DNA of 64,000 bases from an uncultured delta proteobacterium (GCA_963815115.1 CAWFFN010000007.1:1173147-1237146); one strand, 5' to 3'; positions 1-64,000 are shown, numbered from the stretch's first letter. Notes: generated by a model not told the origin, from the letters alone. Made by a program: numbers and translations.

Positions 1-444
1 GGGCGGATCGCGCCCCATGAAATATCCCTGGCGGAGAACTGCATCTTCAGCGGCCCGATCCGAGTCGCACGCCGTCAAACGGGCTGCCTGCGCTTCTGCT
101 ACGTCCCGCCCGACTCGCGCACTCCGCGCCGCTACGAATGCCAGCCCGACCTCCTGGACCGGGCGGTCGAGGAACGCTTCCCCGCCGGCTCGGCGCGCGA
201 ACGGGCGAGGAGCAACGAGCGACTGCGCGTGGAGCCCGAATTCAACAGCACGCGCTACGGCACGCCGACGTACTGCCAGCTCGCAGACACCTGCGCCGAG
301 GAGATCAAGCGCGGCGCCGAGGACGAGTCGGAGATGGGCGCGTTTCACGACCTGTATCAGCCACAGCGGGCCGCCAATCTGCGCGCCCGCCTCGACGAGT
401 ACACGCCCGCCGGAATGGACGCGGGCATCATCTACGTAGACTGA
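1..444 (+). CDS. eCIS/phage-tail-associated protein, C-terminal part (5' truncated by window edge)
   Basis: Frame 1 is open from base 1: ...NCIFSGPIRVARRQTGCLRFCYVPPDSRTPRRYECQPD...STRYGTPTYCQL...GAEDESEMGAFHDLYQPQRAANLRARLDEYTPAG. This is the C-terminus typical of the protein encoded just upstream of DUF6519 in eCIS loci. Confidence 0.75.
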   Translation, partial: GRIAPHEISLAENCIFSGPIRVARRQTGCLRFCYVPPDSRTPRRYECQPDLLDRAVEERFPAGSARERARSNERLRVEPEFNSTRYGTPTYCQLADTCAEEIKRGAEDESEMGAFHDLYQPQRAANLRARLDEYTPAGMDAGIIYVD

Positions 445-461
445 ACGAGTCGGAGGCGCAC

Positions 462-1868
462 ATGAGCAACGGCAGTCGACCGAGCGGCCAGGGAGACTTC
501 AGGGGTGACTTCACCCGCGATACATTCGATGCCGCGAAGCGCTTCAGCCGCGTTTTCATGCAACAGGGCCGCGTTCAGCTCGATGCCGACTGGAACGAGC
601 AGACGTCCATCGTCTTGCACTACCTGCGCTCATTGGCGGCCGATTTGATCGGCCAGCACGGCGGCCCTGGGGATAGCTTCAAACTCGACACGGTCGTGGT
701 CACCGATGGGACCCTCACCTTCACCGTGACGCCGGGTCGCTACTACGTCGATGGCATTCTGTGTGAGGCCGGCGACCCCTTCGTCATCGACGAGGCGAGC
801 GTGACGCAGGGTACCAATCTGGTGTTTCTCGACGTCTGGGAACGGCACGTCACCAGCAACGAAGACCCCGACATCTCCGAGGTCGCGCTGGGCGGCCCCG
901 ACACGACGACGCGCGCACAGGTCGTCTGTCACCTCACGGTGCCGACCCTCACGGACGACCAGAAGAATGCACTCAAGGCCGCCGATACGGACGCGAAGCT
1001 GCGCGCGTTTGCTGACTCGGTACTGGGTGATCTGGGGTCATTCACAAAGCCCACCTTGCGCGCCCGGGCGAAGGTCGCCCAACCAATCGAAGCGTGTCAC
1101 ATCTCACCCGAGGCGCAGTACCGCGGCGCGGAGAACCAACTCTACCGCGTCGAGATTCACCATGGCGGCGCGGCATGGGATGGGACCATGGACACGGAGA
1201 AGGCCCAACCCGTGTTCACCGACGCGACCGCTACCTTCAAGTGGTCACGCGACAACGGCTCCGTCGTCTTTCCGGTGCTCGCCCTGAAAGGCAAATCGGT
1301 CACGCTGGCCAACCTCGGACGTGACCATCGCCGCACTCTGACCATAGGTGACTGGGTCGAGGTCGTGGATGACGATCTCGCGTCGCGGGGCCAGCCCGGG
1401 GAGCTACGGCAGATCAAGGACGTCAAGACTGACGAGATGACCGTCACGCTGAATGAAGAGGTGGATCAGAGCTACGACGAGGCCAGCACGACACATCCTT
1501 TGCTTCGCCGCTGGGATCACTCGACCTCGGACGCCCAGCCCGCGGACGGGGCGCTGCTGTTCAAGGAAGCCGCGGGCGAGGATGACGGCAACTGGATCAC
1601 GCTGGAGGACGGCGTGCAGATTCAGTTCGCCACCTCCGACGCTGGGGCTCTCTACCACGCCGGCGACTACTGGCTCATTCCGGCCAGGGTGGCGACGGGT
1701 GACGTCCTGTGGCCCAAGGTTCAGACCGGTGACAAACAGGTCGCGGATGGGAGGGCACCGCATGGTGTCGAGCATCATTACGCCCCGCTGGCAATCATCG
1801 ACGTCGCCGGCAGTACGATCAACGTCATCCTCGATCTCCGTCGTACGTTCCCTCCGCTCGCCACATGA
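462..1868 (+). CDS. DUF6519 domain protein (eCIS-associated)
   Basis: GGAGG RBS before ATG 462. Motifs GDFTRDTF, RVFMQQGRVQLDADWNEQ, PGRYYVDGILCE, LDVWERHVT, EVALGGPDTTTR, YRGAENQLYRVEIH, FKWSRDNGS, GDYWLIPAR, HHYAPLA. Confidence 0.85.
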   Translation: MSNGSRPSGQGDFRGDFTRDTFDAAKRFSRVFMQQGRVQLDADWNEQTSIVLHYLRSLAADLIGQHGGPGDSFKLDTVVVTDGTLTFTVTPGRYYVDGILCEAGDPFVIDEASVTQGTNLVFLDVWERHVTSNEDPDISEVALGGPDTTTRAQVVCHLTVPTLTDDQKNALKAADTDAKLRAFADSVLGDLGSFTKPTLRARAKVAQPIEACHISPEAQYRGAENQLYRVEIHHGGAAWDGTMDTEKAQPVFTDATATFKWSRDNGSVVFPVLALKGKSVTLANLGRDHRRTLTIGDWVEVVDDDLASRGQPGELRQIKDVKTDEMTVTLNEEVDQSYDEASTTHPLLRRWDHSTSDAQPADGALLFKEAAGEDDGNWITLEDGVQIQFATSDAGALYHAGDYWLIPARVATGDVLWPKVQTGDKQVADGRAPHGVEHHYAPLAIIDVAGSTINVILDLRRTFPPLAT

Positions 1869-3079
1869 GCCTCGAGCATCTCGATACGGTCATTTCCTTC
1901 GTGGTGATCCTTGCGGGCGTCAGCCTGCTCGTCACCACACTGACGCAGATGGCTTCGGCGCTGCTGGGCTTGCGGGGCACTAACCTCCGCTGGGGGATCA
2001 CGACCCTGCTCAAGGAGCTGGATCCCGAGCTCAGGGCTTACGCTCCTTCGATCAGCCAGGCCGTCCTGCACCATCCGCTCATCTCGGATTCCACGTTCTC
2101 TCGCTTCGGCGCCCGGCTCCTCGGACGATGGAAGCTGGCCTCGGCGATTCGCAAGGATGAATTGATCGGAATACTCCACATCCTCGCCGAGTCTCCCCCG
2201 GCTGCCGCATCCGGCGCCAACACGGAGACCTGGCAGCCCAAGCTTCGCGACGCGCTCGAACAGCTCGACCGGGACGCGGCGGGCAGTGTCGTACTGGCCG
2301 CGCCGGAGATCCGGAAGCTGTTTCCGGGCGATGCCGACAAGAGCGAGCAGGTGCTGGCGCAGATGATGACCTCCGCCGAACATGTCTCCGGCACGATCAA
2401 CGCGTGGTTCGACTCGACGATGGATCGGGTCAAGCAGCGGTTTGCGATGCACGCCAGGATCTCCACGATCATCTTCTCCGTGGCGATCGCGCTTGCTCTG
2501 CACCTGGACGCATTCAAGCTGCTGACGCAGCTCTCCACGGATGCCGAGCTGCGTGCGCGGCTGATCTCCAGCGCCGACACCCTCGCCAGGAAGGCCGACG
2601 AGATCCTCGTGACGTCCCCGAACGCCTCCACGGTCTACGTCGTGGCCATGCAGCAACTGCTCAGCGATGCGGGGAACGAGCTCGCGGGAGTAGGACAGCC
2701 CTCGGGATTCACCGACCTGTCCGGAGGAAAGCAATGGCTGGCGGATCAGCTGAAGGCCGCCCACATTCACGACCCCGACAAGTGGCTGGCACGGTACGAG
2801 GCCCTGGTGCCCCAAGCAGCGCTGCGCACGGCGGCGGACGATTTCCACTCGATCCTGAACGACAAGCTGAAGTTCCAGCTCATCCCCGATCCCTACCCTT
2901 CGCCGATCTACAACTACTGGACGCCGAGCTGGCTTCACCTCTGGGGCGTCGTCGCGAGCGCCGCTTTGCTGAGCCTGGGAGCACCTTTCTGGTTCAACAT
3001 GCTCAAGACGCTCAGTAGCCTCCGCCCAGTGGTGGCAAACAAGCAAGAGCAGGAAGCCGGGGAGGAAGCGAAGACGTGA
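1865..3079 (+). CDS. Membrane protein of unknown function, translationally coupled to DUF6519
   Basis: ATGA overlap with the upstream stop. Hydrophobic segments at the N-terminus, in the middle and at the C-terminus (LWGVVASAALLSLGAPFWFNML); WFDSTMDRV motif. Confidence 0.75.
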   Translation: MSLEHLDTVISFVVILAGVSLLVTTLTQMASALLGLRGTNLRWGITTLLKELDPELRAYAPSISQAVLHHPLISDSTFSRFGARLLGRWKLASAIRKDELIGILHILAESPPAAASGANTETWQPKLRDALEQLDRDAAGSVVLAAPEIRKLFPGDADKSEQVLAQMMTSAEHVSGTINAWFDSTMDRVKQRFAMHARISTIIFSVAIALALHLDAFKLLTQLSTDAELRARLISSADTLARKADEILVTSPNASTVYVVAMQQLLSDAGNELAGVGQPSGFTDLSGGKQWLADQLKAAHIHDPDKWLARYEALVPQAALRTAADDFHSILNDKLKFQLIPDPYPSPIYNYWTPSWLHLWGVVASAALLSLGAPFWFNMLKTLSSLRPVVANKQEQEAGEEAKT

Positions 3080-3362
3080 TTGGCGGACTTTCCCGGAGGC
3101 TCGCACGTAGGCCGCCTTGGTTGACGGCACCATGGGCCGTCGCTAGCATCGCGAGCAAGCGGACGGGTGCTCTCCGCACGTGTGAGAGGTTGCCGTATGC
3201 TTCGCAGTCGAACTGCTGGTGTTCACGAGGGCTTGCCGCCTCCTGGCCATCGGGGGGCGGCGCCCGGAGTCCGTCGCCCTCGAGAGCACGCTTCCGAGAC
3301 GGCCCCCACGTCCAAGCGCGGGCTTTCGCCGGCTTCCAGCCGAGGAACAGAGAGCGTACCGA

Positions 3363-4463
3363 ATGAGAATGCAACCACTCAACGCTAAGCCCACGTCGAC
3401 GCGAGCGCTCCCCTTGTTGCCCGCGCGAGGCCAGTTCCTGCAGCGGAAGTGTGCGTGTGCGGGGAAGGCCGCCGCAGCCGAGGGCTGCGCGGCGTGCCTC
3501 GAGAAGGAGCCGTTGCAACGTCGTGCGATGAGCACAGCTGAGCAAACGGGCGCGCCGGTCCGCGTGCGTGATGTGCTTCAGTCACGCGGCCAGCCGCTCG
3601 ATTTGCGCAATCGCGCCTTCATGAAGACCTACTTCGGGCACGACTTCAGCCGCGTGCGAGTCCACACCGACGCACGAGCTGCAGAGTCTGCGCGGGAAGC
3701 CGGCGCGCTGGCATACACGGCCGGGGATCAGATTGTGTTTGGGTCGGGACAATATGCGCCGAGATCGCCGAAAGGCATGGAGCTGCTCGCCCACGAGCTC
3801 GCCCACGTGATCCAGCAGCGCTCTGGGAGGGTTGTAGCTGAGCATGGAGTCGGCTCACCGCAAAGCGCTCACGAGCACGAAGCCGATAGTTTCGCTGAAC
3901 GTGTATCTCGGATGATCTCACAGACGCGTGTCTTCCAAAGGTCCTCCCCTTCCACTGTGAATTGCCTCACGAAGGGAGCAAGCGAGGCGGCGGACACGGA
4001 GACGTCATTTGAGCCTCCTGATCCGCGCTTCTTGTACCAAAACAACGGCGACACGACCTGCAGGTTCCCGGCAGGGACGCCCTCGACCACCATTTCCAAC
4101 ACAGATTGCGCCCGGCCATGCACCGTGAGGCATGAAGGCATCCACAGCGCTGATATTTCTCCGTGCTGCGCTGCCGCCGGGAGGGCACACGCCGCCGCTG
4201 CAACGCCCGCGGCCAAGACTGCAGTTGAAGATCGCTTCTTCACGTGGATGGGTAGCAACCGTAGCTGGTTCGAATGTCGGGCCTATGCAGAAAGCGTCAG
4301 ATGCGCCGATGGGATGATTACCGCGAAGCATTGTTCGAGTCCGGCGCCGGGTGACGCGGCATGCTGCGGGACCCTGGCCTCGTACCGTTCAGACAAGGAG
4401 ACCCGCCGCGCAAGCAATTGTGCCGCCGCGGCGGCCAACTTGTCTGCCTGTCCCTTTCCGTAG
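3363..4463 (+). CDS. DUF4157 (eCIS core) protein with Cys-rich HExxH C-terminal extension
   Basis: LQRKCAC, GQPLD, FGHDFSRVRVHTD, ALAYTAGDQIVFG, LLAHELAHVIQQ, EHEAD. The C-terminal region has HEGIH...ECRAY and 12 Cys. Confidence 0.85.
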   Translation: MRMQPLNAKPTSTRALPLLPARGQFLQRKCACAGKAAAAEGCAACLEKEPLQRRAMSTAEQTGAPVRVRDVLQSRGQPLDLRNRAFMKTYFGHDFSRVRVHTDARAAESAREAGALAYTAGDQIVFGSGQYAPRSPKGMELLAHELAHVIQQRSGRVVAEHGVGSPQSAHEHEADSFAERVSRMISQTRVFQRSSPSTVNCLTKGASEAADTETSFEPPDPRFLYQNNGDTTCRFPAGTPSTTISNTDCARPCTVRHEGIHSADISPCCAAAGRAHAAAATPAAKTAVEDRFFTWMGSNRSWFECRAYAESVRCADGMITAKHCSSPAPGDAACCGTLASYRSDKETRRASNCAAAAANLSACPFP

Positions 4464-4485
4464 GAAGAACGGGCAAGGCGGGACC

Positions 4486-5238
4486 GTGAAGAGGAAGCGC
4501 CTCGTCAGGCCGCTTGTCGGGGGCGCGGTGATGATGGCGGCGCTCTGGGTATCTCAGGCGCTCCGACCAGAGAGTGGTGCTGCCGCGGATGGAGGACACC
4601 GCGACAGCACGGGTGCCAGGCGGGGGGATACGACGTGCTCGGACAACTCCGCGCAATTGTCGAGGGGAGAAGAGATGGATGAGGTCAAGCTTCTAGAGGA
4701 TCAGGAAGTGAAACTACGGCTCCCCATGTCCGGCTATCGCCTGATTCCCGGGTATACGGGTCACCTCGGATTGCCGGTGGAGATCCACCTGCGGCTGTAT
4801 GCGGTCAAGGACCAGGAGAAGAGGCTGATAGCCAGTCCTGACGACCTGTCGCGTATCGTCACGCATATTGACGACGAGGATGCGGCGTGGCGTTTTCTCC
4901 GTCTCTTTACAGCGCCGGCAACTCACTACCTCTTCCAGAAGGGCGTCTACACGATCGATCTGGAAGTATCATCCCCGGGCTTGCAGACCGGCGAGGGCGT
5001 GATCTCACCCGAGGTGGCTCAGCGGATTGGTCTCCAGCCGGCAGAGATGACGCGGGAGAACCGTCAGTATGTTGCCAGCCGCGATCTGGTGCGCGCGAAT
5101 GCAATGGAGCGAGGAGCGCCGGCCGAAGTCCTTCGCCGCCGTGAAACGCTCTCTGAGGGAGCCGCGTATCGCCTGATAGAGGACCGTGTGAAGGGAAGCA
5201 TCCCGCGCCAGGATGTGACCTTCCCGTCGTATGAATGA
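4486..5238 (+). CDS. Exported hypothetical protein (candidate immunity/partner of the DUF4157 protein)
   Basis: GTG start 22 nt after the DUF4157 stop. Basic-hydrophobic N-terminus (KRKRLVRPLVGGAVMMAALWVSQA); start position uncertain. Confidence 0.6.
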   Translation: MKRKRLVRPLVGGAVMMAALWVSQALRPESGAAADGGHRDSTGARRGDTTCSDNSAQLSRGEEMDEVKLLEDQEVKLRLPMSGYRLIPGYTGHLGLPVEIHLRLYAVKDQEKRLIASPDDLSRIVTHIDDEDAAWRFLRLFTAPATHYLFQKGVYTIDLEVSSPGLQTGEGVISPEVAQRIGLQPAEMTRENRQYVASRDLVRANAMERGAPAEVLRRRETLSEGAAYRLIEDRVKGSIPRQDVTFPSYE

Positions 5239-5352
5239 GTCGCGAGACAGGCGGGAGGTGACCCGCGCCTCTTCGATCCGTTCCGCGCGCTAGGATCACC
5301 GACGCCGCGGGTGCTTGCCTGCGTGTGGTGAACGGCGGTAGAGGGTTCCCCC

Positions 5353-5370
5353 TGTTCCCGAACGGGAACA
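5353..5370. promoter_or_regulatory. Perfect inverted repeat TGTTCCCG-AA-CGGGAACA upstream of the cyclase gene
   Basis: 8-bp arms ending 18 nt before ATG 5389. Confidence 0.35.
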
Positions 5371-5388
5371 CCCCGACGCGAAGGCCGT

Positions 5389-7414
5389 ATGCCCGACGAT
5401 CCGCTGTCCCGCAGACTCACCACGATCGTTGCGCTCGACGTCGCGGGCTATTCCGCACGCACGGAAGCCGATGAGGCGAGAACCGCGGCCGAGGTGGCGG
5501 CGCTGCGGCGCGTGATCGAAGGCATCGCCACGGCGCAAGGCGGGCGCGTGTTCAACACCGCAGGCGATGGCTTCATGCTGGAGTTCGGCTCGAGCCTGGC
5601 CGCCGTCGAGGCCGCCTACGCCCTCGCAGACACGTGCGAGCCCAAGGTGCGGGTCGGCGTACATCTGGGCGACGTCGTGGTGCAGCCCAATGGCGACCTC
5701 CTCGGCCACGGCGTCAATGTCGCGTACCGCCTGATGGCGCGCAGCGATCCAGGTTCGGTGTTGGTGTCGGCCGACGTGCGCCGTACGATCCGGGGCCCGT
5801 TGGCCGAGCGTCTCGTCTCGCGCGGCAGCCTGCAGCTCGACAAGATGACGGAGACCATCGAGGCCTTCGCGCTCGGTTCCGCGGCGTCGGTCAACGTCGC
5901 GACGCCACCCACGAGCACCGAGCCGCTTCTCGCCGTGCTACCCTTCGACAACCTGTCGGATGATCGGGAGATGCAGTTCTTCTCGGACGGCGTGTCGGAG
6001 GAGATCATTCAACGGCTGTCACGCGGCGCACAGATGAAAGTGATCGGGCGCACATCGAGCTTTCAGTTTCGTGGTGCGGACAAGACTGCCGCGCAACGTG
6101 GCGAAGGAGCTCAAGTGCTCGCACATCCTGGACGGCTCCATCCGCCGGGCGGGCGGGCGGGTGCGCATCGCGACGCATCTCGTGGACGCGACCTCGCAGA
6201 CGACCCTGTGGTCGGATCGGTATGACCGCAGCCTCGAAGACATCTTCGCCGTGCAGGACGAGATCTCCGAACACATCGCGGCCGCCCTCGACAGGACCTT
6301 CACGAGCTTCTCGACCAAGGCGATCGATCCGGCGGTCTATGACCTCTATCTGCACGCCAGCCCCAGGTCCTATGCGCCCGAGGAGCTGCGGACCAACATC
6401 GGCCTGCTGGAGGTCGCCACGCAGCGCGGCCCCACTTTCGCCGAAGCCTGGGGTCGGCTCGCGTATCTGCGGGCCTGGCTGCGCCTCTATCAGCCGTTTG
6501 CCGATCGCGCTGCGAGCGCCGGCCTGGTGGCGAACGAAGCAGAGCGGGCGTTGGCTCTCGATCCGCAGAACGTCGACGCCCTGTTGGCGCAGTTCTTCCT
6601 CATCCCCCCCTTCGGACGGTTCGTCGAGGCCGACGCGGTCATGGGGCGCATCGGGCGGGCGGCCGGCCTCGGCGCCGGAGGAATCTACGTCGGCTGGCAC
6701 TGCAGGGCCATCGGACGGCTTCGCGAAAGCGCCGAAGCGACGGAGCGCGCCTTCCTGTTGGACGCATTGAACCCGATGTCCGCGAATCTGGTCGCGCTCT
6801 CGAGAATGGCGACGGGGCGCGTTGCGGAAGCCGTGCCGGTTTTCGAGGACCTCATGGCGCGCGTGCCCGACATGAGCTTCCCGGTTGCGAACCTGCTGCG
6901 CGCGCAGGCCTTCCTCGAGGATTGGGCGGCGGTCGACCGGCTACTGGATCCTGCGGCACGACACCCTCTGCGCGAGTTTCAGGACGGTCTGGCGTTCATC
7001 CGGACCAAGCGCGACCCCACGCCGGAGAACATCGGCGCCATCCGAGACGCGCTCGCGGCGGATTGCACCAGGACGGGATGCGTCGACGTCTCGCGGCTCG
7101 TGTACGCAGCGCACCTCGGCCTGGTCGAGAAAGCCTACCGGACGGCCGAGACCGCCTGCCTCGGTCCGGGTGGTACCGAAGACGACATCATGGGTCCGGA
7201 CGGCTACCGCACCGGGCTGTTGTTCCACGCTGGGATGCCTGAATTGCGCAACGATCCGCGCTTCGCGCTCCTGTGCGCACGCCTCGGCCTCGTCGAATTC
7301 TGGTTGGCGACGGGCAAATGGCCCGACTGCGTCGATGAAGTTCCCTACGACTTCAAGGCCGAATGCGAGAAGGTGCGCATGGTTCCGATACACGAGTTCA
7401 GGTTTTTGAACTGA
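5389..7414 (+). pseudogene. Class III adenylate/guanylate cyclase - TolB_N-like - TPR protein, frameshifted near 6090
   Basis: RRLTTIVALDVAGYS, NTAGDGFMLEF, RVGVHLGDV, GHGVNVAYRL, LAVLPFDNLS, FSDGVSEEII, IGRTSSFQFRG. Continues in another frame as NVAKELKCSHILDGSIRRAGGRVRI...WSDRYDR; one extra base (real or sequencing error). Confidence 0.8.
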
Positions 7415-7449
7415 CACCGCGCGCCCCATCTTCCCTCGGCCTGACGTAG

Positions 7450-7680
7450 CTCTTCATCTCCACGACCTCCGCGTGGTCGAGCATCTGAGCGACCGCGTCG
7501 CGACCATGTCCCTCGGGACGATCGGCGAGATCGCCTCCCGCGACGAGGTCTACACCGATGCGCGACATCGATACACGCGCGCGCTGCTCGCCGCCGTTTC
7601 GGTGCCGGACCCGCTACGGCGTGCGGAGCGGCCGCCGCTCCGCGGCGACTTCCCGAGCCCGCTCTCGCCACCGCCGCCCC
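7450..7680 (+). pseudogene. Fragment of oligopeptide ABC transporter ATPase (C-terminal part)
   Basis: LFIS/HDLRVVEHLSDRVATM...HRYTRALLAAVSVPDP...LRGDFPSPLSPP; no Walker A region, with a stop and an indel. Confidence 0.7.
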
Positions 7681-7955
7681 TTTCCGAGACGGCCAGAGCG
7701 GGGCGCGGCCGTCTGGCGCATTCGCAAACCTGAGAGAGGTATTCGCAGACCCAAGACAGATTGGTATGGTGTTGCCCTATGCCCGTGGGTGTCACCATGT
7801 TGCTCACCGACACGGTAAACGCCCTTCTACCGGCCGGGCGACGGGCGGGCGCGGCGCGTTCGGCGGTCCGGCTCTTGCTTGGTCTCACCCGGGAACGGCC
7901 TCCGGCACGCCCCGGCCGATGACAGCCGACCGGAACAACGCTCGAGAGGAGACTC

Positions 7956-9344
7956 ATGCGACATCCGAGGATCAACCATGCGACCGCGATGGCCGCCGCC
8001 TTGGTGCTCACCTTCCTCCGCGTGGTGGCCTGGGCGGAAGCCCAGGATGAGCTGGACGGCCAGCTGACCGCCGTCCTGCACCAGCACGGCTTCACGGGCG
8101 CCGTCGAGAGCACCCTAGAGGCGAGGATCGGACGGCGGATCGACCAACGTCTGGCGCGGCTCGGCAAGGTGCTGTGGTTCGATGAGCTGACCTCGGTCAA
8201 TGACGACAACACGTGCGGTGGGTGCCACGCGCCGCCAGCCAACATGGGAGACACGCAGTCGATCGCCATCGGCATCGAGAACAACCGCCTCGTCGGGCCG
8301 GACCGGATCGGCCCCAGGAACCAGCGCCGAGCTCCCACGGTGGTCAATGCCGCGTTCTATCCGAATCTCATGTGGAACTCGCGATTTGCGTCGCTGTCGC
8401 GCGACCCGTTCGACAACGGCGCCGGGTTCAGCTTCCCGGCGCCCGAAGGAACCCGCCTGTCGTACGAACCGCAGCTCCTCATCGCACAAGCCTTCATCCC
8501 GCCGACCGAGCGAGTCGAGGCGGCGGGGTTTGCCTTTCCGGGTGACAACGACGACATCCGGGCGGAGGTCATCCGCCGCCTCAATGACACCGCGGCGTAT
8601 CGCGATCTCTTCGGACGCGTCTTTGCGGAGGTCCGCCGGGGCGATCCCATCACCTACGAGCACTTCTCGCGGGCGATCGCCGAGTTCGAGTTCACTCTCG
8701 TGTTCGCCGATGCACCGCTCGATCGTTTCGCGCGTGGTCGGACGCACGCCATGACGGCCGACCAGAAATCGGGCGCGCTTCTCTTCTTCGGAAAAGCTGG
8801 CTGCGTGCAGTGCCACGCCGTATCGGGCCAGTCGAACGAGATGTTCAGCGACTTCTCCCAGCACGTCGTCGGCGTGCCGCAGGTGACACCGAGCACCGGC
8901 AACGTCACGTTCGACGGTCCCGGCGGCAACGAGGATTTCGGGCTGGAGCAGATCACGGGCGATCCCGGGGACCGCTACAAGTTTCGCACCTCCCCGATCC
9001 GCAACGCGGCCGTGCAGCCCGCCTTCTTCCACAACGGCGCGTTCGTGACTCTCGAGGCTGCGATTCGTCACCATCTGAATGTCTACGAATCGGCCCGTAC
9101 CTACAGCACGGCGCAACTGGACGTCGATCTGCGTGGTCCGGTCGGCCCGATCGAGCCGGTGCTGGAGCGGCTGGATCCGCTGTTGCGGACGCCGATCGAA
9201 CTGACGGATGCCGAGTTCGGGCAACTCTACGCATTCGTGGCGGAAGCGCTCCTCGACCGGAGAGCGCTGCCCGTGCATCAGCGTCATCTGGTACCGAAGC
9301 GGGTGCCCAGCGGCCGTGCGATTCCGACGTTTCAGTTCGAGTAG
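7956..9344 (+). CDS. Di-heme cytochrome c peroxidase (MauG/CcpA-like), exported
   Basis: GAGGAG RBS, signal peptide, CGGCH and CVQCH heme motifs, RRAPTVVNAAF, MWNSRF, FRTSPIRN, FFHNG. Confidence 0.88.
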   Translation: MRHPRINHATAMAAALVLTFLRVVAWAEAQDELDGQLTAVLHQHGFTGAVESTLEARIGRRIDQRLARLGKVLWFDELTSVNDDNTCGGCHAPPANMGDTQSIAIGIENNRLVGPDRIGPRNQRRAPTVVNAAFYPNLMWNSRFASLSRDPFDNGAGFSFPAPEGTRLSYEPQLLIAQAFIPPTERVEAAGFAFPGDNDDIRAEVIRRLNDTAAYRDLFGRVFAEVRRGDPITYEHFSRAIAEFEFTLVFADAPLDRFARGRTHAMTADQKSGALLFFGKAGCVQCHAVSGQSNEMFSDFSQHVVGVPQVTPSTGNVTFDGPGGNEDFGLEQITGDPGDRYKFRTSPIRNAAVQPAFFHNGAFVTLEAAIRHHLNVYESARTYSTAQLDVDLRGPVGPIEPVLERLDPLLRTPIELTDAEFGQLYAFVAEALLDRRALPVHQRHLVPKRVPSGRAIPTFQFE

Positions 9345-9465
9345 GCGCGCGCCGCGCCCCTTCCGGCTGGTGGGCCTGACATTGCCCCTTTCTTGTCGTA
9401 ACTCCTGCAACCTAGCCTGGCGTGCGTAGACACGGCGGGTTGCCGGGCTCTTTGAGGAGGTGCTC

Positions 9466-10101
9466 ATGACGTCGAGAGTCGTCGGGTCGGTCGTCTCGTT
9501 GCTCGTGCTGCTGTGGGCCACGCCGGGGCACGCAGTCTTCGACCTGGCTCACACCGGCAGTACAACCCTGTCGGCTCCGCCGCGCAGCGAGTGTACGTCG
9601 AAGAAGCTCGAGATCGCCGGCAAGAAGCTGCGCGACGAGATGAACTGCCACTCGAAGGCGGTGAACAAGGGCGAGCCGCTCGACGGCGAATGCCTGAGCA
9701 AGGTCGAGACGAAGTTCAGCGAGACCTGGGCCAAGGAGGAAGGCAAGGGCGGGTGCCTCACCACGGGTGATGCGGCGGGCATCGAAGGAACGATCGACGG
9801 CTTCATCGGCGAAGTCGTGGGTGACCTCGTGCGAGCGCACACCAAGAGCAAGTGCACCTCGAAGAAACTCGGGCTGATCGGCAAGAAGGCGCAGTCACTC
9901 GCGAAGTGCCACGCGAAGGCCCTCGACAAGGGCCTCGTCGTGGACGAGGAGTGCCTCCAGAAGGCCAGCGACACGTTCGCCAAAGGCTGGCCGAAGGCCG
10001 AGAAGGAGGCCGACTGCCAGGCGGGCCCCGGTGATCTCGCGCACATCGAGGGCGAGGTCGACGAGCTCGTCGAGGGGCTCGTCGATTTGCTGGTGCCGTA
10101 G
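9466..10101 (+). CDS. Secreted protein with two ~80-aa Cys/Lys-rich helical repeats
   Basis: GAGGAGG RBS and signal peptide. Repeats SECTSKKL...CHSKA...ECLSK...C and SKCTSKKL...CHAKA...ECLQK...C. Confidence 0.8.
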   Translation: MTSRVVGSVVSLLVLLWATPGHAVFDLAHTGSTTLSAPPRSECTSKKLEIAGKKLRDEMNCHSKAVNKGEPLDGECLSKVETKFSETWAKEEGKGGCLTTGDAAGIEGTIDGFIGEVVGDLVRAHTKSKCTSKKLGLIGKKAQSLAKCHAKALDKGLVVDEECLQKASDTFAKGWPKAEKEADCQAGPGDLAHIEGEVDELVEGLVDLLVP

Positions 10102-10405
10102 CGTCGACATCTCCCCATGGCACCCCGCGGGTCGCGCCGCGTCGCCGGGGTCATGCCAACGACGGCAGCTGGCGCGGCCGGCGGCGGACCCGCTGGTGGC
10201 GGTCGCGGGCGAAGGCGTCACCGCGTCTCGCCGGCGCCCCGTGCAGCGTTCGTACTGCAGCCGCCTTCCCGGGTGCAACCGCCCGGCTGCGGCGATTGCA
10301 CGCTCGAGACCCGTCCAGCGTGCGAGTTCACGCGGTTCGGGCCGAAGTCCGGATCTTGCTTGGGAACTCGGGGCCGATGCCGAGGAACCGCACGCGACGC
10401 CACCC

Positions 10406-10840
10406 ATGAGCGGGAGCGACGCCGCCACGCCAGGACCGTCCCGGCCGCGGCCGCGCCCGGCATCGCGCCAACGCGCCCGTCGATGGCGGGCGGTGCACGT
10501 CGCCACCGGTGCGCTCGTCGCCCTCCACTTTTCGGTGCTCGTGGCGGCGTTCCCGGACATCATGGTGACCAACGACTCGGCGTTTCACGTCGCCCTCGCA
10601 CGGCAGTACGCGGAGCACGGGACCTACTTCTGGGACACGATCCACTACGCGCCTGCACACCGGCCCAACCTCCAGGGCCCCGCGGTGCATATGGCGACCG
10701 GCTTGCTCGGCCGCCTCCTCGGCGGCTCGGGTGACGACTACGTCCGCGCCAATGTATTGCTCGCCCTGGCCGGCTGGCTCGCAGCCGTCGGCACGGTCGT
10801 CTTCTGTGCGCTGGCCATCAGCGACGCGGCGACCCCGTAG
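10406..10840 (+). pseudogene. N-terminal fragment of a GT-C-like membrane glycosyltransferase
   Basis: TM helix followed by NDSAFHVALARQYAEHG...WD...YAP...P, a second TM, then an early stop. Confidence 0.45.
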
Positions 10841-11161
10841 TCTCCCGAGACCCCTGCGCCGGCGACGCGTCTCGCAACGCGGCCATGCCATCGCCGGCGC
10901 AGGGACGACCGAGAACGGCACGTATCCTCACGCGGGCCCCGCGGCACGACAGCCGGGGACCGATGACGGCTGCGTATCGCCGTAGCGCGCCTCGTCGTTG
11001 AAGACCTCGGGAGACGCCATCACCGGGAGGCCTGACGGTGTCGGCCCCGCCCCTTGATATCCCTGTGCCCATGGAGTTATCTAGGTCCGTGCCCGGCGGC
11101 ACCGGTCGAGGCCTGTCGGCGTTCGACCCTCAGACGCTGCAGGGCTTTTGCATCGGAATTC

Positions 11162-12112
11162 ATGAACCATCACCTCGCGCTGACCACGGTCCGACATCTT
11201 TGGGCCGTGAGACCGATGCTGGTCGGCTTGCGTAGCTACCTGCCGCTCACCCTGTCGTCGCTGGCGGTTCCGCTGCGTGAACCGGGAGGGACCGTCTCGG
11301 CGCGCTACTGCTACAGCGTTTGGCTGCGGCATCTATGCCAGGCACAGAGGTACGGGCTCAACACGTCCCCGAGCGTGGTCGCCGAGCTGGGTCCCGGCGG
11401 CTCGATCGGCGTCGGGCTGGCGGCGTTGCTGACCGGCGCCGAACGCTACTACGCGCTCGACGCGGTGCCTCGCGCGTCGGACGTGCGGAACCAGACGGTA
11501 CACCGCGACCTGGTGCAATTGCTGGCGGCGCGCACCGACATCCCGGACGAGAGAGAGTTTCCCCGTTTGCACCCATCGCTGCCGGCGTACGACTTTCCCA
11601 GAGGCATCCTGACCGACGAGCGGCTGGTCGCCTCGGGCCGCGAGCTTCCGGCGTCTGCGATCACCTACATCTGCCCCTGGGAACGGATCGATGCCGTCCG
11701 ACCCGCGTCGGTCGATTGGGTCATTTCCCAGGCCGTGCTGGAACACGTCGACGACCTGGATCTCGTCTACCGGGCGATGGCTTCGTGGCTCAGGCCTTGG
11801 GGAGTGATGTCGCACGAGATCGACTTCAAGAGCCACGGGACCGCGCCGGCGTGGAATGGCCATTGGGCCTATGGAAACCGGACCTGGACGCTGATCAGGG
11901 GGAAGCGTCCGTACCTGATCAACCGCGAACCACTCGGCACACATCTTCGACTGTTGGCGAAGCACGGCTTCGAGGTGCGGCACGTCGCACGCTTCACGAT
12001 GCCGAGCACGCTGGAACGGAGCGAGCTCGCCGGGCCGTTCCGAGGCATCAGCGACGAAGATCTCGCCACCAGTGGCGCGTACATCCTCGCGGTCAAGATC
12101 CCCCGGCAGTGA
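11162..12112 (+). CDS. Class I SAM-dependent methyltransferase
   Basis: VAELGPG, VDWVISQAVLEHV, LRPWGVMSHEIDFKSH. Confidence 0.8.
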   Translation: MNHHLALTTVRHLWAVRPMLVGLRSYLPLTLSSLAVPLREPGGTVSARYCYSVWLRHLCQAQRYGLNTSPSVVAELGPGGSIGVGLAALLTGAERYYALDAVPRASDVRNQTVHRDLVQLLAARTDIPDEREFPRLHPSLPAYDFPRGILTDERLVASGRELPASAITYICPWERIDAVRPASVDWVISQAVLEHVDDLDLVYRAMASWLRPWGVMSHEIDFKSHGTAPAWNGHWAYGNRTWTLIRGKRPYLINREPLGTHLRLLAKHGFEVRHVARFTMPSTLERSELAGPFRGISDEDLATSGAYILAVKIPRQ

Positions 12113-12235
12113 ACCACGCCGCCGTCGCGTGATGCGACCCGCCCGTCGATCGTCCCGACCCCCGGTGGCCCCGAGTCATCCCTGGCACCCCGGGCCACCC
12201 ATTGTGCGCTCCCTCGTGGCTCCTCATCGAAGGGA

Positions 12236-13153
12236 CTAGTTGGCTGCGCCTTCGATCAATACTTCCATCACGACCACGTCACCAGATCTGGTCGCGACGT
12301 CACACGTCCAGGCACTGGTGCCCGCTGCGAGCTTGGCGTGCGATGTCTCATGGGTGGCCTTGTTCAAGCACAGCACAACGCCCTTCCGCACGGTTATCCC
12401 ACCGACTGCACCGCTGATCTTACACTTGCCCGCGCTGCCGGCATTGACGATGGCCTGAACGTCCGCGGCAGTGAGCGCACGGTTGTAGACGGCCAGGTCA
12501 TCAACGCCACCAGCGAAGTACCGGATCCCGGTCTGGGAGCCGATCCGGAACTGGGTGGGGACCGCGGGACCGATGGTGGACGTGTTCGGCGTTTGGACGC
12601 CGTCGACGTAAAACATCGTCGTCCCGGATTCCCGTACCATCGCTACATGGTACCACTGGTTGGCCGCGGGGAACGTGTAGCCGCTATCAAACCAGGCGAT
12701 GCCGGGGAAGAGCCCCTGCAGATTGCTGCCCACGCCGCCGGTGCCATCCCCCACTCCGAACGCATACCCATCACCAGTGACACCATCGTCCGCACCGTTG
12801 CTCACCGCAATGCCCAGCTGGGGGAGAGTCGCAGGGTTGATCCAAGCCTCCAGGGTCCAGTCGTCAGTGGCGGTGAGGGGGACGCTCTCGAAGGAGACGT
12901 AATCGTCTACCCCATCAAAACCAAACGCCTGACCGACCATGCCCGGGGCAAACGTCGCACCATTCAGCACCCCGTCATTGCCATTCTGAACGTCATTGGC
13001 ACTTCCATCCCCTGGCCAAAGGCTCACGAGACCTGCAGGAGGGATGACACAGCCCTGCGCCGGCGCGGGGCGGGCGAGAGCGAAGGCAGCGAAGACAAGG
13101 AGAGCCACGACACCGAACCTCCGCGCCACGGCGCCTTGCTTGATAGCAGTCAT
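12236..13153 (-). CDS. Secreted LamG/concanavalin-A-like domain protein
   Basis: Signal peptide; GLVSLWPGDGSAND, GMVGQAFGFDGVDDYV, WTLEAWINP, QWYHVAMV, FYVDG, FAGGVDDLAVYNRALTAADVQAI. Confidence 0.85.
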   Translation of the reverse strand: MTAIKQGAVARRFGVVALLVFAAFALARPAPAQGCVIPPAGLVSLWPGDGSANDVQNGNDGVLNGATFAPGMVGQAFGFDGVDDYVSFESVPLTATDDWTLEAWINPATLPQLGIAVSNGADDGVTGDGYAFGVGDGTGGVGSNLQGLFPGIAWFDSGYTFPAANQWYHVAMVRESGTTMFYVDGVQTPNTSTIGPAVPTQFRIGSQTGIRYFAGGVDDLAVYNRALTAADVQAIVNAGSAGKCKISGAVGGITVRKGVVLCLNKATHETSHAKLAAGTSAWTCDVATRSGDVVVMEVLIEGAAN

Positions 13154-13345
13154 GCCAGCCTCCAGTCTGCCCATTCTGGGCGCTGGCAGACAACAGAACG
13201 TTCAGGCTCTTATGGGTCAAGCGCCTGGCTGCGGAAGGCGCGGGGCCCGTGGGCGCGCCGGGCGGCTCGTCAGGACCGCGCCGGCGCACTCGCCGGCGCC
13301 CACATCGATGCTCGACGCGCTCGACCCGGCCAGCGAGATGCCGGG

Positions 13346-16300
13346 TCACAGCGTGGCGAGGATGGCGTCGACCTGCGTCGTCAGGATCTGGAGGCACTCG
13401 GCGGTCGTCGCGCCAGGCTTGTGTCGCCCGATCTTGCCGAGCGCCGTGCTCGCCTTGTCGAGCAGTCGCTGCTGCCGTTTCGGTTTGGTCGCCTGCGCGG
13501 CCTTCCGTACCAGGTCGAGGGCTCGCTGGAGCTTCCCGGTCGCGAACCCTTCCAGCTTGGGATCGATCGTGCCCGCCGGGCAGAGCGGCTCGGCGAGCGC
13601 CGCCGCGAGCAGGCACTCGGCGCCCTGGAGGCCAGCGGCGGCCACATGCTGGCAGCCGGCGGGGGTGCAGTCGTCCCCGGTACAGGCGTTGCCGTCATCG
13701 CAGTCCTCGTCTGCCTGACAGGCCGGCGACGAGGTGCTGGTGGTCGTGGACGCCGGCGTCGTCGTCGTGCTGGTGGTCGTGGACGCGGGCGTCGACGTCG
13801 TGCTGGTCGTCGTGGGAGGGTCCGGCGTGATCGTGGTGCTCGTCGTCGACGGGGGGACGGTCGTCGTGGTCGTCGTGGCTGCGCCGCAGGGACCGACATC
13901 ATCCGGCACGAGCGCACGAATCGGGACGGCGGCGCTGTCGACACCGTCGAAGGTGACGATGAGCGTGTCGTCGAACGGCTCGTTCAGGACCACGACGCCT
14001 GCTCCGCTCGGCGCGGCACTCCCGGTCGCGAAGGTCAGGACGAGGTCTGGCTGCTCCGACAGGTCTCGTGCCACGCCGTCCTCGTAGTGTCCGGTGATCT
14101 CCAGCGACGTCGTGGTGCATGGTTGCAGGTGAACGACCGGTGGATAGACCGTGATGCTGTTCAGCGCCGACGGAACGGTCACGTCGACGGTCACGCCGTC
14201 GCTCACGGCCACCAGCCTCCCGGAGGCGTCGAGGCCACCGGCGACCAGGTTCTGCAGCCCGATGGCCTTCTCGGGAACCTCGAGCTCGAAGTGTGCGTCC
14301 GGCCCGGTCTGCTCCGCCAGCACCATGTCGTCACCCGGCTGGCTCATGACGAGGAGGACCGTCGCGATGTCCGGGCTGCCAGTCACCTCGACGACGATCG
14401 ACTCGCCGGGCGTGGCGGTGGTGCCGGACGCAGGGCTCGTGATCGAGATGCTCGTGGCGACCGCGCTGCTCGTCGCACCCGTGCTCCTCGCCGCCCCCAA
14501 CCTTCTCGCGCCCGACAGCACGGAGCAGAACGACGGGGTCGCGTACGACAGCGGGGCGGGCGAGTAGCCGGCGCGCGTGAAGCTGCTCGAGTCGTCCGGC
14601 TCGTTGAGTAGCTCCTTCACCCGATCGATCACGTCGACGTTCGCGACCGGCCCCTTGATGAAGGGGTCCACCGCCATGTGCGGCTGGTTCGAAAAGCGCG
14701 ACTCGAGCGACCCGCTGAGCCCGCCGTCCTGGCTGGTGGCGGAGACGATGAGGTCGTACTGGCTGGAGTCGAAGACGTCGTTCACGAACGAGACACCACA
14801 GGCCTGCGCCACCTTCGCGATGACGAACCCTGCCGAGCCACCGGCAAGGCCGAAAGGGGACAGGTCCGGGAGACCGGCCAGGTCGACGACGGTGGCCACG
14901 GCGTGCACGGCGACATCGGTGGGATGCACGCCGAGGTTCAGGGAGTCGGTGGTCGCGGGGCTCGTGACCTGCATGTCCTCGACGGCACCGTTGTGGCATC
15001 CGCGATCTGGCTGCCCCGTGGCGCTCAGCGCGATCGAGAGCATGTTGCAGACGAGGCCCGGCGGGTCGAAGGTGCGGTCGAGGATCAGGTTGGCCATGTG
15101 CGATCCTGCGTGCGGCGTGTTGGAGGTGATGAGCCGGCGCACCTCGTGCTCGTAGCCGGGATCCTGGAGGTAGAGCCGGCCGAGGACCCCACCCATGCTG
15201 TGCGCGACCAGGTCCACCTTCCCGGCCGCGAGCCCTGCCTCGGCACAGTCCTGGATGGCCGTGCGAATGGCAACGGGGATGATCGGGCGGTTGAAGGCGA
15301 ACGAGGCATCGTTGGAACGGCCGTAGTCGAGGCGGAAGAGCTGGAACGGCTCGTAGTTCGATCCCGCGAGCGTCTGCTCCATGTCCGCGAAGGCGCTCGC
15401 GTCGCTCCACAGGCCGTGGATCATCAGCACGGGTGTCCGGTAGACACGAACCTCGAGGATGTCCCCGAGCCGTTCACCGGCACCGGGGTTTCGCTGGTCG
15501 AGGTAGAAGATCCCGATCCTGATCACGCGGAACTTGTCGTTCATGTCCGGCGGCGTCGTCGGGTGCGTGTAGTTGAAACGGACGAAGTCGGAGCGGCGAT
15601 CGGTCGCGAGCACCGAGCCGTAGAAGTCGGGATCGGGGTTCGCGATCGGCTGAAAGGCGTCGTCGAGAAAGTGCGGGGTCGGGTCGGTGAGCGTGGTCTG
15701 GCAGGAGCCCTCGACGACCCGGGTGACGTCGAAGATCGACGACTGCGTTCCGTCGGCGGCAACCTGGAAGGTCGGACGGGGGAACTCGACGGCCGCACAA
15801 CCATCCTGGAGCAGGCGCTCATGGTTGAACAGGGGGTGGTTCTCGATGCGGAACCGATGCTGGATGCGATCGTGGATGCAGGATCCGCACGCCGGGTCCT
15901 CCTCCGGGGGGATGGGCGGCAGGGTGCTCGTCGTCGTGGAGGGGCTCGGTGTGGTCGTCTGTGTGGGGCCGAGCGTCGTCGTGGTGCTCGTCGTGGTCGT
16001 CGACGTCGTGCTGCTGGTGCTGGTGGTCGAGGGTGGAGACGTCGTCGTGGTCGTCACTCCGACGGGGCAGAAGCTGAGGTTGTCTGGTTCTATGACGAGG
16101 AGCGGAACCGGCGCGCTCTCGATGCCGTCGAGGGTGACGGTGAGCGTGTCGTCGAGTCCCACGTTGTCCACCACGGTGTGCGTTCCGGCCCGCTGGGCGT
16201 TGCCCTCTGCGAAGATGAAGGTCAGGCCGAACTCCAACGACAGGTCGCGCGCCGAGCCGTCGTCGAAGTGCCCGACGATGTCGAGCACCACCACCTCGCA

Positions 16301-16435
16301 CCGTCGCAGGTGGACGGTTGGGGGATCGACCGTGATGCTCTCCAGCGCCGAGGCGCCAGCGAGCGAGCGGAAGGAAACGAGCAGGAGCGCCGCAGCGATG
16401 ATGGCGACCATCCACGGGGTCGAGCGATGAATCAT
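13346..16435 (-). CDS. Large secreted alpha/beta hydrolase (PGAP1/lipase-like) with duplicated Ig-like domains and Thr-rich linkers
   Basis: Signal peptide; PVLMIHGLWS, VDLVAHSMGG, TPHAGS, DLIVSATSQ. Two ~95-aa repeats (ALESITVDPP.../ALNSITVYPP...), poly-Thr linkers, C-terminal CDDGNACTGDDC repeat. Confidence 0.85.
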   Translation of the reverse strand: MIHRSTPWMVAIIAAALLLVSFRSLAGASALESITVDPPTVHLRRCEVVVLDIVGHFDDGSARDLSLEFGLTFIFAEGNAQRAGTHTVVDNVGLDDTLTVTLDGIESAPVPLLVIEPDNLSFCPVGVTTTTTSPPSTTSTSSTTSTTTTSTTTTLGPTQTTTPSPSTTTSTLPPIPPEEDPACGSCIHDRIQHRFRIENHPLFNHERLLQDGCAAVEFPRPTFQVAADGTQSSIFDVTRVVEGSCQTTLTDPTPHFLDDAFQPIANPDPDFYGSVLATDRRSDFVRFNYTHPTTPPDMNDKFRVIRIGIFYLDQRNPGAGERLGDILEVRVYRTPVLMIHGLWSDASAFADMEQTLAGSNYEPFQLFRLDYGRSNDASFAFNRPIIPVAIRTAIQDCAEAGLAAGKVDLVAHSMGGVLGRLYLQDPGYEHEVRRLITSNTPHAGSHMANLILDRTFDPPGLVCNMLSIALSATGQPDRGCHNGAVEDMQVTSPATTDSLNLGVHPTDVAVHAVATVVDLAGLPDLSPFGLAGGSAGFVIAKVAQACGVSFVNDVFDSSQYDLIVSATSQDGGLSGSLESRFSNQPHMAVDPFIKGPVANVDVIDRVKELLNEPDDSSSFTRAGYSPAPLSYATPSFCSVLSGARRLGAARSTGATSSAVATSISITSPASGTTATPGESIVVEVTGSPDIATVLLVMSQPGDDMVLAEQTGPDAHFELEVPEKAIGLQNLVAGGLDASGRLVAVSDGVTVDVTVPSALNSITVYPPVVHLQPCTTTSLEITGHYEDGVARDLSEQPDLVLTFATGSAAPSGAGVVVLNEPFDDTLIVTFDGVDSAAVPIRALVPDDVGPCGAATTTTTTVPPSTTSTTITPDPPTTTSTTSTPASTTTSTTTTPASTTTSTSSPACQADEDCDDGNACTGDDCTPAGCQHVAAAGLQGAECLLAAALAEPLCPAGTIDPKLEGFATGKLQRALDLVRKAAQATKPKRQQRLLDKASTALGKIGRHKPGATTAECLQILTTQVDAILATL

Positions 16436-16683
16436 GGGGCAACGCCAACGCAAGCCGCATGCCCGGCCACGGGGGCGGAAAAAGCCCAACGAAAACGCCG
16501 GAGCTCGCCCGCGGCATGCCGTCGAAGCCGCAGCGGGATGGTGCCGCCGGCAACCTCTTGTTGCCGCACCGACCGGGCCGCCGAGGGCTAGCTGCCGCGA
16601 GGGCCGGCTAGCAGCGGCCGCCGTGTCCCGGCGTGGTCGCCGCCACGCCGGGGAGGTGACTTGCTTGGCGGTCGTTCAGGCGG

Positions 16684-17064
16684 TCATTTGACCGGAACCA
16701 GCACCGGAGCTCCCTTGTCCTTCACCAAGAGCACCAGGAATTTCGCCGGCTTGGTGCTACTCGCGTTCCGACCGACGACATGGACGTCGTCCGGGCCCTC
16801 GTAAAACGTCTGTCCTGGCGTCAGCGTCGTTTCTTTTCCGCCCTTGACCTGCATCACGACGGAGCCCTCCAGGACGTAGATGAACCCATGTGCGTTGTGC
16901 CGGTGGACGGGGTCGGACCCGCCGGGGGGATACTCCACCGTGATCATCAGACCTTCCTTGCCGGGAAGGTCCGTCAGGTCTTTCGACAGGAGCGAGGTGA
17001 CGCTAGGCTCCTGGGCCATCAACGCGCCGGGTACGAGACAGAGCAGCAGCAATAGTCCTTTCAC
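16684..17064 (-). CDS. Cupin domain protein
   Basis: VEYPPGGSDPVHRHNAHGFIYVLEGS, GQTFYEGPDDVH; signal-like N-terminus. Confidence 0.9.
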   Translation of the reverse strand: MKGLLLLLCLVPGALMAQEPSVTSLLSKDLTDLPGKEGLMITVEYPPGGSDPVHRHNAHGFIYVLEGSVVMQVKGGKETTLTPGQTFYEGPDDVHVVGRNASSTKPAKFLVLLVKDKGAPVLVPVK

Positions 17065-17822
17065 GGTTTGCCTCCTGGTCTTGGCCGGCTGAGCCAGTCC
17101 GCGAAACGTGTCGGGCCGAGGCGCGGGTGATCGCCGGGGGTGAGGCTTTGATCGTTCACCGTGATGCCGAAGTAGAGCGCCTTGGGATCGGTGATCACCG
17201 TCCGTGCGTCCCCGGTTGCTTTCAGGAATTGCCGCACGAGGTCGTCTTGCCGAATCGGTTCGGGACCGGCCAGATCGAACGTGCCGTTCAACGGCTCGGC
17301 GAGGGCCACATCGGCCATGGCGGCGGCGACGTCATCCGACGCAATGGGCTGCATCAGAGCCGGTGGAAGCCGAACCGTCTGCCCTTCAGTCGCCGATTGG
17401 GCGATGCCGCCCACGAAGTCGAAGAACTGCGTAGCACGCACGATCGTGTAAGGAATCGGGGAAGCCTTGATCAGTTTTTCCTGGGCCAGCTTCGCGCGGA
17501 AGTAACCACTCGCGAGCAGGCGTTCGGTGCCGACGACCGACAACGCCACATGATGGCCGACGCCCGCGGCAGCTTCCGCGGCGAGGAGGGTGCGACCTGA
17601 CGTCTCAAAGAACGCCAGGACTGCGTCGTCCTCCCACGAAGGCGCATTCGCGACATCGACGACCACCTGAGCGCCGGCGAGCGCTGGCGCCAGTCCCTCG
17701 CCAGTGACGGTGTTGACACCCGATGCCGGTGATGCCGCCACCACCTCATGGCCGTGCTGACGAAGGTTCATCACGACCTTTGTCCCAATGAGCCCGCTTC
17801 CGCCGATGACCACGATTTTCAT
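17061..17822 (-). CDS. NmrA/SDR family NAD(P)-binding oxidoreductase
   Basis: MKIVVIGGSGLIG, HHVALSVVG, GYFRAKLAQE, YTIVRATQFF. Confidence 0.9.
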   Translation of the reverse strand: MKIVVIGGSGLIGTKVVMNLRQHGHEVVAASPASGVNTVTGEGLAPALAGAQVVVDVANAPSWEDDAVLAFFETSGRTLLAAEAAAGVGHHVALSVVGTERLLASGYFRAKLAQEKLIKASPIPYTIVRATQFFDFVGGIAQSATEGQTVRLPPALMQPIASDDVAAAMADVALAEPLNGTFDLAGPEPIRQDDLVRQFLKATGDARTVITDPKALYFGITVNDQSLTPGDHPRLGPTRFADWLSRPRPGGKP

Positions 17823-18204
17823 CGTTGCCCCCTTTCGTTCGTCCCCCGAAGCCCCCACCGTGCCGATCGGTTGTCGTGTACCGTCCTGTGACACGGTCCT
17901 CCTCGACGCCCAGCGCCATCCCCGGCAGCCGATGCTGGATCAGAAACGGAGGGCGCTGCAAGTGGCGGCGGGGCGATCGATCAGCCGAGTGCAGGATGAC
18001 GAGTACGGCGAACCAGGTGGCCCCCGCGGGATGCGCGCGACGTCGCGTCGGGGTGGGTGAAGCATCACCGTCGCCAGTACGCGGATCCGCGCCACGCCGG
18101 TCCGGCGCGCGGAAGCAGGTCCGGGCACGGGTTGATTGGCGGGCGTCCTGTTCGGAGGTGACCCGTGCCCATACGGCATGCTGATGCCGGGCGCCGATAC
18201 TGTT

Positions 18205-18228
18205 AGCGGAGGGGGGGAGATTCGAACT
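18205..18228 (-). mobile_element. att-like scar: 3' end of a tRNA-Ser-like gene (T-arm and acceptor 3' strand only)
   Basis: Minus strand reads AGTTCGAATCTCCCCCCCTCCGCT(A); no D-arm or anticodon arm upstream. Confidence 0.6.
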
Positions 18229-18510
18229 TCGAGGGGAGCAGGAGGGCGCCCAACCCCATAGCAGCGTAACTCCGGAGACTTCCGAACGGAACGAGGCCAA
18301 ATCGGGGCGGCGGCCCAATCCCAAAACGGCCCGCCGGAACCCAACTTGACCCAGAAAAGCGGGAACGGTTCCCGACTCCGGCAACTACGAGGCGACCAAG
18401 GACACGTTCGAAGGGTTGAACCAGACCGGCTGCCCGCTCAACTGAACGTTCGGTGCGGCGCCACGTCGAGGGGTCGGGCGGTAGCCGCCTGGCCCCCCGA
18501 CGGTGTGGCT

Positions 18511-18890
18511 GTTCATCGGGAACCACGTGGTTGATCAGTCCGAGCTCGTAGGCGCGCTTCGCGGGCAGGTCCTCGCCGCAGATGAGCATCTCGGCGCCAC
18601 CGCGTAGCCGATCTGCGGCAACTGCCTGGACGACGACGGGAACGGGCTGATCGACGCCGAGGATCCGGCGTGCTGCAGCACGGTCCAGCCCTCAGCGTCA
18701 CGCAGCGTGTCGAACGCCGGGACCGCGGTCGCCGACGGATAGCCGAAGACTTGGCCATCGTCGTGCAGCGCCTCCGCGAGCGACCCGCGGAAGCTCGCCT
18801 CGTCGACGAGGATGATCGTGACGGTCTGCTTGCGCGTGGCGAGGTCGAGACCGGTGCCGTGGGGCTTCGTCGTCTCGAAGAGAATGAACA
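18511..18890. pseudogene. Mosaic of four fragments: enoyl-CoA hydratase (-), Cys/Asp-rich repeat (+), response regulator receiver (-), histidine kinase HATPase (-)
   Basis: EMLICGEDLPAKRAYELGLINHVVP (-, 18511-18615); CGNCLDDDGNGLIDAEDPACC (+, 18611-18676); TIILVDEASFRGSLAEALHDDG (-); TTKPHGTGLDLA (-). Confidence 0.6.
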
Positions 18891-19108
18891 GGTAGCGACA
18901 CTCTGGCGTTCGCCCGGGCACCCGCCATCAGGAATGGTTGCGATGCGCCAGGGCGGTGCGTAGCATTCCCGCGCATGCTCGCTCATCCCAGGGCGAGGCA
19001 CCCTGCTCCTCGCGTGCCATGCGATCGATCGGGGCTTCGGATCGCCCTGGCGACACTCTGGCACACCACGGCGATCGGCACCGACGCGGGTGCAGCGGTG
19101 CCGAGCTG

Positions 19109-20419
19109 ATGGCCGAGAACGACGCCGTCCACGTGCTGACCGAGCAGGACCTGAATCGGCTCCAGCTGACTACGCTGCAGTACTACCTCCACGAGGCCAA
19201 CCCGGAGAACGGTCTCATCCGCGACAAGACGGAGAAGGGCGCGCCGGCCAGCATCGCGGCGGTCGGCCTGGCGTTGGCCTCCCTTCCGATCCTCGTCGAG
19301 CGAGGCGTGGTCTCACGGGAATTCGCGCCAGCGATCGCCCTGCGAAGACTCCGATTCTTCCGCGACAGCCCGCACGGACCCGAGCCGGACGCGACCGGCT
19401 ACCAGGGCTTCTACTATCACTTCCTCGACATGAAGACCGGTCGGCGCGTGTGGAGCTGCGAGCTGTCGACCATCGACTCGGCCTTCCTCTTCGCGGGCAT
19501 GCTCACCTGTGCTGCCTACTTCGACGGGGACAGCGAGGAGGAGACGGAGGTACGACGTCTGGCCGACGCCCTCTTCCGTCGAGCCGACTGGCGCTGGGCC
19601 CTGAACGGTGGGCCTGCGGTCTCCCATGGCTGGCGCCCCGAGGATGGCTTCATCCCGTACTGTTGGAAGGGCTACGACGAGGCCCTGCTGGTGTACATCC
19701 TCGGGCTCGGCTCGCCGAGCTTCCCGCTGCCGGAAGAGAGCTATCGAGCATACACGTCGACCTACCAATGGAGAGAAATCCAGGGGCGGGAGGTCCTCTA
19801 CTCCGGCCCCCTGTTCACGCACCAGCTCTCTCACCTTTGGATCGATTTCCGGGGTATTCGCGACACCTTCATGCGGGAGCGCGGCACGGACTATTTCGAG
19901 AACAGCCGTCAGGCGACCTACGTGCATCGGGAGTATGCAGTCCGCAACCCGCACGGCTTCGTCGGCTACGGGGAGCACTGCTGGGGAATCACGGCCTCGG
20001 ATGGCCCGGGCTGGACGACGCGGACGGTGGGAGGGGTCGAACGCCAGTTCTTCGACTACATCGCCCGGGGAGCGCCCGACGGCCCCGACGACGGAACGCT
20101 CGCGCCCTGGGTCGTACTGGCCTCGCTCCCCTTCACGCCGGAGATCGTGATCCCGACCATCGACCACATGGCGCAGCTGAACGTCGGGGTGAGCAGCCGC
20201 TATGGTTTCAAGCCCTCCTTCAACCAGACCTACGTAGTGGCGGAGAGCCCGACAGGCTGGTGGGTCACTCCCCACCACTTCGGCATCGACCAGGGCCCCG
20301 TGATCCTGATGATCGAGAATTACCGCACGGGCTTGATCTGGAACATCATGCGCCGATCGCCCTACATCGCGGCGGGATTGCGACGGGCCGGGTTCCGGGG
20401 CGGCTGGCTGGAGCCGTAG
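19109..20419 (+). CDS. GH144-like (glucoamylase/DUF3131 family) beta-1,2-glucanase
   Basis: NGLIRDK, ASIAAVG, GFYYHFLD, ELSTIDSA, GYDEALLVYILG, GPLFTHQLSHLWIDFRG, YFENSRQAT, WGITASDGP, GIDQGP, IENYR. Confidence 0.85.
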   Translation: MAENDAVHVLTEQDLNRLQLTTLQYYLHEANPENGLIRDKTEKGAPASIAAVGLALASLPILVERGVVSREFAPAIALRRLRFFRDSPHGPEPDATGYQGFYYHFLDMKTGRRVWSCELSTIDSAFLFAGMLTCAAYFDGDSEEETEVRRLADALFRRADWRWALNGGPAVSHGWRPEDGFIPYCWKGYDEALLVYILGLGSPSFPLPEESYRAYTSTYQWREIQGREVLYSGPLFTHQLSHLWIDFRGIRDTFMRERGTDYFENSRQATYVHREYAVRNPHGFVGYGEHCWGITASDGPGWTTRTVGGVERQFFDYIARGAPDGPDDGTLAPWVVLASLPFTPEIVIPTIDHMAQLNVGVSSRYGFKPSFNQTYVVAESPTGWWVTPHHFGIDQGPVILMIENYRTGLIWNIMRRSPYIAAGLRRAGFRGGWLEP

Positions 20420-20459
20420 CTCGCCGCCGTCGGTCGGAGCCCGCTGGAGGGATGCGCAC

Positions 20460-21176
20460 ATGACAGATGCGACGGAATCGGCGCCCCGTGGGCCCTTCTC
20501 CCTGCTCGGCAAGGTCGAGGGCGCCGAGAAGGCGTTCCTCGCCGGGCGCCGCAATCGCGAGGCGGATCTGGAGAGTGCGGTGGGCTTCTTCCTCGAGTTC
20601 CTGCGTGGCTTCGAGAGCTTCGATTTCGACGGGCCCTGCGTCACCGTGTTCGGCTCCGCGCGCTTCGCCGACGGCCATCCCTACTACCGGCTCGCGCGAG
20701 ACCTCGGCGCAGCCCTGGCGACGGCGGGCTACGCCGTCATGACCGGCGGCGGTCCGGGAATCATGGAGGCCGCGAATCGCGGCGCCCGTGAGGCGGGGGG
20801 CGTGAGCCTCGGCTGCAACATCCGGCTCCCCATGGAACAGAAGCCGAATCCCTATCTCGACTGCTTCATCGAGTTCGAGCACTTCTTCGTGCGCAAGGTG
20901 ATGTTGGTCAAGTACTCGACCGCCTTCGTGGTGATGCCCGGCGGCTTCGGCACCCTCGACGAGGCGTTCGAGGTCATCACGTTGATGCAGACGGGCAAGC
21001 TGCGGTCCTTCCCGCTGGTGGGCATGGGCGGCGACTTCTGGGCGCACCTGCGGAGCTTCGGCCTCGAGACGATGGTCGCCGAGGGCGTGATCAGCCCGCA
21101 GGACACGGATCTGATCCAGCGTGCCGACAGCGTCGAAGACGCGATCCGGATCATCCAGAGCCGCCCGGCCCCCTAG
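20460..21176 (+). CDS. LOG family protein (TIGR00730-like)
   Basis: VTVFGSAR, TGGGPGIMEAANRGA, EQKPNPY, FFVRKVMLVKYS, PGGFGTLDE. Confidence 0.9.
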   Translation: MTDATESAPRGPFSLLGKVEGAEKAFLAGRRNREADLESAVGFFLEFLRGFESFDFDGPCVTVFGSARFADGHPYYRLARDLGAALATAGYAVMTGGGPGIMEAANRGAREAGGVSLGCNIRLPMEQKPNPYLDCFIEFEHFFVRKVMLVKYSTAFVVMPGGFGTLDEAFEVITLMQTGKLRSFPLVGMGGDFWAHLRSFGLETMVAEGVISPQDTDLIQRADSVEDAIRIIQSRPAP

Positions 21177-21367
21177 ACTTCCCCTAGACTCGAGCGCGAT
21201 GGCCTCAGGCCGCGCGGAGCACGGCGTTCGCGGCGTCGAGGAATCCGCGATCGTGAGGACGGGCGCTGAATGCGAGAGTCTTCACGCTTCGCTCGCACCT
21301 GCCTGGCCGGTGCACTTTACAAGCGCGACCCGGCGCTGGCATCGTCGGCGCCTTCTCCGTCCGAGGG

Positions 21368-24300
21368 ATGCCGATGGCTCTGCCTGTCTCACCGCCTGCG
21401 CTCGTGTCCCACGCAGTGGGCGGACCCTGCGCCCGCCTGCTCTCGAACGGCGCGCTCACCAGCCTGGTGAGCGCGGAGGGTACCGGCTTCACGCACCTCG
21501 ACTGGCGGCGCATCACGAGCTGGACACCGGACCCCGTCGAGGATCACGAGGGCCTGTTCCTCTACCTGCGCGACGAGGAGGACGGCGCCCTCTGGTCGCT
21601 CGGACGCGAGCCCGTGGCCGGAGCGCCCGACCGCTACCACGTACGCAGCGAGCCGGGTCTGCTGCGCATCGAGCGCAGCGAGCGCGGCATCGAGGCGGTC
21701 TGCGAGATCGTGGTCGGCGCCGACCGTCACGCCGAGCTGCGGCGGACCCGGCTCCGCAACGCCGGCGCGCGGCCGCGCCGCCTCTCGCTCACGAGCTACG
21801 TCGGCGTCGTGCTGCACCATCCCGGCGGCCACGCCGGGCATCCCGGCTTCTCGAAGCTCTTCGTACAGACGAGCGTCGATGCCGCAGCAGGCGTACTCTT
21901 CGCGCACCGGCGGGCGCGCGGCTCGACGCCCGAGCCGCTGCATCTCGCGCACGCCTTGTTCGGTCCTGGTGCCGCGAGCTTCGAGACCGACCGGGCTCGC
22001 TTCGTGGGCCGCGGCCGTTCGCTCGCGTCTCCGGCCGCGCTCGACCCGGGCGCGAGCCTGTCCGGTTCCGTCGGCAACGTGCTGGATCCGATCGCGAGCT
22101 GGCGCCGCGAGCCGACACTCGCGCCGGGGGAGACTCTGGAGCTGCTCGGCGTCATCGCCCTCGCCGAGAACGAGGCGGACGCGCGCGCGCTCGCGCTGGA
22201 GATGGCGGCGCCGGGAGCGTTCGACGCCATGCGCGACGGCGCCGAGCGCCGTGCGCGAGCCGAGCGGGACCGCTGCGGGCTCGCACCCGAGCAGGCCGCC
22301 TACCTCGAGGCCCTGCTCGCGCAGATGCTCTACGGCGTTTCCGCCCTGCGCGCGCCCGCGGAGGTCTTCCGGCGCGTGCGGGGAACCCCGGACGATCTCT
22401 GGATGTTCGGGATCCCGCCCGACGCCCCGCTCGTCGTGATCGAGGACGGGCCCGCGGCCGCAGCGCTCGCGCGCGAGCTCGAGACGGCGATCGCGTACTG
22501 GTCGGGTTCCGGGTTCGCCGTGCGAGGGCTCGTCCTCGGCGGCGGCGCGCCGGCGAGCGAGGCGATCGCCGTGGCGAAGAGCGACGCCGATCCCCGTGCA
22601 GTCGACTCGGCGCGGGCGTGTGCACGCCTCGTGCTGTATGACTCGTGGCCTGATCTCGGGGTCGCGGCGCCGCCATCCAGGCGCGCCCACGCCTATCCGA
22701 GTCGAGCACGAGACGGGGCGCTCCCGCCGCGCGCCGGCGGCCTCCGTCTCGCGAACGGCATCGGCGGCTTCGCCGACGACGGCCACGACTACGTGATCGA
22801 CGTCCCCGGCACGCCCGAGGCGGGCGGGCTCCCGCCCATGCCCTGGGTGAACGTGCTCGCGAACCCGCGCTTCGGGACACTCGTCTCCGAGCGCGGCGCC
22901 GCGCACACGTGGAGCCGGAACTCGCGCGAGCACCGGCTCACGCCTTGGTCGAACGACCCCATCCTCGATCCCCACGGCGAGGCTCTCTGGGTGCGCGACG
23001 AGGACGCCTGCGCCTTCTGGTCGCCGCAGCCCGGGCCCACGCCCGGTGGAGCCCCCTACGAGACGCGCCACGGCTTCGGAACGTCGAGCTGGCGCCACCG
23101 CAGCCACGACCTCGATCAGGAGGTGACGACGCTCGTCGCCGCCGACGCGCCCGTGAAGCTGACGCGCCTGCGCCTCACCAACCTCGCGCGTACGACTCGC
23201 CAGCTCTCGGTCTTCTCCTACGCGCGACTCGTGCTCGGCGGCCTGGCAGAGGACATCGCGCACGCAACCGTCGTCGCGTCTGCCCGCGACCGCCGCACGC
23301 TGCTCGCGACCAACGGACTCGCCGGGGCCTTCGCCGACGGGGTAGCCTTCGCGTCCGTCCGGGCCACGGCCGTCGCGGCGGAGGCCTTCGTCACGGACGA
23401 CCGCGGCAGCTTCCTCGGCGTCGGCGGATCGGCCGCCTGTCCCCGTGCGCTCGTCGAAGACGCGACGCTCGACGGCACGAGCGGCGCGCGGCGCGATCCG
23501 TGCTTCGCGCACCAGGTGCGCTTCGAGCTGGCCGCCGGCGCCAGCGCCGAGTGCGTGTTCCTGCTCGGCGAGGGCCGGAGCGCCGCCGATGCCGAGGCGC
23601 TCGTCGTACGCTTCGGCGGAGCCTCGGCCTTCGACGACGCGCTGGAGGCCGTGCGCAGCCAGTGGGACAGCGTGCTCGGCGCCGTCGCGGTCGAGACGCC
23701 CGCCCCCGCCCTCGACCTGATGGTGAACGGCTGGCTCGCCTACCAGACGCTCGCCTGCCGCATCTGGGGCCGCACGGCCTTCTACCAGTCTGGAGGGGCA
23801 TTCGGCTTCCGCGACCAACTCCAGGACGCCGCGGCGCTCGTGCACGCGCGCCCGGATCTCACGCGCGCGCAGATCCTGCTCCACGCGGCCCACCAGTTCG
23901 TGGAGGGAGACGTCCTCCACTGGTGGCACCCGCCGCAGGACCGTGGCACGCGCACACGCATCTCCGACGACCTGCTCTGGCTGCCCTGGGTGACGGCGCA
24001 CTACGTCGCGACCACGGGCGACCGCGGCCTGCTCGACGAGACGGCCGGCTTCGTGACGGCGCGGCTGCTCGAGGCCGGCGAGGACGAGGCATACCTCCCG
24101 ACGGCGCCGGCTGGCGAGCGCGCGAGCGTATACGACCACTGCTGCCGCGCGATCGACCGCTCGCTCTCCGTCGGCGCGCACGGCCTCCCGCTGATCGGCA
24201 CGGGTGACTGGAACGACGGCATGAACCTGGTCGGCCGCGAGGGGCGGGGCGAGAGCGTCTGGATGGCGTTCTTCCTGTACGACGTGCTGCGGGTCTTCGA

Positions 24301-25192
24301 GCCACTCTGTGCCGCGCGCGGCGACACGGCGCGCGCCGAGCGCTACGCCGCGCACCGCGCGGCGCTGACGCGCGCGGTCGAGGAGCACGCGTGGGACGGC
24401 GCCTGGTATCGGCGCGCCTATTTCGACGACGGCCGCCCGCTCGGCACCGCGCAGGGCACCGAGTGTCGCATCGACGTGCTGCCGCAGGCCTGGGCCGTGC
24501 TCTCGGGGGCGGCGCCGCGCGCGCGTTGCGAGCGGGCGATGGACGCGCTCGAGCGCGAGCTGGTGCTGCCCGAGGGAAGACTGATCCGGCTGCTCGCGCC
24601 GCCCTTCGACACCAGCGACCCGACGCCCGGCTACATCCAGGGCTACGTGCCCGGTATCCGCGAGAACGGCGGGCAGTACACGCACGCCGCGACGTGGGCC
24701 GTGCGCGCGACCGCGGCGCTCGGCCGCCGCGAGCGCGCGCTCGCACTGCTCGAGATGATCCTCCCGCCGAACCATGCGCGGACACCCGAAGAGGTCGCGG
24801 TCTACCAGGTGGAGCCCTACGTGATGACGGCCGACGTCTACGCGGTGCCGCCCCACGTCGGGCGCGGCGGCTGGAGCTGGTACACCGGCTCCTCGGGCTG
24901 GATGCTGCGCGTCGCGCTCGAGTCGGTGCTCGGCCTGCGCATGGAGGACGGAGAGCGCCTCGTGTTGCGGCCCTGCGTCCCCGACGTCTGGCGGGAGTTC
25001 CGCCTCACCTACCGGCTGCCGGATGGGGTCACCCGTTACGCGATCCGCGTGCGCAGCACCGCGGGCTCGACCGCTCAGGTCGTCGGCGTGCGGGTGGACG
25101 GCAAGCCCCTCGCGCCGGTCGAGGGCGCCGCAGTGTGGCCGATCGCGCGGGACGGCGGGCGACACGAGGTCGATGTCGAACTCGGTCAGTAG
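21368..25192 (+). CDS. GH94 glycoside phosphorylase, stand-alone version of the cyclic beta-1,2-glucan synthase C-terminal region
   Basis: Two Glyco_transf_36-like N-domains (LLSNG..., PWVNVLANPRFG, NSREHRLTPWSNDP); YQSGGAFGFRDQLQD, GDVLHWWHPP, RTRISDDLLWL, GDWNDGMN, RENGGQYTH, GRGGWSWYTGSSGW. Confidence 0.9.
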   Translation: MPMALPVSPPALVSHAVGGPCARLLSNGALTSLVSAEGTGFTHLDWRRITSWTPDPVEDHEGLFLYLRDEEDGALWSLGREPVAGAPDRYHVRSEPGLLRIERSERGIEAVCEIVVGADRHAELRRTRLRNAGARPRRLSLTSYVGVVLHHPGGHAGHPGFSKLFVQTSVDAAAGVLFAHRRARGSTPEPLHLAHALFGPGAASFETDRARFVGRGRSLASPAALDPGASLSGSVGNVLDPIASWRREPTLAPGETLELLGVIALAENEADARALALEMAAPGAFDAMRDGAERRARAERDRCGLAPEQAAYLEALLAQMLYGVSALRAPAEVFRRVRGTPDDLWMFGIPPDAPLVVIEDGPAAAALARELETAIAYWSGSGFAVRGLVLGGGAPASEAIAVAKSDADPRAVDSARACARLVLYDSWPDLGVAAPPSRRAHAYPSRARDGALPPRAGGLRLANGIGGFADDGHDYVIDVPGTPEAGGLPPMPWVNVLANPRFGTLVSERGAAHTWSRNSREHRLTPWSNDPILDPHGEALWVRDEDACAFWSPQPGPTPGGAPYETRHGFGTSSWRHRSHDLDQEVTTLVAADAPVKLTRLRLTNLARTTRQLSVFSYARLVLGGLAEDIAHATVVASARDRRTLLATNGLAGAFADGVAFASVRATAVAAEAFVTDDRGSFLGVGGSAACPRALVEDATLDGTSGARRDPCFAHQVRFELAAGASAECVFLLGEGRSAADAEALVVRFGGASAFDDALEAVRSQWDSVLGAVAVETPAPALDLMVNGWLAYQTLACRIWGRTAFYQSGGAFGFRDQLQDAAALVHARPDLTRAQILLHAAHQFVEGDVLHWWHPPQDRGTRTRISDDLLWLPWVTAHYVATTGDRGLLDETAGFVTARLLEAGEDEAYLPTAPAGERASVYDHCCRAIDRSLSVGAHGLPLIGTGDWNDGMNLVGREGRGESVWMAFFLYDVLRVFEPLCAARGDTARAERYAAHRAALTRAVEEHAWDGAWYRRAYFDDGRPLGTAQGTECRIDVLPQAWAVLSGAAPRARCERAMDALERELVLPEGRLIRLLAPPFDTSDPTPGYIQGYVPGIRENGGQYTHAATWAVRATAALGRRERALALLEMILPPNHARTPEEVAVYQVEPYVMTADVYAVPPHVGRGGWSWYTGSSGWMLRVALESVLGLRMEDGERLVLRPCVPDVWREFRLTYRLPDGVTRYAIRVRSTAGSTAQVVGVRVDGKPLAPVEGAAVWPIARDGGRHEVDVELGQ

Positions 25193-25474
25193 AGCAGCCG
25201 CATCTCGGCCGGCAGCTCGGGCAGCATCAGCTGTCGCGGGTCCGCGGCGCGCCGCGCGCGTCGCCGCCGGGTCGCGGTCGGCATGCTGGAGGAGATCGGG
25301 CCGGCGATCCGCGAGAGCGATCTCTCGACGCGGGAGGAAGGGCTGGAGTCCGCCGCGGCACCCCTCGATCGCTTCACGTCCATGGCCGACGTGGTGGACG
25401 CGGTCGGCGTGCAGCCCGCGCAGAGTGCGCCGTTCAAGCAGCTTCTCTTGTGACACTCGTGATGGGGCGCTGGT

Positions 25475-26230
25475 TCATTCAAATCTCAGCGCCTTTAGGG
25501 GGGCGTCGCTGAGCTGCATCAGCCCGGCGCGCGGGTGGTCGAGATCGATGGTGATCCACACCGAGGTGCCGATCAGGAGCGCCAGTGACACGGTCAGCGG
25601 CGCACGTCTCCGCCCGCCGAGTCCACACCCGTATCCGATGACGCCGACCGCGAGCACGCAGCACGCGATGAGCAATCCCATCACGAGCGGCGGAAGGCGC
25701 TTCCGTGCGGCGGCCAGGCGGGTGGCGTGCAGGTCGATGACCTCGTTGACGGGCGCGAGGACCGCGAGCATCGTCGCTGGCCGGGCCGTGACCCCGGCGC
25801 GGGCCGCGTTCCAGATCCGGGCGTGGAGGCGCTCGACTTCCTCGCGGTCGGCGGGCTGCGCACCTGCGCGGAGCCGGCTGGAAACCTCGATGCGGTTCTT
25901 GGTGTAGCGTTGCAGAGCCGCACGCAACTCCGACCGGTGGGGCTCGTCCAGCAGGTCCGCGCGCAGGTAGGCCGTGCCGATCGCGTTTGCCTCCTGCACG
26001 ACCAGGTCCTGCCGCTCGAGGAATCGTGCGCCGGCCGCTGCGAAGCTGAAGGCGAGCAGGAGCCCCAGCAGGCCGAGAAGCGCTCCTTGGATGGCGCCGA
26101 CCTGGCTGCTCAGGGTGGCGTCCGCGCCACGGGTCGCGCGCCGACCGATCCGGAACCCGGCTTCGAGCGCGACGAGGAGGAGAAGGAGCAGGCCGGCGGC
26201 GACGGAAATGTCCTGGATGATGGGGATCAC
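25475..26230 (-). CDS. DUF4239/bestrophin-like membrane protein
   Basis: LLGLLGLLLAFSF, EANAIGTAYLRADLL, LDHPRAGL. Confidence 0.8.
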   Translation of the reverse strand: MIPIIQDISVAAGLLLLLLVALEAGFRIGRRATRGADATLSSQVGAIQGALLGLLGLLLAFSFAAAGARFLERQDLVVQEANAIGTAYLRADLLDEPHRSELRAALQRYTKNRIEVSSRLRAGAQPADREEVERLHARIWNAARAGVTARPATMLAVLAPVNEVIDLHATRLAAARKRLPPLVMGLLIACCVLAVGVIGYGCGLGGRRRAPLTVSLALLIGTSVWITIDLDHPRAGLMQLSDAPLKALRFE

Positions 26231-26395
26231 GGTCGGCTACTCTCCGAATGATTCTCGTGCTCACGAGGTTCGTCAACGGGGATCGGCCCGCTGTCGCGGG
26301 CTCCTGCTTGTGCGAGATCGTCGCTGCACAGCAATCGCCTCCGCCATCGTGCGGTCTCTAGTCGATCGCTCCCTGCCTGAACAAGCGGGGCCGGC

Positions 26396-26860
26396 TCACT
26401 TCCTGCGTCCGCCGCGGCGCTTCCGGATGGGTACCCGCAGGGTCAGCACGGGGACGGTGGCGTGCCGAACGACCCGCTCGGCAACGCTCCCGATGAGGAA
26501 GTGGGACAGCCCGGTGCGCCCGGACGTCGCCATGACGATGCTGTCCGCCCGACGGGCGGCGTCGATGATGCGCTGAGACGCATCGCCGATGTCGACCCGC
26601 ACCGTCACCGGCGGCCCACCGGCTCCCAGCACCTTGGTCACCAGGCGCTGGAGAACCTGGCGCTGCTCGGGGAGCAGATCGCGCACCGCTGGTATGCCGA
26701 ACGAGGTGTCAGCGGGCATGTAGAACGGCACGAGCACATGCAACACGGTGAGCTTGCCCCGGTTCTCCTTGGCGAGCTGGGCGGCTGTCTTGAGCGCGAC
26801 GGTCGCCTGGCTGGAGAAGTCGTGGGGGACGAGGATGTGGCGAAAGAGGCTTCGAGCCAT
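26396..26860 (-). CDS. Universal stress protein (USP)
   Basis: FRHILVPHDFS, LTVLHV, IVMATSGRTGLSHFLIGSVAERVVRHATVPVLT. Confidence 0.92.
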   Translation of the reverse strand: MARSLFRHILVPHDFSSQATVALKTAAQLAKENRGKLTVLHVLVPFYMPADTSFGIPAVRDLLPEQRQVLQRLVTKVLGAGGPPVTVRVDIGDASQRIIDAARRADSIVMATSGRTGLSHFLIGSVAERVVRHATVPVLTLRVPIRKRRGGRRK

Positions 26861-26885
26861 CACTGCTCCCTTCTCGGACCGCGAG

Positions 26886-26942
26886 ATGATGATCGAGCGA
26901 TGCGCCGGACTCGACGTGCACAAGGACACGGTGATGGCGTGA
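26886..26942 (+). mobile_element. IS110-family transposase N-terminal remnant
   Basis: MMIERCAGLDVHKDTVMA-stop, the first DEDD motif of IS110 recombinases. Confidence 0.65.
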
Positions 26943-27037
26943 CTCTCCCCCGCGCCCGTGAAGGCGGATGTGGCCGATCATGCGAGCCCACGGCCCGGAA
27001 GCGGCTCGCCCGGCGCATGAAGCCGGTCCGATGCCGA

Positions 27038-27524
27038 TCAGGTCATAGGACCTCGGCACTCCCTCCGCAACGAGGCGACCTTCGGCTGCACCAGTCGCGC
27101 GAAGTCCGCATAGGCCATGTGCACCGTCTGTTCATGGGTGCCGGCGTTGAAAGACGATCTCCTCGTCCCGTGTGAGCGCCTCGTCGATCACCACCGGGAT
27201 CCCATAGAGGTTCCCCAGCGGCGGCATCGCGCCCAGGTCGCAGTCCGGGAAGAGGCGGGCGAACTCCACCTCCGTCGCCAGGCGCAGGTCCGTTCTTCCG
27301 ACCGTTTTCCCCAGGGGCTCGAGGTCAACGTGGTACGGGGCGGGCAGCACGGCCATGAGGTGCTCGTCGCCCTTGCGCACGATCACAACCTTCGCCATCT
27401 CGCGCCCGGGAACGTGCTCAGCCGCGGCGACCTCCTGCGCCGTGAAGGCACGCCGGTGCGACCGCACCTCGTAGCGGACCCGGTTCGCGTCGAGGAACTC
27501 CTTCAGCTTCGTGAGGATCGGCAT
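27038..27524 (-). CDS. YbaK/EbsC family aminoacyl-tRNA deacylase (copy A, extra T in a homopolymer near 27150)
   Basis: AFTAQEVAA, MAKVV, MAVLPA, GAMPPLGNLYG; after the frameshift NAGTHEQTVHMAYADFARLVQP. Confidence 0.8.
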
Positions 27525-27543
27525 GGCTCCCTCCTCGTGCCGC

Positions 27544-28319
27544 TCATTCTTCCTCCGACGGCGGGCGGTCGGGCGGCACATAGTCCAGCCCTTGCTCGGT
27601 GTTCTCGATGATGTCCTCGGTACCGACGGGCTCGAACCCCTCCGGCCGCACGCGTTCGGTGGGTTCCGACCGGCCACGGGGGGGCCGCTCCCGAAGGAAT
27701 TCGTTTACCTGCATGCGATCGGCGACGTCCTCGCAACCCGCGACGTCGGTCACGAGCTTCAGGAGGATCTGGTGCGCGGCCTCGCTCGGCACGGCGCCCT
27801 GGAGATGTACCACGCCGTGACGGCACACGATCCGGAGCTCGTGCATGTCGACGCGGCCATCCTCACGGACGAGGTCCCGCAGCATCCCTTCGACTTCGCG
27901 ATCCAAGAGTGGCTCGAGGTCCGGGGGCAGGCGCCCCGGGTGGCGAGGCTCGGCTGTCACAGGCGCTTCAATCCCGGTCCCCTCCGCCTCGCGTGCGCAC
28001 TCCACGCAGAAGAGGGCGGCCGGACCGCCCGGAGGCGAGCCAGGGGAATCGCACGGCCGCAGTCGGGGCACTTGCCGTAGGTCCCATCGATCATCCGTTG
28101 CAGGGCGGCGTGGATCTCCTGCATTTCCCGCAGGCTGCGATCGTCCAAGCGAGAGAGGATGCGGGCGGCGCGCTCGCCCTGTGCCCACTCCTCGAGTCCG
28201 GCCTCGCGTTCCTCCGCGATCGATCGGAGATCGGCCTCGGCATCGAGGAACTCCTTCAGAAGCGCCGCCCGCTTGCGCCGCAGCGCGTTCACCAGCTCGC
28301 CACGCGTCCGGGCATCCAT
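27544..28319 (-). pseudogene. TraR/DksA C4 zinc finger - BON fusion (copy A, frameshift near 28025)
   Basis: GTYGKCPDCGRAIPLARLRAV / PAALFCVECA in different frames; BON-like GVVHLQGAVPS; collinear with the intact copy at 60436-61212. Confidence 0.8.
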
Positions 28320-28332
28320 GTCATCGAGCGAG

Positions 28333-28349
28333 AGCAAGGATCACGCCAG
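28333..28349 (-). promoter_or_regulatory. sigma54 -24/-12 promoter (copy A)
   Basis: CTGGCGTGATCCTTGCT (GG-N10-GC), 13 nt before ATG 28319. Confidence 0.65.
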
Positions 28350-28474
28350 CTCAGCCTCCCGGCCCGCGGGTTGACGGCGTATCCAGCCGAGAGCTGGTCT
28401 CGTGCCTGGCAGCTCGTGCCTGGCAACTGGAGCTGCGAGAATTCCCGTCGCCGCGAAAAGCATTTCCCCCCTAT

Positions 28475-28625
28475 CGCGTGCTTGGCCGCGCCGTAGGCGG
28501 AGCGCAGCGAGGCGAACGGGATACGCCCCAGCATCGATGACATGTTGATAATGTGGCCCCGCTGCCGCTCCTTCATGTGCGGCAGCACTGTCTCCATGCC
28601 GTAGAGCGCCGACTTCGCGTTGACG
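28475..28625 (-). pseudogene. SDR dehydrogenase internal fragment
   Basis: VNAKSALYGMETVLPHMKERQRGHIINMSSMLG...SAYGAAKHA (YxxxK). Confidence 0.75.
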
Positions 28626-28909
28626 AGCGCCCATCGGGCGCTATGGCCCAACTACCCGGGCCCCCGTGGGCGACGCCGTGCATTTCGGCCAGTACGGCAA
28701 CAGGCCGTACCGGGGATGACGGCCGACTCCCTCGGAGTCGGCGGTGGTGCGCCCCGCAGGTGAGCACCCGGTCCATCTGACAGCGCGGCCTCAGAGGCGC
28801 CCCCTACGGGGTCGCCCTTCACAGCGGCCGCCCGTTTTCCACGACGCCCAACACGGGGACGACGGCTTTCAGGGAATGCCCGGCTTCCTCACCGAAGGTG
28901 CTCCCAGGC

Positions 28910-30472
28910 TCAGGTGCGGTAGATCTCGAACGCCCGGGTCTGTCCGTCGGGCCGGCTGAGCCGCACGCTGATCACGCCGTCGGCGTCGCAGGCGTAGGTC
29001 TCGCTCACGGGAGTGCCGGCGAGGTCGTCGCGGTGGCGGATATCGGCCGGCGTCACGCGCTGCTCGACCGCGATCGCCGGGTCGTAGGGAAAGAGGACGT
29101 CGGACCAGGTCCGCACGCCGAGCGCGGGGCGTCCGGCATCGTCGACACCGGCGCACTCGAGGTAGCGCAGGTGGCCGATGTTGTGGCGCGGCGTGTACTC
29201 CACGCGCTGCTCGACCGGCGGCGCGCCGCGCGGCGGCAGTCGCGTGCCGGCGGCGAAGATCGGCGCGAAGATCTCGCGCTGCCCGTGGTCGGCCAGCCGC
29301 AGCACGCCGAAGTGGCGCGCCAGGATGTCGTGCATCGTCGCCGCGCCCTCGCCGTGGATGGCCGCGCCCATGGCGGTGGCGGTGAAGGGTTTGTCGGTCA
29401 TGACGAGGCGAAGGTCCGGGAAGCGGGCCGCGAGCAGCTTCGCCACCAGCGGCAGGCGCGACGAGCCCCCGACCAGGTAGATGGCGTCGAGAGCGGCGGG
29501 ATCGACGCCGGCGGCGCCGGTAACGAGTCGCCACACGGCGTCGACGGCTGGGCCGACGACGTCGGTCAGCGCCTTCCAGTAGGTGGCGACCGACACGACG
29601 CAGGGTTTTGCCCTGATGCCGACGTCGGCGGGGACCAGCGCGAGCGAGCGCACCCCGCCGGCCGCGATGCTTTCCTTCTGGCGGCGGGCATGCTCGATCA
29701 GCAGCTCGCGCTGCAGCGGCGCCAGCGAGTCCAGCTCGAGCTTCATGCGCCGCGCAAACAGCCGCGCCAGGACCACGTCGAGGTCGTCGCCGCCCAGACG
29801 CTCGATCCCGACGCTGTCGAGGACGGTGAACTCCGGACCGTCGATGCGCACCAGGGAGGCATCGAACGTGCCGCCGCCGAAGTCGAACACGGCCACGGTC
29901 CCGCGCACGCGCCGGGCCTCTGCCCGATCGCCCTGCGCGGTCCGGTTGGCATACTCGATGGCGGCGGCGGCCGACTCGCTGAGCGTGGCGACGACGTCGA
30001 AGCCGGCCAGCCGGAAGGCAGCGCGCGTCACCCAGCGTTGTGCGCCGTTGGCGTTCGCGGGCCAGGTGACGACCGCCTCCAGCAGCTCACCGTCGCGGAA
30101 CAGCCCCGATGCCCGGATGGAGGTTCGCAGCGCGCCGGCGAAGGCGGCGAGCAGCTCGAGCGTGTCGAAGCCACCGGGACGCACGTCGCCGCCCAGGCGG
30201 CCGCCGCCGACCCAGTCGCGCAGGAGGCGCTTCAGCGAGCGGATGCTGCCGACGCGGCCGGCCGCTCCGGGCCGTGCGAGCCGGCGCTCCGCCTCCGACC
30301 CAAACAGGAGGCGGTCGCCGTCGTGCTCGTACGCCACCAGCGAGGGGAAGACCTCGCGCACGACGCGCCCGACGGCCGTGTCGGTGGCGTGCGGGACGAT
30401 CGGGTAGCGGCCCCGGTCACTCGCCACCGCCACCGTGTTGGTGGTGCCGAAATCGATGCCGAGCCGTGCCAT
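28910..30472 (-). CDS. Atypical Hsp70-family protein
   Basis: LGIDFGTTNT, IRSLKRLL, AVFDFGGGTFDAS, LGGDDLD, YLVGGSSRLPLV; short divergent C-terminal domain. Confidence 0.9.
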   Translation of the reverse strand: MARLGIDFGTTNTVAVASDRGRYPIVPHATDTAVGRVVREVFPSLVAYEHDGDRLLFGSEAERRLARPGAAGRVGSIRSLKRLLRDWVGGGRLGGDVRPGGFDTLELLAAFAGALRTSIRASGLFRDGELLEAVVTWPANANGAQRWVTRAAFRLAGFDVVATLSESAAAAIEYANRTAQGDRAEARRVRGTVAVFDFGGGTFDASLVRIDGPEFTVLDSVGIERLGGDDLDVVLARLFARRMKLELDSLAPLQRELLIEHARRQKESIAAGGVRSLALVPADVGIRAKPCVVSVATYWKALTDVVGPAVDAVWRLVTGAAGVDPAALDAIYLVGGSSRLPLVAKLLAARFPDLRLVMTDKPFTATAMGAAIHGEGAATMHDILARHFGVLRLADHGQREIFAPIFAAGTRLPPRGAPPVEQRVEYTPRHNIGHLRYLECAGVDDAGRPALGVRTWSDVLFPYDPAIAVEQRVTPADIRHRDDLAGTPVSETYACDADGVISVRLSRPDGQTRAFEIYRT

Positions 30473-30476
30473 GGTC

Positions 30477-30938
30477 TCACCCTCCGCTCACCGCCACCGC
30501 GGCCTTGCATAGCACCAGCCCGCGACCGCTCCGGAAGCCCGGCTGCACCGCCTCGACGATGACACCGGCGGGGACGCCGGCGGCGCGCCGCTCCTCGACC
30601 ACGGTGTGAATGAGCGGATCGACGGCGTCGAGCGGCTCCGCCGTGAAACGGAGGGCGCCGAGCCGCTCGAGCGCGTCGTCGAGTAGCTCGGCCGCTTGCG
30701 CCGCTGTGGCGCCGCCGACCAGGGCGCGCCGGACCTCGGCGAGGTCGCGGGCGACCGCCCCGAGCCGCTGCTCGAGAAGCTCGCTCAGCAGCCCGCGCAG
30801 CGCGCTGACCGCGTCGTCGAGCATGGCCTCGAGGGATCGTGCCACGACCGGCGGCGGGGACGTCGTACGGACCGCCCGCCCCGTCGCGTTGCCGCGAGCC
30901 GCGGCCTTCCCGGGCCGCTTCGCTCCCCGCCTCGCCAT
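30477..30938 (-). CDS. GrpE-like nucleotide exchange factor
   Basis: Coiled coil followed by LERLGA...VDPLIHTVV...GVIVEAVQPGF...KAAVAVS; 4 nt from the Hsp70 start. Confidence 0.75.
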   Translation of the reverse strand: MARRGAKRPGKAAARGNATGRAVRTTSPPPVVARSLEAMLDDAVSALRGLLSELLEQRLGAVARDLAEVRRALVGGATAAQAAELLDDALERLGALRFTAEPLDAVDPLIHTVVEERRAAGVPAGVIVEAVQPGFRSGRGLVLCKAAVAVSGG

Positions 30939-31071
30939 CCGCTTCTCCTTCCTCACCACCCACCACCTCCCGGAGGCGCCGGGCCCCGGCGCCACGCCGC
31001 CCTCACTGTACGTGATCCGCGAGCTCGTGTTCAAGAAGCAGACTTTCAGGCCACGGGGCGAGTCAGGTTGA

Positions 31072-31275
31072 GTATCAGAGCGCAAGGGCGAGATTCAGGT
31101 CGAGCTCAACTTCACGACGCAAGAAGCGATGGGATCGGCGCTGCTGCACCATGGCGGCTCGGCGCAGTTCAATGTCTTCACGCGATCCCGAGCGAAGCGT
31201 CAGGGGGACTCGTTGAGCCAGCACGGACTGTTCAAGGGTGATCAGCTGGTGGCGTCCGCGACTGAGGAGGCGATC
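31072..31275 (+). pseudogene. DNA polymerase X thumb-domain fragment
   Basis: QVELNFTTQEAMGSALLHHGGSAQFNVFTRSRAKRQGDSLSQHGLFKGDQLVASATEEAI matches the PolX pattern GxALLYFTGS..N..LR..AK..G..L..YGLF...TEE.I. Confidence 0.6.
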
Positions 31276-31523
31276 ATCGTCTTGCTGAACATCTGGAGAA
31301 GCAGGCCGTCGACCTCTCGCAGGAAAACGAAGTTCTCGTTCACGCAGGTCATCGAGGGCTTCAAGCTGGTCGGTCGTCCTTCGTCTCGCCGTCTCGGCAT
31401 ATACCGTCGAGCGGTTCCTCGCGGAGCGGTGAGTGGAGCCGCTGGCGTGCCGAGGCGCGACACCTCGGCCGCCCGGGACGGCCGAGCGAATGACGCGCAT
31501 CGAGCCGGCTGATATGCCGCTCC

Positions 31524-32244
31524 GTGCTCGCCGCGCTCGCACGACTCGGCCGCGACGCCGTCGCCTTGGTCACCGGCCGTCGGCCGGAGGTGCGCAACCG
31601 CGTCAAGTCCTTCCTGCTGAGCCCAATCTACGACGGGTTCTACCGCCTCGCACCGATGGATCCGCACCAACGAGATCGAGCGGCGCCTCCCGCCCGGCGC
31701 CCGGCGCGTGCTCGATCTCTGCACCGGGACGGCGCTCGTGCCGGCCGTAGTTGCCGCGGCGCGGCCCGAGGCCACGGTGGTAGGGCTCGACCTGTCGCCC
31801 GAGACGCTGGCGGTGGGCCGCGAGAAGCTCGCGCGACTCGGCATCCGGAATGCGCATCTCGTGCGGGCCGACGCGGGCACGCTGCCGTTTCGCAGCGCCA
31901 TCTTCGATGCGGTGACCGTGTCGTACGGCTTGCACGAGCTTCCGACCGCGGTGCGCGAGCGCACGGTGCGCGAAGTCGCCGGTGTGCTCCGCCCGGGAGG
32001 CCGGCTCGTGGTGGCCGACCTCGATCGTCCGCCCCGGCTCGGCTGGTTCGTCGAGGAATACCTGCGCGTGGGCGAGCCGGCGCACGCGCGGGAGGTCCTC
32101 GGCGACGGGCTTGCGTGCCTCCTCCATGGGGCAGGCTTCGCGGTGGAACGCGAGCCGCCCCGCGGGGCCATCCCGATGCAACTCCTGGTCGCCACACCGG
32201 GCCGCGCGCCGCGACCCCCGGGGCCCTACGACCCGACCCGGTAG
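31524..32244 (+). pseudogene. UbiE-like class I methyltransferase, frameshift near 31670
   Basis: RVLDLCTGTA, LDLSPETL, ADAGTLPF, FDAVTVSYGLHE, LRPGGRLVVAD; N-terminus (SPIYDGFY) in another frame. Confidence 0.7.
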
Positions 32245-32325
32245 GGTCGCATCATCTCGTTGTCCTCGTGCTCGACGATGTGGCAGTGCCACACGTAGAG
32301 GGCCGCCAGATCGAACGTCGCCAGG
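32226..32325 (-). pseudogene. Multicopper oxidase (CotA/bilirubin oxidase) C-terminal fragment
   Basis: YVWHCHIVEHEDNEMMRPY. Confidence 0.8.
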
Positions 32326-32431
32326 AGGGGCGGCGAGGCGATGGACGCGCCAGGCAGAGGGCTGTTGGCGCGAAGAGCGACTACCCCTTTTGAAGCGCCC
32401 ATGAAGACGGGCTGTCCAGAGGGTCGTGCGG

Positions 32432-32618
32432 CCGAGAAGATGCTCCACGAGAACGGGACGCGCATCGTGAAGCTCTATCTTCACATCAGCCCGAGGAGCA
32501 GCTCGCGCGCTTCCATGAGCGCCTGCGGGACCCCGCACGCCACTGGGAGATCAGTGAGACGGACTACTCCGAGCGCGAGCTCTGGCCCGCCTACGTCGAG
32601 GCGTTCGAGGACGCCATG
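32432..32618 (+). pseudogene. Polyphosphate kinase 2 internal fragment
   Basis: EKMLHENGTRIVKLYLHIS / EEQLARFHERLRDPARHWEISETDYSERELWPAYVEAFEDAM. Confidence 0.75.
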
Positions 32619-32664
32619 GAGCCGGAGCTACTCGGGAGGCGCGCGAGCGTGCTATGCCCCGGCC

Positions 32665-33183
32665 ATGACGAACAAAGGCTGGTCGCACGTGAGCCTCGGG
32701 ACGCTCGATATGGACGCGACGCGGGCGTTCTACGAGGGCGTCCTCGGGTTCACGGCCGTGCGCTGCGACATCATCACGGTGAAGGAAGGCGGCCAGATCC
32801 GCCACGTCTTCTTCGACACGGGCCAGAAGCAGCTCCTGGCCTTCATGGAGCCACGCGGCATCCCCGGCACGCCGGTCGAGTTCGACGGCAGTCTCAACCG
32901 TCCGCTCGGCATGCCCGAGGGCGTCTACCACTTCGCGTTCGAAGCCGGGACCGAGGTGGAGCTCGAGCAGAAGCGGGCCGATCTCATCGCCAAGGGCATC
33001 AAGGTGACGCCCGTCGTCGACCACGAGTGGGCGAAGTCGATCTACTTCAAGGACCCGAACGGCCTCCTGCTCGAGTACTCGTACATCACGCGCGAGTTCA
33101 CCGCCGACGACCGCATCCTGCAGCCGCGGTTCGAGATGAGCTTCCGCGACGAGTCGCCGATCACCGACTTCCGCGACCGGTAG
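32665..33183 (+). CDS. VOC/glyoxalase family protein
   Basis: HVSLGTLDMDATRAFYEGVLG, YHFAF, SIYFKDPNGLLLE. Confidence 0.88.
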   Translation: MTNKGWSHVSLGTLDMDATRAFYEGVLGFTAVRCDIITVKEGGQIRHVFFDTGQKQLLAFMEPRGIPGTPVEFDGSLNRPLGMPEGVYHFAFEAGTEVELEQKRADLIAKGIKVTPVVDHEWAKSIYFKDPNGLLLEYSYITREFTADDRILQPRFEMSFRDESPITDFRDR

Positions 33184-33237
33184 CGCCGTCACCGACGCGG
33201 CGGCGCGAGTCGGCATCGGCGAGGGAGGACGAGCGGA

Positions 33238-34106
33238 ATGTACGAGCAATGGGGCTTTGCCATCACATCGACGGACGAGCAGCGCCTGCGGCTGTTCGTG
33301 CCCGACGCGAACGTCGACACCTTCCAGTACGTCCGCGGCGGTCATTCGAACATCGTGACGGTACGGGCCGTCGGCGACTTCCTGTCGAAGCTCGGCGGCG
33401 GCCGGCGCGATTGGACGGTTGCCGACGGCCTCGTGATGGCGCCGCGCCCGCACCCGAACGGCATTGTCTACGAGGCGGTGTTCCCCGCGAAGCTGCCGAA
33501 CGGCTACTACCAGTACAAGTACGTCGTCGACTTCGCGACGGTGAAGGGGCGCTGGGTGTCGGATCCGTGTGCGAAGGTCAGCGGGCGATCAGACGGCAAC
33601 AGTGCCTTCGTCGTCGACGACGCTCCGCTCGCGCCGGCCGCGGCCCTCGCAGTCGTGCCCTCGCCGACCTTGTGATCTACGAGGTCATGGTCGACGATTT
33701 CACGCGCGGCTACCGCGGGACGCGCGCTCCGCTCGACGCGCTCGGGGATCGGCTGGGTTACTTCTCGTCGGTGGGCGCGAACGCGATCGAGCTCATGCCC
33801 TGTACGGCGCGGCCCGACGACGAGGCGTTCAGCTGGGGCTACGACCCCACGCAGTTCTTCGCGATCGAGAACGCGTACGTTGAGGACCCCGCGGTACCGC
33901 TCGACCGCCGGTCGCGCCTCCGGACCCTGGTCGCGAACGCGCACGCGGGCGGGCCTCGACGTCGTACTTCAGCATGCGAAGGCAGACTCGTCAGACTTCG
34001 GCTTCGCGTACAGGTTCCTGTGGGAGGACCCGAACGATAGCCCGTTCTGCGGGTCGTTCCTCGACGCGCCCACATTCGGCAGCGCGCCGCTCGACTACAA
34101 CAACCT
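33238..34106 (+). pseudogene. GH13 alpha-amylase/branching-enzyme-like protein, 5' part with frameshifts
   Basis: YQYKYVV...WVSDPCA; DLVIYEVMVDDF, GANAIELMP, SWGYDP, LVANAHA, DVVLQH; truncated. Confidence 0.75.
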
Positions 34107-34370
34107 GTGCACGATGGGAAGGCGTACGCGGTGATCGCGTCGAAGGGCGGCGCGCCGCATCACCCGGGGTGGTTTCACAACCTCACCGCCGAGCCCAACG
34201 TCGAGATCCAGGTAGGCCGCGACCGGATCCCCGTGCGCGCCCGGATCGCCGAAGGCGACGAGCGCTCCCGACTCTGGGCGCGCGCGGACGAGGTCAACCA
34301 GGGCCAGTACGCCACGTACCAGTCCCGTACGAGCCGCGTGATCCCGGTCGTGGTGCTCGCGCCGCGCTGA
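34107..34370 (+). pseudogene. F420-dependent nitroreductase (Ddn family) C-terminal fragment
   Basis: VIASKGGAPHHPGWFHNLTAEPNVEIQ...YQSRTSRVIPVVVL; N-terminal half absent. Confidence 0.75.
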
Positions 34371-34429
34371 GCGCTCGGGACCGCGGCCCGGCACCCCAGG
34401 ATAGCAGGCACCTCGGGCGTGTCCCCTTG

Positions 34430-34600
34430 GACAAACACTTTCTTCTTCTTCATTCATGCGCTCGGTGATGCGATATCGCCCCCGATCATCGGAATGCTCT
34501 CCGATCACATCGGTGTGTTCCGCGCGACCATGATCGCCCCGGCCATGATGGTTGCTGGTGGTGGCGTCCGGCTCCGTGCGATCCGCTTGCCAGCGCCGTC
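34430..34600 (+). pseudogene. MFS (spinster-like) transporter C-terminal fragment
   Basis: FFIHALGDAISPPIIGMLSDHIG. Confidence 0.6.
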
Positions 34601-34621
34601 ACCAAGACACGAGACGTGACG

Positions 34622-35467
34622 TCAGCACAGAAGAAGCGGAGGCGCGATACCCCCCTGCCCGGTCCGGCCTCGCCACTCCCTCGCCGACGGTGCCTTCGTC
34701 CGCTTTACCCGCGCGGTTGTCGCCCACCCCATGTAGAGCAGGGACTGGAAGGGCGTAGGGCCGACGAGCGCGAGCGCATCGTCGTGGTCCATCCGCCCGG
34801 TCGCGCGGCGCAGGAGCGCGCGGCCCAGACCGAGGGGGTCGAGACTCGGCCCGAGCCCGGTGAGATCACAGAGTTCCAGCCCCGCTCGCGCGAGCGAGAC
34901 GCCGAGTTCCCCGGGGGTGATGAACATGTCCCAGTCGTGGGTGCCCGGGGGGACCAGGTGCAGCCACTCCTGGAAGACCTCGATCACGAACAGCCAGGAA
35001 AGCCAGGTCCGGTTGATCGTGTCGAAGAAGAAGAGGCCTCCGGGCCGAAGCACGCGCGCGATCTGGCGGATCACGGCATCGAGGTCGTCGACGTGCTCGA
35101 GCACGTCGCAGCAAGAGACGAGGTCGAAGCTTGCGTCGAGAAGGGGAATCGCCTCGCCACGCCCCTGCTCGTAGCGAATCGACAGGCGAGACTCGCGCGC
35201 GTGCGAGCGCGCCACCGCGAGCGAACCGCTCGAAGGGTCGACTCCGGTCACCCGCGCCCCGTGCCGAGCGTATGCCTCGCTCATGAGGCCCCCGCCACAG
35301 CCCAGGTCCAGCACCTCGAGGTCGTCGTAGCGCAGGCCAAGCGTGCCGAGGACGCCGTTGAGGTACGCGAAGCGTCCCGGGTTGAGCGTGTCGAGGCCGC
35401 CGAGCGCGCCACCCGGCTGCCACCAAGTCTCTGCCAGCCGGTCGTAGAGCTGGTTGTCCACGGGCAC
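34622..35467 (-). CDS. ubiG: UbiG-like O-methyltransferase
   Basis: DNQLYDRLAETWW, LNPGRFAY, VLDLGCGGGLMSE, DVLEHV, LRPGGLFFFDTINRT, GTHDWDMFITPGEL. Confidence 0.8.
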   Translation of the reverse strand: MPVDNQLYDRLAETWWQPGGALGGLDTLNPGRFAYLNGVLGTLGLRYDDLEVLDLGCGGGLMSEAYARHGARVTGVDPSSGSLAVARSHARESRLSIRYEQGRGEAIPLLDASFDLVSCCDVLEHVDDLDAVIRQIARVLRPGGLFFFDTINRTWLSWLFVIEVFQEWLHLVPPGTHDWDMFITPGELGVSLARAGLELCDLTGLGPSLDPLGLGRALLRRATGRMDHDDALALVGPTPFQSLLYMGWATTARVKRTKAPSAREWRGRTGQGGIAPPLLLC

Positions 35468-35588
35468 CACGTCCTTATCGCCAACGCAAGGCGACCGAAG
35501 CAAGACCGGCGCATCGTCACTCTTGCCTACGAGGTCCAGGCCGTCCCGGCAGAAGGGCGAAGGGAGGTGAACGTCTGAGTCTCCATGA

Positions 35589-35795
35589 GCCTACGGCTCA
35601 CCCAGCAGGACGAAATTGCAGTATTGGAGGTGGCGTCGTGGTTCGGACGTCGGCCCTTCTTGGTACCGCGAGTCCGGTCTGAGTCTGACGCGGGAGCTTC
35701 CGGGACCCCGCATTGTTGCTTCGAGCACGGAGAGCAGAGTCGTGAACGCGAGGCTCCTCCGAACCGCGGCACACCACACGACGGAGGGACCGTCC
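35589..35795 (+). mobile_element. IS110-family left non-coding end (bridge-RNA-like region) without a transposase
   Basis: Order of blocks CCTACGGCTCACC..GACGAAA, GACGTCGG, TTGGTACC, GAGTCC, AGTCTGACGCGGGAGC, GGACCCCGCATTGTTGC, GAGCACG, GGCTCC and GGAGGG RBS resembles IS110 upstream ends as I recall them; no transposase ORF follows. Confidence 0.5.
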
Positions 35796-36073
35796 GCAGC
35801 GCGGCCGGGTCGGCGCCCGCCTCCGCCGCCCGACGCTACACCTCGCGCTCGGCCCAGGCGAGGGCGCTGCTCCGGGTCATCGTCGCGAGGGAGAACATGA
35901 AGTCCACTTCGCCCCCCCTCCGCGACGGCCGCCCCGTACGCGTTCCCGATGCTCGCGTGCTCGGGCTGGACCACCGCGCGGCCGAAGGGGAGCCCGGCCG
36001 CCGCACATACCGGCACCCGTCTGCCCCGCAATCCGATGGCCTTCACGGCGCGTGGGTGGGCCCCTTCGCATTG

Positions 36074-36721
36074 CTACGCGCGCAACAGCAGCGCGAGTTC
36101 CAGGGCAGCCTTCAAGAACGCAATGAGTTTCGCGAATTCGTCGTCGGAAAGCTCGCGTGCCGCGTCGTTGCCGCGATAAAGGTTGGCAAATTCACGCTCG
36201 CGGCCGGCCTGCACCGCCAGCCGCCCGATGCCCAAGTCCTCCAGTGTGCGCCACACGTCCGGGTTGTATGCCCGGGTGAGGCGCATCACGAATGAAAGCG
36301 GGTCGTGCCGGGCGAGCACCGATGCCAGGCGGAGAATGATCTCGAACGGCAGTGCGGCGTTGCCATTTTCGACCAGTGTGAGGAGCGCTGGATCCTGAAG
36401 ATCGATCGCATCGCCGACTTCGCGAAGGCTTAGGCCCGCTGCCTCCCGCGCTGCCCGCAACAACCCTCCGGCCTTCGCCAATGCCTTCCGCTGTTCGGGC
36501 TTGGGCAACACGATGCGGGCAGCTGCCAGCGACACATCGGTCGCCATGCCGGCCATGCCGAGCACCGAGTCGGTCCACGAGCGAAGTTGCCGTGCCAGGC
36601 CGAGGAGCGCCGGTTCGCCCGTGCGCGGAACGGCCACCGTTTTGCGCGTCCCTTTGGCAGTCGCGCCGCTCGGTTCGCGTGAAGTCGTTTTGCGTTTCGT
36701 GGTTTTGCGGTTCGTCGTCAC
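36074..36721 (-). CDS. XRE-family helix-turn-helix protein
   Basis: LRAAREAAGLSLREVGDAI...LLTLVENG...LPFEIILRLA; Lys/Thr-rich N-terminus; GTG start inferred. Confidence 0.8.
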   Translation of the reverse strand: MTTNRKTTKRKTTSREPSGATAKGTRKTVAVPRTGEPALLGLARQLRSWTDSVLGMAGMATDVSLAAARIVLPKPEQRKALAKAGGLLRAAREAAGLSLREVGDAIDLQDPALLTLVENGNAALPFEIILRLASVLARHDPLSFVMRLTRAYNPDVWRTLEDLGIGRLAVQAGREREFANLYRGNDAARELSDDEFAKLIAFLKAALELALLLRA

Positions 36722-37186
36722 GCGAGGCCTAGGATCTTTTCGTCGAATGCAGGTATGCACGATGGCATGCTGGGGCACGTTGTGGCAACAATGCGCGGCG
36801 CCTGCATGGAGTCTTTGTCGCGTCGGCGGCAGTGCTTGCCCGACTGCGGCACTTGCGCTTGGACGGCCGCCGCGGCGAGCGGGAACTACCCGCTGCGGCA
36901 CTCGACGTCTCCTTCGCGGAAGACAGATCGACGGGCGAGCCGGCCTTTGTACCTGATCTTCCGAAGCCGCTCGATCACGAACACCTTCTCGGGAACATGT
37001 GCTGCTGCATGAACGTCCACGCCTCGCGGATTGAATCGGTGTCGACCCTTCCTTCCAATGTCCTTCATCTGGACCGGCCTCTGTCGCTCCAGTTCGCGCT
37101 CAAATCGCGCGGACTTACAGCTTCGCACCGGATCACCTTTGTTGCTCACCGCCTTTCGTGTATTTGGCGCCGGAAAGGAGGGCTCG

Positions 37187-37369
37187 ATGCCGAGACAGAA
37201 GAGCTTGTTGACGATCATCCGGAACCTGGTGCAGCAGGAAGTGCGCTCTGCAGTTCAGGCGTTGCTCGGGAGCTTCTCTACCGCGAAGCCATCGAAGAAC
37301 GGGCGTCGCCGTCGCAGGCGTCGGCGTGGCTCTGGCCGGCCGCCGGGATCGAAAAACAAGAAGGCGTGA
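37187..37369 (+). CDS. 60-aa basic protein with AT-hook-like C-terminus
   Basis: AAGGAGG RBS; MPRQKSLLTIIRNLVQQEVRSAVQALLG...RRRRRRRRGSGRPPGSKNKKA. Confidence 0.75.
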   Translation: MPRQKSLLTIIRNLVQQEVRSAVQALLGSFSTAKPSKNGRRRRRRRRGSGRPPGSKNKKA

Positions 37370-37375
37370 GGTCTG

Positions 37376-37540
37376 ATGGCGAAGGCCGACGCACCTTGGA
37401 CGCAGTTGGCGACCCGCATCCCGCAGGAGCTGCACTGTCGCCTCAGACTGTGCTGCGTGACGCACGACATCGTCCTCATGCACTTCGTGGCGAGGGCGAG
37501 TGAGGAGAAGCTCGACGGGAGCGAGGGTCGAAGAAGAAGC
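37376..37540 (+). pseudogene. Ribbon-helix-helix-like protein (probably degenerate, native stop lost)
   Basis: GAGG RBS; WTQLATRIPQELHCRLRL...LMHFVARASEEKL fits a beta-strand/helix/helix pattern; end approximate. Confidence 0.5.
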
Positions 37541-37799
37541 CCGCCTGACACGCGCTGGGGCCTTCTGCTGCGCCGACGCCTGAGTCCCAGTGCACCCCGT
37601 GGCAGCACGATGCGGTGCCCGACTAGCAGGACGCCGGGCCGTGAGGCCGTTCCCCGCATCCGCGCCACGAGGCCGCTCGAGCCGGACCACCCGAACACGG
37701 TACGCACACGCGTCGTGCTTCACGCTTACCCCCTGCCCACGACGTGGTCTTGGCGCTCCTCGACTGCGGCCACAGCGAGCCAGTCCCCCGGGGGACCTG

Positions 37800-38060
37800 A
37801 AGGCCGGCCATCTGCCGCACCACCACCGGAGCCAGCAGGAGGACGACGAGGATCCCCATGGCGTACGAGGCGAACACGATGACGCCCGCCGCGGCGGCGC
37901 GCGGGACGCCGCGGCGTGCCAGGCGGTCCACGACCGGGTCGAGGAGATAGCCAATTGCCATGCCGAGCACGAAGGGCAGCAGCACCTTGCGCAGGAGCCA
38001 GAGCGCGAACACGAACGCCGCGAGGAGCCCGAGCCAGAAGCGTGCCGGGTGCGCCGTCAT
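37800..38060 (-). pseudogene. AI-2E family transporter N-terminal fragment
   Basis: LWLLRKVLLPFVLGMAIGYLLDPVVDRLARRGVPR. Confidence 0.75.
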
Positions 38061-38202
38061 GAAGGCCCCATAGTGGACACGCGCGCGTCAAGTCCAACCC
38101 GGACGGCGACACCCAGGCGGCTGGCCGAGGACACGCGACCGTGCGCGGACCCGCTCGCCCCGGCAACCACCGGGGTACTCGGAGGCTCTCTGCTGACTCC
38201 CC

Positions 38203-38310
38203 TTAAGTGATGCGCGTGATCGCGTGATAGGCGAGTAGGACGACGACGGCACCGATCACGGCGACCAGGAGGCTGTAAAGATTCAGGCCGGTCACCCCGG
38301 CCGCGCCACA
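38203..38310 (-). pseudogene. GlsB/YeaQ transglycosylase-associated protein C-terminal fragment
   Basis: GAAGVTGLNLYSLLVAVIGAVVVLLAYHAI. Confidence 0.7.
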
Positions 38311-38329
38311 TCGCACGGAGGAAGACGGA

Positions 38330-38752
38330 GTGGCCACGGATCCCCTGTTCGCGTCACTGGTCCTGAGTGCCCTAGGCTGCCTGGCGATCCTGGGCATCGG
38401 TCGGGCGCTGATGCTGTCAGCCCGCGGTGCCGGATCATCGCCATCGACCGAGAACGCACAGATCGACCGCGATCGGCCGGGCGCATTGGTGACCGGGGGC
38501 ATCTTCGGCCGCAGCCGCAACCCAGTGTATCTGGGCCTCGCCCTGCTGGCGTTCGGAGTGTTCCTCGTCCTGGGACCGCTCGTGCTCTTGTTGCTGGCGA
38601 TCGTCTTCCTGGTCTACTTCCAGGTCCTGATCCGCCGCGGAGAACGGTTCTTGGCCGAACACTACGGTAATGCCTACCGGGAGTACGCCCGGTCTGTCGG
38701 CCGGTGGTGGACGTGGCGGCTGGGCGACGGTGCTCGGCGGACGAAGACATGA
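38330..38752 (+). CDS. Isoprenylcysteine/phospholipid methyltransferase-like membrane protein (internally shortened)
   Basis: LVTGGIFGRSRNPVYLG, IRRGERFLAEHYGNAYREYARSVGRW. Confidence 0.6.
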   Translation: MATDPLFASLVLSALGCLAILGIGRALMLSARGAGSSPSTENAQIDRDRPGALVTGGIFGRSRNPVYLGLALLAFGVFLVLGPLVLLLLAIVFLVYFQVLIRRGERFLAEHYGNAYREYARSVGRWWTWRLGDGARRTKT

Positions 38753-38804
38753 AGAGCTCCGTATACTCGAATCGCCTGCAGGAGGTCGGCGAATGGAGGA
38801 CGCC

Positions 38805-39623
38805 ATGCAGTTCGACACAATCGGGGTGACGTGCGATGGGCCGCTGGGGCGTCTGATGCTGGCGCGGCCCGACCGCCTCAACGCGATGGGCGCTGCGATG
38901 CTTCAAGAACTGGCCGAAGCCGCCCACTGGTTCGATCGCCAGCCGGAGGTGCGCGTGGTCATCATCAGCGGCGCGGGCCGCGCGTTCAGCGCCGGCGCGG
39001 ACCTCCAAGATCGGCCGATCGCCGCGGCGGCGCCGGAGTCCGGGAACGCCTGGGGGATGCGTCGAGAAGTCGGCCAGTACGGGCTCCGTATGGCGGACGC
39101 CATCGAGCAGATGCGGCCGATCACCATCGCACAAGTGCACGGTTACGCCGTCGGCGGCGGGTTGGTGCTGATGGCTGCCTGCGATCTTCGCGTGGCGGCG
39201 GAGGACACGGTCTTCTCGATTCCGGAGATCGAGCTCGGTATTCCTCTCGCGTGGGGAGGCATCCCGCGACTGGTGCGTGAGATCGGGCCGGCGCTGACGA
39301 AAGAGTTGGTGATCACCTGCCGCCGCTTCACGGCAGCCGAGGCCAAGGCGGCGGGGCTGATCAATCGCGTCGTGCCTGCGGCCCAGCTCCACGCCGAGGT
39401 GGAGACGTTGGCGCGCACAGTGATCGAGAAGCCACCGGTGCCCGTGACCATCACCAAGGAACACGTCAACGCCATCGCACGCGCGATGAGCGCCGGCTTG
39501 ACCGGGTTCGCCGACGGCGACATGCTACTCGGTGTCGCGTCTGATCCAGAATCGCGTGCCGCCGCAATCGCGTACATGGAACGCTGGGTGAGGCGCAAGG
39601 GAACCGGGGAACGTTCGCCCTGA
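38805..39623 (+). CDS. Enoyl-CoA hydratase/isomerase
   Basis: RPDRLNAM, FSAGADL, GYAVGGG, ACDLRVA, FSIPEIELG. Confidence 0.9.
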   Translation: MQFDTIGVTCDGPLGRLMLARPDRLNAMGAAMLQELAEAAHWFDRQPEVRVVIISGAGRAFSAGADLQDRPIAAAAPESGNAWGMRREVGQYGLRMADAIEQMRPITIAQVHGYAVGGGLVLMAACDLRVAAEDTVFSIPEIELGIPLAWGGIPRLVREIGPALTKELVITCRRFTAAEAKAAGLINRVVPAAQLHAEVETLARTVIEKPPVPVTITKEHVNAIARAMSAGLTGFADGDMLLGVASDPESRAAAIAYMERWVRRKGTGERSP

Positions 39624-39682
39624 CAAGTGGGGCCGGCGTCCCTGCCGGTCCGTTGAGAACGCCAGTCTGTTCGGATGAAGCC

Positions 39683-39814
39683 ACTGCTCGAGCCGATCGG
39701 GCACATTCTTCCGGCGGAGTACGAGCAGGCGTACTACCCTACCGGGCTCACGAAACTCCAGCCATGGGGGCCGGAGTCATGTAACGAAGCCTCCGGAGAA
39801 CTCGGGGCGGTTCA
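39683..39814 (+). mobile_element. IS3-family remnant: transposase 3' end and right inverted repeat
   Basis: LLEPIGHILPAEYEQAYY, then GCCTCCGGAGAACTCGGGGCGGTTCA terminal IR. Confidence 0.75.
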
Positions 39815-39909
39815 GGAGACGACCTTCCGCGCCGGACGCCGGAGGTTCGTGACGATGAAGCCGATGCGCGGGTACAGCATCCCGGGATGCCACCCCACTT
39901 GCCCGTCCC

Positions 39910-41106
39910 TCAGATCACACCGTCGCGCGTGAGGCGCGCGAGCTCGGTCCCGTCGAGTCCGAGGATCTCGCCGTACACGTCGCGATTGTGCTCGCCGAGG
40001 AGCGGCGAGCGCGTCACCGTGGTCGGCGAATCGGCGAGCTTGACCGGGTTGCCCGGGACGTCGAGCGTGCCGCGTGTCGGGTGCTCGATCGTCGTGATCA
40101 TGCCGCGCGCGCGCAGGTGCGGGTTGGTGAGGATGTCGCGGGTGTCAAAGACGGCGCCGCAGGGGACGCCGTTCGCCGCCATCGCCTCCATGACGGTGAC
40201 CTTGTCGCGCGTACCGGTCCACTCCTCGATCATGGTGTGCAGCTCCGCCTGGTGGTGGTTGCGCCAGTTGACGTCGCCGTATTCGGGGTGACCGATCAGG
40301 TCGGCGCGGCCGATGGTCGTCAGCACGCCGTTCCACATCGCGGGGCTGTTGATCATCATGTACGCGTAGTCATTGTCGCCACCCGGCGCACACTTATAGA
40401 GGTCGCTCGGCGCGAGCACCGGGATGCGGTTGCCGCTGCGTATCGTCGGGTAGCCGGTGATGTAGTGGGCCAGCATCGACGGGCGCACGAAGTTGACGAC
40501 CGCCTCCTGCATCGAGACCTCGACGCGCTGCCCCCGGCCCGTCTGCAGGCGCTGGATGTACGCGGCGAGAATGCCGACCGCGCAGTGGACGCCGCTGCCC
40601 GTGTCGCCGAGCGTGATCCCGAGCTTGATCGGCGGCCCGCCGAGCTCGCCGTTCACGCTCATCGCGCCGCCGGTTGCCTGCGCGATCATGTCGAAGGCCT
40701 TGAAGGACGCGTACGGACCGCTGTCGCCGAAGCCGCGGATCGTCGCGTAGATGAGGTCGGGGTGGAGCGCGGACAGGGCGTCCCACCCGAGCCCCCACTT
40801 GTCGAGGGTGCCGAGCGTGAAGTTCTCGATGAGCACATCGAAGCGCGGCAGCATCTGCCGGAACAGCGCCCGGCCGCGCTCGTCCTTCAGGTTGAGCGTC
40901 ACGCTGCGCTTGTTCGCGTTCAGCAGCACGAAGTAATAGGCATCGGTGCAGGGGGTGTCGGGGATCATGCGGCGGCCTTGGTCGCCGCCGTCGGGGTTCT
41001 CCACCTTGACGACGTCGGCGCCGAGCCAGGCGAGGAGCTGCGTGCACGACGGACCCGCCTCGAACTGCGTGAGGTCGAGAATGCGTATGCCGGAGAGTGC
41101 GGCCAT
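39910..41106 (-). CDS. Family III CoA-transferase (formyl-CoA transferase-like)
   Basis: LSGIRILDLTQFEAGPSCTQLLAWLGADVVKVE, LNANKRSVTLNLK, DVLIENF, FDMIAQATGG, SPLLGEH. Confidence 0.92.
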   Translation of the reverse strand: MAALSGIRILDLTQFEAGPSCTQLLAWLGADVVKVENPDGGDQGRRMIPDTPCTDAYYFVLLNANKRSVTLNLKDERGRALFRQMLPRFDVLIENFTLGTLDKWGLGWDALSALHPDLIYATIRGFGDSGPYASFKAFDMIAQATGGAMSVNGELGGPPIKLGITLGDTGSGVHCAVGILAAYIQRLQTGRGQRVEVSMQEAVVNFVRPSMLAHYITGYPTIRSGNRIPVLAPSDLYKCAPGGDNDYAYMMINSPAMWNGVLTTIGRADLIGHPEYGDVNWRNHHQAELHTMIEEWTGTRDKVTVMEAMAANGVPCGAVFDTRDILTNPHLRARGMITTIEHPTRGTLDVPGNPVKLADSPTTVTRSPLLGEHNRDVYGEILGLDGTELARLTRDGVI

Positions 41107-41349
41107 GGAGCACTTGCTCACCCATCTCCGCCTGACCGTCAAGCAGCAGACGCCTCTTGAGGAAACGATCAGGAAAAGGCAGCAAGGCGCGGGCTGAGAG
41201 CTGATCCCCGTCATGCTCCCATCGCTGAGACGCCCGAGACAGCCATGACCGGCTGCGCCGGCAGGACAGTCGTGTCATAGTCCCCGGAGCCGGCGCCCGG
41301 CCTACACCGCCGCGCCGGCCTCCGGCTTGCCAAAGCGAGGGAGACGCCG

Positions 41350-41832
41350 TACCCATTCTGACGAAGCTGAAGGACTTCCTCGACGCGAACCACGTCGTCT
41401 ACGAAGTCCGTTCGCACCAGCGCGCACTCACTGCCCAGGAGGTGGCCGCAGCCCAGCACGTCCGGGGGCGGGAGGTTGCGAAGGTGGTCATGCTGCGCGC
41501 CGGTGACGAGTACGTGATGGCCGTGCTGCCGGCGCCCTATCATGTCGACATCGCGCGCTTGGGCGACGCGACCGGGAAGCACGACCTCCGGCTCGCGACC
41601 GAGGCGCAATTCGCCGGACTCTTTCCGGGCTGCGAGCCGGGCGCCATGCCGCCGTTCGGAAACCTGTACGGGGTGCCGGTCTGGGTCGACAGATCGCTCA
41701 CGCAGGACGAGGACATCTTCTTCAACGCCGGCAATCACGAGCAGACGGACGGTTCATCTCTCCTACGCCGACTTCGCTCGTCTGGTGCAGCCGAGGATCG
41801 CGTCTTTCGGCATGGGGCTGCCAGTCGAGTGA
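41350..41832 (+). pseudogene. YbaK/EbsC deacylase (copy B; start codon lost, 4-nt duplication near 41745)
   Basis: Near-identical to 61232-61711; GTACCC in place of ATGCCG; GACGGACGG duplication. Confidence 0.8.
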
Positions 41833-42312
41833 GCGCGTTCGATTGAAAGGGAGGAGCGATGGCGAAAAGGAGCGGCCCGGTGAAGCGCCGGGCGATGGCG
41901 AAGAGGAGCGCGCCGGTAAAGCGCGGGGCGATGGCGAAGAGGAGCGCGCAGATGTCGCGGGAGGCACGGGCCGCCTATCGCGAGATCCGGAAGGGGCTCG
42001 ATCACGTGGCCCGGTCGATCAAGGAGATCCGGATTGGGCTGCGCAAGACCGAGCGGAGGATCGAGGCGGACGCCCGGAGACGGATTCGCGCGTTGCGCGC
42101 GGAGGCCCGGGCCCAGCTCGCGGTGTTGCAATCGCGGCAGGGCGAGGCGGCCCGCCGGCTCCGGCGGCTCGCGGACGCTGCCGGCGGCTCGTGGCAGGAG
42201 ATCAAGCAGGCGGCCGACCGCGCCCTGGCCGACGCGCGCACGGTTGCACAGTCCGTGGCGACCCGCTTCCAGGAGGCGCTCCAGAAGTGAGCCGCTTGAC
42301 TTGCTCCGGAAG
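41364..42312 (+). repeat. ~950-bp near-identical direct repeat of 61247-62191
   Basis: Direct comparison shows only scattered substitutions and indels. Confidence 0.9.
41859..42290 (+). CDS. Basic coiled-coil stress protein with N-terminal 12-aa repeats (copy B)
   Basis: MAKRSGPVKRRA-MAKRSAPVKRGA-MAKRSA; C-terminal GGSWQEIKQAADRA...ATRF resembles sll1863-like coiled-coil proteins. Confidence 0.75.
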   Translation: MAKRSGPVKRRAMAKRSAPVKRGAMAKRSAQMSREARAAYREIRKGLDHVARSIKEIRIGLRKTERRIEADARRRIRALRAEARAQLAVLQSRQGEAARRLRRLADAAGGSWQEIKQAADRALADARTVAQSVATRFQEALQK

Positions 42313-42329
42313 GTGAGCATCGAGCCCGC

Positions 42330-43124
42330 GTGAAGGCTGCTCTCGACAGTATCGCGCCGCCGGCGCGGGGCCTGTTGGTGCTCGAGGGACGCGCGTTGCT
42401 CGAGCTAGCCGCGCTGGGCCCTGCCTACCCGCTGCTCCGGCGGGCGCCACGGGGTGACGGCCATCCGGTGCTGGTCCTGCCGGGCCTGATGGCCAGCGAT
42501 TTCTCCACCGGCGCGCTGCGCAGCTTCCTGCGTGCGCGCGGCTACCGGACCCACGGCTGGAAGCTGGGTCGCAACCTCGGTCCGACACCGGAGCGCGCCG
42601 CCGGCATGGTCGCCCGGCTCGAGGAGCTGCATGCGCAGGAGGGCCGGCGCGTCAGCCTCATCGGCTGGAGCCTGGGAGGCATCGACGCGAGAGAGCTGGC
42701 CCGTCGCTTCCCGTCTCTGGTCCGTCAGGTGATCACCTTGGCGAGCCCGTTCCGCGACGTGGACGCAACCAACGTGCCCCGCTTCCTGCGCACCGCCGCA
42801 ACCCGCCGACCACTGCCCGACCAGGAGGCCATGCGCGCCCGGCTCTCGACGCCGCTGCCGGTGCCGTCGACGGCAATCTACAGCCGAAGCGACGCCATCG
42901 TCGCGTGGCAGAGCTGCCGGGAGGACGAGGGGCCGCTCAGCGAGAACATCGAGGTGGCGAGCAGCCACCTCGGGATCGGCCATCATCCGATCGTGCTGCT
43001 GACGATCGCGGATCGTCTCGCGCCGCCCGAGGGGGCGTGGCGGCCCTTCGCGCGGCCCCCGCGCGGGCGTTGGCCGCTGGTGCCGAGAACGAGCGGAGCG
43101 GAGGCATCGCCGCGAGCCCGATAG
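42330..43124 (+). CDS. Alpha/beta hydrolase
   Basis: GDGHPVLVLPGL, SLIGWSLGG, VITLASP, YSRSDAIVAW, SSHLG. Confidence 0.88.
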   Translation: MKAALDSIAPPARGLLVLEGRALLELAALGPAYPLLRRAPRGDGHPVLVLPGLMASDFSTGALRSFLRARGYRTHGWKLGRNLGPTPERAAGMVARLEELHAQEGRRVSLIGWSLGGIDARELARRFPSLVRQVITLASPFRDVDATNVPRFLRTAATRRPLPDQEAMRARLSTPLPVPSTAIYSRSDAIVAWQSCREDEGPLSENIEVASSHLGIGHHPIVLLTIADRLAPPEGAWRPFARPPRGRWPLVPRTSGAEASPRAR

Positions 43125-43206
43125 GCGCAAAGGGCGAATGGCTTCATTGTGCGCCCTAACTGACCGACGCACCTGCGAGGACCGCGCCGATTCCGATGCT
43201 CACATT

Positions 43207-44445
43207 TCAAGACGGCCTTCGCTTGTAGATCTGCCCCTCGCGCATGACAACGTGCACGCGGCCGGCATCCTGGAGCAGGGTGACGTCGTCGAGCGGCTGG
43301 CCGTCCACGAGGATCAGATCGGCGAGTTTTCCCTCTTCGACGCTTCCGATCCGATCGGCGAGCCCAAACAGGCGAGCGTTGGTTCGCGTCGCCGAGAGGA
43401 CCGCCTCGTGTGCCCCGAGGATCTTCGCCTTGAGGGACAGCTCCATCGCCTTGAACGGTTGCATCGAAGCGAGGACGTCGGAGCCCGAGCAGATCTGCAG
43501 CCCCGCTGCCCGCGCGACTTCGAGCGAGCGCAACCCGCCGGCCTTGGCCTTGTTGATCTTGGCGAGCATGTCGGCTCGCACACCCTGCGACTCACCAAAG
43601 GCGCTGATCAGCTCGTAGGTGGTGAGCGTGGGCACGAAGAAAGCGTCCGCGTTCTTCATCGCCGCAGCCGATTCCTCGTCGAGGAAGTTCGCGTGCTCGA
43701 TGCTGCGAACGCCCGCCTTCACCGCGTTCATAATGCCCCGTGGCGTATAGACGTGGGCGAGGGTGGTCTTCTCCCGCGCCGTCGCTTCGTAGGCGGCGGC
43801 CGCCATCTCCTCGATGGTGAACTGCGTCTGCTCCAGCTCGTCGGTGGGCGACATGCACCCGCCGCCGCCCATGATCTTGATCCCGTGTGCGCCAGTGCGC
43901 AGGATCTCGCGCGCAGCTCGCCGCATCTCGTCCGGCGAGTCACAGATGCGAGGCGGCGCGAAGAGACCATAGCTCCCCTCCACGGGGGCGTGACTGTGGT
44001 GTGGCTCGCGCCAGTCGCCGTGCCCGCCGGTCTGTGACAGACACGGACCGACGAAGAGGACGCGCGGACCACGGAGAAGCCCGCGCTCGATCGCCTGGGC
44101 AAAGCCCCAGTCGATGCCGAAGGCGTCACGGACGGTGGTGAAGCCGGCGTCGAGCGTCTGCTCGAGCACGTCCTTGATGCGCAGCGCCATCGTCGCTGGA
44201 GAGTCGCGACGCGCCTTGCCAGGATCCGTCTCGATAATGGCGCAGTGGACGTGGGCGTCGGTGAGACCCGGCATGAGCGTCCGCCCGCCGCAGTCGATGC
44301 GCTCGGCGTCGTGCGGCAGCTCGGATTCGCCACCGCGCACGACGCGCGCGATCCGATCGCCTTCGACGACCACCGTCGAACGCGCCGCCGGTTCGGCGCC
44401 GGTGCAGTCGAGTAGAGTGCAGTCGCGAAATGCGACGACGCTCAT
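43207..44445 (-). CDS. Metal-dependent amidohydrolase (prolidase-like)
   Basis: TLMPGLTDAHVH, GFTTVRD, SQTGGHGD, IKIM, LAHVY, SIEHAN, GSD, GKLADLILVDG. Confidence 0.92.
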   Translation of the reverse strand: MSVVAFRDCTLLDCTGAEPAARSTVVVEGDRIARVVRGGESELPHDAERIDCGGRTLMPGLTDAHVHCAIIETDPGKARRDSPATMALRIKDVLEQTLDAGFTTVRDAFGIDWGFAQAIERGLLRGPRVLFVGPCLSQTGGHGDWREPHHSHAPVEGSYGLFAPPRICDSPDEMRRAAREILRTGAHGIKIMGGGGCMSPTDELEQTQFTIEEMAAAAYEATAREKTTLAHVYTPRGIMNAVKAGVRSIEHANFLDEESAAAMKNADAFFVPTLTTYELISAFGESQGVRADMLAKINKAKAGGLRSLEVARAAGLQICSGSDVLASMQPFKAMELSLKAKILGAHEAVLSATRTNARLFGLADRIGSVEEGKLADLILVDGQPLDDVTLLQDAGRVHVVMREGQIYKRRPS

Positions 44446-44709
44446 CGGCGTTCACGAGTACGCCAACCAGTGCGCGCAGTGCAAACTCTGCGTTCGTCGT
44501 CGGCAGCGGTCGATGGTTCGCAACAGGGATGCTCGGCTGCGGCATCGTCCGCCCGTGCACGCTGCGGTCCAGCACGACGCAGCGTGTTCCGCCGGGCGCG
44601 GACGGGTGTCCCCGCACACGGGCGGGTCGGCGGGCGTGAGCCGCGCCGGTCGCCCGCCTCGCGGGTGCATTGACGCCACCGTCCCATCGGAAGGCGAAGG
44701 TCCAACGGA

Positions 44710-44888
44710 AGTCCGACGCGATTCGTCATAGCCCTTCCGAGCACGTCTCACGGGACTTCCTGTCGACAACGGTCAGCGGAGTGCTGCACCACTTGGAGGC
44801 GGAGGGGCTCGTTCAGCCGGAGCCTGAACAATGGCGCTCAAGCAGACCGCTGCACGCGCTCCGGCATACCTACGCGTGTGGTACTTGA
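44710..44888 (+). mobile_element. Tyrosine recombinase C-terminal fragment
   Basis: PLHALRHTYA (HxLRH box II). Confidence 0.55.
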
Positions 44889-45431
44889 GGCCGATTCGCC
44901 CAGTCCCTCGGTCTTCGCCGATGCCGAAGGCGTCCAGACTTCGTGGTGCCGGCGGCCGTCGGGGGACTACCTGGACGCGGACGCGGTCCTTCCCGCGATC
45001 CGAGTGACCACCTAGCCTCGTCGACGACGAGACCTGGCGCACGCGCCCGCGCAGTTGATCGCGGCCATGTGGTCGCGGACGTGGACCCCCTGAGCGGCCG
45101 ATAGCCAAGACGAGCGGCCTCCCCGTCCCTTCGCGCAGGGCCGCCTCACTCGAGGTCTGCGTCGTAGGAGTCGCAGGCGGGAAGCGACGGCTCGACCCGC
45201 AGCGATCGGAGCGTGCACCTTCCCCGGATGCGGTCGAATGAAGTGGACTTCTCCCGCACCCACCGCCGCCTCACCAAGTACGGCCGGGCGTTCTGATCGA
45301 GTTCATCGTCGGCTAAGGCGAGCAAGTCGTCGAGCGAGAGGCCGACCAGGTTGGGACTATCGAACGCCCCGATCGTGAACGTCGCCCACCCCGTGCGGTT
45401 CGTGGTGAAGGCATCGGGGTGAGCGGAACGA

Positions 45432-45772
45432 TCACCAGTGCGTGGCATCGCGCGGTGTCCTCTCGAGCGTGTCGCGGACGACCGTTTCGACCTGTGCATC
45501 AGTGATCCGCCGGGGCGCACCGGGCCGCGGTTCATCGAGCAAGCCCTCGAGCCGGCGCGCCACGAACCGCGCCCGCCATTTCCCCACCATCTGTTGCGTC
45601 ACACGTACGCGCGCCGTTGCAGCGGTGTTCGGCGCGCCGGTCGCGCACGCGAGCACGATGCGCGCCCGCTGCGCGAGCGCCTGCGCCGTCTTTGGCCAGC
45701 GCGCCCACTGCTCCAGCGTCTCGCGCACCGTCGCCATCACCAGCAGCTCGGCCTGCGGTCGCCCCGGCGTGT
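45432..45772 (-). mobile_element. IS630-family transposase N-terminal remnant
   Basis: GRPQAEL...AQALAQRARIVLACA...VGKWRARF...GLLDEPRPGAPRRITD...TLERTPRDATHW-stop. Confidence 0.85.
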
Positions 45773-46076
45773 TGAAGGACGCCGAGGCGGGGCAGATTGC
45801 CGCTCAGGGGTTGATGTCGGCCCACACGCCGGCCGCGTGGTCGGATGCGGCGCGACATTCGAGAAGGATATCCCCTTCAATCAGGACGCCACTGGTCACT
45901 TCCTCCTGAAGCCCGTCCAGATGGGGATATCGAGCTGCGGCCCGACGCTCATCGACCTCGTGTTCAAGACCACGGACTCGGACGGCATGTCCACCGTGGC
46001 GGTCCGGCGGGTGATCCTCGCGTTCCCCGCCTGCTGGGACGGGCAGAACCGCTGGAGCGGGTTCCCGGCACGGGTC

Positions 46077-49000
46077 TTACGCTACCGATACACCGTCGGC
46101 TTCGAACACCCTGCCGCCGCTTCGCTCGCGCTCCCAATGGCCCGGGCGCCCGGGCATGCGCGGCGCCTCGGTCCAGAAGAACGTGAAGCGATCGACGCCG
46201 GAGGGAAGAACGGCCTCGTAGCCCCCGTCCGGCCGGGGCGTGAGCGGAACGTTGTAGACCGGATCCCACCTCCCGTCCGCGTGGGCGACTCCAGCATGGA
46301 CGTAGCCGCTCCCGCTGACGCGTACCCGCAGGCGGCGGTCCGCCGGGAAGTGCTTGCGCTCGAACGTCCAGAGGGCCGTGTCGCCAACGTCTCGCGGGCA
46401 TTCCGGAAGCGTCGCCGCTCCGGACTCCTTCAGGGCGACGGTCGCCATGGCGATCAGATCGATGGTCCGGAGGTAGCCGCGATGCAGGTCTGTGATCGGC
46501 CGCCCGGGCGTCTCGAGCATCGCGCCGCCGACGTCGATGACGATGCCCACCCCCTCGGCCATCGCCCGGTCGATGCCGGCCGGCGCATCGGAGTTCCCGA
46601 CGTACGCGACCTCGTCGGGATCGAGCTCCGGAATCGAGGGGACGGATTTCTGCCTCGAGAGTCGCACCAGCGCGGCGAACCCCTCGGCCTTGGCGTTGCC
46701 CGCGCTCGTGGATACCAGCCGGAACGCGCCGTCCTGAAAGATGTACAGCTCGTTGCCGCCCGAGAGGACCAGGAGCACATTGGCGAGCAGACGCGAGCGG
46801 GGACCGAGCGCGACGATCAGAGGCCGCAGGAGACGGTAGTAGAACCAATCGAAGGGCGCTGCCGCATTGAAGACGAAGACGCCGCCCGCCGCGAGAAATT
46901 CCGCGAGCACCTCGATGACGCCGTGCTCGAGGTCACCCCCGCAGAACGCCGTCAGCATGTCGTCGAGGTCGGTCACGGTCGCGCATCGACCCGTCTTCCG
47001 GATCGTGACCAGGAACCCCTCGAGCGCGACGACCTGCGCCGGGGACAGGTCCAGCAGCAGGTCCTGCTGCATCTCTCCAGGCGATCTCCGCTGTTCGGAC
47101 GTCGCCGCCCGGAAGTAGGCGCCGAGCATCTGCGTGATGTGAGCCTCCCCCCACGGCTCCGGCGAGGTCTCGCCCTCCGTCGTCTCGTAAGCGAGGCGCA
47201 CGAACAGCGGTCCCACCTCGACGAGCCGTGCGGGTCCACCCGGCGTGACGGCCACCCAGCCGAAGTCCGTGAGGAGGAGGCCTCCGTTGCCAGTCCCATG
47301 CTGGCGGCCGACGTCGATCGCGATGTAGTCGCGTCGGAGCCACGAGCCGGGCGCGTAGCGGATCTCGCCGTTCTTGCTCGCGGTGTGCCCGATGATCTGG
47401 GGCAGCAGACTGTCGTGGTACCGGTAGTGGTCCACCTCGCCGAGATCGGGGGTGAAGATGCCCGCGGGCTCGTAGCCGACCTCGCCGGGAAGACGTGGCT
47501 CCCGCGCATGACTGGTCCCGGGGCGGAAGATCTCGTGGGGCAGGTCGCGGGTAGTGATCCGCTCTCGTTCGACGAGCGCGCAGCGCAACACGTCGTTCAC
47601 CCAGGACGCGATCTCGCTCGGGTCGCATGCGCCGCGCTCGCGCATCGCCATGTCGACGATGTTCGGAAGGATGCCGCCGTGGACGAACAGCTTGTCGTGG
47701 TCGAAGTACGCGGCGCGGACGACCAGCCCGGGATGTCGGTCGGGGTGGAGCGCCGCCTCCCTGATCGTCGGCCACAGGCGGTACCCGGGGGACCCCTCTC
47801 CGCCCTGACCGCCCTCCCCGTCCACGTAGAGATCGTGGTTGCCGAGCGTCCACACGATCCTCCCGCCGGCGGCGTGCGCCTGGCAGGCGAGGCGGTGGAT
47901 GAAGTCGAACACCTCCTGGAGATCTCGTCCGTGGCCCACGTCCCCGGTGAACACGAGCGTCCCGTCGCGTGCGAGCCACTGGTCCGACGAATCGATGAAG
48001 CCGAGGGCGCGCAGGACGTCCTTCAGCGCGTGCAGCTCACCGTGGACGTCTCCGACGACGCCCACCCGCTTCGTGCAGTGCTTGAGGAGGTCCGAGACGT
48101 CACGATGCGCCGCGACGGCCCTCTCGAGCCGCACGTCGTCCACGACGACGTCCTCCACCTCGAGGACGTGGACCTCGTATGGAGCCAGGCCGAAGGCGAA
48201 GCCACGGCGCGCGAGGTCCTCGCCGGAGCGGACATACGTCTCGCCCGTGAAGACGTCGTGCAGGTGATAGTGGATCGCCGGATCGTCCTGGACGTCCACT
48301 TCCGGCGGCAGGCGCAGCCGGCCCCAGTGCTTCACGAGCCTCGGCGCGCCGTCCGAGACGTTCGCGATCAGGACCAGCGGCCTCTCCCGATGGATCCTCA
48401 ACCCCGCCCGGAACTGCGCGAGCGGACGCTCGTCGTGTACGCCGAGGACGGGCAGCGGGCGGTCGTAGATCGCGTCGGACGCCGGCGGTTCGAGGATGGA
48501 GTGGAGCAGGCGGCCGAGCGGGTGTCTCGAGAGCGTCCAGAGCTGGACATGCAGGACGGTGTTGATGCCGTGGGAGCCTCGTTGCTGCCACGTCCGGTCG
48601 AAGCGACGGAGGCTGAAGTCCCCGTGGCCCTGCTGGATGCTGCCGGAGGCGACGTGGAAGTCGCGCACGATCTGCGCGGCTTCGGCGGCACTCTCGCGCG
48701 GAACGTCGGGCGAGGCGGTGGCGTTCTGCTCTACGCGCCAGAGGGCCCACCGGCTGCCGTCCCGCGCCGCCCGCAGGAGGTCCTCGAGCGAGCGTTGGTC
48801 GGTCGGGCATGCGGCCAGAGGATCCTGGACCTCCCGAGCGCCGCCGGCGACTTCGATCACGCCCATGTGCGGATCGAAGATCGTGAGTCGTTCCGCCGCT
48901 CCGGAGCCGATGAGGCCGACGTTCAGGATGGAGAAATCGAGGTGCGAGACACCGTACCGCCACAGGTCCTGCATGAACCGCGTGTAGCGCCCCTCCAGCT

Positions 49001-49736
49001 CTCGCGCCGCGGCGGGGCGTCCCGCCCGGACCTCTTGTTCGATCGCGACCGCGAGAGGCGTGACGAACGGCTGGATCACCAGGACGGAGACGACGACACC
49101 GTCGAGCGCCCGCTTGTCGTTCGCAAAGTCGTCGGGATAGTGGACACGGAGCGTCCTGGGAGCGTTTCCGAGGGAACGCACGATCCCGATCGACCGGAAG
49201 CGCTCGAGGAGCTGCCGTTGCTCGCCGGTCAGCAGCCCGTACGCACTCTCGGCGAGGTACACCCGGTTCGGTACGGCGAGCGGCCCGTATGCCTCGAAGG
49301 AGCGGATATGCTGCCAGATCGCGGGATGGAGGGAGCCGTCCGGCTGCACGCCGTGATCACGCGCCCACTCGCGTTGCGGCTGCATCCCCGAAGGCGCGAG
49401 CGGCGGGATGCCTTCCTGGCTCTTCGCATACTTCACCACGAACCGGTTCGCGGGCTCCGCCAGCGCCATGACATGGTAGCCCTCTCCGAGAAGACGCAAC
49501 CCGCCGTCCAGGGACTGGAGTACCTCGCGATCATCGGGCAGGTCGTCGGCGTCGAGAAAAGCCGCGCGCGTGACGGGTATCAGCTCGGCATCGAGGATGC
49601 GGTCCCGGATCCAGTTGGCACCCCCGTGACCCTCGTCGCGGTGATAGGCTCGCAGCACTCGTTCGAGAATCGCCTCGAATCGAGATTCGACGAGCTCGTG
49701 CGCGGAGGATTCGTCTCTGGCGGTCCCGTTGCTCAT
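46077..49736 (-). CDS. Multidomain protein: kinase-like + GH13-type C-terminal beta-sandwich + PPP metallophosphoesterase + HAD-like + glucoamylase-type C-terminal module
   Basis: LLGEGY/VVKYAK/HLDFSILN/IFDPH; LVLIAN...LHDVFTGETYVRSGEDL..RG...LAPYEVHVLEV; VVGDVHG/TGDVGHG/LGNHD/FVHGG/IIGHT/IAIDVG; TDLDDMLT/YVGNS..GID; WTFERK...FTFFW...WE. Confidence 0.85.
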   Translation of the reverse strand: MSNGTARDESSAHELVESRFEAILERVLRAYHRDEGHGGANWIRDRILDAELIPVTRAAFLDADDLPDDREVLQSLDGGLRLLGEGYHVMALAEPANRFVVKYAKSQEGIPPLAPSGMQPQREWARDHGVQPDGSLHPAIWQHIRSFEAYGPLAVPNRVYLAESAYGLLTGEQRQLLERFRSIGIVRSLGNAPRTLRVHYPDDFANDKRALDGVVVSVLVIQPFVTPLAVAIEQEVRAGRPAAARELEGRYTRFMQDLWRYGVSHLDFSILNVGLIGSGAAERLTIFDPHMGVIEVAGGAREVQDPLAACPTDQRSLEDLLRAARDGSRWALWRVEQNATASPDVPRESAAEAAQIVRDFHVASGSIQQGHGDFSLRRFDRTWQQRGSHGINTVLHVQLWTLSRHPLGRLLHSILEPPASDAIYDRPLPVLGVHDERPLAQFRAGLRIHRERPLVLIANVSDGAPRLVKHWGRLRLPPEVDVQDDPAIHYHLHDVFTGETYVRSGEDLARRGFAFGLAPYEVHVLEVEDVVVDDVRLERAVAAHRDVSDLLKHCTKRVGVVGDVHGELHALKDVLRALGFIDSSDQWLARDGTLVFTGDVGHGRDLQEVFDFIHRLACQAHAAGGRIVWTLGNHDLYVDGEGGQGGEGSPGYRLWPTIREAALHPDRHPGLVVRAAYFDHDKLFVHGGILPNIVDMAMRERGACDPSEIASWVNDVLRCALVERERITTRDLPHEIFRPGTSHAREPRLPGEVGYEPAGIFTPDLGEVDHYRYHDSLLPQIIGHTASKNGEIRYAPGSWLRRDYIAIDVGRQHGTGNGGLLLTDFGWVAVTPGGPARLVEVGPLFVRLAYETTEGETSPEPWGEAHITQMLGAYFRAATSEQRRSPGEMQQDLLLDLSPAQVVALEGFLVTIRKTGRCATVTDLDDMLTAFCGGDLEHGVIEVLAEFLAAGGVFVFNAAAPFDWFYYRLLRPLIVALGPRSRLLANVLLVLSGGNELYIFQDGAFRLVSTSAGNAKAEGFAALVRLSRQKSVPSIPELDPDEVAYVGNSDAPAGIDRAMAEGVGIVIDVGGAMLETPGRPITDLHRGYLRTIDLIAMATVALKESGAATLPECPRDVGDTALWTFERKHFPADRRLRVRVSGSGYVHAGVAHADGRWDPVYNVPLTPRPDGGYEAVLPSGVDRFTFFWTEAPRMPGRPGHWERERSGGRVFEADGVSVA

Positions 49737-50109
49737 GGTCGATCGGGAGCGGTGAGATGACAAGACCCTTCAGAGCCAATCGAGGCGGCCGGTCAAGACG
49801 CTTTCTCACCTCGCCTGTCCCATGTCCCGCACCGCCGGCTTGATCGAGTGACTCGCGCCGGTCGGCTCGCCATCGCGGCGATCGCTTGACCGCCGGCGTC
49901 GCCGGGGGGCCGCGGCTACCGCACGGATCGGCACGAGCCCGGCGCACGACGCGAACCAAAGGAGCGTGGCCGACGCCCCGTACGGGGCAGGGGCCGTGCT
50001 CCGACGGGCAGCGTCGACCTGCCCTGAATAGAGAGCGCCCCTATGCGTGGACGACGTGGGCGTTCCCAGACCAAACTTGGAGAACCTACCCCCCCTGCGG
50101 CGCTCTGCC

Positions 50110-50225
50110 ACGCTGAGCGAGTCCGACATCGCCACCGTGCTCGGCACAGCCTCCGCGGTGCGAGATCAGGCGCTGCTGGCTGTGCTCCTCGGTGAACGAT
50201 CGATGCGCGTAGAGCAGGCGCTGGG
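50110..50225 (+). mobile_element. Tyrosine recombinase catalytic-domain start fragment
   Basis: TLSESDIATVL...RDQALLAVLL...MRVEQAL. Confidence 0.4.
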
Positions 50226-50409
50226 ACGCGGGCCTACGGAGAGAGCCGTGTCTTCGGGCGCGCATGACCGGCAGCCATCGAAACAGTCGCGACACCCTAG
50301 TCGACCACTCCCACCTTACCGCCATTGCGACATGCTCGTTCGAAACTCGTTTCACGCGCCGGATCCTGGTATGAGGAGACCCCCCGCATCGCGGACGAGG
50401 AGACATCGG

Positions 50410-51600
50410 ATGGCGGACACACCTCGACCCTCGGGACCCCTGAGTGGAATGCGTGTCCTGGACTGCACGCACGTCATCGCCGGTGCGTGGTGTTCGATGT
50501 TGCTTGCCGACCTGGGCGCCGACGTCATCAAGATCGAGCCGCCCAAGGGCGAGGTGACGCGCACCTCAGTGGGACCGTTTCGCGCCTACGACTTCATCAA
50601 CCGCAACAAGCGTGCGATCGCCGTCGACATGGCGAAGCCCGACGGCGCGGCGGCACTCCGGCGTCTGGCGGTTTGGGCCGACGTCTGGGTGGAGAACTTT
50701 CGTCCCGGCGCGCTCGACCGAATTGGGCTCGGCTACGACGATCTCACTCGAGTCAATCCGGCACTCATTTACTGCTCGATCTCGGGCTTCGGGCACGACG
50801 GTCCGTACCGCGAGCGCGGCGGGCTCGACCTGGTCACACAAGCCATGAGCGGCATCATGAGCTTCGTCGGCCACCCAGGCGGGACGCCCGCTTCGACAGC
50901 CGTGCCCATTTCCGATCTGAACGCCGGAACCTTCGGCGCGCTCGGGGTCGTCGCCGCGTGGGCTCACCGCCAGAAGAGTGGCGAAGGGCAGCGCGTCGAA
51001 GCGACGTTGCTCGAGTCGGCGCTCGTCTACACCGTATGGGAAGCGGGGATGTACTTCACCCTCGGCGCAATCGCCCAGCCGCGCGGCTCGAAGCACCCTC
51101 TCGCCGCACCCTACGAGGCGCTCAAGACGGCTGATGGGTGGATCGTCGTTGGGGTCAACAACCAGAGCCTCTGGCAGCGCTTCTGCGAGGCGACTGGGCA
51201 AGCGGCGCTCCGTGACGATCCGCGCTTCGCCGACGCAATCTCGCGCGTCATGAACCGAGAGGAGCTGAAAGTGGCGATCGAAGCGCGTCTGACCACCGAC
51301 ACGACGGCGGCTTGGCTGGACAAACTGCTGGGACAGGGCATTCCCTGCGGGCCGATCAATACCATCGACCAGGCACTCGCCGACCCGCAGGTGCAGGCGC
51401 GCGGGCTGATCGTACGCATGGGTAACCGCGACTTCATCGGCAGTCCCATCCGCATGTCGCGAACACCACCGGGGTTGCGTCGCGGTCCAGCAGAAATCGG
51501 TGAGCACAGCCGCGAGGTCTTGATCGAGGCGGGCTTTTCGGCCGGTGAGGTAGAGGACCTGCTCGCCAGCGGAGCGCTGCTGCAAGGAGCACAGGCATGA
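50410..51600 (+). CDS. Family III CoA-transferase (CaiB/BaiF)
   Basis: PLSGMRVLD, LLADLGADVIKIEPP, NRNKR, DVWVENFRPG, YCSISGFG, EIGEHS. Confidence 0.92.
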   Translation: MADTPRPSGPLSGMRVLDCTHVIAGAWCSMLLADLGADVIKIEPPKGEVTRTSVGPFRAYDFINRNKRAIAVDMAKPDGAAALRRLAVWADVWVENFRPGALDRIGLGYDDLTRVNPALIYCSISGFGHDGPYRERGGLDLVTQAMSGIMSFVGHPGGTPASTAVPISDLNAGTFGALGVVAAWAHRQKSGEGQRVEATLLESALVYTVWEAGMYFTLGAIAQPRGSKHPLAAPYEALKTADGWIVVGVNNQSLWQRFCEATGQAALRDDPRFADAISRVMNREELKVAIEARLTTDTTAAWLDKLLGQGIPCGPINTIDQALADPQVQARGLIVRMGNRDFIGSPIRMSRTPPGLRRGPAEIGEHSREVLIEAGFSAGEVEDLLASGALLQGAQA

Positions 51601-52370
51601 CGGGGACGATTCACCTCAGACGCGAAGGCGAGCACATCGCCCTGCTCGAGATCGACAACCCGCCGCGCAACATGCTCGGCACGGCCATGCGGGCAAAGCT
51701 GCGCGAGGGCCTCGCGCAACTTGCCGCTGATCTTTCCGTACGGGCCGTCGTCGTCAGCGGTCGCGGGAAGGCGTTCTGCAGCGGCGACGACCTGCGGGAG
51801 GAGTTCGAGGCGGTCGCGGGAGGCAGCGAGAGGGGCGCGAACCTCCTCGACTTCGGCCGGCTGCTCGACCAGGTGGAGTCGTTTCGGGCGCCTGTGATCG
51901 CCGCGATCAACGGCTGGTGCGTGGGTGGCGGCGTCGAGCTCGCGCTCTGCTGCGACCTGCGCCTCGCTTCGACGGACGCGAAATTCGTCTGCGCCGGCGT
52001 GAATATCGGGCTCACGGCGTCGGCTTACCGTCTGCCCCGCCTCATCGGCGTCGCCCACGCCAAGCACATGCTCTTCACCGGTCAACCGTACGACGGGGAG
52101 ACCGCCGCGCGCTTCGGGCTGATCAGCGATATCCATCGCCCAGACGAGCTGCTCCCTGCCGCCCTGCGGCTCGCGGAACGGATCGCGTCGCGCGCCCCGT
52201 TGTCCGTCGAAGCGAGCAAACGACTCGCCAGCAGCGCTCTTGACCTGACGCCGCAGGAAGCTCTCACGGCGCAGGCCACGGAGCTCGCGACGCTGATTGG
52301 CACCGCCGATCACCTTACCGCGGTGACGGCCTTCCTGGAGAAGCGCACACCGGTGTTCACGCGCAGCTAG
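51597..52370 (+). CDS. Enoyl-CoA hydratase/isomerase
   Basis: ATGA overlap; FCSGDDL, PVIAAINGWCVGGGVELALCCDLR, AFLEKRTPVF. Confidence 0.9.
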   Translation: MTGTIHLRREGEHIALLEIDNPPRNMLGTAMRAKLREGLAQLAADLSVRAVVVSGRGKAFCSGDDLREEFEAVAGGSERGANLLDFGRLLDQVESFRAPVIAAINGWCVGGGVELALCCDLRLASTDAKFVCAGVNIGLTASAYRLPRLIGVAHAKHMLFTGQPYDGETAARFGLISDIHRPDELLPAALRLAERIASRAPLSVEASKRLASSALDLTPQEALTAQATELATLIGTADHLTAVTAFLEKRTPVFTRS

Positions 52371-52529
52371 TTGCTGAGCTGAACTGGGCTATCCTCGAGC
52401 ACTTTCGCGATTCGGCAAATCCACGTCGGCAAGCCGCGCCGGGGGAACTCCCGATCCACAACTCTCCTAAGAAACTTCGACAGGCTCGCTCCCCGGACTC
52501 TTCACCAGCGCGTAGCCCAATTGTTCACC

Positions 52530-52760
52530 ATGGATACTCCGGTACACGAGCCAGGCGATGCCGTTCACCGCGCCCTCGACGACCGGCCCGCCGAGCTTGG
52601 CCGACATGCACGCGATGTTGACCTGCATCGCCTCGACCAGCTCAGTCAGTCCCGCGGTCGCGTCGACGGCGAGGCCGGTCACGCCTCGAAGGTCTGCGAT
52701 GTGGTTGCGAGGTGCACGAGTCGCGGAACCTTCCCTCTTCCGACCGGTCACGTCATCCAT
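52530..52760 (-). pseudogene. N-terminal fragment of a PGAP1-like hydrolase
   Basis: ADLRGVTGLAVDATAGLTELVEAM...GIAWLVYRSI. Confidence 0.55.
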
Positions 52761-52968
52761 CCACCGTCCCTCCGTGACTGCAATCCCTGGGGACCAGATG
52801 AGCGGGCCGACGGCCACCTCCTGGCCGCGGTGTAGCTCCGACCGGGCCGACCTGGCAAACGACCTCTGCTCTCGCACGGCCGGACCCCTGTCGGACACTC
52901 GCGGATGCGCCCCAGTTTCGTCAGGCCGTGTTCAGGCGCTTCACGGGCTACACCGATGTGAGCGATAC

Positions 52969-53072
52969 CAAGTCCCCCCTTCGTACTGAGCTATTTCAAT
53001 AGCTTGCGCGTGGCGCCGGGTGCGCGACAGCGCCGAGTCGAGGCTGGTTCCCCAACGTTGCCCCAAATTGCC
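52969..53072 (+). mobile_element. att-like scar: tRNA-Leu-like 3' fragment, AT-rich palindrome and CCCCAA repeats
   Basis: CAAGTCCCCCCTTCG(TAC); AGCTATT-TC-AATAGCT; TTCCCCAACGTTGCCCCAAATTGCC. Confidence 0.45.
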
Positions 53073-53305
53073 TGACGAGGGGTCACTTCGCCTTCTGGAT
53101 CGCCGGCACGGCCGGCGTCGTGCCACGCTGGGCGGCGAGGTAGGCCTTGGGACGCTCGGCTGCCTCGGCCTGCGCTGCGTCGCGGCGACGTCGTAGCGTT
53201 CAAAAGGGCGATTTCCCTTCGCCCCTACCACCCGCTTGCGCGGCGCGTCTACCAGCCCGCCGCCTCTCCCGTGAGGAGAGCACGGAGAGTGCCCGCGGCG
53301 CCGTC

Positions 53306-54271
53306 CACATGCATCTCGAAGGATCGCTCGAGCCCGAGCTGGCCCTCGCGCTCGCCCGCCGAAACGGCATCCGGCTCCGCACACGCACGGTCGAGGAGCT
53401 CCGCGCCTCCTACCGGTTCACGAGCCTGCAGGCCTTCCTCGACGTCCACTACGAGATCGCCTCGACGCTCGTCACCGAGGACGACTTCCACGACCTCACC
53501 CGCGCCTACCTCGAGCGTGCCCGCTGCGACAACGTCCGCCACGCCGAGCTCTTCTTCGACCCACAGGCGTACCTTGCCCGCGGCGTCGACTTCGCCACCG
53601 TCGTCAGGGGTATCCGGCGTGCGCTCGAAGCGGGACGACGGGACCACGGTATCGGCTCGCACCTCATCCTGTGCTTCCTCCGCCACCTGAGCGAGGACGC
53701 TGCCATGGCCGCCCTCGAGCGCGCGCTGCCGTTCAAGTCCTGGCTCGTCGCCGTCGGGCTGATTTCCTCCGAGCTTGGCCATCCGCCGGCGAAGTTCGCG
53801 CGCGTGTTCACCCGTGCTCGAAGCGAGGGCCTCCGCGTGGTCGCGCATGCCGGTGAGGAGGGGCCGCCGGAGTACGTGCGCGAAGCGCTCGACGTCCTCG
53901 GCGCTGAGCGCATCGATCACGGCGTGCGCGCGCTCGAAGATCCCGCCCTCGTCGCCCGCCTCGCGCGCGAACAGGTCCCGCTCACGGTCTGCCCGCTCTC
54001 GAATCTGCGGCTCGGCGTCGTTCCGTCGCTGGAGGCGCATGGATTGAAGCGCCTTCTCGACGCTGGCGTTCTGGTCACCGTCAACTCGGACGATCCCGCG
54101 TACTTCGGCGGCTACGTGGCCGACAACTACCTCGCCGCCGCACGCGCGCTCGGGCTCGAACGCGCAGACCTGCATCGGCTGGCCGCGAACTCCTTCCGGG
54201 GGGCCTTTCTCCCCGAGGCCATCAAGCGCGCGTTTCTTCGCGAGCTCGACGACTACGTGGAGGCGCCCTGA
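53306..54271 (+). pseudogene. Adenine/adenosine deaminase with degraded N-terminus
   Basis: HMHLEGSLEPE, AELFFDPQ, HAGEEG, ERIDHG, TVCPLSN, VNSDDPAYFGG; the upstream LPKAEL segment is degenerate and out of frame. Confidence 0.8.
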
Positions 54272-54392
54272 TTTCCAGCTGGCGCCTCCTCGCGGCGCTC
54301 GGCGCGCGAGCTCGATCAGTCGAAGCTTCCGCGGGACGCACAAACGTGGATCAATCTCCACTTTAAGTTCACACACGGGATCGGGCTCGCCA

Positions 54393-54592
54393 TTGAGCCC
54401 GGTCAACCGCTTCGACGGGGAGGGCCTGCCGATCTTCCACGTCAAGGACATTCCCCCGGTCTCACCGAGCGGTCTGCGCTTGGACCGTCCCGAGTTGTAC
54501 TTCAGCGAGGCGGCGAGCCCCTATGTCGTCGTGGGTGCCGGCACGACGGAATTCGACTACGCCAAGGGCCAGGAGAACGTGTACAACACCGC
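54393..54592 (+). pseudogene. UPF0182 family internal fragment
   Basis: SPVNRFDGEGLP...DIPP...RPELYF...EFDYAKGQENVY. Confidence 0.7.
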
Positions 54593-54609
54593 TCGCTGGC
54601 GAAGGACTG

Positions 54610-54889
54610 GAGGCGCTGGAACGTCACGGTCAACTGCGTCGCGTTCAGGTTCATCCAGACCTGGCTCACGCAGACGTTCGAGGGCGAGCCGCCGCGCGTC
54701 GAGGTTGGGAACCGCAGCCTCAAGGTCGGCGTCGACGCGGCCCAGGCCGAGCTCCTGAAGCAGCTGATCCCGCTCGGCCGCGTCGGCACGCCGGAGGAAG
54801 CCGCGGGCGCGGTCTGCCTCTTCTGCCTGCCGGAATCGGACTACGTGAGCGGCGAGGTCCTGGTCGCGGGCGGCGGCCTGAGGATGTGA
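54610..54889 (+). pseudogene. SDR (3-oxoacyl-ACP reductase-like) C-terminal fragment
   Basis: NVTVNCVAF.FIQT...IPLGRVGTPEEAAGAV...SDYVSGEVLVAGGG. Confidence 0.75.
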
Positions 54890-55039
54890 AGCGTCTCAGC
54901 CGAGGTGGGCGCGGAAGGACTTCTCGATGCGCGCCCAGCTGTCGGCCTGTGGCACGCGGCGCTTCGCGCGGCGGGCAGATTGAGCCGCAACGCGCAGTAG
55001 ACCCGCTGATCTCGCTCGGCGATGTGTTGCTAGACCGGC

Positions 55040-55270
55040 TACTGCTCGTTGGGGTGGCCGGCTCACCAGGTCGCTCGCCTCGGGGTCCAGGGCGACCGTG
55101 CGGGCGACGTGCTTCCTCATGCCGCCCCCGGCGCGTTCGATTGGTGGCCTTGCCCCGCCGCACGCGGACTGTGCGGGTGTCCGAGTCGAAGTCCGCCACG
55201 TCGAGCTGCACCCCTTCCCCGCAGCGCAAGCCACCGCGGTACAGCAAGACCACCGAGCGTCCGATTGCGT
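55040..55270 (-). mobile_element. Tyrosine integrase internal fragment
   Basis: LLYRGGLRCGEGVQLDVADFD...VRVRRGK... / RTVALDP. Confidence 0.7.
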
Positions 55271-55422
55271 GCGCCTGTCGGGCCTTCCCGGACCGCCCGC
55301 GACCAGCGTCACCCATCCGGCCGGTTTCGACCGTCTCTCGTGATTGGAGACCGCCTCTGGCTCGGGTGCCACGCGGCGGTTGCCATCTGCGATACGGCTT
55401 GCCAACGCCGCACGTGCTCTGC

Positions 55423-56259
55423 ATGAGACCCCTCCTCCCCGCTCCCCAACACTTCACCCACGACGGACGTCGCATCGCTTACCGCCTCCACGGCGCTGGC
55501 CCGCGCGTCGTCGTGCTGACGCACGGCCTCCTGATGGATAGCCGCATGTTCAGCAACCTCGCGCCGGTACTCACTGAACGGGGTCACCGGGTGATCACGG
55601 TCGACATGCTCGGACACGGCTCCTCCGACCAGCCGCACGACATGATGGCCTACTCGATGCCGCAGTTCGGACACGACGTGATTGCACTGCTCGACCACTT
55701 GGGGATCGAGCAGGCGGCCGTAGGCGGGACGTCGCTGGGCGCGAACGTCGCTCTCGAAGCCGCGGTCGCCGCGCCGGGGCGCGTTCGCGCGCTGGTACTC
55801 GAGATGCCCGTGCTCGAGAACGGCATCGCCGCTGCCGTGGCCGCCTTCGTGCCGCTGGCGCTCGCGCTCCGGGTGAGCCAGCCCGTCATGCGGCTGGTTG
55901 CCGCGCTGACCAGACGGATCCCACGCACCCACTTCCTGCTCGATCTCCTCCTCGATTTCGTCCGCCGGGACCCGAGCGCGTCGCTCGCCGTGCTCGACGG
56001 ACTCACCTTCGGCCGGATCGCGCCGCCGGCCGACGAGCGCCACCGCTTGCCCCATCCCACCCTGGTGATCGGCCACCCATCGGACCCGATCCATCCGTTC
56101 AGCGACGCCGACATGACCGCGCGCGAGCTCGCCGGCGCGCGACTGGTCGAGGCCAGCTCGATCCTGGAGTGGCGGCTGCGACCGTCCCGCCTCGACAGGG
56201 AGCTATGCGCTTTTCTCGACGAGGTCTGGGCCGCGCCGGGCGTGTCGGCGGCAGGATAG
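55423..56259 (+). CDS. Alpha/beta fold hydrolase
   Basis: VLTHGLL, VDMLGHGSS, GTSLG, PTLVIGH..DPIHP. Confidence 0.85.
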   Translation: MRPLLPAPQHFTHDGRRIAYRLHGAGPRVVVLTHGLLMDSRMFSNLAPVLTERGHRVITVDMLGHGSSDQPHDMMAYSMPQFGHDVIALLDHLGIEQAAVGGTSLGANVALEAAVAAPGRVRALVLEMPVLENGIAAAVAAFVPLALALRVSQPVMRLVAALTRRIPRTHFLLDLLLDFVRRDPSASLAVLDGLTFGRIAPPADERHRLPHPTLVIGHPSDPIHPFSDADMTARELAGARLVEASSILEWRLRPSRLDRELCAFLDEVWAAPGVSAAG

Positions 56260-56376
56260 CGTAGGGCCAATCACGTCCGTCCCTCGACCCGTTGGCTATT
56301 CATGCAGGTTGAGCTAGTCGGACCATCCGGTCCACCGAAGCAGAGCCAGGTCGTGACCCTCTTCCAATCGGGCAGC

Positions 56377-56569
56377 TCTCGCATCACCTCGACGCGCTCC
56401 GGCGAAGCGGGCTCCTGAGGTCGCGCCGCGAGGGGCGGTTCATCTATTATGGCGGAACTGGGATGCGGCCTCGAGCCTGGTCCGCTTCGTCACGGAGGAC
56501 TGCTGCGGGCGGATGATGCGGGCGGCATGCGCGCCCGCCGGGGTCTCGCGGAAAGGGAAGAAGCGATGA
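56377..56569 (+). pseudogene. ArsR-family repressor, C-terminal half with frameshift
   Basis: LSHHLDAL..SGLL.SRREGRFIYY / LVRFVTEDCCG. Confidence 0.7.
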
Positions 56570-57378
56570 GAACGGCAGAGGAGATCCACCAGCTCGTCCG
56601 CGAACGCTACGGGAAAATCGCGCGCCAAGGCGTTCCCGTCCCCGAGGCCGGGTGCTGCGGCCCGCAGCCGGCCACCATCGGCGCACGCATGGGCTATAGC
56701 CAGGATGACCTGGCCGGGGCTCCCGAGGGCGCGAATCTCGGGCTCGGCTGCGGCGCCCCGCTCGCCCACGCGGCGGTGCGATCCGGCGAGACCGTCCTCG
56801 ATCTCGGCTCGGGCGCGGGATTCGACGCCTTCCTCGCCGCCCGCGAGGTGGGCCCCACGGGTCGCGTGATCGGCGTCGACATGACCCCCGAGATGCTGGA
56901 GCGCGCCCGCCGCAATGCCGAGGCGACCGAGTTCCGGAACGTCGAGTTCCGTGCGGGCCGCATCGAGGCCCTCCCCGTCGCGGATGCATCCGTCGACGTC
57001 GTGATCTCGAACTGCGTCATCAACCTGGTCCCCGACAAGGCGGCCGTGTATCGGGAGGTGGCGCGCGTCTTGCGACCCGGCGGGCGCGTCGTGGTCAGCG
57101 ACGTCGTGCTCGAGAGGCCCTTGCCGCCGATCGTGGCGGAGAGCGTGGCCGCGCTCACGGGATGTGTGGCGGGAGCGGCTCTGCGGGCGGAGTACTTGCA
57201 GGCGGTGGAGGCCGCCGGGCTCGCGGACGTGGAGGTGCTGGAGGACCGCGGCTTCGGGGAGGAGATCCTCGGGATGGTGCCCGACGCCATGCTGCGTATG
57301 GCGGAGGCGGCGGGCGTGGATCCGAGAGCCGTGGCCGCGACGGTCAGATCGGTGAAGGTGCGGGCGCGGAAGCCCTGA
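56566..57378 (+). CDS. arsM: Arsenite S-adenosylmethionine methyltransferase
   Basis: VRERYGKIA, GCCG, ANLGLGCGAP, VLDLGSGAGFD, GVDMTPEM, SNCVINL, GCVAGA; ArsR remnant upstream. Confidence 0.88.
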   Translation: MRTAEEIHQLVRERYGKIARQGVPVPEAGCCGPQPATIGARMGYSQDDLAGAPEGANLGLGCGAPLAHAAVRSGETVLDLGSGAGFDAFLAAREVGPTGRVIGVDMTPEMLERARRNAEATEFRNVEFRAGRIEALPVADASVDVVISNCVINLVPDKAAVYREVARVLRPGGRVVVSDVVLERPLPPIVAESVAALTGCVAGAALRAEYLQAVEAAGLADVEVLEDRGFGEEILGMVPDAMLRMAEAAGVDPRAVAATVRSVKVRARKP

Positions 57379-57385
57379 GGGCACG

Positions 57386-58078
57386 ATGACTTCCGCGCCG
57401 TCCAAGACCGCCCATCGGACCATCGCCCAGGGGTTCATGGAATGGGACCCGCTCGTCCGGATCTACGAGAGTCGCCTGTGGCGGCGCGGCCCGCTTCTTT
57501 CTCTGGTCACCGGGATATCCTTCGATTCCGAATACGCGCTCATTGCCGGCGCGCTGCAGCTCGAGACCGGAACTCGCATCCTCGACCTCGCCTGCGGAAC
57601 CGGCATCTACACGCGCCGGTTCGCGCAGCGCCGTCCCGAAGCCCTGGTCGTCGGCATGGACCTGTCTTCACCCATGCTGCGCTACGCCCTGCGCCGGACG
57701 CGGGAGGAGCGGCTGGCCAACGTGGCACTCGTCCGCGGCGACGCGCTGGCGTTCCCCTTCAGGCGCGGGCTCTTCGATGCCGTGAACTGCTGCGGCGCGT
57801 TGCATCTCTTCCCCGACGTCGATCGGGTCCTGCGCGAGATCCGTCGCGTCCTGCGCGACCACGGCCGTCTCACGATCGCGGCGTTCCGTCGGGGTGACGG
57901 CGCGGTCGCCAGGGCACGAGCCGATCTCCGCCGGCGGTTCTACGGCGTCGATTCCTTCACGCCCGGAGGGCTCATGCAGCGCCTCGAGGCGGCCGGATTC
58001 GCAGGGGCCCGCTGCCTGCATGCGGCCGGAATCTGGATGATCGTGTCCGCCGGGACAGATTCGGCCGGCTCGCCGTGA
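57386..58078 (+). CDS. Class I SAM-dependent methyltransferase
   Basis: IYESRLWR, ILDLACGTG, MDLSSPML, GDALAFPF, GALHLFPD. Confidence 0.85.
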   Translation: MTSAPSKTAHRTIAQGFMEWDPLVRIYESRLWRRGPLLSLVTGISFDSEYALIAGALQLETGTRILDLACGTGIYTRRFAQRRPEALVVGMDLSSPMLRYALRRTREERLANVALVRGDALAFPFRRGLFDAVNCCGALHLFPDVDRVLREIRRVLRDHGRLTIAAFRRGDGAVARARADLRRRFYGVDSFTPGGLMQRLEAAGFAGARCLHAAGIWMIVSAGTDSAGSP

Positions 58079-58343
58079 AGCGGCGGAAGGCAGGTCAGTC
58101 GACGAAGGCCTCGCCACGCGCAAGACCGCGCCAGCGCTCGCTCTAGGCTGCTACGGACGCGAAGCTCACTGCGCGCCGCTGGGCGCCCGTTGCAGGGTGC
58201 GATCCGGCTTAACGCCAACGCCGGGGGCGGGCACAAGGAGGAGGGCGTCCAACCGCACCTCAAGCGGCGAGTTGCTCCAGGCGCGTGGCGAGCGTGCGCA
58301 GGCGCGCGACCGTGGCGGCACGCCCTCCAGCCACGCGCGTGAC

Positions 58344-58455
58344 GGCATCGGCGGCCATATGGACTTCGTCCACGGCGCCGCCTTTTCGTGCGACGGGAAG
58401 CCCATCATCGCGCTGCCCTCGACGGCCGCGGGCGGCGCGGTGTCGCGTATCGTCG
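58344..58455 (+). pseudogene. Acetyl-CoA hydrolase/transferase C-terminal fragment
   Basis: GIGGHMDFVHGAAFSCDGKPIIALPSTAAGGAVSRIV. Confidence 0.75.
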
Positions 58456-58662
58456 GCGAGCCTCGATCCGGCACGTGCTCCTCCGGTACCGCCGCCCAGC
58501 GCTCAGTTCGCCGACTTGTGGTGGCGGCGCGTCAAAGGGCCAGCTACCGCTGATGGCTGAAACAAGGGCCTTGCTCCGCGAGGGTTGATGGAAACGCCTC
58601 GAAGGCGGACGTTCGCTGGGACCCCTACCTCCGGATCGAGTTCCTCTCCGAGCTGTGCAGCG

Positions 58663-58836
58663 TCACGCGGCGATGTTGAGGGAGGTTGTGGCCAAGGTCT
58701 TCTCGCGGAGTTGGATCGCCGGGCTCGTGACGGTGTAGCCGAGCTCACTGCGGCATCCACCGCACATCGGCGGCTCGTACGGGTTGGCCGTGAGGCGCGC
58801 GCCGCACACGGGGCATGGCCGCATCGTCGTCGTCAT
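58663..58836 (-). CDS. Small putative zinc-ribbon protein
   Basis: GGAG RBS; CPVC-x13-CGGC; 57 aa. Confidence 0.35.
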   Translation of the reverse strand: MTTTMRPCPVCGARLTANPYEPPMCGGCRSELGYTVTSPAIQLREKTLATTSLNIAA

Positions 58837-59125
58837 GGCACGTCTCCGAAATCGGTCTCGGCGCCGGTCGAACTCGTCGCCGGGCCGTCGTTCCGCTGTC
58901 CTCGGTGGTTCCCTTCGCTGCTCGACACCCTCGATTACGCAGACGATACGAAGGTTGGTGTCGTGGCGCGGTCTGATTGCGGCGTTCTTATCCATGCGAT
59001 TTTGCAACTCATTCCGCCTACGCAAGGCGCGACGACCTACGCTCCAGCGGCCTGCGGCCGTCCGCCGCGTCGACGGTGCGTGCTGAGGAAGAGCGAACGG
59101 CGTGCCAACGAGCTATCGTAACTGA

Positions 59126-60065
59126 ATGACCACCGTTAGGTGCGCTCCTGCTGGGCACCCTGCTCCCGCTGGCCCCGCCCCTCCCAAGCCGCGCCGCCTG
59201 CCGCCACGGTGCTGCCACGCTGCGCTGCGTGGCCCGGCGGGCCCATGTGCGCGTCGGGGTGGGCTATACCTACCAACCCGAGAAGCCCGACGAGGCGACC
59301 CTCGTGGTCCACGAATTCGACGCGCTGACACTCGAGGGCGAGCTCCTCTGGAGCGTCGTTCATCCTGAGGCAACCCGGTGGAACTTCGCGCCCGCGGATC
59401 GCGCCGTAGCCTGGGCGGCGCGCCATGGACTCTACGTCACCGCCACGCATTTCGTGTGGGACCAAATCGTCTACGCGAGTACGCCCGCGTGGGTCAAAGC
59501 GATCGACGACCCCGAGCAGTTGCGCGCCGGAATGCGCCAGCACCTCGCGACGATCACCCATCGATACGGGCGGCGTGTGCGGCGCTGGATCGTGGTAAAC
59601 GAGCCCCTCCGCTACTTCGGCGACACGGCGACCATCCAAGACAACCACTTCAGCCGCGTCCTTGGTCCCAAGTGGATCGCGGAGTCGTTCCGGATTGCCC
59701 ACCGGGCCGCGCCCCACGCCTCGCTGTGGTTGAACGAGATCTTCACCGAGACCGACGCGCGGAAGGCGCAGGCGCTCGTCGAGCTCGCCCGGACGCTCGT
59801 CGCCGCCCACGTCCCGATCGACGGCGTGGGATTCCAGGGCCATCTCTTCACGCCGTTGCTCCAGCCCGCCGCGCCCGACGCGACGAGCATCGCGGACGCG
59901 ATGCGCGCCATCGCCACCCTCGGCCTCCACGTGGCCCTCACGGAGGTCGATGCACCGACCTTCCCCGACACCCCCGACCGGCTTGCCGAGCAGGCCCGGC
60001 GGGTCCGCGCGCTCGTGGAGGCGTGCCTCGCGGTGCGACGCAAGCTACGGCTAGCGATCACCTAG
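59126..60065 (+). pseudogene. GH10 endo-1,4-beta-xylanase, frameshifted signal region and truncated C-terminus
   Basis: HFVW, WIVVNEP (acid/base), IDGVGFQGH, VALTEVD (nucleophile); ends before the last barrel strand. Confidence 0.75.
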
Positions 60066-60404
60066 CCCATCATCAGGTAGAAGACCGTCGAGCCGCGCGG
60101 ATACGACGATGAAGCCGACTCCCGCATCGACAAGCACTGAGTCATGATTTCAGCCAGCCATTGGCTCCTGCACGCCCAGCTGTCCTCCACATCGACTACA
60201 CAATCGGCGAGCGCGATCTCTTCGATGAAGTGCTGCCGACCCATCACGGCGCCAGCTGATCTGCAACGCGCAGGCCATCAGCCCCTGCGACAGGGGGCGC
60301 AACCACGCTTCGCAGCAACGGGAATTCTCGCGGCTCCAGTTGCCAGGCACGAGACCTGCCCTCCGGCTGGATACGCTATCGGCCCCCCAGGCCGAGAGGC
60401 CGAG

Positions 60405-60421
60405 CTGGCATGGTCCTTGCT
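60405..60421 (+). promoter_or_regulatory. sigma54 -24/-12 promoter (copy C)
   Basis: CTGGCATGGTCCTTGCT, close to the consensus YTGGCACG-N4-TTGCW; conserved in copy A. Confidence 0.72.
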
Positions 60422-60435
60422 CCTCACTCCATGAC

Positions 60436-61212
60436 ATGGACGCCCGGACGCGTGGCGAGCTGGTGAACGTGCTGCGGCGCAAGCGGGCGGCGCTTCTGAA
60501 GGAGTTCCTCGACGCTGAGGCCGATCTCCGATCGATCGCGGAGGAGCGCGAGGCGGAACTCGAGGAGCGCGTACAGGGCGAGCGCGCCGCCCGCATCCTT
60601 TCTCGCCTGGACGATCGCAGCCTGCGGGAAATGCAGGCGATCCACGCCGCCCTGCAACGGATGATCGATGGGACCTACGGCAAGTGCCCCAACTGCGGCC
60701 GTACGATTCCCCTGGCTCGCCTCCGGGCGGTTCCGGCCGCTCTCTTCTGCGTGGAGTGCGCACGCGAGGCGGAGGGGACCGGGAGTGAAGCGCCTGCAAC
60801 GGCCGATCCTCGCCACCCGGGCCGCCTACCCCCGGACCTCGAGCCACTCCTGGATCGTGAAGTCGAAAGAGTACTGCGGGATCTCGTCCGTCAGGATGGC
60901 CGCGTCGACATGCACGAGCTCCGGATCGTGTGCCGTCACGGCGTGGTACATCTCCAGGGCGCCGTCCCGAGCGAAGCTGCGCACCAGATCCTCCTGAGGC
61001 TCGTGACCGACGTCGCGGGTTGCGAGGAGGTCGCCGATCGCATGCAGGTGAACGAATTCCTCCGGGAGCGGCCCCACCGTGACCAACCGGAACCCTCCGA
61101 ACGCGTGCGGCCGGGGGAGTTCGCGCCCATTGGTACTGAGGACATCATCGAGAGCACCGAGCAAGGGCTGGACTATGTGCCGCCCGACCGCCCGCCGTCG
61201 GAGGAAGAATGA
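60436..61212 (+). CDS. TraR/DksA C4 zinc finger - BON domain fusion (intact copy C)
   Basis: Coiled coil, ALQRMIDGTYGKCPNCGRTIPLARLRAVPAALFCVECA, BON-like LDREVE...GVVHLQGAVPS...VAGCEEVADRMQV, acidic tail YVPPDRP. Confidence 0.88.
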   Translation: MDARTRGELVNVLRRKRAALLKEFLDAEADLRSIAEEREAELEERVQGERAARILSRLDDRSLREMQAIHAALQRMIDGTYGKCPNCGRTIPLARLRAVPAALFCVECAREAEGTGSEAPATADPRHPGRLPPDLEPLLDREVERVLRDLVRQDGRVDMHELRIVCRHGVVHLQGAVPSEAAHQILLRLVTDVAGCEEVADRMQVNEFLRERPHRDQPEPSERVRPGEFAPIGTEDIIESTEQGLDYVPPDRPPSEEE

Positions 61213-61231
61213 GCGACACGAGGAGGGACCG

Positions 61232-61711
61232 ATGCCGATCCTCACAAAGCTGAAGGACTTCCTCGACGCGAACCACGTCGTCTACGACGTCCGTTCGCAC
61301 CAGCGCGCACTCACCGCCCAGGAGGTGGCCGCAGCCCAGCACGTCCGGGGGCGGGAGGTCGCGAAGGTGGTCATGCTGCGCGCCGGTGACGAGTACGTGA
61401 TGGCCGTGCTGCCGGCACCCCACCATGTCGACATCGCGCGCTTGGGCGACGCGACCGGGAAGCACGACCTCCGGCTCGCGACCGAGGCGCAATTCGCCGG
61501 ACTCTTTCCGGGCTGCGAGCCGGGCGCCATGCCGCCGTTCGGAAACCTGTACGGGGTGCCGGTCTGGGTCGACAGATCGCTCACGCAGGACGAGGACATC
61601 TTCTTCAACGCCGGCAATCACGAGCAGACGGTTCATCTCGCCTATGCCGACTTCGCTCGTCTGGTCCAGCCGAGGATCGCGTCTTTCGGCATGGGGCGGC
61701 CAGTCGAGTGA
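61232..61711 (+). CDS. YbaK/EbsC family aminoacyl-tRNA deacylase (intact copy C)
   Basis: GAGGAGG RBS; TAQEVAA, VAKVV, MAVLPA, GAMPPFGNLYG, FNAGNH. Confidence 0.9.
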   Translation: MPILTKLKDFLDANHVVYDVRSHQRALTAQEVAAAQHVRGREVAKVVMLRAGDEYVMAVLPAPHHVDIARLGDATGKHDLRLATEAQFAGLFPGCEPGAMPPFGNLYGVPVWVDRSLTQDEDIFFNAGNHEQTVHLAYADFARLVQPRIASFGMGRPVE

Positions 61712-61736
61712 GCGCGTTCGATTGAAGGGAGCAGCG

Positions 61737-62168
61737 ATGGCGAAAAGCAGCGGCCCGGTGAAGCGAGGGGCGATGGCGAAAAGGAGTGTGCCGGCGAAGC
61801 GAGGGGCGATGGTGAAAAGGAGCGCGCCGATGTCGCAGGAGGCACGGGCCGCCTATCGCGAGATCCGGAAGGGGCTCGATCACCTGGCGCGGTCGATCAA
61901 GGAGATCCGGATTGGGCTGCGCAAGACCGAGCGGAGGATCGAGGCGGACGCCCGGGGACGGATTCGCGCGTTGCGCGCGGAGGCCCGGGCCCAGCTCGCG
62001 GTGTTGCAATCGCGGCAGGGCGAGGCGGCCCGCCGGCTCCGGCGGCTCGCGGGTGCTGCCGGCGGCTCGTGGCAGGAGATCAAGCAGGCGGCCGACCGCG
62101 CCCTGGCCGACGCGCGCACGGTTGCACAGTCCGTGGCGACCCGCTTCCAGGAGGCGCTCCAGAAGTGA
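61737..62168 (+). CDS. Basic coiled-coil stress protein with N-terminal 12-aa repeats (copy C)
   Basis: MAKSSGPVKRGA-MAKRSVPAKRGA-MVKRSA; near-identical to 41859-42290. Confidence 0.75.
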   Translation: MAKSSGPVKRGAMAKRSVPAKRGAMVKRSAPMSQEARAAYREIRKGLDHLARSIKEIRIGLRKTERRIEADARGRIRALRAEARAQLAVLQSRQGEAARRLRRLAGAAGGSWQEIKQAADRALADARTVAQSVATRFQEALQK

Positions 62169-62346
62169 GCCGCTTGACTTGCTCCCGGAAGCGTGCCGGT
62201 CCAGTTCGTGCCGATGGTCGTCGGGCCGTGAACCGGCCGCTCGGCACGCGTCCGGGAGCGGCGCTTCAAACAGAAGCGCGCGATCCTGGGACCATTGCGG
62301 GTGTCCGCGATGCGCCGGTAGCATGGCGGCAGTACGGGAGGGAAGC

Positions 62347-62742
62347 ATGCGCTACATCGTCGCAGCCGTGGCAATCTTGCTGGTTGTCATCTGCGCGATC
62401 GGGGTGCTCGCGCCGGAGCGCCTGACCGCCGTCGTGGCCGGCTGGCCGCCGGACACGCGCCTCTACGTGGCCGTGGGGACCCGCCTGGTGCTGGGTGTGA
62501 TCTTCATCCTCGGCGCCTCGAGGTGCCGCATCCCCGCTGTCATCTATGGGGTCGGCATCCTCGCGCTGGCCGCGGCGCTCCTGCTCGTGCTCCTCGGCGA
62601 GCCCCGGGTCGACGCGCTGGTGCACTGGTGGGCCCAGCTGCCGGCAGTCGCCGTCCGCGCCTGGTGCGCCCTGGCCGCGCTCGTGGGCGTGCTGATCCTG
62701 TACGCCGCGCTGCCGGAGCCCGGCTCCGACAGGGCGGCCTGA
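62347..62742 (+). CDS. Small 4-TM membrane protein
   Basis: GGAGG RBS; four hydrophobic segments. Confidence 0.7.
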   Translation: MRYIVAAVAILLVVICAIGVLAPERLTAVVAGWPPDTRLYVAVGTRLVLGVIFILGASRCRIPAVIYGVGILALAAALLLVLLGEPRVDALVHWWAQLPAVAVRAWCALAALVGVLILYAALPEPGSDRAA

Positions 62743-62766
62743 CGGGGACATACACGCTCAGTACCT

Positions 62767-63351
62767 TCTCGCCCGTCGGAGTTCCCGTTTTCGGCGAGTC
62801 TCCTCGACACGATCTCGGTGTACGAGGCAGTCCTGGCGGCGGGCGTGCCCGCCGAGCGGCTGTTCGTTGCCGGCGACTCGGGTGGCGGAAACCTGGTAAC
62901 CTCCCTGCTGGTCGAGGCCCGTCGCCGCCAGTTGGCGAGGCCGACGGGTCTGATCCTGTTCTCCCCCGAGATCAGCATGGCATGCGACGAGCCTTCGATC
63001 ACGCAGAACGCCGACCGTGACATCCTGCCGTGGAACATGCCGGTGCGACCCTACCTGCACGGGCTCGACCCGCACGACGCGCGCGTATCGGCGATCGATG
63101 CCGATCTGCGTGGCCTCCCTCCGACATTCGTCGCCTACGGCGGCGACGAGATGTTCCGCGATCCGATCCGACGCTTGCTGATCCTGCACGGCGACCGCGA
63201 CGTGCTCGTCCCGGTCGAGAACGCCCACGTGCTGGCGCGGCGTATTCCCGGCGCCCGGCTGCACATCGTATCCGACGCGGGCCACGGCTACCCGGCGCAG
63301 GACCCGGTGGGGACACATCAGCTGGTGACGGATTTCTTCCGGGCGAACTGA
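62767..63351 (+). pseudogene. In-frame chimera of two alpha/beta hydrolase fragments
   Basis: HSL-type VAGDSGGG...LRGLPPTFV..GGDEMFRD fused near 63175 to LILHGDRDVLVP...IPGARL...AGHG of a different family; no N-terminus. Confidence 0.6.
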
Positions 63352-63411
63352 AGCCGCGCGCTCACCGGGCCGGCGGCATCCGGAGAGAATTCATCGGCCC
63401 GCTTTCCCGCC

Positions 63412-64000
63412 TCAGCCGAGCTTCGCGGCGATCCCGCGCAGCACACGCTGGATCGGGTAGCGTTCCGGATCGGTCTCGCGTACCTCGCGGAGCCGCTGGA
63501 TGTCGCGCTCGACCGCGCTCTTGACCTGCGTGCGGAGCGCGAAACAGGCCTCCGCATCCTCGTACCTCCCGAGGAAGCGATCCGTCGGGATGGGCTCGCT
63601 GAAAAGGAAGTACTGGCGCTCGATCCGCGGCAGTCCGCCCGGACCGGTGCCGCGGGCCACGGGCGGCAGGATCTCACCGTGGCGGAACCAGGGGCGCTCC
63701 GTGATGCCGAGTGACCGAAGGAGGTGTCCGACCGGCGAGCTCAGCAGGTCGTCGGCATCGAGGACGATCTCGAACATGTCCTCGACTCCCACCGAGGCGA
63801 ACGGAGCGATGGGGACGCCGTACTGGATCGCGAGTCGCGCGAAGCCGACGCGTTCCTTCCACACCAGTTTGTACTTCTCGCCCTTGTGCTTGAAGACCTC
63901 GCGTCCGCCGCCGGGGAAGACGAGCACGGCTTCACCGGCCTCGAAGAGGCGCCCGCAGTTCTCGCGGGTTCCGCGCACCGCCCCGAGCCGCGTGAGGAGC
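63412..64000 (-). CDS. Lysophospholipid/diacylglycerol acyltransferase (5' end beyond window)
   Basis: GAVRGTRENC, VLVFPGGGREV, YKLVWKERVGFARLA..GVPIAPFASVG. Confidence 0.85.
   Translation of the reverse strand, partial: LLTRLGAVRGTRENCGRLFEAGEAVLVFPGGGREVFKHKGEKYKLVWKERVGFARLAIQYGVPIAPFASVGVEDMFEIVLDADDLLSSPVGHLLRSLGITERPWFRHGEILPPVARGTGPGGLPRIERQYFLFSEPIPTDRFLGRYEDAEACFALRTQVKSAVERDIQRLREVRETDPERYPIQRVLRGIAAKLG

Follow-up and report, generated by a model that had tools for sequence, protein, structure and literature searches.

The enzymes of eukaryotic glucan phosphorylation, namely the writers GWD and PWD and the phosphatases SEX4, LSF2 and laforin, join one or more carbohydrate-binding modules to a domain that adds or removes phosphate. 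The bacterial protein described here resembles them in this layout, but would employ other catalytic folds. Its putative writer would be an ATP phosphotransferase of protein-kinase-like (PKL) fold, whereas GWD and PWD use a PPDK-type dikinase, and erasure would fall to a PPP metallophosphatase and a HAD domain, whereas SEX4, LSF2 and laforin are cysteine DSPs. Furthermore, the predicted writer and erasers share one polypeptide in a bacterial host. Searching the protein for the eukaryotic types, we found no PPDK-type family among Pfam matches at E ≤ 1 and no DSPc match of the kind given by cysteine DSPs (CX5R). DSPs, the superfamily to which laforin and SEX4 belong, were found in remote relatives of the N-terminal module and only there (DSPc, Pfam E 6e-14), alongside debranching and disproportionating enzymes.

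Individual modules have counterparts in further systems. With TreS-maltokinase (Pep2/Mak) and GlgE, the protein would share the theme of a PKL-fold kinase joined to a GH13-type beta-sandwich; compared to TreS-maltokinase, the order is reversed, the kinase preceding the sandwich, and the GH13 catalytic barrel is absent. The metallophosphatase has GDxHG, GDxxxxG, GNH[DE] and GHT in common with the Shewanella phosphatase (1v73, 2z72) and the ApaH, Shelph and lambda-phosphatase branch, but the PDB match spans just the first three motifs, and the domain has an invariant loop and an insert of its own as well as a five-module setting. The HAD domain matches the fold of type IIB (Cof-type) sugar-phosphate phosphatases and phosphomutases (4bnd, trehalose-6-phosphate phosphatase, ISN1), and its remote relatives carry motif I DxDxT and motif IV GD..ND. 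In contrast to type IIB enzymes, to which identity is 10–14%, motif I of the Vicinamibacterales-type proteins reads DLD[DE]ML, motif IV is relaxed, and a CBM-like domain always follows the HAD domain. Pnkp and the 'Swiss army knife' proteins unite a kinase and a binuclear metallophosphatase and/or HAD phosphatase on one polypeptide, as the present protein would, and gave weak profile matches with scores far under the cut-offs; Pnkp contains a P-loop kinase and a ligase domain. Remote relatives of the N-terminal module and of the HAD domain with its tail are held by giant multi-enzyme proteins of Omnitrophota, whereas the protein described here is compact and stand-alone, its five modules including no glycosidase or transferase domain. 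The accessible part of a preprint on these giants names glycogen-synthase-like GT5, PPDK_N and HAD among their domains.

Our literature search yielded no described family with this architecture, in line with the original prediction. The best explanation is a cytoplasmic multi-enzyme in which three catalytic centres are combined with two beta modules that lack catalytic function and are of the alpha-glucan-enzyme kind. We tentatively read it, with somewhat less than even confidence, as an alpha-glucan-associated phosphate writer/eraser.

A conserved five-module gene

The window, i.e. the whole stretch of 64,000 nucleotides that was analysed, encodes the protein in one intact reading frame (Table 1). 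Because ATG 49736 yields 1219 residues and is also where the closest relative, P0003, begins, the coordinates originally proposed are right. A TTG at 49763 is an alternative start adding nine residues (46077..49763 (-), 1228 codons open), and residue numbers refer to this 1228-residue translation. GC content by codon position (0.73/0.47/0.86) follows the pattern common to other genes of the window, and a 1440-residue plus-strand frame in the same DNA was rejected as an Arg-rich shadow frame. Database searches returned 167 protein relatives at E ≤ 0.001; among the matches listed, at least 120, identity was 57–96% and most were full length. A single intact gene with coding-type codon bias and this many relatives is no chimeric assembly, one of the outcomes that would have undone the original prediction. 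All motifs that it named were located where it had placed them (LLGEGY, VVKYAK, HLDFSILN and FDPH in the N-terminal module; GDVHG, GDVGHG, GNHD, HGG, GHT and IDVG in the metallophosphatase; DLDDMLT and GNS..GID in the HAD domain), and they are invariant or nearly so across 25 aligned relatives. The architecture is thus real, full length and conserved, with support that differs from module to module. Metallophos was the only Pfam match, in agreement with the predicted lack of a glycoside hydrolase catalytic domain, and inspection of the N-terminus by eye revealed no signal peptide or membrane segment.

Table 1. Positions of the gene, its modules and a flanking insertion-sequence fragment, counted from the first letter of the window.
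Feature	Residues	Coordinates	Strand	Basis
Whole CDS		46077..49736	-	1219 aa from ATG 49736, stop included
N-terminal helices and candidate PKL phosphotransferase module	30-345	48729..49676	-	motifs, hhalign, AlphaFold2 topology
Helical region without assignment	346-441	48441..48728	-	invariant RDGSRWALW motif
Beta-sandwich, GH13 C-terminal-domain-like	442-546	48126..48440	-	Foldseek, module mapping
PPP-type binuclear metallophosphatase	562-852	47208..48080	-	Pfam, PDB, invariant columns
HAD-fold domain	917-1117	46413..47015	-	Foldseek, alignment with remote relatives
C-terminal seven-stranded beta domain (WTF, FTFFWTE, PGHWE)	1127-1224	46092..46385	-	AlphaFold2 model, ESM Atlas
IS630-type transposase N-terminal HTH fragment, downstream of the gene, outside the protein		45432..45740	-	Pfam HTH_32, HTH_29, HTH_28, HTH_23

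Three predicted catalytic modules

The PPP metallophosphatase is certain in identity and intact. Pfam Metallophos (PF00149) matched residues 566–699 at 39 bits, well above its curated threshold of 21.5 (E 1.6e-9), and the best PDB sequence match, to the cold-active Shewanella phosphatase (1v73/2z72), covered residues 565–649 (E 2e-9), as foreseen in the original comparison to Shewanella- and ApaH-like phosphatases. The complete series of PPP motifs was found, from GDxHG, GDxx(D)xG and GNH[DE] to a further His and the final GH. Among 25 sequences, G571, D572, H574, G575, G607, D608, G641, N642, H643, D644, H695, G792 and H793 are either unchanged throughout or shared by at least 90%. In addition, the domain carries a family-specific invariant loop, DxxGGQGGxxSxGYRLWP, and a conserved insert of about 90 residues.

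For the N-terminal module, a kinase-like fold is a candidate assignment, suggested by a conserved catalytic set and weak in-register profile alignments. The ordered PKL set is complete, comprising a Gly-rich loop (G93-E-G95), the beta3 Lys (K111/K114), the alphaC Glu (E157), D276-x4-N281 and a metal-binding Asp (D297). G95, K111, K114, D276, N281 and D297 were kept in 32/32 sequences (25 family members and 7 remote relatives at ~30% identity), and E157 in 31. In hhalign, the module aligned to a profile of 25 Ser/Thr kinases (Pkinase) over 47 columns (P 0.0017, probability 16%), with D276, N281 and D297 falling on the catalytic Asp, Asn and DFG Asp; controls ranged from P 0.055 to 0.63, with the other four modules of the protein at P 0.055–0.57, and the positive control, APH against Pkinase, gave P 1e-14. 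Against nine APH-type kinases, paralogues from the host genome, the APH/maltokinase match was not significant (P 0.057). The AlphaFold2 model displays beta1-beta2-beta3, a helix and beta4, after which comes a lobe made of helices; pLDDT is near 31 in the catalytic segment. Motifs and weak profile alignments are what speaks for the predicted kinase fold. Recognition failed in Pfam, NCBIfam and PDB sequence searches as well as in PHROG and PADLOC (five proteins each), and none of the 43 PDB rows that Foldseek listed was a kinase. The viral library BFVD yielded three rows of kinase type, ranked 3, 23 and 48 (E 0.04–0.46, probability 0.07–0.15); neither of the two models submitted to Foldseek had a match at E ≤ 0.001. 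One cluster of ESM look-alikes bears Kinase-PolyVal (score 0.89), a lead only.

These data bear on a reading in which the protein would be a glycogen-tethered protein kinase/phosphatase switch with targets such as GlgE, GlgP or GlgA, the beta modules serving to localise it. It would then be the bacterial counterpart of phosphorylase kinase together with PP1 targeted to glycogen, or of AMPK, whose beta subunit bears a CBM. We consider this main rival unlikely, albeit with an appreciable chance. PKL and PPP domains act most often on proteins, the nearest solved phosphatase carries a PDB deposition as protein-tyrosine phosphatase, the N-terminal module aligned best to Ser/Thr protein kinases rather than to APH-type small-molecule kinases, and relatives carry DSPs, commonly protein phosphatases, in the phosphatase slot. 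However, the catalytic loop has no basic residue (Lys or Arg) at D+2 or D+4, as protein kinases typically do; D+2 is S, T or A. Moreover, the replacement of the phosphatase by a sugar-phosphatase-type HAD and the second, HAD/CBM-like unit suit a small molecule or polymer better, and no partner gene is conserved alongside. A regulatory precedent in favour of a switch comes from a 2024 review, the accessible part of which reports that PknB phosphorylation inhibits mycobacterial GlgE and that the phosphatase reversing it is unknown.

The HAD fold is well supported, as originally predicted: the best Foldseek match of the model was 4bnd, an alpha-phosphoglucomutase (E 1.1e-3, probability 1.00), and the rows listed were mostly HAD enzymes, among them ISN1, 3dao, KdsC, T6PP (trehalose-6-phosphate phosphatase) and SerB. 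In 25 sequences, the predicted nucleophile D932 is invariant, D934 is Asp in 22, and at least 90% retain S1001 and D1065. Six remote relatives have canonical motifs, DMDDTL or DLDDTL as motif I and (G/A)D..(N/I)D as motif IV. Since this copy has DLDDML (Met for Thr) and GNS..GID (Asn for the first Asp; GNS instead of GDS), its catalytic activity is likely but not certain. The variation of the D934 position in 3/25 sequences, the GNS of this copy and the mostly protein-directed character of PKL and PPP domains are counterpoints to the writer/eraser reading.

The structural matches would also suit a sugar-phosphate or compatible-solute enzyme, the kinase-like domain acting on a free sugar set loose from glucan (glucose, maltose, trehalose or a solute of the glucosyl-glycerate type). 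The HAD domain and metallophosphatase would then serve as phosphomutase or relief-valve phosphatases, with maltose-1-phosphate or glucose-1-phosphate among the conceivable substrates. The top HAD match to a phosphoglucomutase and the T6PP rows are consistent with such a role, as are a GH63-like domain of mannosylglycerate-hydrolase or trehalase type in one relative and the example of maltokinase, a PKL-fold sugar kinase naturally fused to GH13 TreS. A TreS-maltokinase of this kind is already present in the host genome, however, a soluble sugar needs no two glucan-type binding modules, and the alignment to the host's APH-type kinases is weak. We consider this role rather improbable.

Beta modules and their fusion partners

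The middle sandwich had been likened to the C-terminal domain of GH13 enzymes and GlgE, and Foldseek lends this weak support, with GH13 enzymes accounting for 42 of the 43 PDB rows listed, TreS and GlgE on top (best E 2.3e-3). Pfam gave weak matches to GLGE_C (E 0.23) and Glyco_hydro_36C (E 0.0088) in one relative each. By module mapping, the sandwich is always preceded by the kinase-like module and followed by a phosphatase. The C-terminal domain, which follows the HAD domain in all relatives mapped, is probably a CBM25/CBM53-like glucan-binding module and not, as first proposed, a tail of the GH15 glucoamylase type, an assignment drawn entirely from language-model look-alikes. CBM53 clusters made up 16/30 look-alikes in the ESM Atlas with scores of 0.90–0.91, which by the tool's own statement occur by chance in 4–10 of 100 shuffled proteins; others were the Ig-like domain of alpha-glucan water dikinase and CBM20. 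The tail had no Pfam match in the window's protein or its relatives, and Foldseek with the two-domain HAD and tail model returned only HAD enzymes among the rows listed.

Comparison of remote relatives showed two evolutionary units, as far as domain assignments tell. The first consists of the kinase-like domain, the sandwich and a phosphatase, the latter swapped among three unrelated superfamilies (metallophosphatase, DSP or HAD), and the second of the HAD domain and tail. Both are joined to GH77, glycogen-debranching (GDE_C) and GH63-like enzymes, for instance in the orders GH77, GDE_C, kinase-like, sandwich and DSPc (P0322), GH77, HAD and tail (P0249), or metallophosphatase, cytidylate kinase and GH63-like (P0158), which strengthens the predicted alpha-glucan link. 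These remote relatives occur only in giant proteins with many enzyme domains, whose lengths run from 782 to 7695 residues, those with a named source stemming from Omnitrophota or Endomicrobiales. As RNA 3'-phosphate cyclase, cytidylate kinase, ribose-phosphate pyrophosphokinase-like and other unrelated domains are found in the giants too, being fused carries less weight here than it otherwise would.

Some fusions point elsewhere, to nucleic-acid or nucleotide end-processing as in Pnkp or the RNA-repair proteins called 'Swiss army knife', or to a conflict-system effector. Kinase, metallophosphatase and HAD would then act in the healing of RNA ends or on nucleotides that are capped or carry polyphosphate. 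One relative fuses HAD and tail to the cyclase domain, relatives match HAD_SAK_2 weakly (E 0.014) as well as PTP-SAK (E 1e-5, behind DSPc at 6e-14), and Kinase-PolyVal and the patchy gene with its adjoining IS fragment would fit as well. In NCBIfam, the protein matched the equivalogs ApaH (NF001204; 17.7 bits versus a cut-off of 176, E 0.0017) and bacterial Pnkp (TIGR04075; 13.4 bits versus 750, E 0.016), both far under the cut-offs. We regard this role as very improbable, given that known end-healing kinases are P-loop enzymes and not PKL, that ligase, nuclease and nucleic-acid-binding domains are all absent, that PADLOC and PHROG gave no match (five proteins each), that partner genes are not conserved, and that the carbohydrate-type modules would be left unexplained.

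Genomic setting and a possible role in glucan phosphorylation

The gene is rare, being present in 1/25 genomes of its own order and in 7/401 Vicinamibacterales, and the hosts of the compact five-module version are Acidobacteriota-type soil bacteria. Mobility, as proposed, is plausible on account of this very patchy distribution and the adjoining IS630 fragment (HTH_32/HTH_29, Pfam E 4e-10). The integrase debris also claimed for the flanks amounted to two HxLRHTYA-like strings noticed by eye, with no Pfam integrase match in any flanking ORF tried. Neither at this locus nor at 16 related loci did we observe conserved neighbours or partner genes, or the glg/tre genes suggested as something to look for. 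Overall, the original interpretation held for the architecture, phosphatase, HAD domain and GH13-like sandwich, but not for recognition of the kinase fold, the GH15 tail, glg/tre neighbours and integrase. The host genome does encode GlgE, a TreS-maltokinase fusion, GlgC and phosphorylase, so a substrate exists.

From the sandwich matches, the tail look-alikes, the GH77, GDE_C and GH63-like fusions and the glycogen enzymes of the host, we infer an alpha-glucan link. Combining a kinase-like enzyme, two phosphatases and two starch/glycogen-type modules, the protein is a candidate for the addition and removal of glycogen phosphate in bacteria. In the writer/eraser reading, the two beta modules would anchor the enzyme on glycogen or maltooligosaccharide, where the kinase-like domain could transfer the ATP gamma-phosphate to a glucosyl hydroxyl. 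The metallophosphatase and HAD domain would take phosphate off again, possibly at different positions; alternatively, the HAD domain may be a phosphomutase whose substrate is released glucose phosphate. Such a cycle would parallel the phosphorylation, degradation and dephosphorylation of plant starch with other catalytic folds. The accessible part of a 2026 review describes glycogen-phosphorylating enzymes as unknown and prokaryotes as lacking known machinery. If the reading is true, the protein would be an enzyme for bacterial glycogen phosphorylation and dephosphorylation, a process that, as far as that source goes, has no known bacterial enzyme.

The gene and its phosphatase and beta modules

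The frame that carries the gene runs without a stop for 1228 codons, beginning with a TTG at 49763, and an ATG at 49736 within it gives a product of 1219 aa. Because this ATG yields the expected length and the closest relative, P0003, begins at the matching position, the coordinates of the original prediction are correct. The codon-position GC of the gene (0.73/0.47/0.86) resembles that of other genes called in the window; an overlapping plus-strand ORF of 1440 aa was rejected as a shadow frame with an Arg/Pro-rich product. All motifs that had been quoted from the sequence were found; across 25 aligned relatives with 56–97% identity to the window's protein, each is either invariant or conserved to at least 90%. 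When 5.8 billion proteins were searched through a word index, 167 matched at E≤0.001, and among the matches listed (at least 120) the identity was 57–96% and the length mostly 1190–1250 aa. These relatives, together with 17 loci encoding the family in species-representative genomes, rule out a chimeric assembly. A promoter scan found no sigma-70-like site for the gene, and the two terminator-like sites upstream of it did not exceed the number in shuffled sequences.

Coordinates of the gene, its modules and other features (module positions are residues of the 1228-aa translation from the TTG; all others are nucleotides, in the window unless a contig is named)
Feature	Position	Strand	Basis or remark
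Open frame	46077-49763	-	from TTG
Gene	46077-49736	-	from ATG
Kinase-like module	about 30-345		conserved catalytic set, model topology, profile alignments
Beta-sandwich	442-546		AlphaFold2 model of 10-560, Foldseek
Metallophosphatase	562-852		Pfam Metallophos, 39 bits, E 1.6e-9
HAD	917-1117		AlphaFold2 model of 850-1228, Foldseek
Tail	1127-1224		AlphaFold2: seven-stranded beta domain, pLDDT about 80-90
Enoyl-CoA hydratase gene	38670-39623
Family III CoA-transferase gene	39910-41214	-
Small ORF with HxLRHTYA-like string	44640-44888	+
Second HxLRHTYA-like string	about 45585-45611	+	antisense to IS630 HTH fragment
192-bp match just past stop codon	45848-46039		82% identical to G001:C274, same genus
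Family III CoA-transferase gene	50047-51600	+
Enoyl-CoA hydratase gene	51597-52370
Alpha/beta-hydrolase gene	54523-56259
1.07-kb match over its 3' part	55244-56311		95% identical to G002, same genus
GH10 (xylanase family) ORF	59229-60065	+	278 aa, E 2e-49
GlgE and TreS-maltokinase genes	C7:288278-293636		own genome, outside window
Split-frame homologue	G755:C30:253302-256889

The assignment of a PPP metallophosphoesterase of the Shewanella-like type was borne out, with all metal-binding motifs invariant in the 25 relatives and the Shewanella cold-active phosphatase (1v73, 2z72, 2zbm; E about 2e-9) giving the best PDB sequences. When the full-length family alignment was used for a PDB profile search, the matches comprised four phosphatase chains only. 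The protein scores far below the cut-offs of the ApaH and Pnkp equivalog models. We consider a role in nucleic-acid or nucleotide end-processing, or as a conflict enzyme, very improbable.

The HAD-like domain was likewise recovered. A model of residues 850–1228 (mean pLDDT 77, pTM 0.80) matched PDB entries led by HAD enzymes, namely alpha-phosphoglucomutase 4bnd, the IMP nucleotidase ISN1, KdsC and trehalose-6-phosphate phosphatase, with a best Foldseek E of 1.1e-3 (4bnd) at probability 1.00 and none below 1e-3. The non-canonical motifs of the window's copy (DLDDML, GNS..GID) have textbook counterparts in six remote relatives (DMDDTL or DLDDTL; (G/A)D..(N/I)D). With a phosphoglucomutase and a sugar-phosphate phosphatase among these folds, the protein might also be read as a free-sugar kinase accompanied by phosphomutase or relief phosphatases, which we regard as unlikely.

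In the relatives, the tail always follows the HAD domain. The proposal that it resembles the tail of GH15 glucoamylases found no support; its language-model look-alikes were instead CBM53/CBM25 clusters in 16 of 30 cases (scores 0.90–0.91), followed at lower rank by the Ig-like domain of alpha-glucan water dikinase and by CBM20, which gives a lead towards a CBM25/CBM53-like module. Its FTFFWT and PGHWE strings are reminiscent of the strands rich in aromatic residues at the C-terminal end of CBM25/53. For the beta-sandwich, suggested to be of the GH13/GlgE type, GH13 enzymes made up 42 of the 43 PDB matches listed for a model of residues 10–560 (mean pLDDT 70.8), with trehalose synthase and GlgE on top, but the alignments of about 150 columns reached a best E of just 2.3e-3.

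A kinase-like N-module outside the domain libraries

The N-terminal module had been described as a kinase-like fold, and its residues and topology agree with this, although no library search recognised it. Neither Pfam nor NCBIfam matched it in the whole protein, nor did PHROGs or PADLOC, and at E≤10 the sole kinase family that Pfam reported on 13 N-module proteins was PIP49_C (E 0.33, one member). A PDB profile search with a mixed N-module alignment, noisy and 1001 profile positions long, gave no match. The catalytic segment is modelled with very low confidence; Foldseek with the N-terminal model listed no kinase against the PDB, and against viral structures the best E was 0.016, the kinase rows being non-significant.

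By contrast, the catalytic set is strictly kept. In 32 sequences, of which 25 are family members and seven are remote relatives with an identity of about 30%, the residues G95, K111, K114, D276, N281 and D297 are present without exception and E157 in all but one, in canonical order and spacing, and they can be placed on a model topology of beta1-beta2-beta3, helix, beta4 and a helical lobe. Profile–profile alignment (hhalign) against 25 Ser/Thr kinases from related genomes gave P 0.0017 over 47 columns, with D276 falling on the catalytic Asp, N281 on the Asn and D297 on the DFG Asp. As controls, the remaining four modules of the protein gave P 0.055–0.57, and APH against Pkinase gave P 1e-14; against nine APH paralogues of the own genome the N-module gave P 0.057 in an unchanged register. 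We therefore consider it probable that the N-module adopts a protein-kinase-like (PKL) fold. It was not found standing alone: all 56 word-indexed matches were fragments of the same family, and only three proteins were returned when P0162, a remote relative, served as the query.

Phosphatase exchange among remote relatives

When 1.84 billion cluster representatives were searched exhaustively with HMMER, 2208 proteins matched at E≤0.001, 75 of them at E≤1e-30. Beyond family fragments, the informative remote relatives were long proteins, and those with a source name came from Omnitrophota or Endomicrobiales. We mapped their architectures with module HMMs and Pfam. P0162 and P0326 combine the kinase-like domain and sandwich with a dual-specificity phosphatase (DSPc), and P0182 does so with two sandwiches. 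In P0181 and P0194 the same pair precedes a HAD domain (Hydrolase_3 at E 9e-7 in P0194, a merely weak HAD_SAK_2 in P0181), and in P0129 it is followed farther along by a second sandwich and a metallophosphatase. P0322, a protein of 2187 aa from an Omnitrophota MAG, reads GH77, GDE_C (amylo-alpha-1,6-glucosidase), kinase-like, sandwich and DSPc, in effect a debranching/disproportionating enzyme fused to a kinase/phosphatase pair. The HAD and tail recur alone in P0247, P0259 and P0263, behind GH77 in P0249, and before an RNA 3'-phosphate cyclase in P0232, and P0158 joins a metallophosphatase to a cytidylate kinase and a GH63-like domain.

Judged from these domain maps, kinase-like domain and sandwich are inherited as a pair, and the predicted phosphatase behind them can belong to any one of three superfamilies without relation to each other. 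A constant pair with interchangeable phosphatases speaks for a substrate system shared by kinase and phosphatase. The three centres are predicted to be catalytically competent, and the comparisons show that the protein evolved in modules. Alpha-glucan enzymes recur among the fusion partners, with the caveat that the giant relatives also string together unrelated enzymes; for the giant genes of Omnitrophota, a preprint lists glycogen-synthase-like GT5, PPDK_N, NUDIX and HAD among the domains. In two further giants, P0241 (3846 aa) and P0228 (2559 aa), thousands of residues gave no Pfam family at E≤0.001, although the module HMMs recognised a HAD and tail unit in P0241 and a metallophosphatase in P0228; both hold large stretches of uncharted domains.

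Distribution, host and proposed role

The gene is rare despite its many relatives. It occurs in one of 25 genomes of its own order (that of the window), in none of four from the same genus and in one of 401 genomes sampled from its phylum, compared to 7 of 401 for the order to which the Vicinamibacterales MAG G424 belongs. When one genome was scanned for each species, 18 loci came up, distributed over 12 contigs of Vicinamibacterales, three of 'uncultured Acidobacteriota', two short contigs of a single 'Eisenbacteria' MAG and a phosphatase-only match in a Marinifilaceae MAG. Among the protein matches listed, three carried an organism name ('Vicinamibacterales bacterium') and were annotated just as metallophosphoesterase; the database names overall were just 'metallophosphoesterase' or 'hypothetical'. 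In a midpoint-rooted tree of 33 sequences, built without an outgroup and including rows without organism name, the window's protein falls in a clade with two metagenome proteins, and Acidobacteriota rows lie on either side of the root. Some Vicinamibacterales/Acidobacteriota genomes have the homologue broken into two or three frames (that of G755 and loci L017 and L018), one match with two TGA codons in frame; either pseudogenes or faulty assembly must account for such cases. In public sequencing runs, no RNA run was among the matches listed, the best DNA runs held 0.09–0.22 of the sampled words, and short, low-depth soil-metagenome contigs, 90–99% alike, covered parts of the gene, none spanning the whole.

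Immediately downstream of the gene there is a fragment of an IS630-type transposase; IS630 debris in the flanks had been noted. The surroundings of the gene show no DNA-level synteny with the four genomes of the same genus and, compared across the window and 16 related loci, no conserved neighbour. HMMs of all five modules found no paralogue among 50,132 six-frame fragments of the own genome. Together these findings are consistent with an accessory gene spread by horizontal transfer. The 'integrase debris' received no Pfam integrase support in nine small ORFs; the two HxLRHTYA-like strings, a pattern characteristic of tyrosine recombinases, could have arisen by chance or be remnants in advanced decay. 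The 1.07-kb match to the same genus suggests a recently exchanged or mobile segment, the other same-genus matches in the surrounding 19 kb being short and at most 92% identical, and the 192-bp match may be a small repeat or IS end.

The immediate neighbours comprise two family III CoA-transferases, enoyl-CoA hydratases, an amidohydrolase and an adenosine deaminase, so that the glg/tre neighbours looked for in the window are absent. CoA-transferase, the most-shared neighbour family (3 of 17 loci, the window and 16 related ones), is the sole type seen again, beside loci L002 and L004. Elsewhere in the genome, a 730-aa GlgE frame (GlgE_dom_N_S, E 1e-60) immediately precedes a TreS (GH13)-maltokinase fusion of 1206 codons with the motifs HGDYHLGQ and IIDFEGE; the GlgE alpha-glucan pathway is therefore present, besides GlgC above its cut-off. 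Given these genes and those of the phosphorylase family, the cell very probably makes alpha-glucan. The adjoining TreS-maltokinase rules out the window's protein as a missing maltokinase of the GlgE pathway. No signal peptide is visible by eye at its N-terminus.

We tentatively propose that the protein is an alpha-glucan-associated phosphate writer/eraser, a reading we hold to be quite possible. The sandwich and tail would anchor it on glycogen or maltooligosaccharide, the PKL domain would phosphorylate a glucosyl hydroxyl with ATP, and the PPP and HAD domains would remove the phosphate, unless the HAD domain converts released glucose phosphates. Here we infer glucan as both binding target and phosphoryl acceptor. 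If the acceptor were a protein, the same modules could form a glycogen-tethered protein kinase/phosphatase switch, which has a smaller though appreciable chance; excerpts of a 2024 review place GlgE under PknB control and its reversing phosphatase as unknown. What probability remains falls to some other function.

Excerpts of a 2026 review on alpha-polyglucan solubility (PMC13666283) describe the agents that phosphorylate glycogen as unknown, laforin as apparently lacking in prokaryotes, and the mediation of glycogen phosphorylation in prokaryotes without known machinery as an open question. The terms 'glucan phosphatase', 'laforin' and 'phosphate monoester' do not occur in the portion available of a 2024 review of prokaryotic alpha-glucan enzymes. 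Full-text literature on bacterial glucan phosphatases or glycogen phosphorylation, starch-binding domains with kinase-like and phosphatase domains, Shewanella-like phosphatases with kinase and CBM, and Vicinamibacter metallophosphoesterase yielded no description of the architecture. Each catalytic superfamily in the protein is already known; new are a probable PKL family recognised by no domain library, a kinase-sandwich-phosphatase unit with phosphatase exchange, and its union with a HAD and CBM-like unit in one bacterial protein.

A bolder and rather doubtful reading is that the family and the corresponding unit of the giant proteins represent the first prokaryotic machinery for reversible phosphorylation of a storage alpha-glucan, with a PKL 'glucan kinase' as writer and three interchangeable phosphatase superfamilies as erasers. 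Such a writer, unrelated to the plant dikinases, would use ATP directly. If true, this would be categorically new and would provide a candidate enzyme class for the long-open question of what phosphorylates glycogen, and a compact soluble bacterial protein in which two phosphatases and two glucan-type modules accompany a kinase-like enzyme is a directly testable candidate. Even with a protein or sugar phosphate as the substrate, the N-module would stand as a probable PKL family unknown to domain libraries, and the exchange of three phosphatases behind the kinase-sandwich pair as a clear functional coupling.
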